In this document: one piece after another, positions 1 through 20,000 of the stretch
Position numbering within the stretch: position 1 is the first letter of the stretch
Layout of the letters: every line of letters starts with the position of its first letter
From: an uncultured virus (IMG/VR IMGVR_UViG_3300009419_000015)
Lineage: Duplodnaviria > Heunggongvirae > Uroviricota > Caudoviricetes
IMG/VR virus record: IMGVR_UViG_3300009419_000015
Direction: 5' to 3' (one strand)
DNA length: 20,000 bases
The notes under the pieces: model-generated
The model's database searches: none
What the model saw: the letters and a program-made list of their open reading frames with translations, nothing else
Told to the model about the DNA's origin: nothing
Position numbers and translations under genes: made by a program

Positions 1-1
1 G

Positions 2-1021
2 GTTAAAAAGTACTATGGCCTATATACTAAGGAAGGCGCAACCGTAATAGAGCCACCGGTTGGATATTTTGCAACTTCAGCTCAAGCACACAGGGAAAGT
101 CCAGCAGTTAAAGAAATTGCTAAGAATCTTGATATTGCTATACAGGAAAGTATTAATGATGCTATCTTGACAACTCCTCAAATAAATGACCCCGAGATAA
201 TAATCAGGCAGGGTGATCCTTATAAATATAAGGTTGTTAATGATCATTGGTTAGCCAAGAGAGATGATCAATCCAGGTGGTATGAGATTTCAGGTAAAGA
301 TTTTAAACCTGGGTTTCAGGTATCAATAAACATATTGGACACAGAAAATCCAAAGATAAGAACCAACGATGCACCAAAGAGAGAATATAGAATTAAATCA
401 GGTGACGTAAATAAAGATACCGAAACTGATGAAACATTTCTCCCGCTTGGTCTAGGAGCTGATCCGGATAAACTAGATCCAAAATTAGCCGAAAAATATA
501 ATCTTCATTTAATACCAGACGGAAAGAAAACCAATTATAGAAGTGCCCAATTACCGTTAGATATAATGAAGAATGTGTACACCAAATACAACATCAAAAA
601 TGTAATCAGATTAAATGATGATGGAAAGGACGGCAAACATCTTCCTCTACAAAGATCCGTTTCTATGGAAAAGGAAAGGGAGTTATGTAAAGAAATAGGC
701 TGTGATTTCTATAAACTCTCACCAATGGAGGACCAGGAAAAAATAAATGAATTATTATCCAAAGGTAACACACTAATACATTGCGCACATGGATCAGATA
801 GAACCGGAGGAACTGTTGGTGCATATCTATATAAAACTAAATTAAATCCAGAATTAACAACAACAGAAAAAATCTGGAAATATACAACCCAATATAATGA
901 TTGGAATAGCATCGTTACTAAGAATCCGGATGATTTTTTGGATGACGTTTATTTGAAACAAGCTCAGAAATTCGGAGTAAAAGATATAGAGGATGCAAAA
1001 AGACTCGCTAAACTAAATTAA
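2..1021 (+). CDS. Multidomain protein with C-terminal CX5R (tyrosine/dual-specificity-like) phosphatase domain; 5' partial
   Basis: The frame is open from position 2 (VKKYYGLYTKEG...) into the tracked ORF 167..1021, so the true start lies upstream of the window. Motifs NYRSAQL, IKNVIRL and P-loop IHCAHGSDRTG are present. Confidence 0.85.
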   Translation, partial: VKKYYGLYTKEGATVIEPPVGYFATSAQAHRESPAVKEIAKNLDIAIQESINDAILTTPQINDPEIIIRQGDPYKYKVVNDHWLAKRDDQSRWYEISGKDFKPGFQVSINILDTENPKIRTNDAPKREYRIKSGDVNKDTETDETFLPLGLGADPDKLDPKLAEKYNLHLIPDGKKTNYRSAQLPLDIMKNVYTKYNIKNVIRLNDDGKDGKHLPLQRSVSMEKERELCKEIGCDFYKLSPMEDQEKINELLSKGNTLIHCAHGSDRTGGTVGAYLYKTKLNPELTTTEKIWKYTTQYNDWNSIVTKNPDDFLDDVYLKQAQKFGVKDIEDAKRLAKLN

Positions 1022-1026
1022 TAAAT

Positions 1027-1314
1027 ATGAAATTAGAAGTAATTGATTTTTATGCTGAATGGTGTGGACCATGTAAAGCAATGGCTCCAGCTTTCGAGAG
1101 CTTAAAAAGTGAATATCCAGAAGGAAATGATAGCGGAGTAGTTATTACTAAGCTTAATGTTGATGAACATCAGGAAGTTGCTCAGAAATACTCCGTTAGG
1201 AATATACCAACATTGGTTTACCTTAAAGATGGTGTTGAGGTACATAGAGTATCGGGAATGCAAACTAAATCTGCTATGGATACAAAAATCAAAGAGATTT
1301 TAGCTGAGGCTTAA
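1027..1314 (+). CDS. trxA: Thioredoxin
   Basis: VIDFYAEWCGPCK active site, KLNVDE, and the RNIPTLVYLKDG cis-Pro region; 95 aa. Confidence 0.93.
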   Translation: MKLEVIDFYAEWCGPCKAMAPAFESLKSEYPEGNDSGVVITKLNVDEHQEVAQKYSVRNIPTLVYLKDGVEVHRVSGMQTKSAMDTKIKEILAEA

Positions 1315-1332
1315 TCGGTATTTAATAATAAC

Positions 1333-1366
1333 AAAAAAGGACGTCTAATATTAGACGTCCTTTTTT
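1333..1366. terminator. Bidirectional intrinsic terminator (perfect 34-bp palindrome)
   Basis: AAAAAAGGACGTCTAAT|ATTAGACGTCCTTTTTT lies between the convergent thioredoxin and 46-aa genes, with a T-tract on each strand. Confidence 0.88.
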
Positions 1367-1389
1367 TATTGTGTTTTATAGATAGATCA

Positions 1390-1530
1390 TTATCTACCCT
1401 GACCTTTATAAGATTTCTTATAATTCTTAGAACTTTTATTCTTAGATGTTCCACTCTTAGCGTGTCTATCACAAGATGTGTTCGTTTTTTTAACAAACGA
1501 AACTGCGGATTGGGTTTTTGTCTTTGCCAT
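1390..1530 (-). CDS. Small very basic phage protein ending in YKGQGR (46 aa, not in ORF track)
   Basis: Hand translation gives MAKTKTQSAVSFVKKTNTSCDRHAKSGTSKNKSSKNYKKSYKGQGR*. The start context is A-rich and the gene fills the gap between the endolysin and the terminator. The C-terminus matches the recurrent small phage protein type ending Y[RK]GQG[RK]. Confidence 0.85.
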   Translation of the reverse strand: MAKTKTQSAVSFVKKTNTSCDRHAKSGTSKNKSSKNYKKSYKGQGR

Positions 1531-1576
1531 TTTTATAATGATCTTTTTTTATTTTATGAATTGATTTTATACAATT

Positions 1577-2398
1577 CTATTTTAAAAGAGCGTAATACTC
1601 TTTAAAGTGTTTGATTCTATCAGCAAGACCGATTGTACCACCATTAACTCTTCTAGTTACTGAAGTAACAACAGCATCAGTAGCACCTTGATCACAAATA
1701 GACCAAAGTTTATTGTTGTTGAAGAACCAAGCTGCAGAAGCTAGTGGATATTTAGTAGAAACTAAATCAGGATTTGCTAGAATGTCATCATCAACAAATT
1801 TATCGAATGATGTGTAGTTAGCTTTACCTGTTAATTGAATATAACCTCTTCCTCTAAATTTAAACCCTTCTTTAGAAGCTTCGTCACCATTACCCATTCT
1901 TCCACCATAAACTCTAGCAGCAATCTTTTCAGGTTGTCTTGCATAAGATTCATTAAGTTTTCCTGGGAAATATTTTGGGAAGATCTTTTTAAGACCATCA
2001 GCAGAGTAGTTAAGATTTTCACTAACTGCTTTGAACCCACCAGATTCATGTCCACACTGAGCTAAGAAGTGAGCCAATCTTAAGGTGTTACTAATACCAA
2101 ATTTTGCTGCCGTAGCAGGAATCTGAGCAATAACAGCATCAGGAATATGACCTTTAAGAGCTGCTAATTTGAAATCTGAAGCAGGTATAGCAACTGGAGC
2201 AGCAGCAACTGGAGCAGCACCGAATAATTTAGTCCATGTTCCAACACCAACAACACCATCAGCAGTTAATCCATTAGCTGCTTGCCATGCTTTAACCTTA
2301 GCTTCTGTACCAGGACCGAAAGAGCCATCAGCAGTTAGTCCTAATTTAGCTTGGAGTTTTTTTACGTCTTCTCCTTTAGACCCATTCTTTAATAACAT
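1577..2398 (-). CDS. Modular endolysin: N-terminal peptidoglycan-binding domain plus GH19 catalytic domain
   Basis: LKNGSKGEDVKKLQ..ADGSFGPGT..WQAANGLTADGVVG is a PG_binding_1-type domain. After an Ala/Pro linker come GH19 motifs AHFLAQCGHESG, ENLNYS, FRGRGYIQLTGK and VTRRVNGG. Confidence 0.93.
   Translation of the reverse strand: MLLKNGSKGEDVKKLQAKLGLTADGSFGPGTEAKVKAWQAANGLTADGVVGVGTWTKLFGAAPVAAAPVAIPASDFKLAALKGHIPDAVIAQIPATAAKFGISNTLRLAHFLAQCGHESGGFKAVSENLNYSADGLKKIFPKYFPGKLNESYARQPEKIAARVYGGRMGNGDEASKEGFKFRGRGYIQLTGKANYTSFDKFVDDDILANPDLVSTKYPLASAAWFFNNNKLWSICDQGATDAVVTSVTRRVNGGTIGLADRIKHFKEYYALLK
2189..2218. repeat. 2 x 15-bp tandem repeat in the endolysin linker (AAPVA x2)
   Basis: AGCAACTGGAGCAGC at 2189-2203 and 2204-2218. 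Confidence 0.85.
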
Positions 2399-2417
2399 AA
2401 GTTTTGGTTTTTATTTT

Positions 2418-2425
2418 TATATATT
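2418..2425 (-). promoter_or_regulatory. RATATATA motif (putative late promoter) upstream of the endolysin
   Basis: AATATATA on the minus strand, 19 nt before the ATG at 2398. Confidence 0.45.
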
Positions 2426-2450
2426 CCAAACACCAAAAAAAATACGTACA

Positions 2451-2482
2451 TTTTTTTATACCGTAATAATAAATTACATTTA
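2451..2482 (+). promoter_or_regulatory. Putative early/host-type promoter (variant -7 box TACATTTA)
   Basis: TTTTTTTATA-CCG-N11-TACATTTA has the same architecture as the copies at 3731, 11682, 14652 and 18027. Confidence 0.55.
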
Positions 2483-2547
2483 CCGAACATTAGACAAGAG
2501 CCTAATGGAACATATAATTTTAATATAATATAAAAATAAAAGAATCA

Positions 2548-2907
2548 ATGAAAAAATTAGCATTTTTACTACTATTAGTTGTTACATTAGCATCGTGTAA
2601 TCATACTGAATATCCAATATACAAGTACGGTACCGAATCGGAAATTCCGGACTCATTAAGAGTAAAATATGCGGAGTGGGTAACAGAAACAGTGAAAGCA
2701 TCCAATAACAACATGACCGGTGGTGATTACGAAGATCCGGAGGATGTTGTATCACAGGTTGAGATTACCGGACATAATATATTTTCGGTGGAAGTAGAGG
2801 GTATGTACATCACGGAATGCTCCGAATGTATGTGGGATTTTACACCGGTTTCTAAAATGACACCCAAACAACTTATAATTTTTAATAGAATCAAAGAAAA
2901 TCGATAA
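2548..2907 (+). CDS. Putative lipoprotein, unknown function
   Basis: MKKLAFLLLLVVTLAS-C is a signal peptide II with lipobox. Confidence 0.78.
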   Translation: MKKLAFLLLLVVTLASCNHTEYPIYKYGTESEIPDSLRVKYAEWVTETVKASNNNMTGGDYEDPEDVVSQVEITGHNIFSVEVEGMYITECSECMWDFTPVSKMTPKQLIIFNRIKENR

Positions 2908-2926
2908 TAAATAAAAAACTAAATAT

Positions 2927-3619
2927 ATGAAATATCTATCAATCGATATTGAGACCACCGGTCTAAATCCAGAGAAAAATGAAATACTATCGATCGGGGT
3001 TATTGTAGAGGACACAAACAATAAGCTTCCGTTCGAAGAAATTCCAAAATTCCATGTTGCAATTAAGAGAGAAGAAATTACCGGATCTCCATTTGCCATC
3101 AATATGAACAGGGATCTAATCGAGGCTATCGTTCATTATCAGGAGGCAGAATCACTGGATGAAAAGAATGATTTGGTTCATATGACCGGTATGCAATTTT
3201 TAAACGAAAGTGATGTTGCTGATGCACTATTTAGATTCCTGTATGATAACGGGATGGTTAAAAAAGAAGATACCAGTGGATGGAGCCATGCACAAACTGG
3301 TGAACATTTCAGAATCATTAACGGCAAGTCATATCCCGTATTGAAATCCAATATGAATCCGGTTTCTTTAAATGTAGCAGGTAAAAACTTTGGAACATTT
3401 GATAAATTGTTTATAGAGAAACTTCCGAGATGGAAACAAATATTCAGGATTAAGCAAAGAATTATTGATCCATCTATATTATTTACCAATTGGATCGAGG
3501 ATGATTCATTGCCTTCATTAAATCAATGTAAGCAGAGAGCTAAGATAGATGGAGCGGTTACTCATAATGCTTTGGAAGATGCATGGGACGTTGTAGAATT
3601 ACTACGAACACAGTATTAG
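2927..3619 (+). CDS. DEDDh 3'-5' exonuclease (DnaQ/oligoribonuclease-like)
   Basis: ExoI SIDIETTG, ExoII GKNFGTFD and ExoIII HNALEDA. Confidence 0.9.
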   Translation: MKYLSIDIETTGLNPEKNEILSIGVIVEDTNNKLPFEEIPKFHVAIKREEITGSPFAINMNRDLIEAIVHYQEAESLDEKNDLVHMTGMQFLNESDVADALFRFLYDNGMVKKEDTSGWSHAQTGEHFRIINGKSYPVLKSNMNPVSLNVAGKNFGTFDKLFIEKLPRWKQIFRIKQRIIDPSILFTNWIEDDSLPSLNQCKQRAKIDGAVTHNALEDAWDVVELLRTQY

Positions 3620-3730
3620 TATAAGCTAAAATAAAAGCTTTTAAGGACGTCTTTTATTTTTACTGATGTAGATGTATTAAAATGTATTTAATTCAGCAGG
3701 GATTAAAAAATCAATAAAAAATCAATAAAA

Positions 3731-3762
3731 TTTTTTTATTCCGAGTTGTGGTCTTATATTTG
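3731..3762 (+). promoter_or_regulatory. Putative early/host-type promoter with Bacteroidota -7 box
   Basis: TTTTTTTATT-CCG-N11-TATATTTG. TAnnTTTG is the established Bacteroidota primary-sigma -7 element. Confidence 0.7.
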
Positions 3763-3794
3763 TAATGTATTTAAAAACAAAACAATTAGGAGAT

Positions 3795-4313
3795 ATGAAA
3801 AATTTAATTTTAATCACAGTTTTAGTTTACGGAACGTTAACGTCTGCACAGGTAAAAGGTCAATCTACAGGAACGACATTCAAAGACGAATTAACAAGAT
3901 TCGTAGATAGCACAGTGAATTCATCAGGTAAAGGTCTTAAAAAATTGGATCGATTTGAAGCTGGATGTTATTCTCATGTTAAGGAGAAAAAATTCGGAGA
4001 GCCTGTTGCACCATACACGAGATCAGTGGCACATAGCCATAACATCACAAGTTATACTGACAAGGATGGTAATGGTAACATAAATCCTGAAAAATACGGA
4101 ATCAAATTGACTAAGGAAATCTATGCGTCAAAAATAAATAAGATATTAAATGATCCCAACAATGTCGAGGCTAATTACGATTCATATTACTTCACAATCG
4201 TAAACATAAAAGGTTCTTACTATTTAGTTTTTGCAATGGGCTATTTGGATCCAGTTGACAGTGACGAAAAATTGAATGCAGAATTTAATAAGGCAATGGA
4301 AACTACTAATTAG
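3795..4313 (+). CDS. Putative secreted protein (signal peptide I), unknown function
   Basis: The start is re-called at ATG 3795 (AGGAGA upstream) because the tracked ATG 3765 abuts the promoter -7 box. MKNLILITVLVYGTLTSAQVKGQ looks like a signal peptide. Confidence 0.7.
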   Translation: MKNLILITVLVYGTLTSAQVKGQSTGTTFKDELTRFVDSTVNSSGKGLKKLDRFEAGCYSHVKEKKFGEPVAPYTRSVAHSHNITSYTDKDGNGNINPEKYGIKLTKEIYASKINKILNDPNNVEANYDSYYFTIVNIKGSYYLVFAMGYLDPVDSDEKLNAEFNKAMETTN

Positions 4314-4328
4314 AATCCAATATATAAT

Positions 4329-4364
4329 AAAAAACCCTCAGATTTTAAAATCTGAGGGTTTTTT
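4329..4364. terminator. Bidirectional intrinsic terminator (perfect 36-bp palindrome)
   Basis: AAAAAACCCTCAGATTTT|AAAATCTGAGGGTTTTTT between convergent genes. Confidence 0.9.
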
Positions 4365-4387
4365 GTTTATTATTATTTCCTTTAGTA

Positions 4388-5581
4388 TTAAGCTATGACT
4401 GAAGAATTTAATTGAATTACTGCCTGAGCTATAACTATTTTATCAGCTTTGTTTGAATCTTCTGATGCCATGTAAACTAATTCAGGAGTTGTTTTATCAA
4501 CCGGTGCTAAATATTCACCCTCAACGTTAAGTGTAACTCTTCTCCAAGTCTTTCTGTCTTCAGTACTTGCTTTTGGTTGGATATCCAATTTATCAGAAAC
4601 CTTAACATCAGCATCCTTGAAAGAAGGAGTGGATTTAATATAATCAGCAACTGCTTGAGCTCTTTCTCTACAAAGTGCTTCGTTTCTAGCTTTATCACCT
4701 TCTTGTGATGCTCCACCAGTAACAGTAATACTATTGGCAGAAGCAACGTTACCTAGTGCTGCTAATATTGCTGCTTTACCTTCCTCTTTAAGAACTGATT
4801 TATTAACATCAAAAAGAGTGTTATCGTCCTGGATAACGATAGGCTTTAATGTTTCTGCAGTTGTTGTTTTAGGTCTCACGAACTGTATAACCTCCCTAGA
4901 TTCATATTCCACTCCTCCCTGAGGAATGATTTTAACTGGATAGTAGAAATAATACTGTACACTTATGGAGTCTGAACCTTTTCTATCGGCAGGTTGAGGT
5001 GCACTCAAAAATCCTGAGGGTGTTTTTAAAACCTGATTCTTAACCGGATTATCATATCTCCACACTTTAGCATCAAGTTTAGCCTGGTTGTCCACGATAA
5101 TATATTGATTAGCTGGTCCTGATCCCACAATAAAATCGCCGGCACTTTTTTCACCCGATGTAAACTTTTTCTTACTGTCATCGTAATACAGATACTTGGC
5201 TGCAGAAAGATTTGCTAGGTTTAATTTGGCTAAATATTGGGCAAATCCTATTCTTTTACCCGCTCCATCAAGAACTGAACCACCTAAAAGATTAGCATAT
5301 TCCATCTCTTGCAGATCAAAATCAATTCCAGTAATTTCCGTTACGTCTGTCCTTGTCATCTTGGATAGACAAGCATTCATACGTGCTAGATCTATTTGTT
5401 TATCACCTTTACCCTGATTAATTACTTCCTCAATAGCGCCTAATGCCTTTCTTCCTTTAGCATCCAGACCCTCAGCAGCTAATGCTGTTTTAAGCTCAGT
5501 AAAGTCAGATACTTTTAATCCTTCATTAATAGCAAATTTTAAGAACTCGCTAAAGCTCTCGAATACTGGTTTATTTTCCAT
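4388..5581 (-). CDS. OmpA C-terminal-like (peptidoglycan-binding) domain protein, no signal peptide
   Basis: LFDVNKSVLKEEG..ITVTGGASQEG..RNEALCRERAQAVADYI..WRRVTL at about aa 255-355. The N-terminal ~250 aa are unrecognised. Confidence 0.82.
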   Translation of the reverse strand: MENKPVFESFSEFLKFAINEGLKVSDFTELKTALAAEGLDAKGRKALGAIEEVINQGKGDKQIDLARMNACLSKMTRTDVTEITGIDFDLQEMEYANLLGGSVLDGAGKRIGFAQYLAKLNLANLSAAKYLYYDDSKKKFTSGEKSAGDFIVGSGPANQYIIVDNQAKLDAKVWRYDNPVKNQVLKTPSGFLSAPQPADRKGSDSISVQYYFYYPVKIIPQGGVEYESREVIQFVRPKTTTAETLKPIVIQDDNTLFDVNKSVLKEEGKAAILAALGNVASANSITVTGGASQEGDKARNEALCRERAQAVADYIKSTPSFKDADVKVSDKLDIQPKASTEDRKTWRRVTLNVEGEYLAPVDKTTPELVYMASEDSNKADKIVIAQAVIQLNSSVIA

Positions 5582-5605
5582 TTTATTATTGTTTTTATTT
5601 TTTAT

Positions 5606-5620
5606 TATATATTATATATC
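5606..5620 (-). promoter_or_regulatory. Tandem RATATATA motifs (putative late promoter)
   Basis: The minus strand reads GATATATAATATATA upstream of the ATG at 5581. Confidence 0.5.
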
Positions 5621-5647
5621 TACCATAAAAATAGTGATATGTTCCGA

Positions 5648-7063
5648 TTATCCCGGATAACCTTCATTTTTATGTATTCTCTCAAATAAGCTTTTCTGTT
5701 TGGATTCATTAAGATATTTGGAAAGTTCCTTAACTCTTTCAAAGTCTCTGTTATCCAATGCTTGATCTATAAGCTTTTCAAGATCTCTTTTAGCAAGTTG
5801 GGAGTAGTCAGTTTCTTCATCCTCTGCAGGTTCTGCATTTCCTGATGGTTCCGATTTATATTCATCCTCATCGTCATCATTTCTATCTATTCCAGCTGCT
5901 CCTAATTCATAGTCACTAATTTCTTTAGCAACTTCATCAATTATTTCTTGCATGTCTTTTTTAGCTGATGCTTCATCTGATAGTATTCTAAGAATCAGAT
6001 CAAGAAATCCAGATGCTTCCATAAGCATCATCTTACCAAAAACATGTTCTCTTAGATTTGTTATCTTATCAGCCTCAGGGAATTCATTAATAAAGTCTCT
6101 AAGATCAGCTGCAATTTCTGGCCCGTATCTAAGATCTTCGATCTCATCAGCCAGAGAATCAGTATTTGTTATTACTATTTCTGATGATTCCTCATCTTCA
6201 GGTATTGCATTTGCTGCTATTAATTCATAGATACCTTTAACAGTTTCATGAAGAAGCATAGCGAAATCAGTTCCAAATGCATAAATGGTTGGTTTTGTTT
6301 GGTCAAATAGTTCTTCAGTCTCCTCAGCTGGGATTTCATCGTCGTTCATTAGCTGATCTAAGATATCCTGAGCAAGATCTTCGTTACTTTTGAAATCTTC
6401 TGGTGTTTCCCATTGTACCTTAACTGATCCAGAAAATCCTGATTTATCCCTTTCCCACATTTCCTTTTGAACCTCCATAGGAATTGCCCAGTCAAAGAAT
6501 CCAGCTATTTCTGTTATTTTGTTAAGTAGATCTTTATATTCTTTACCAATCTCAGCTCCAAGGATTTGAGTTAATCCTTGAGAAACCTCAGGTAGATTTA
6601 ACATTAGCTTCGTATTTTTAGCTTCTCCCTGAGTTATATTATTAGCAATCTTTCTTTTGTGTATTTCAGAGATTATACCGGCATCCTTTAATTCCTTCAA
6701 TTGAGGCATTTCAGGTGGTTCTGGTTGAACATTTTCCATCGACTTTTTAATCTCGTCGCTCTTTGGAAATTTAATTCTTAATTCAACTTCCTCTAATATG
6801 TCACCGTACATTGTTCGAATAGCTCTTTCAGCAAGCGCTTCCAATTCTGCTTCGTGTCCTCTCTGAATCTGTTTAGCTCTAGACACCAACCCCATAAACT
6901 GTGGTATCTCTCTACCATGTCTCCTTTGCAACTCTGCATTTCTCTCTGATGCTCTTGCTTCAACATCGGAAAGGTATGATCCGGGCTTCCCGCCTTCTCC
7001 AGGTATACCTGGATTTCCTTGTAGCGAGGCTTCTTGTAATTTTTCTCTAAATGATTTAATCAT
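5648..7063 (-). CDS. Acidic phage hypothetical protein (471 aa) with C-terminal IDEAL/UVR-like helical hairpin
   Basis: Long clean ORF with central DFAMLLHETVKGIYE and DEIEDLRYGPEIA blocks, an acidic linker, then LEKLIDQALDNRDFERVKELS. Confidence 0.75.
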   Translation of the reverse strand: MIKSFREKLQEASLQGNPGIPGEGGKPGSYLSDVEARASERNAELQRRHGREIPQFMGLVSRAKQIQRGHEAELEALAERAIRTMYGDILEEVELRIKFPKSDEIKKSMENVQPEPPEMPQLKELKDAGIISEIHKRKIANNITQGEAKNTKLMLNLPEVSQGLTQILGAEIGKEYKDLLNKITEIAGFFDWAIPMEVQKEMWERDKSGFSGSVKVQWETPEDFKSNEDLAQDILDQLMNDDEIPAEETEELFDQTKPTIYAFGTDFAMLLHETVKGIYELIAANAIPEDEESSEIVITNTDSLADEIEDLRYGPEIAADLRDFINEFPEADKITNLREHVFGKMMLMEASGFLDLILRILSDEASAKKDMQEIIDEVAKEISDYELGAAGIDRNDDDEDEYKSEPSGNAEPAEDEETDYSQLAKRDLEKLIDQALDNRDFERVKELSKYLNESKQKSLFERIHKNEGYPG

Positions 7064-7322
7064 TGTATTTAGCTTTTAATTTTGTTAGATTAAATTTTAT
7101 CGGAGTTTCAGATTTTCTAAGCTCCGTTTTGAATCTTTCCATAACATCCTTTAATTTTGCTTTTGGAGCAGGTTCTGTTGATGGCTTATCCCTTCTTATA
7201 GGACTAGGTCTTGATGGAGTTGGTCTAGTTCCAGGCGAAGTACCAGGTTTAGTTGCTGGCTGTCCAGGTTTAGTTGCTGGCTGCGAAGCTAAAAACTCAT
7301 CGATATTTGTGTATAGTCTCAT
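7056..7322 (-). CDS. Pro/Lys-rich small hypothetical protein
   Basis: 88 aa. It overlaps the start of the 471-aa gene by 8 bp (ATGATTAA), suggesting translational coupling, and has an A-rich start context. Confidence 0.78.
   Translation of the reverse strand: MRLYTNIDEFLASQPATKPGQPATKPGTSPGTRPTPSRPSPIRRDKPSTEPAPKAKLKDVMERFKTELRKSETPIKFNLTKLKAKYND
7243..7283. repeat. In-frame tandem duplication, 21-nt period (QPATKPG x2)
   Basis: CCAGGTTTAGTTGCTGGCTG at 7243-7262 and 7264-7283. Confidence 0.88.
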
Positions 7323-7342
7323 TTTTTTATGTTTTTGATTTG

Positions 7343-7352
7343 AATATATATC
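7343..7352. promoter_or_regulatory. Overlapping divergent RATATATA motifs (putative bidirectional late promoter)
   Basis: AATATATATC reads AATATATA on + and GATATATA on -, centred in the 51-bp gap between divergent genes. Confidence 0.55.
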
Positions 7353-7373
7353 GAAAGATAAATTATAGATATT

Positions 7374-8933
7374 ATGACAAATAGAAGTTTCCCAACTTTT
7401 TTCGATGTTGCAGAACCATTAATGGAGAATGTACAAGCTGCTAAGGATTATTTAATCAAGCAATATGCAGATAAAAAAGGAATTAAGCCATCGGAAATCG
7501 ATGCAGAAGAAAAAAAGGTGATACTTTCATCCAAGATTTTTACCGAAATTAGAGACATGCTTCAGAAATCTCCAGGATACACTTTAGCATTTCTTAAATT
7601 TAGAATGGATCAGAAAGCTCAAATGGATGAACTGAAGGAGATTCTTGAAATGCTTCAGAAGTATAAAGGACAGATTAATGAATTACCAATGTCAGTTGAG
7701 GACTATGCTAAATATGTTGTCAAAAAGGATGATGAGGATAGAAGACCTGGTTTTGAGCTATTAGGTGATGAACTTAGAAATTTCGAGAGAAAAAGAAAAG
7801 TTAAAGATTTCTATAATGAATTAACACCTAGGATGAAGAAAGCATTTTCTTCGGCAACCGATGTTCAAATAGAGGAATTAACAGCTATATCAAACAAATT
7901 AAAATCTTTATCTGATATTAAAACAGAGGAGGGTAATGCTAATGCATGGAAATCTTTTTCTAAAAATATGAAAAAGTATGATGATACAAGGACATATCCT
8001 GAATATTCCGATGAAAAGAAAGCATTTAAGGACTTAATAAAGGATGCTCTTGAATTCACAGAAAGTTGGGGTCAGTCGGAGGATAAGCTATTGGGAAAAA
8101 TAAAATCTCTAGGTCCTCAGGCAGGTATCATATATGCTAAAAAAGGTTATATTGTGATGTCAGCAAGAACACCAGAGGCTCAAAGAGCAATATGTGCAGA
8201 TACAAACTGGTGTATTAGAACGGATTCAACCTTCTGGAGCTATGCAACTGGTAGAATTCAACTTAATATAATAAATTCAAACGTTCCTGTAACTGATCCA
8301 TTAAGTTTAATTGGAATCACTATAAATCCTGATGGAACCGTACACACGGATGCTAATAGACCTAATAGTAGACTTAGAGACAGCGGAGGAAGTACATTCA
8401 GAACGTATAAATCAGCTCTTAAGGAACTAGGATATCCTGAGGATCTTATCGAGGCTGTTGATGGAGCATTTCAGAGAGAGGTTGATATTAAAGTGGCTCT
8501 GGAGAATTATTATAGAGAAGGAAGTAAGTTAGAGGCGAGAAAGATTATAGAATCTCTAATAACAATCAGTAGAGGTTTCTTAGCTGGAACTATGAATCAA
8601 TCTGAATGGGATAATATAGCCGGTATAATTACTGAGATCATCGTCAACGATAAGGGTCTATCAAAATCACAGTTTATGAAGGTCTTTACACAACATGGTA
8701 TATTTTCTGAGGCAACATGGAAGGTTTTTGATGCCATCATAGGTAATGACTACACCAAAGAGGAAATGGAAGAAATATTAAGCTCCATAGAAAGAAATCT
8801 TGAAGGAATGGGATTCTTAATTAGAGATAATGATAATGGCGACGTACAATTAACGAAAAAGGTTAGGGATAATATAGAATCAATATTGGCTGATCGTGAT
8901 ATAATTATCAGAAGAATAAAGGATAGAATTTAA
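7374..8933 (+). CDS. Large phage hypothetical protein (519 aa) with a T-x-W-C-I motif
   Basis: Long clean ORF. ARTPEAQRAICADTNWCIR...FWSY resembles a motif recurrent in large-phage hypothetical proteins (loosely PcfJ-like). Function unknown. Confidence 0.7.
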   Translation: MTNRSFPTFFDVAEPLMENVQAAKDYLIKQYADKKGIKPSEIDAEEKKVILSSKIFTEIRDMLQKSPGYTLAFLKFRMDQKAQMDELKEILEMLQKYKGQINELPMSVEDYAKYVVKKDDEDRRPGFELLGDELRNFERKRKVKDFYNELTPRMKKAFSSATDVQIEELTAISNKLKSLSDIKTEEGNANAWKSFSKNMKKYDDTRTYPEYSDEKKAFKDLIKDALEFTESWGQSEDKLLGKIKSLGPQAGIIYAKKGYIVMSARTPEAQRAICADTNWCIRTDSTFWSYATGRIQLNIINSNVPVTDPLSLIGITINPDGTVHTDANRPNSRLRDSGGSTFRTYKSALKELGYPEDLIEAVDGAFQREVDIKVALENYYREGSKLEARKIIESLITISRGFLAGTMNQSEWDNIAGIITEIIVNDKGLSKSQFMKVFTQHGIFSEATWKVFDAIIGNDYTKEEMEEILSSIERNLEGMGFLIRDNDNGDVQLTKKVRDNIESILADRDIIIRRIKDRI

Positions 8934-8966
8934 TTCGATTCTAACACCAATAAAATCGAATTAAAT
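8928..8966. repeat. 13-bp perfect inverted repeat with 13-nt spacer
   Basis: ATTTAATTCGATT (8928-8940) and AATCGAATTAAAT (8954-8966); no good U-tract. Confidence 0.7.
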
Positions 8967-8974
8967 AACATAAA

Positions 8975-8982
8975 GATATATA
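8975..8982 (+). promoter_or_regulatory. RATATATA motif
   Basis: GATATATA ends 4 nt before ATG 8987. Confidence 0.45.
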
Positions 8983-8986
8983 AAAC

Positions 8987-10267
8987 ATGGAGAAAACATT
9001 AAATCATAACGATTTGGAATCGGAAATAATAGAATCATTTGAAGGCGGGGTAAACGTAATCGATGAAGCAAGAAGAGAGTGGTATGCTCTTAATGATTAT
9101 ACAAGAACAATGTATGATGCATTTAATGATACTGACGAGGGGAAGGATCTTCAAGCAATTGGGGTTGGTATTTTTTCTAGAGGTTATAGAGCATTACTTC
9201 TTAATAGACAAGGAGGACCGATGGCGGATGTGGAAATTTGGGAGAATGAGGATGGCAAATTCTGTTACGAGTATCTTTCTAGTAAGGCCGGTGTTGAAAG
9301 ATACAATCTTTCCAAATTTGATACGCCAGAAAAATGTCTAAGAGCTCTTCTATTAAGAATCATTAGAAATAATATACCTGCAGCTATCATCCCTAAAAAG
9401 GATATACCAAATCTTAACTTCAACGAACTAGTTCCTGTTGGTGCTAATCTTACTTACCCTGAGATAATGACCAGAATGAAAGAAACTATAGGTGGTCAGG
9501 AATTATCGGATCTTGATGTTAAATCGATCGAAAATCTACCAACTATGGAGAACCTTATGGAACTTGGCCTTGTAGGAAAGGGACTAAGAGGCGATAGTAC
9601 AATTATCAGTAAAGTTGATAAGATATCTCCTAAATATAGATTTTATTCAAGAGCAACCCAAAGAGTAGGTGAAATATACGGTGAAACTATAGCAAAAATA
9701 CTGGAGGTAAAAAAGGATGAACTATCCGGTAATATAGTTGGAACATCTTATGAAGTATGGAGAGTAAATAATTCCAACCGAATGCCAATTAATGCTGTTA
9801 ATTTCAGAACAGGTGATAATTCAGTTAAATGTAACATACAGGACAATGAGATTTTCGGATCGGTTTTTATTGCAATATTCAAGAGAACATTCAAGAGAGT
9901 TAAAAGCAACAAGTACGAGAAAGAAAAATTATTAATCCCATCATATTCAGTAAGATCTAAGGGAGCGGAAAAAGTGGCTATAGCTGAGGAATTAAACATT
10001 CTTCTTGGCGAATATTTTACAGAAGCAGCAGAAACACTAGAAGCGAGTGTATTTATAGATCCGGGAGAGGAGAACACTCAAATTCATGATAATGCACTGG
10101 CACTTCTTCTTAAATTCCTTCTTAAAAAAGGATCAAGTGATTTAAAGTCAACAATAGCTGAAAATGAGGATCTAAAAGACCTTGTTGATTTAACAACAAG
10201 ATATGAAGACATGGACGAACTTACCAAAAGACTTATCCAAGTTTCTAGAGCTCTTAGATACTATTAA
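8987..10267 (+). CDS. Hypothetical protein (426 aa)
   Basis: Long clean ORF; no recognised domain. Confidence 0.75.
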   Translation: MEKTLNHNDLESEIIESFEGGVNVIDEARREWYALNDYTRTMYDAFNDTDEGKDLQAIGVGIFSRGYRALLLNRQGGPMADVEIWENEDGKFCYEYLSSKAGVERYNLSKFDTPEKCLRALLLRIIRNNIPAAIIPKKDIPNLNFNELVPVGANLTYPEIMTRMKETIGGQELSDLDVKSIENLPTMENLMELGLVGKGLRGDSTIISKVDKISPKYRFYSRATQRVGEIYGETIAKILEVKKDELSGNIVGTSYEVWRVNNSNRMPINAVNFRTGDNSVKCNIQDNEIFGSVFIAIFKRTFKRVKSNKYEKEKLLIPSYSVRSKGAEKVAIAEELNILLGEYFTEAAETLEASVFIDPGEENTQIHDNALALLLKFLLKKGSSDLKSTIAENEDLKDLVDLTTRYEDMDELTKRLIQVSRALRYY

Positions 10268-10278
10268 TACTAAATATC

Positions 10279-10521
10279 ATGGATATACTAGAAAGGAAAA
10301 GACAGGATGTTTGCTCAGGTTGCGGAAAGGCCATAGCAGATCCAGAAAAGGAATGCTCCCACTGTGGAGCATTTCCACATAAAGCATATCACGAAAGAGC
10401 AGCTGCAAAAACTCTAGGTATTGCTAAATTCATACAGAATTCTCCAGCAATGCAGCCAAATCAAAAGCTTAGCGAGGACAGCAATAAATTACAGAATATT
10501 ATATCATTTGACGATTTCTAA
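10279..10521 (+). CDS. Small zinc-ribbon protein
   Basis: CSGCG...CSHCG motif; followed by a terminator. Confidence 0.72.
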   Translation: MDILERKRQDVCSGCGKAIADPEKECSHCGAFPHKAYHERAAAKTLGIAKFIQNSPAMQPNQKLSEDSNKLQNIISFDDF

Positions 10522-10550
10522 AAATTCCGGTCTGGTCCGGAATTTTTTTT
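10520..10550 (+). terminator. Intrinsic terminator
   Basis: AAAAATTCCGG-TCTGGT-CCGGAATTTTTTTT directly after the stop codon. Confidence 0.82.
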
Positions 10551-10571
10551 AATATACATCTAAAAATATTA

Positions 10572-11441
10572 ATGATAATACTAAAAGCAACATACGGAGA
10601 TCGGGACATAACGGAAATAATAAAATCCAGGGTTAATAATGGAAAACTTGTTATAAGATCGAATAATGATATTTGTGGTGATCCCAAACCAGGGGTTCTA
10701 AAAACATTGGATATAGAATGGCTAGAAAATAACAATTTATACAGCCAATCATGGAATGAGGGGACATCTTGTTCTATACCTAAATCAGTAAATAGAAAAT
10801 TAGGGATATTTTATTCAAATAACAAAGATAAACAGACTTATCCAACAATAAAAAAATCACTAGAAAGGATAAAGATAGCATCCGAGGGTGTTGCTGACGT
10901 TTTTACGTGCCTATGGGAGAGGATTGGTGATAATCCATTTCCTGAATCACCTAGTTGGTATAAGGTTTCTTCGCATTTAACACAGACCATTCAAATATTG
11001 CAAACCCTATACACTGCAAGATCAGCAGGAGAATATGATTATGTTAGCTTTCTTGAACATGACTGCCTGTATTCGGAGGGATGCTTCGATTATCCTGATT
11101 TCGAAAAGGGACAAATGCTATGCAATATGAATTATATTGGGTTATGTAAAGATGGATGGCAGGAAAGAAATCAAGACGATAAGCCGCTATCACAAATTAC
11201 GATGAGATTCGAAGAAGCAATATCACATTTTGAATCAATATTACCAAATGCAATATTAACAAATAGCGGATTAGTTGAACCCCAAAGGGAGATACTTGAA
11301 TGGAGATCAAAAAATCCATCGGTTCATGTTAATCATGGTTACCACTTCACCTCTCATTTCTCGATATACAGCAAGGATAGAATACATCAATCTGATCCAT
11401 ATTGGGGTGATCATAAAAATTACTCAGATTTATTTTTTTAA
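10572..11441 (+). CDS. DUF3395/SUEL-lectin-like N-terminal domain fused to putative GT-A glycosyltransferase-like domain
   Basis: The N-terminus reads IILKATYG..ITEII..NDICGDPKPGVLKTLDIEW (A-x-YG / GDP-x-PG-x-x-K-x-L pattern). The C-terminal YDYVSFLEHDCLY resembles the GT-A DxD region. Confidence 0.6.
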   Translation: MIILKATYGDRDITEIIKSRVNNGKLVIRSNNDICGDPKPGVLKTLDIEWLENNNLYSQSWNEGTSCSIPKSVNRKLGIFYSNNKDKQTYPTIKKSLERIKIASEGVADVFTCLWERIGDNPFPESPSWYKVSSHLTQTIQILQTLYTARSAGEYDYVSFLEHDCLYSEGCFDYPDFEKGQMLCNMNYIGLCKDGWQERNQDDKPLSQITMRFEEAISHFESILPNAILTNSGLVEPQREILEWRSKNPSVHVNHGYHFTSHFSIYSKDRIHQSDPYWGDHKNYSDLFF

Positions 11442-11463
11442 TTCATAACATAAAAACTAAACA

Positions 11464-11667
11464 ATGTCAACGGAATTAGTAATAAGATTAGAATCGAAGG
11501 ATGATTTTAAAAAGTGTAGGGAAGAATATAAGGATAGAAGTGGCGCATGCTGGGAAATGCATATGTGGGATTTTTTTAGATCTAAGACCTGCTATATTCC
11601 TACCCGAGATTGTTTCATAAGTTTGGATAAAGCTATTGAATTAAAAATTCTAAATATAAAAAAATAA
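11464..11667 (+). CDS. Hypothetical protein (67 aa)
   Basis: Co-oriented ORF with A-rich start context that fills the gap. Confidence 0.62.
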   Translation: MSTELVIRLESKDDFKKCREEYKDRSGACWEMHMWDFFRSKTCYIPTRDCFISLDKAIELKILNIKK

Positions 11668-11681
11668 AAAGTATTAATTTA

Positions 11682-11713
11682 TTTTTTTATCCCGAAACTA
11701 TTACATAGATTTG
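11682..11713 (+). promoter_or_regulatory. Putative early/host-type promoter
   Basis: TTTTTTTATC-CCG-N11-TAGATTTG at the head of a run of small genes. Confidence 0.7.
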
Positions 11714-11752
11714 TAAAAATTTATTATTTATAAATCTATAAAATATTTAACA

Positions 11753-11980
11753 ATGCCTAAACATAATTGTTATGATTGCTTGCATAGGGAAAAGATAGTC
11801 GGTGATGCTCATTCCAGATGTAATTACCCAAAATCCATTGAAGACCTACCTAAAAATACAGTAAGCCTAGATTCCTATGGGTGGGCTAATGGATGGGCTA
11901 ATTGGCCACATAATTTTGATCCCAGATGGATAAAGAAATGCAAGGGTTATAGTAAAATAGAAACACCTGAGCAGAAATGA
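11753..11980 (+). CDS. Small Cys/His-rich phage protein (possible Zn binding)
   Basis: CYDCLHR..AHSRC..GWANWPHNFDPRW..C; ATGA overlap with the next gene. Confidence 0.75.
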   Translation: MPKHNCYDCLHREKIVGDAHSRCNYPKSIEDLPKNTVSLDSYGWANGWANWPHNFDPRWIKKCKGYSKIETPEQK

Positions 11981-12207
11981 AAACAATCATACACGTAAAT
12001 CAGCATAATATTAAAGCCAATAATAAAGGTGAGGACAGGCCAGTGTTAACTTGTAAGACATATAAGTCCAATGATTATACTAACGAGGCTGTTATCTATG
12101 GACAAGATGGATTACCTGCTGCAAAGATAGTTTATGCTCCAGACAAGCCATTATCCTGTGGTGCAAAGGTTTGGATTGAAACATACGGTAAAGTCGAAAC
12201 TAAATAA
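11977..12207 (+). CDS. Conserved phage hypothetical protein
   Basis: IHVNQHNIK..PVLTCK..IVY.PDKPLSCGAKVWIET pattern, recalled from many phage genomes. Confidence 0.78.
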   Translation: MKTIIHVNQHNIKANNKGEDRPVLTCKTYKSNDYTNEAVIYGQDGLPAAKIVYAPDKPLSCGAKVWIETYGKVETK

Positions 12208-12210
12208 TAC

Positions 12211-12585
12211 ATGGATAGCAATAGAAAACTAATATTAACTGAGTTTGATTCACTTAAGGGACAATTTGTCATTACTGGTAGCCACAATATAGAAAGACTT
12301 GTTGCTGTTGGATCCGATGATATGGATTATTATTGGATCACCTATAATGGCAGAAAGCTAAGTTGGAGTAGCTGCGTTGGTAGAATAATGCCTCTGAAAG
12401 GACATCTCCGGGACAAGGATTATAAAGAATTGGTTAGATTAGCTAAACTTAATCATTATGATCAGGTAACACTTTGGGAACCCGAGAATGCTAAGAAATA
12501 TTCAGCTCAACACAAGGAATTGTTGATTGGTGGGATTGGAGAGAATGACGAGTTTATAACCGATATATGTTGGGATATTAATTAA
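12211..12585 (+). CDS. Hypothetical protein (124 aa)
   Basis: Tightly packed ORF in an operon. Confidence 0.72.
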   Translation: MDSNRKLILTEFDSLKGQFVITGSHNIERLVAVGSDDMDYYWITYNGRKLSWSSCVGRIMPLKGHLRDKDYKELVRLAKLNHYDQVTLWEPENAKKYSAQHKELLIGGIGENDEFITDICWDIN

Positions 12586-12595
12586 AACAGATGTT

Positions 12596-12868
12596 ATGAA
12601 AATTAAATTTTTATATGCCTTTATCATTATATTTTCATTAATTTCATGCAATGGCAGGAATTATAAATATAAAATATACGGAAAGAAAGTGATGCTAATC
12701 GAGAAACACGTAGATTGGCAAGAAACTAACTTAACCGAGGAATTAGTGGATGTTATTGCTTACACTGATACCATACATGGATATAATAACGATTCAATCT
12801 GGTATTACAATTCTAACGGATCCAAGATGACTATATTAACGCCATACAAGGTTACTAAAATAAAATAG
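12596..12868 (+). CDS. Putative lipoprotein
   Basis: MKIKFLYAFIIIFSLIS-C lipobox. Confidence 0.72.
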   Translation: MKIKFLYAFIIIFSLISCNGRNYKYKIYGKKVMLIEKHVDWQETNLTEELVDVIAYTDTIHGYNNDSIWYYNSNGSKMTILTPYKVTKIK

Positions 12869-12869
12869 G

Positions 12870-13193
12870 ATGGAAAAACACACGGTTCAATTTTTTGATT
12901 GGCTTGATATACAGAAAGAAATCTGTAAAGAGATGGGTATTGAGGAACAGTACTTTAGAGATTATCATAAATTAGTTGGTGGAGAATATAAAGATTGTTG
13001 GCATATCTGGCTGGAGTACTTCCAATCCGATGTAACCAATGATACCATCGTAAGAAACGATTGTGATGAAAGAATGGATGTTAAGCTGGAATGGATAGCA
13101 GAGGAAGGCGATGAGTGGGCAGCACCATTTGTTGAGGCAGTATATAGAGTTTGGGATAAATTTGAAATTGAATACATTAGATATAGATGGTAA
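12870..13193 (+). CDS. Hypothetical protein, acidic and Trp-rich (107 aa)
   Basis: Tightly packed ORF in an operon. Confidence 0.72.
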   Translation: MEKHTVQFFDWLDIQKEICKEMGIEEQYFRDYHKLVGGEYKDCWHIWLEYFQSDVTNDTIVRNDCDERMDVKLEWIAEEGDEWAAPFVEAVYRVWDKFEIEYIRYRW

Positions 13194-13699
13194 AAATGAA
13201 GAGCAATAGAACATACAGAATGTATGGATTGGTTCCATACAATTTAAGTCCAATCCAACAAGGAATCCAATTCGGACATGCTGTTGTTGAATATGGATTG
13301 GAATTTGGCAATACTCCAGAATACCAGAAATGGGCAAATGATGACAAAACTTTTATCATTTTAAACGGAGGCACAACAAACACCCGATACGATGAGAACG
13401 ATAATCATATTGGTTCATTAAATAATCACAGACAATTATTGTCGGATGAAGGTGTTCAATTTCGTAGTTTCTTTGAACCGGACTTAGGTGACCAATTAAC
13501 TGCGGTAGTTTTCTTGGTTGATGACAGAGTCTTTGACAAAAAGATTTGGCCAGATTATGATGGACCATATTATGCAGACATGAAAACTCCTGAACATACT
13601 GCTCATTATGAATGGAAAATGAAGTTTGCAGAAACCGAAAGGGAGGCCAGCAATATTTTATTTTTACGAGACTTTTTAAAGAACTTTAGATTAGCATAA
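13187..13699 (+). CDS. Peptidyl-tRNA hydrolase 2 (PTH2)-like protein; start may be ATG 13196
   Basis: MYGLV...LS..QQGIQFGHAV, W...KTFIILNG and FFEPDLGDQLTAVVF match the Q-x-x-H-A / F-x-E-P-D..TA pattern of phage PTH2-superfamily proteins. Confidence 0.65.
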   Translation: MVKMKSNRTYRMYGLVPYNLSPIQQGIQFGHAVVEYGLEFGNTPEYQKWANDDKTFIILNGGTTNTRYDENDNHIGSLNNHRQLLSDEGVQFRSFFEPDLGDQLTAVVFLVDDRVFDKKIWPDYDGPYYADMKTPEHTAHYEWKMKFAETEREASNILFLRDFLKNFRLA

Positions 13700-13953
13700 T
13701 GGCATTATCAAATTCGAAAATTACCAGGGCTAATAAGTTATATGAAGCAATAAAGAATAATAAGGATCTACCAAGATCACTCAGAAATATAACTGCGGAG
13801 GAAAGAGAGGAATTGCTAATCTATGCAATAGATCAGCTTATACATGAAGCCAAAAAAAGAGATGAAAAAATAGAGGAATATCAGGACTTTTTTGTAATGA
13901 TGGGTAAGTTCATGCCATACAAGAATCCAAAAAGATATAAAGGTTTTAAATAG
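13699..13953 (+). CDS. Hypothetical protein (84 aa)
   Basis: TAATG stop/start overlap with the previous gene. Confidence 0.72.
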   Translation: MALSNSKITRANKLYEAIKNNKDLPRSLRNITAEEREELLIYAIDQLIHEAKKRDEKIEEYQDFFVMMGKFMPYKNPKRYKGFK

Positions 13954-13964
13954 AAATAAAAAAT

Positions 13965-14138
13965 ATGAAGAGAATTTTAGATTTACTTGCACCCGCTTAT
14001 TTAGGGTTTGCTCTTTCGCACTTCGCAAATATTAGCTACGATCAATGGGAATTCTATTATATTATAATTCCTTTCTTTATATTAGTAAAATTAAGTAAAT
14101 TTAATAGAAATGTCGAAAACAAAAACGATAGAGGTTAG
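13965..14138 (+). CDS. Small putative membrane protein (57 aa, not in ORF track)
   Basis: Hand translation gives MKRILDLLAPAYLGFALSHFANISYDQWEFYYIIIPFFILVKLSKFNRNVENKNDRG*. It has two hydrophobic segments and an A-rich start context. Confidence 0.65.
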   Translation: MKRILDLLAPAYLGFALSHFANISYDQWEFYYIIIPFFILVKLSKFNRNVENKNDRG

Positions 14139-14640
14139 CGAGGAAATGTACGCAAAGTTAATTGAACTTGCAACCGAGATGACTACTCAGGATCCAAGGT
14201 GTACCAGAATGCCACACTTGTTTCAAATTAGAGATTGGAAAAGGAATTATGACTGGGATCTAAATGGTAACACCACATGTTGGGTTGATAGCAATGGTGA
14301 TTATACAGTAGTTGAAACACTTGATGATTTAAAAGATTATCTGGACTATAATGGTGTGGACGAACCAGACAATCTTGATGAGCTCTGGGATGATGCATAT
14401 GATCTTAGGGATTGGATTGAAGATAACTGTGGGAATCTGAAGGAGTGCTCATATTCAATGGAACCCGTTTATACTAACTCCTTTCTAACTGCTAAAGCTG
14501 CTCAGGAACATTTGGATAGAAATGACTATCATTATCATAAGGATGCAGACGTTTATCTACATCACGCATGGAGAAATCCTGAAGCAGATTTAATCTCGGA
14601 ATTTCTATGCGGATTAGTTGATAAAAAAATGCACACATAA
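14110..14640 (+). CDS. Conserved phage hypothetical protein (176 aa)
   Basis: TQDPRCTRMPHLFQI...FLTAKAAQEHL.RN.YHY...HAWRNPE pattern resembles accessory proteins of many phages. Confidence 0.75.
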   Translation: MSKTKTIEVSEEMYAKLIELATEMTTQDPRCTRMPHLFQIRDWKRNYDWDLNGNTTCWVDSNGDYTVVETLDDLKDYLDYNGVDEPDNLDELWDDAYDLRDWIEDNCGNLKECSYSMEPVYTNSFLTAKAAQEHLDRNDYHYHKDADVYLHHAWRNPEADLISEFLCGLVDKKMHT

Positions 14641-14651
14641 TCAGAGATTAT

Positions 14652-14673
14652 TCGAATTAATTTAATACATTTG
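14652..14673 (+). promoter_or_regulatory. Putative early/host-type promoter
   Basis: TCG-N11-TACATTTG upstream of the operon leading to the helicase. Confidence 0.6.
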
Positions 14674-14693
14674 CAAAAATAAAAATAAACAAC

Positions 14694-14843
14694 ATGGAAG
14701 CAATCATCAGAAAAATAGAAATCAGAATTGAAACGAACGAGGAATGCATTGACAACTTCAATGCTCCAGATCACGTAAACGATCTTCTGAGAGGCGAGAA
14801 TGAATTTCTAAAGGGATTAATAGAGGAACTGAAAAAACAATAA
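14694..14843 (+). CDS. Small helical hypothetical protein (49 aa, not in ORF track)
   Basis: Hand translation gives MEAIIRKIEIRIETNEECIDNFNAPDHVNDLLRGENEFLKGLIEELKKQ*. It follows the promoter and ends 4 nt before the next start. Confidence 0.7.
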   Translation: MEAIIRKIEIRIETNEECIDNFNAPDHVNDLLRGENEFLKGLIEELKKQ

Positions 14844-14847
14844 TATA

Positions 14848-15486
14848 GTGGTAAACAACTTCGACATCATAAGGGATCTTTTAAAATTCCGAGATAAGGA
14901 CTCCTTCTATTTTCTTCAGGTGCTGAAGAGAAGAAAGGATAATCCAGATCTTGGTAAGGACATGGTGCACATTGCTGATTATTATATCTATGACTTAGAT
15001 CAATTTGATAAGTTAAAGCCAAGAATTATCGATCAGTGTGATTCGGAGAACGCTAGAGCATACTTCAGATTGAATTCTAGAGATGCTAAGAAGGTCGCTA
15101 TGCAGACTTTGAAGAGAGTGGTAGACCATATTACATCCGAAAATCATCGTGCAGTAAAGAGCGCGTATGCATCCTGTACGGGGGAATTCCATTCTGACCC
15201 AGATAAAAGCTGGATAGTTGATATAGATTGGAAAGATTGGGATGGTGAACCACTTAGCAGGGAAACTCTATTATCAGGTGGATCATTGGGAGAAAAACTG
15301 GATTCTATGATGTCCCTTCTAACTGATCTTCAGAATGAAACCAAAAAGGAACCTAGACTGGATATAATACCAACCAAGAATGGGGTTCATATTATAACCA
15401 GACCTTTTAATTTGCAGAAATTCAAAGGATTTCATCCGGGGATGGATGTTCACAAGGACAATCCAACACTATTATATTTTAAGTAA
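14848..15486 (+). CDS. Phage protein with AEP (prim-pol)-like motifs
   Basis: GTG start. WIVDID (hhhDhD) and PTKNGVHIIT (sxxGxHh) resemble AEP motifs I and II; DVHKD is a possible motif III. Confidence 0.55.
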   Translation: MVNNFDIIRDLLKFRDKDSFYFLQVLKRRKDNPDLGKDMVHIADYYIYDLDQFDKLKPRIIDQCDSENARAYFRLNSRDAKKVAMQTLKRVVDHITSENHRAVKSAYASCTGEFHSDPDKSWIVDIDWKDWDGEPLSRETLLSGGSLGEKLDSMMSLLTDLQNETKKEPRLDIIPTKNGVHIITRPFNLQKFKGFHPGMDVHKDNPTLLYFK

Positions 15487-15504
15487 CTAATACAAGATAT
15501 AAAA

Positions 15505-15768
15505 ATGATAAAAGTAATCGTTGATGATAAGCCAAGGATCATAAGAAAAAATATGATCAGTTATCATACGGAGAATGATCTCAATTGTAGATACCAAAAT
15601 CATAATATAAATATAGCTAGACAGGAATCCGGAGATTTCTACGTAGCGGTAACAGATGATTCCGGATCTTATGCTGTTCAGGGCGGATTTGGTGGGCAGT
15701 ACTGCAGGTACGGTATTAAAACTATGGAGGATTGTTTGGTAATGTGCATACAAAACATTCTTATTTAA
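15505..15768 (+). CDS. Hypothetical protein (87 aa)
   Basis: Co-oriented ORF with good start context. Confidence 0.7.
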   Translation: MIKVIVDDKPRIIRKNMISYHTENDLNCRYQNHNINIARQESGDFYVAVTDDSGSYAVQGGFGGQYCRYGIKTMEDCLVMCIQNILI

Positions 15769-15778
15769 TTATTAAGAA

Positions 15779-17224
15779 ATGGCTAGGACAAAGAAAAAAC
15801 CGGTAGTCGATATAGACATATTAAATGGTGACCAGCGAGCCGCTTTCGAACAATTGCGTGATTATCTATATGACAGAGAGGATGATAGCGTATATGTGCT
15901 TAAAGGATGGGCTGGTACAGGTAAAACGTTTTGTATTAGCATACTTATAAAATACGCTCTTGAAGTTATACACCCAACACATAATTGGTATAAGATTGGT
16001 GTTACCGGTCCCACTAATAAATCGGTTAGGGTTATTAAAAAAACGAGCGGTCTTAGAAATTCTAGAGTTACATTTCAGACTATACATAAATTATTGGGAT
16101 TAACCGAAAGGATAACAAAGGATGGTCAGCAGGAGTTTGTTAATCAGGGTGACTTTAAACCTCAGATCAATTCGGTTAAGCTTCTTATCATTGACGAGGT
16201 TTCAATGCTTAATGATGATCTATTCCACGAGATATTAAAATACCGGGAGAAGATAAAGATCATATGTATGGGCGATCCTGCACAGATCCCGCCGGTAGGT
16301 AAACCAGACTGTATACCATTTAGAGATGAATTGGCAGATGCTTATCGAATTAAAACTCTACAGCTCAAACAGATAATGAGACAAAAGGAGGATAATCCGA
16401 TTATAGACACATCTGTTCTTATCCGAGAGGATATTTACAACGATAAGATCAATACTGGAAATGAGACCAAGGTAAATGAGATAGGTGAAGGTATAGAATA
16501 TCTAAATCTAAATCTGCCTGAGACAAGGAAGGGATTTTCAGAAAAGCTAAAAGAGTACTTTGTGACCGATGAATTCGTTAAGGATTCAGAGTATGCTAAA
16601 ATAATAGCATGGAGAAATAAAACGGTATCCACTATGAATGCTATTATTAGAAAAGCAATATATGGTGAGATCTCAGAAACTTCCAAAATACTAAATGGTG
16701 AAAAGCTAATCGCAAACAATCCAGTTATACAGGATGATGCTGTTATACTTAATACAAATGAGGAGTTTACTGTTGAGAGCTTCAGTCTCAATAGTGAGGA
16801 ACTTAGTCTGATCATTAGCGAAAATCCTGATGATGACACCATGAAGGTTAATCTGAAATATTATGACACAATAGTTAGCCTGGTCGATGACGATGGAGAT
16901 TTAATAAAATATAATATTGAAATTCTTCATGAGGATAGTGAGCATGAGTTTCAGAAGGTTGCTAATATACTTAAATTAAAAGCTATACAGACCAAGGGAA
17001 GAAATAAGTCATGGATCAGATATTATGGATTTATTCGAAGATACGCGGACGTAAATTTTGCATATGCTATTAGCTGTCACAAATCGCAAGGGAGCACATA
17101 CAATACAACATTTGTTCTGGATGATGATATTGATATGAACTGGAATATAGTTGAGAGAAACAGAATTAAATACACCGCATATACTAGGGCGAGCAGAAAA
17201 TTATACGTTCTTAAAAGATTCTAA
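15779..17224 (+). CDS. dda: Dda/RecD-like superfamily 1B DNA helicase
   Basis: Walker A GWAGTGKT, PTNKSV, TIHKLL, IIDEVSM, GDPAQIPPV, IMRQ, YAISCHKSQGSTY and YTAYTRA. Confidence 0.92.
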   Translation: MARTKKKPVVDIDILNGDQRAAFEQLRDYLYDREDDSVYVLKGWAGTGKTFCISILIKYALEVIHPTHNWYKIGVTGPTNKSVRVIKKTSGLRNSRVTFQTIHKLLGLTERITKDGQQEFVNQGDFKPQINSVKLLIIDEVSMLNDDLFHEILKYREKIKIICMGDPAQIPPVGKPDCIPFRDELADAYRIKTLQLKQIMRQKEDNPIIDTSVLIREDIYNDKINTGNETKVNEIGEGIEYLNLNLPETRKGFSEKLKEYFVTDEFVKDSEYAKIIAWRNKTVSTMNAIIRKAIYGEISETSKILNGEKLIANNPVIQDDAVILNTNEEFTVESFSLNSEELSLIISENPDDDTMKVNLKYYDTIVSLVDDDGDLIKYNIEILHEDSEHEFQKVANILKLKAIQTKGRNKSWIRYYGFIRRYADVNFAYAISCHKSQGSTYNTTFVLDDDIDMNWNIVERNRIKYTAYTRASRKLYVLKRF

Positions 17225-17287
17225 AAATCAATTACTGTTGAAATAAAATCCATGATTAATCATATAATAAAAATAAATAAAATAATG

Positions 17288-17953
17288 ATGAGTAAAGAAA
17301 TACGACAAGATATTGATGAAGTTAAGAGCTTTAATCAATTCGTAAATGAAAATAGCGAATTTACGGGAAAGGAAATTGAGTCTATATTTGATAGCACAAA
17401 AAAATATATCTCAGAAAATAATAAAACAGATAATCATTATCACAATAATAAACACATGGTTGACGTTTTCAATAACTCCATGACATTGTTTAATGAGTAT
17501 AAGAAGGAATATGAATTAAAATCCAGGGATAAACTTTGTTTAGGTTTAGCTGCACTATTTCACGATTTTGGCCACTCAGGGGGTAAATTAAAAGATGATG
17601 AAAATATCGAAATTGCATTAAAAGAGTTAAAAATTTACCTGGATACAATAAACAAATCAGATTTATATGGTAATATAGAGAAGATCATAAATGCAACTGA
17701 ATTCCCTCATAAAGATATCAATTTAGATATTTTACAAAAAATTATTAGAGATGCCGACACAATGGGTGGGATCACTGGAGACTGGATATCGGTTGTAAAA
17801 TCATTAGCTAAAGAATATAATAAATCATTCGATGAATTTATCCCGACCCAGATAAAATTTATAGAAACTGCTAAATATAATACAGATTACTGTAACGAAT
17901 TATTAAAAAACAACAAGGAAGAGATCATTTCTGAATTAAAGAAAATGATATAA
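17288..17953 (+). CDS. HD-domain phosphohydrolase with class I cyclic-nucleotide phosphodiesterase-like signature
   Basis: NHYHNNKHMVDV, AALFHDFGHSG, INATEFP and IIRDAD. The start is probably ATG 17285 or 17288 after an A-rich tract rather than 17252. Confidence 0.8.
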   Translation: MSKEIRQDIDEVKSFNQFVNENSEFTGKEIESIFDSTKKYISENNKTDNHYHNNKHMVDVFNNSMTLFNEYKKEYELKSRDKLCLGLAALFHDFGHSGGKLKDDENIEIALKELKIYLDTINKSDLYGNIEKIINATEFPHKDINLDILQKIIRDADTMGGITGDWISVVKSLAKEYNKSFDEFIPTQIKFIETAKYNTDYCNELLKNNKEEIISELKKMI

Positions 17954-17998
17954 ATCATTTAATTGATTCCAGTAAATTCCATTAATTGAATAGGGTCG

Positions 17999-18040
17999 AA
18001 ATAAAATCCTGGATTATTTTTATAGTCCGGGATTTTATTT
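17999..18040 (+). terminator. Hairpin/terminator overlapping the next promoter
   Basis: AAATAAAATCCTGGATTA..TAGTCCGGGATTTTATTT stem with G-U pairs. Confidence 0.7.
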
Positions 18041-18048
18041 TATATTTG
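18027..18048 (+). promoter_or_regulatory. Putative early/host-type promoter
   Basis: CCG-N11-TATATTTG ends 9 nt before ATG 18058. Confidence 0.65.
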
Positions 18049-18057
18049 TAGAAATTA

Positions 18058-18708
18058 ATGAAAGTAATTATGCTAGTAGACATATCCAAGGGAGAAAATG
18101 AAGTTTTAGATTCGATAAGGGGTTCAGAAAAGTACAAGGAAAGGGAATTCCAAAACACATATTACAGTGCAGTTTCCGAAATGCGAAAGATCGTTGAAGC
18201 AGCCAAGATCTACATTTTGGATAATTACCAGAAGATTCAAGATTATTCAGATCTTAGTCTGATGATGAGATGCGGCAACCATAAGGGAACAGTCTACATC
18301 GGTAAAAGAGATCAGGAAAGAAAGTTCTCATCCGAGGTATTGGCTAATATCATGAAGGAGATCGAAGAAAAAACCATACAGGTTGATAAATTCGACCTAG
18401 CGGTTTATGATTGGTCAGACGGAGATTTTTCGGTAGTTTTCAATGGTGTATCTTATAACTGGATAGATTCTGATTCAATTATATCAATAGCAGATCATAT
18501 AGAGAATGGATTGGTCAAATCAGAGGCATGCATATGCGTGGATAAATTTGATAATGTGATATCGGAAGGCGATATTCTGGATGTGCAAATGGCTGGCGAA
18601 CATAAGGTTTATTCAAAGAATGGTGAATTGTACTTTAAACCATATGGTGAAGAATCTAAAGTCAGAGACTATTTTTCCAATGACATAGTGATAGTTAAGA
18701 AAAAGTAG
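18058..18708 (+). CDS. Hypothetical protein with C-terminal YopX-like motif
   Basis: DKFDNVISEGDILDV resembles the YopX D-K-x-G-x-x-I-x-E-G-D-I motif; the N-terminal part is unknown. Confidence 0.65.
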   Translation: MKVIMLVDISKGENEVLDSIRGSEKYKEREFQNTYYSAVSEMRKIVEAAKIYILDNYQKIQDYSDLSLMMRCGNHKGTVYIGKRDQERKFSSEVLANIMKEIEEKTIQVDKFDLAVYDWSDGDFSVVFNGVSYNWIDSDSIISIADHIENGLVKSEACICVDKFDNVISEGDILDVQMAGEHKVYSKNGELYFKPYGEESKVRDYFSNDIVIVKKK

Positions 18709-18733
18709 AAATCAAGTTAATAAAGAATTAATT

Positions 18734-19255
18734 ATGGAATTTCAAAAATGGTTTGACGAGAAATTAGTTATTGGTGCATTTCCGATTATTAATAACGAAT
18801 TTTACAATTCAAAAAATTATGATTACGTTATAAATGTCAGTGATGAGTACTATAAAAATATTGCATCTGACATTAGAGACGGAAATCATGAAATAAATAC
18901 CTTCTGGTTTCCTATGAATGAAGCTAAGAAAGACGTTGGATTGAATTCAATATACGGTGCAATGGTTATATTACTCGAAGCAGAAACACTTAACAAGAAG
19001 GTGTATCTACATTGTCACGCTGGAGTAAACAGAAGCAGGTGTGTACAGGCAGCATATTATTTTATGCGGACTGGCAAACAATTGGAAATAGAAACTAATG
19101 GTTACATTAATAGATTTGTGGCTATGTGCTCAAGAGGATATCTACCACCAAAAATTGAAAGTGAGAATTTCCTTATCGAGTTAGGAAAACAATTAGATTC
19201 AATAAAAATGATGGGTGGTATTTTAGATCACTGTAAATTGGAAACAATAAAATGA
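18734..19255 (+). CDS. Dual-specificity (CX5R) phosphatase-like protein
   Basis: LVIGAFP, YVINVS and P-loop VYLHCHAGVNRS. Confidence 0.88.
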   Translation: MEFQKWFDEKLVIGAFPIINNEFYNSKNYDYVINVSDEYYKNIASDIRDGNHEINTFWFPMNEAKKDVGLNSIYGAMVILLEAETLNKKVYLHCHAGVNRSRCVQAAYYFMRTGKQLEIETNGYINRFVAMCSRGYLPPKIESENFLIELGKQLDSIKMMGGILDHCKLETIK

Positions 19256-19506
19256 AAATAGACGAACAGCAGTATCTAAATGCGAAGTCAATCGTGGAAA
19301 GATACGAAAGTGAGAAAGCAAGATTGGATAAGATTAAAGGACATTCTATTTGCCCTTTCTGTAGTGGAACCAAAACGAAACCTTTCATAAGAGCATTCTC
19401 TAATCAGAATTGCACATCATGCGACATTAATGGTAATATCAGCAATAGAAAATTATCGGAGATGGGGCTCGATGATTTCATGCAAAAAGAATTAAGTGTG
19501 AATTAA
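19252..19506 (+). CDS. Small zinc-finger protein (CxxCxG..CxxC)
   Basis: CPFCSGT...CTSCDING; ATGA overlap with the previous gene. Confidence 0.72.
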   Translation: MKIDEQQYLNAKSIVERYESEKARLDKIKGHSICPFCSGTKTKPFIRAFSNQNCTSCDINGNISNRKLSEMGLDDFMQKELSVN

Positions 19507-19524
19507 AAAGAATATTGATTGAAT

Positions 19525-20000
19525 ATGAAATACGATATAAAAATATTAAACGATTACATAAGCAGAGGTCTACTTGAGAAAAATCCTCATCCGACTCTTC
19601 CAATAGCTGTCTATAACTATTCCAGAGAAGTTCAATATGATAATAATTGGGATGATATAACATTGGCCATGCGGGGAACAATAATAGATGATGAAGGGTA
19701 TGTTGTTGCATCTGCATTTCCTAAATTCTTCAATTACGAGGAAGTCGCAGATAAGGTTCCGCTGAGAGGTGACTATGTCTATGTACAGGAAAAGGTTGAC
19801 GGATCTCTGGGATTACTTTTTTATTATGCTGATGAATGGCATTTAGCTACCAAGGGATCTTTTACGTCAGACCAAGCAAAGAGGGGGATGAAGATACTGA
19901 AAGAGAAATATAAACTCTTCGATCAGATTTTCATGACCCACGTAACCTATATTGTTGAAATAATTTATCCAGAAAACAGAATAGTCGTTGATTATAAGGG
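19525..20000 (+). CDS. rnlA: T4 Rnl1 (RnlA)-family RNA ligase; 3' partial (not in ORF track)
   Basis: Hand translation gives MKYDIKILNDY..VYNYS..MRGTIID..FPKFFNYEE..QEKVDGSLG (motif I KxDG)..ATKGSFTSDQA..VEIIYPENRIVVDY. The frame is open to the window end. Confidence 0.92.
   Translation, partial: MKYDIKILNDYISRGLLEKNPHPTLPIAVYNYSREVQYDNNWDDITLAMRGTIIDDEGYVVASAFPKFFNYEEVADKVPLRGDYVYVQEKVDGSLGLLFYYADEWHLATKGSFTSDQAKRGMKILKEKYKLFDQIFMTHVTYIVEIIYPENRIVVDYK

Follow-up and report, generated by a model that had tools for sequence, protein, structure and literature searches.

Class I cyclic nucleotide phosphodiesterases (PDEs; PF00233), such as PDE7A (4pm0), PDE4D, PDE9A, PDE10A and RhoPDE (5vyd), are usually regarded as eukaryotic; the class includes human enzymes that degrade cyclic AMP and human drug targets. 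Two phage enzymes that remove cyclic nucleotides, Apyc1 and Acb1, have a metallo-beta-lactamase and a 2H fold, respectively. The function of both has been shown, and cleavage of cNMPs by Apyc1 defeats Pycsar (PMC10286901). For jumbo phages, HD-GYP, HD-alarmone, DHH, calcineurin-like, 2H and cRec enzymes have been named, and the HD-GYP and HD-alarmone PDEs have been proposed to counter nucleotide-based defence; no class I-like family is named in the passages of that survey cited here (PMC7824862). Among bacterial HD proteins, YpgQ acts on (d)NTPs, and the HD enzymes that cut cyclic dinucleotides have an extra H...HH motif, their ligand set being H...HD...H...HH...D (and GYP) (PMC8177086). In phage T4, the internal proteins IPI, IPII and IPIII carry a leader that starts at the first methionine and is cut by gp21; its positions 4 and 7 serve targeting, and positions 8 and 10 processing (PMC9026906).

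Here we describe a gene from an uncultured virus (Caudoviricetes; IMG/VR IMGVR_UViG_3300009419_000015) for a compact HD enzyme shaped like class I PDEs, with a short leader like that of T4 internal proteins. The window, i.e., the whole stretch of DNA analyzed, comprises 20,000 nucleotides, and its gene content is that of a large phage, with an endolysin, a Dda-like helicase, a thioredoxin and an RNA ligase. The gene is an open reading frame (ORF) of 221 codons on the plus strand, numbered from the ATG at 17288; a tandem ATG is found at 17285 and a further one at 17252. Its product is most like a class I PDE, yet it is no canonical member of that class. The likeness to Apyc1 and Acb1 is one of proposed role only, that of a phage enzyme removing a cyclic nucleotide (PMC10286901); the function is predicted here and shown there, and the folds differ. 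In our literature search, which covered few subscription papers, no listed paper dealt with this protein family (PHROG 16069) or with a phage PDE resembling class I. The locus is organized as follows:

15779 to 17224, plus strand: Dda-like SF1 helicase, the left flank (phrog_325, E 8.8e-86), 95% identical in four related loci (L045-L048)
17240 to 17251, plus strand: first copy of a 12-bp direct repeat that flanks the gene, a candidate left junction
17288 to 17953, plus strand: gene for a compact class I PDE-like HD phosphohydrolase of 221 residues (Pfam, PHROG 16069, structural model, structure search)
17998 to 18041, plus strand: 20-pair terminator-like hairpin, whose first 12 bases are the second copy of the repeat (hairpin scan, repeat comparison)
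18058 to 18708, plus strand: ORF of 216 residues, the right flank, with a homologue directly after the helicase in L045-L048 and L050 (locus comparison)

That the gene sits between the helicase and a terminator like an insertion had been proposed from the sequence, and a comparison of eight viral loci with a related helicase bears this out. L045-L048 form one lineage, with 95% amino-acid identity in the helicase and 87% nucleotide identity over 12871-17225. In these four loci and in L050 (73%), the helicase stop is followed by a short spacer and then by the homologue of the 216-residue ORF, with no HD gene; a hairpin similar to that at 17998-18041 lies 3' of the helicase in such relatives. A sixth locus has a different ORF, of 82 residues, after the helicase, and the remaining two show no synteny on the helicase's right side. 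The family profile was negative in all five relative records, including four with a completeness of at least 90%, and positive in five of five known carriers used as controls. Thus, because sister phages lack it, the HD gene is an accessory gene gained by insertion. The repeat that would mark the junctions is longer than expected by chance, since in 500 shuffles of the left spacer the longest shared word was 11 bases, versus the 12 observed. In a freshwater sequencing run, one deep contig extends to 17245 and another starts at 18066, with the gene itself only in shallow contigs; no joint across the HD gene was listed among these contigs, and the depth pattern is a hint only.

The ORF translation contains all three motifs on which the sequence-only reading was based, namely YHNNKHMVDV, AALFHDFGHSG and IIRDAD. 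Pfam PDEase_I is matched by residues 51-98 with 28.5 bits (cut-off 24.8), a match that involves only profile positions 1-48 of 238, and at E<=0.001 by 74 of 139 homologues. The Pfam HD profile, at 25 bits, also exceeds its cut-off, and the PHROG 16069 profile, named 'phosphohydrolase', covers residues 39-209 (E 6.4e-32). NCBIfam and PADLOC gave weak Cas3-HD matches, PADLOC having no other family for the ORF. The sites expected of a class I enzyme map onto the gene as follows, with conservation counted in the 139 aligned homologues:

17438 to 17455, plus strand: YHNxxH motif, with Y51 (139/139), H52 at the general-acid position (139/139) and the metal ligand H56 (138/139)
17561 to 17584, plus strand: HD motif H92-D93 (both 139/139), with H96 (137/139) and SGG
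17594 to 17605, plus strand: D103-x-x-N106 (138/139 and 133/139), putative equivalent of the second-shell pair E-x-x-H of PDEs
17696 to 17707, plus strand: T137-E138-F-P140 (T137 and P140 invariant), putative equivalent of the T-D motif of PDEs
17747 to 17758, plus strand: R-D-A-D157, the distal metal-binding Asp (139/139), paired with the class I Asp by hhalign
17804 to 17815, plus strand: L173-x-x-E176 (124/139 and 139/139), putative equivalent, by spacing, of the hydrophobic-clamp helix
17849 to 17860, plus strand: Q188-x-x-F191 (111/139 and 135/139), on the helix that bears the class I invariant Gln and clamp Phe, by structural register and profile alignment

In total, Y51, H52, H92, D93, T137, P140, D157 and E176 are invariant, and H56, H96, D103, N106, D155 and F191 are each found in 133-138 of the 139 homologues. 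All nine tested site residues are kept in 107, while Q188 is substituted in 28. The YHNxxH motif aligns to those of PDE8A and PDE10A, and Y51, H52 and H56 presumably have the roles of their counterparts in PDE4. H56, H92, D93 and D157, placed on a helical bundle, make the protein a member of the HD superfamily. With class I PDEs it has in common YHNxxH, HD, H and the distal D, together with Gln-x-x-Phe on the matching helix. The details differ, however. The family has D-x-x-N, T-E/Q-F/Y-P and D-x-x-G/Q where class I PDEs have E-x-x-H, T-D and D-x-x-N; at the position beyond D157 where the class I alignment has Asn, the ORF has Gly, and in that alignment E..H at +3 is invariant. The equivalence of D103 and N106 to that pair comes from the pattern, not from an hhalign alignment. 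Neither an HH pair nor a GYP motif is conserved in the 139 sequences.

An AlphaFold2 model of the protein (mean pLDDT 95.6) consists of ten helices. With this model, Foldseek returned class I PDEs in all 40 rows shown (best E 6e-4). VIA, with 48,161 chains, likewise placed class I PDEs at ranks 1-14, with Z-scores of 16.0-17.5 and 193-197 residues aligned at an rmsd of 2.6-3.0. The likeness in fold extends over residues 25-221, with Z up to 17.7, at 15-21% identity. At the level of sequence profiles, the 139-homologue profile matched 159 PDB sequences. Class I PDEs fill the best 60 places, with matches confined to the N-terminal 60-70 positions.

The C-terminal half, which would contribute the base pocket, was assessed by folding residues 25-194 alone. 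If Q188 corresponds to the invariant glutamine, T194, the end of the cut, is expected at Gln+6. Class I PDEs occupied ranks 1-15 for the cut model (Z 13.6-15.4), and 14 of these 15 rows could be numbered. In 10 of the 14, the endpoint is within one residue of Gln+6, i.e., exactly there in PDE7A, PDE5, PDE2A (3ibj) and PDE3A, and off by one in PDE4D (twice), PDE9A (twice), PDE8A and PDE4B; it is a helical turn, or four residues, off in PDE1B, PDE2A (6b96), TcrPDEC1 and LmjPDEB1. The glutamine number of PDE4D, Q369, is from PMC6436744 and that of PDE9A, Q453, from a PDB title; for the other enzymes the numbers are presumed. In an hhalign comparison with eleven class I PDEs of giant viruses (from viral contigs), D157 falls on the distal Asp, and Q188 and F191 fall on E and Y positions, the counterparts of Gln and Phe in the AQIGF of PDE9A; the probability of the C-terminal match to class I PDEs, 1.4%, is not significant alone. 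Local hhalign against one and against all eleven of these PDEs aligned only the N-terminal 58-60 columns, and a profile of the C-terminal half retrieved no PDE among its 9 matches to PDB sequences at E<=10.

The protein is also shorter than a full-length class I domain of ~270-330 residues. It has about 197-200 residues where the aligned span of class I PDE chains has about 275-300, and therefore some 80-100 residues are missing, presumably from loops. It is phage-borne and has no regulatory domain. Nevertheless, in the comparison of class I with generic HD families that the sequence-only reading had called for, profile, fold and the position of the Gln-x-x-Phe helix support a product that is class I PDE-like more than generic HD.

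From the computed fold and conserved residues, we infer catalysis and substrate as follows. The ORF product is probably a 3',5'-cyclic mononucleotide phosphodiesterase of class I fold, compact, stand-alone and metal-dependent, a reading to which we give somewhat better than an even chance. By analogy with PDE4 and PDE9, a first metal would be held by H56, H92, D93 and D157, and a second by D93 and ordered waters positioned by H96, D103, N106 and T137. A bridging hydroxide would attack the phosphorus, and H52 would protonate the 3' oxygen. The base would be stacked between L173 and F191 and read by Q188. In the predicted reaction, two metals would thus support class I-type hydrolysis of a 3',5'-cNMP, with the 5'-NMP as product. 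A cyclic mononucleotide is the better guess for the substrate because the extra HH pair is absent. In the infected cell, the phage would thereby lower the host cNMP pool, acting either on regulation by cAMP or cGMP or on immunity that signals through cCMP or cUMP. A stripped-down class I PDE would be a candidate for a new phage route to erase cyclic nucleotides. The protein is small and predicted to be soluble, and homologues occur in cultured phages such as Lu11 and PaBG.

These proteins form a large family of stand-alone HD proteins of ~210 residues, found mostly in phages above 225 kb. Among 902 candidates, 156 are homologous, the best 120 at 60-99% identity. The family profile matches 1,678 clusters at 50% identity, 684 of them at E<=1e-10, and the 150 profile-match clusters that were listed are mostly 200-240 residues long. 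If the class I reading holds, these roughly 700 clusters (50% identity, E<=1e-10), which centre on huge phages, would offer a minimal natural model for the class I fold. Annotated phages gave 61 matching records. Those listed, 60 with duplicates counted, all lie within 227-735 kb; the homologue in the 735-kb phage LR756501 is 52% identical, and homologues at 24-34% identity occur in Lak phages, PaBG, Lu11, Noxifer and several enterobacterial and Burkholderia jumbo phages. In the five Atlas clusters shown, the viral share is 60-100%. In a scan of cellular genomes, 18 family loci were found, 11 of them titled as CPR bacteria. The gene is rare there. It was found in 1 of 201 sampled genomes of the phylum of a CPR-titled locus, i.e., in the seed itself; in 3 of 401 genomes, seed counted, of the phylum of a Sulfuricella locus (E<=1e-15); and in 1 of 40 genomes of the taxonomic family of Sulfuricella. 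Close homologues occupy many unrelated gene contexts. A scan for fused forms in longer proteins (470-2000 residues) scored 7,999 candidates and gave one match, which was rejected as a true fusion, being an apparent gene-calling fusion with an upstream nuclease-like ORF.

The N-terminus lies outside the PDE fold and resembles the leaders of T4 internal proteins:

17288 to 17359, plus strand: N-terminal leader (residues 1-24), a single helix that is not part of the PDE fold (modelled at residues 3-22; PDE structural matches begin at residue 25)
17321 to 17350, plus strand: capsid-targeting-like decapeptide VKSFNQFVNE, residues 12-21, with a predicted cut after E21, in register with MKTYQEFIAE of T4 IPIII

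The decapeptide and that of IPIII both have an aromatic residue at position 4, Phe at 7, an aliphatic residue at 8 and Glu at 10; the corresponding sequence of IPI is MKTFKEFTST. It differs from the T4 leaders in following 11 residues rather than starting at the first Met, in having V-x-E instead of L/I-x-E, and in heading a folded enzyme of 200 residues; targeting of this protein is a prediction from its sequence. The packaging-type leader seen in the sequence-only reading is real as a sequence motif, as indicated both by this match and by motif statistics in the sister phage G011 and in the 735-kb phage. Residues 1-25 contain a relaxed form of the motif, defined with the query in view, in 16 of 355 G011 ORFs (2, 3 and 1 in later windows; shuffles, mean 2.0, maximum 7) and in 48 of 706 ORFs of the 735-kb phage (3, 12 and 6 in later windows; shuffles, mean 5.9, maximum 11), ORFs that cross the ends of the 20-kb pieces being lost. 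T4-type prohead proteins are found in the same lineage: G011 has a gp23 capsid protein and a gp21 protease fused to the scaffold, and a gp21-type protease and gp23 occur in the sister genomes G011 and G014. In ~95,000 residues of G011, all nine internal copies of a tight motif are in the gp21-scaffold fusion, and in the 735-kb phage five of seven are in its scaffold.

Most of the 64 leader-bearing ORFs belong to no family; those with names include two transglycosylases, a CHAP domain, an adenylate kinase, a PPK2 and other HD proteins, and PHROG and Pfam gave no capsid or scaffold name among the 64. Within the HD family, the leader is found in 36 of the 120 close homologues by a stricter pattern that ends in Glu, and in 98 by either pattern, versus 1 and 3 of 132 distant homologues. 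It is confined to one sub-clade, and the 735-kb phage's own homologue lacks it. As expected at its length, the leader alone (32 residues) had no tblastn match in annotated phages.

The leader motif, like the insertion and the family range, is computed; packaging and the biological role we infer. The leader would load the enzyme into the prohead, a gp21-like protease would cut after E21, and the enzyme would arrive with the DNA. We give about an even chance to packaging in the virion by this route. If the leader works as in T4, the enzyme would be a concrete cargo with which to study the many tagged proteins of huge phages. Alternatively, the leader may be a relic or serve another purpose as a docking tag, and the enzyme would then act only once it is made in the infected cell, from a transcript shared with the helicase; this we rate a little short of even. 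The gene starts 63 bases beyond the helicase stop at 17224 with no terminator-like site between them, the hairpin at 17998-18041 being the only such site in 17000-18200, which is consistent with co-transcription. In addition, GATATATA, which may be a late motif, lies upstream of 7 of 16 leader genes versus 46 of 338 other genes in G011, yet it is absent within 70 bases upstream of the HD gene; the late-promoter role of this motif is itself presumed. The extra 11 residues and the leaderless majority of the family point the same way. Against a relic, however, the sub-clade retains the leader throughout, in several length variants that are unrelated and converge on F-x-x-F-h-x-E; the long variant also heads an unrelated gene next to the HD gene at one locus, and the motif is that of the scaffold repeat. 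Of the virion delivery suggested by the sequence-only reading, the T4-type leader thus stands, but its restriction to one clade and the missing late motif weigh against the suggestion.

Whether or not it is packaged, a cyclic mononucleotide phosphodiesterase could serve against host defence, as the sequence-only reading had proposed. In one form of this alternative, the enzyme is a dedicated nuclease for the cCMP or cUMP of Pycsar, which is a sub-case of the reading as a cNMP phosphodiesterase; in another, it cuts the cyclic di- or oligonucleotides of CBASS or type III systems via a pocket that the absent loops leave open. The gain and loss of the gene between sister phages, the strong bias to large phages and the rarity in sampled cells all fit such a role. 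There is precedent in Apyc1 for the anti-Pycsar form (PMC10286901) and, for delivery, in the injected anti-restriction protein IPI of T4 (PMC9958956, PMC9026906). The gene contexts argue against it. The genes flanking 100 loci, two to either side, formed 175 groups, and the scan covered 150 of the 174 groups under 1,200 residues; the other 24 were four groups of the window's copy and 20 more. No cyclase, cNMP gene, RNA ligase, recognized defence gene or conserved neighbour was found among these 150. NAD- or nucleotide-related neighbours (NAMPT, PARG, NUDIX, ribonucleotide reductase) occur at single loci. In Sulfuricella, a family member overlaps a cNMP-binding/GGDEF gene, and elsewhere an HD gene of a sister family has a class III cyclase on one side and a cNMP-binding gene on the other; both contexts favour a cNMP phosphodiesterase, but they are single cellular cases, not phage copies. 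Five phage records, of which three are fragments and one, G011, lacks the HD gene, contain no class III cyclase. PF00233 was found in 0 of 301 genomes of the phylum of a Bacteroidales locus, where the controls also gave 0, so that this count carries no weight. The genes looked at around the cellular copies, in CPR and other bacteria, show no phage-like context.

The nature of the signals also bears on the two forms. CBASS and type III systems signal with cyclic di- or oligonucleotides; judging from the ORF, which lacks the H...HH motif of the HD enzymes that cut cyclic dinucleotides, such molecules fit poorly as the target. Nor do the HD PDEs of jumbo phages that share the HD superfamily and a proposed counter-defence role (PMC7824862) provide a close model, the ORF having no GYP or HH and matching an HD-GYP chain (5z7c) with a Z of 9.0 and small alarmone hydrolases with 10.6-11.7. 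For the cyclic mononucleotides, the Gln/Phe pocket reads purines in known class I enzymes (PMC8177086), which counts against cCMP and cUMP. Action against Pycsar is plausible, although the gene context lends it no support. We find it doubtful that an immune signal is the main target, PADLOC having matched no family beyond the weak Cas3-HD one, and a dedicated anti-defence nuclease is unlikely. Improbable in our view is the fullest version, a widespread minimal class I PDE family of huge phages in which the tagged clade injects its enzyme to remove cCMP/cUMP (or cAMP/cGMP) immune signals ahead of any phage gene expression. If true, the anti-defence fold would be new, and the enzyme would be an eraser of signals that is loaded in advance.

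A different view of the fold is that the protein is a YpgQ/YedJ-type pyrophosphohydrolase or nucleotidase, which would trim pools of (d)NTPs or modified nucleotides to serve phage replication, its class I likeness reflecting shared ancestry. Bacillus subtilis YpgQ (5dqv) and E. coli YedJ (3gw7) are similar in chain size (188-215 residues), and they too are stand-alone, all-helical HD proteins with H...HD...D ligands. On the full model, YpgQ reaches a Z of 16.0 (rmsd 2.9), within one unit of most PDE rows, followed by 2pq7 (15.1) and YedJ (13.4), with SAMHD1 at ~10. The family profile gives two YedJ/YpgQ-like proteins 32.8 and 28.8 bits, compared with 22-32 for class I PDEs, and other bacterial YH-type HD families 40-63 bits, above the class I PDEs. 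The best non-lactamase match of the C-terminal profile is Lin1889 (E 0.65), a YedJ relative, and the placement of the gene behind a helicase would suit this function. On the other hand, the alignments to YpgQ and YedJ are shorter (171 and 170 residues, versus 193-197 for PDEs), and on the cut model YpgQ falls to 12.9, with 2pq7 at 13.1, below the class I range. The class I profile recognizes the query (28.3 bits) but not the two YedJ/YpgQ-like proteins (-0.3 and 2.8), and the best 60 PDB matches of the family profile include no YpgQ relative. Moreover, 5dqv and 3gw7 are absent from the query's 19 PDB matches at E<=10, and a true YedJ/YpgQ member matches them at 1e-23 to 1e-47. A quick tree of 45 rows does not settle the order of its deep branches. 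We consider a YpgQ-type enzyme quite unlikely.

Some bacterial Pnk enzymes heal RNA ends by means of HD domains, and a T4 RnlA-family ligase (from ~19522) and a DSP-like phosphatase (18734-19255) lie nearby, but healing of 2',3'-cyclic-phosphate or 3'-phosphate RNA ends in partnership with this ligase, 1.6 kb downstream, is very unlikely, given that sister phages have the ligase and no HD gene, that none of the 150 scanned neighbour clusters is a ligase and that a tRNA-processing HD chain (3wfo) reaches a Z of only 8.9. What remains, beside the cyclic mononucleotide phosphodiesterase, falls to other substrates.

With respect to composition, the gene does stand out as AT-rich, its GC of 0.281 being the lowest among the 30 window ORFs measured. 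Because GC2 is also the lowest of 30 and GC3 (0.27) only the ninth from low, this reflects mostly the amino-acid content; an argument for horizontal transfer from codon composition was rejected, GC3 being ordinary. A scan for sigma-70 promoters found 9 where 8.3 are expected. In G011, the Bacteroidota-type element TAnnTTTG lies upstream of 41 of 354 genes (16 in shuffles, 35 on the reverse strand), and SD-like words upstream of 12 of 354 versus 18, counts that point to no particular host. The listed sequencing runs that match the window include no RNA dataset. The best-matching runs are subsurface metagenomes, and one metagenome contig is a 99.9% copy of the window over 12.7 kb.

The Y-S-[EKD]-Y-[LIV]-A-E motif recurs about 10 times in the scaffold portion of a prohead protease-scaffold fusion, both in the sister phage genome G011 and in W01, a 735-kb phage:

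L186:26-1996 (G011), prohead protease-scaffold fusion, about 10 repeats in the scaffold
L135:13913-16336 (W01), prohead protease-scaffold fusion, about 10 repeats in the scaffold

This repeat pattern is also that of the N-terminal leader found on many proteins of these two phages. Looser forms of this leader also occur in the window, at the start of an OmpA-domain protein (4388-5581, minus strand; F-S-E-F-L) and of an acidic 471-aa protein (5648-7063, minus strand; K-S-F-R-E-K-L-Q-E), and are left out of leader counts made with the patterns used. W01 encodes a second, more distant HD phosphohydrolase (L141:18080-19048, PHROG 19425); the leader is present on this protein, but not on the close homologue of the studied protein in the same phage.

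Residue 160 (window 17765-17767), three positions after Asp157, is Gln in 69 of the 139 family members and Gly in the leader-tagged clade. In class I PDEs, by contrast, the matching position, a base contact, is Asn. The tagged clade may read a different base. Some viral contigs, giant-virus MAGs among them, also carry canonical class I PDE genes (L207-L220 and L195). Most of these enzymes carry Glu at the invariant-glutamine position, as does RhoPDE when aligned with a giant-virus PDE.

Family members also occur as fusions, with a small alarmone-hydrolase-like HD_4 domain (P0256, 399 aa), which places two HD domains in a single chain, and with DUF4326 (P0216, 322 aa). At L224:1-1889, a sister-family HD gene is flanked by genes for a class III cyclase and a cNMP-binding-domain protein. 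Another YHN-type phage HD family (L189, L191), with a WHD..Y..G...NE pattern, is separate from the studied family in the tree.

Three further genes lie in the window:

167-1021, DSP/PTP-like phosphatase, HCxAGxxR-type motif, Pfam DSPc over the cut-off
18734-19255, DSP/PTP-like phosphatase, HCxAGxxR-type motif, Pfam DSPc under the cut-off
19522-20000, T4 RnlA-family RNA ligase

The 18734-19255 phosphatase gene and the 84-aa ORF that follows are both missing from the corresponding place in the sister-phage loci L045-L048, and therefore form a second accessory block, immediately ahead of the RNA ligase. In the sister phages (L045:8456-11051), the ligase is followed by an ORF with a putative calcineurin-like motif and by one with a presumed P-loop kinase motif; together, the three would constitute a split RNA repair set.
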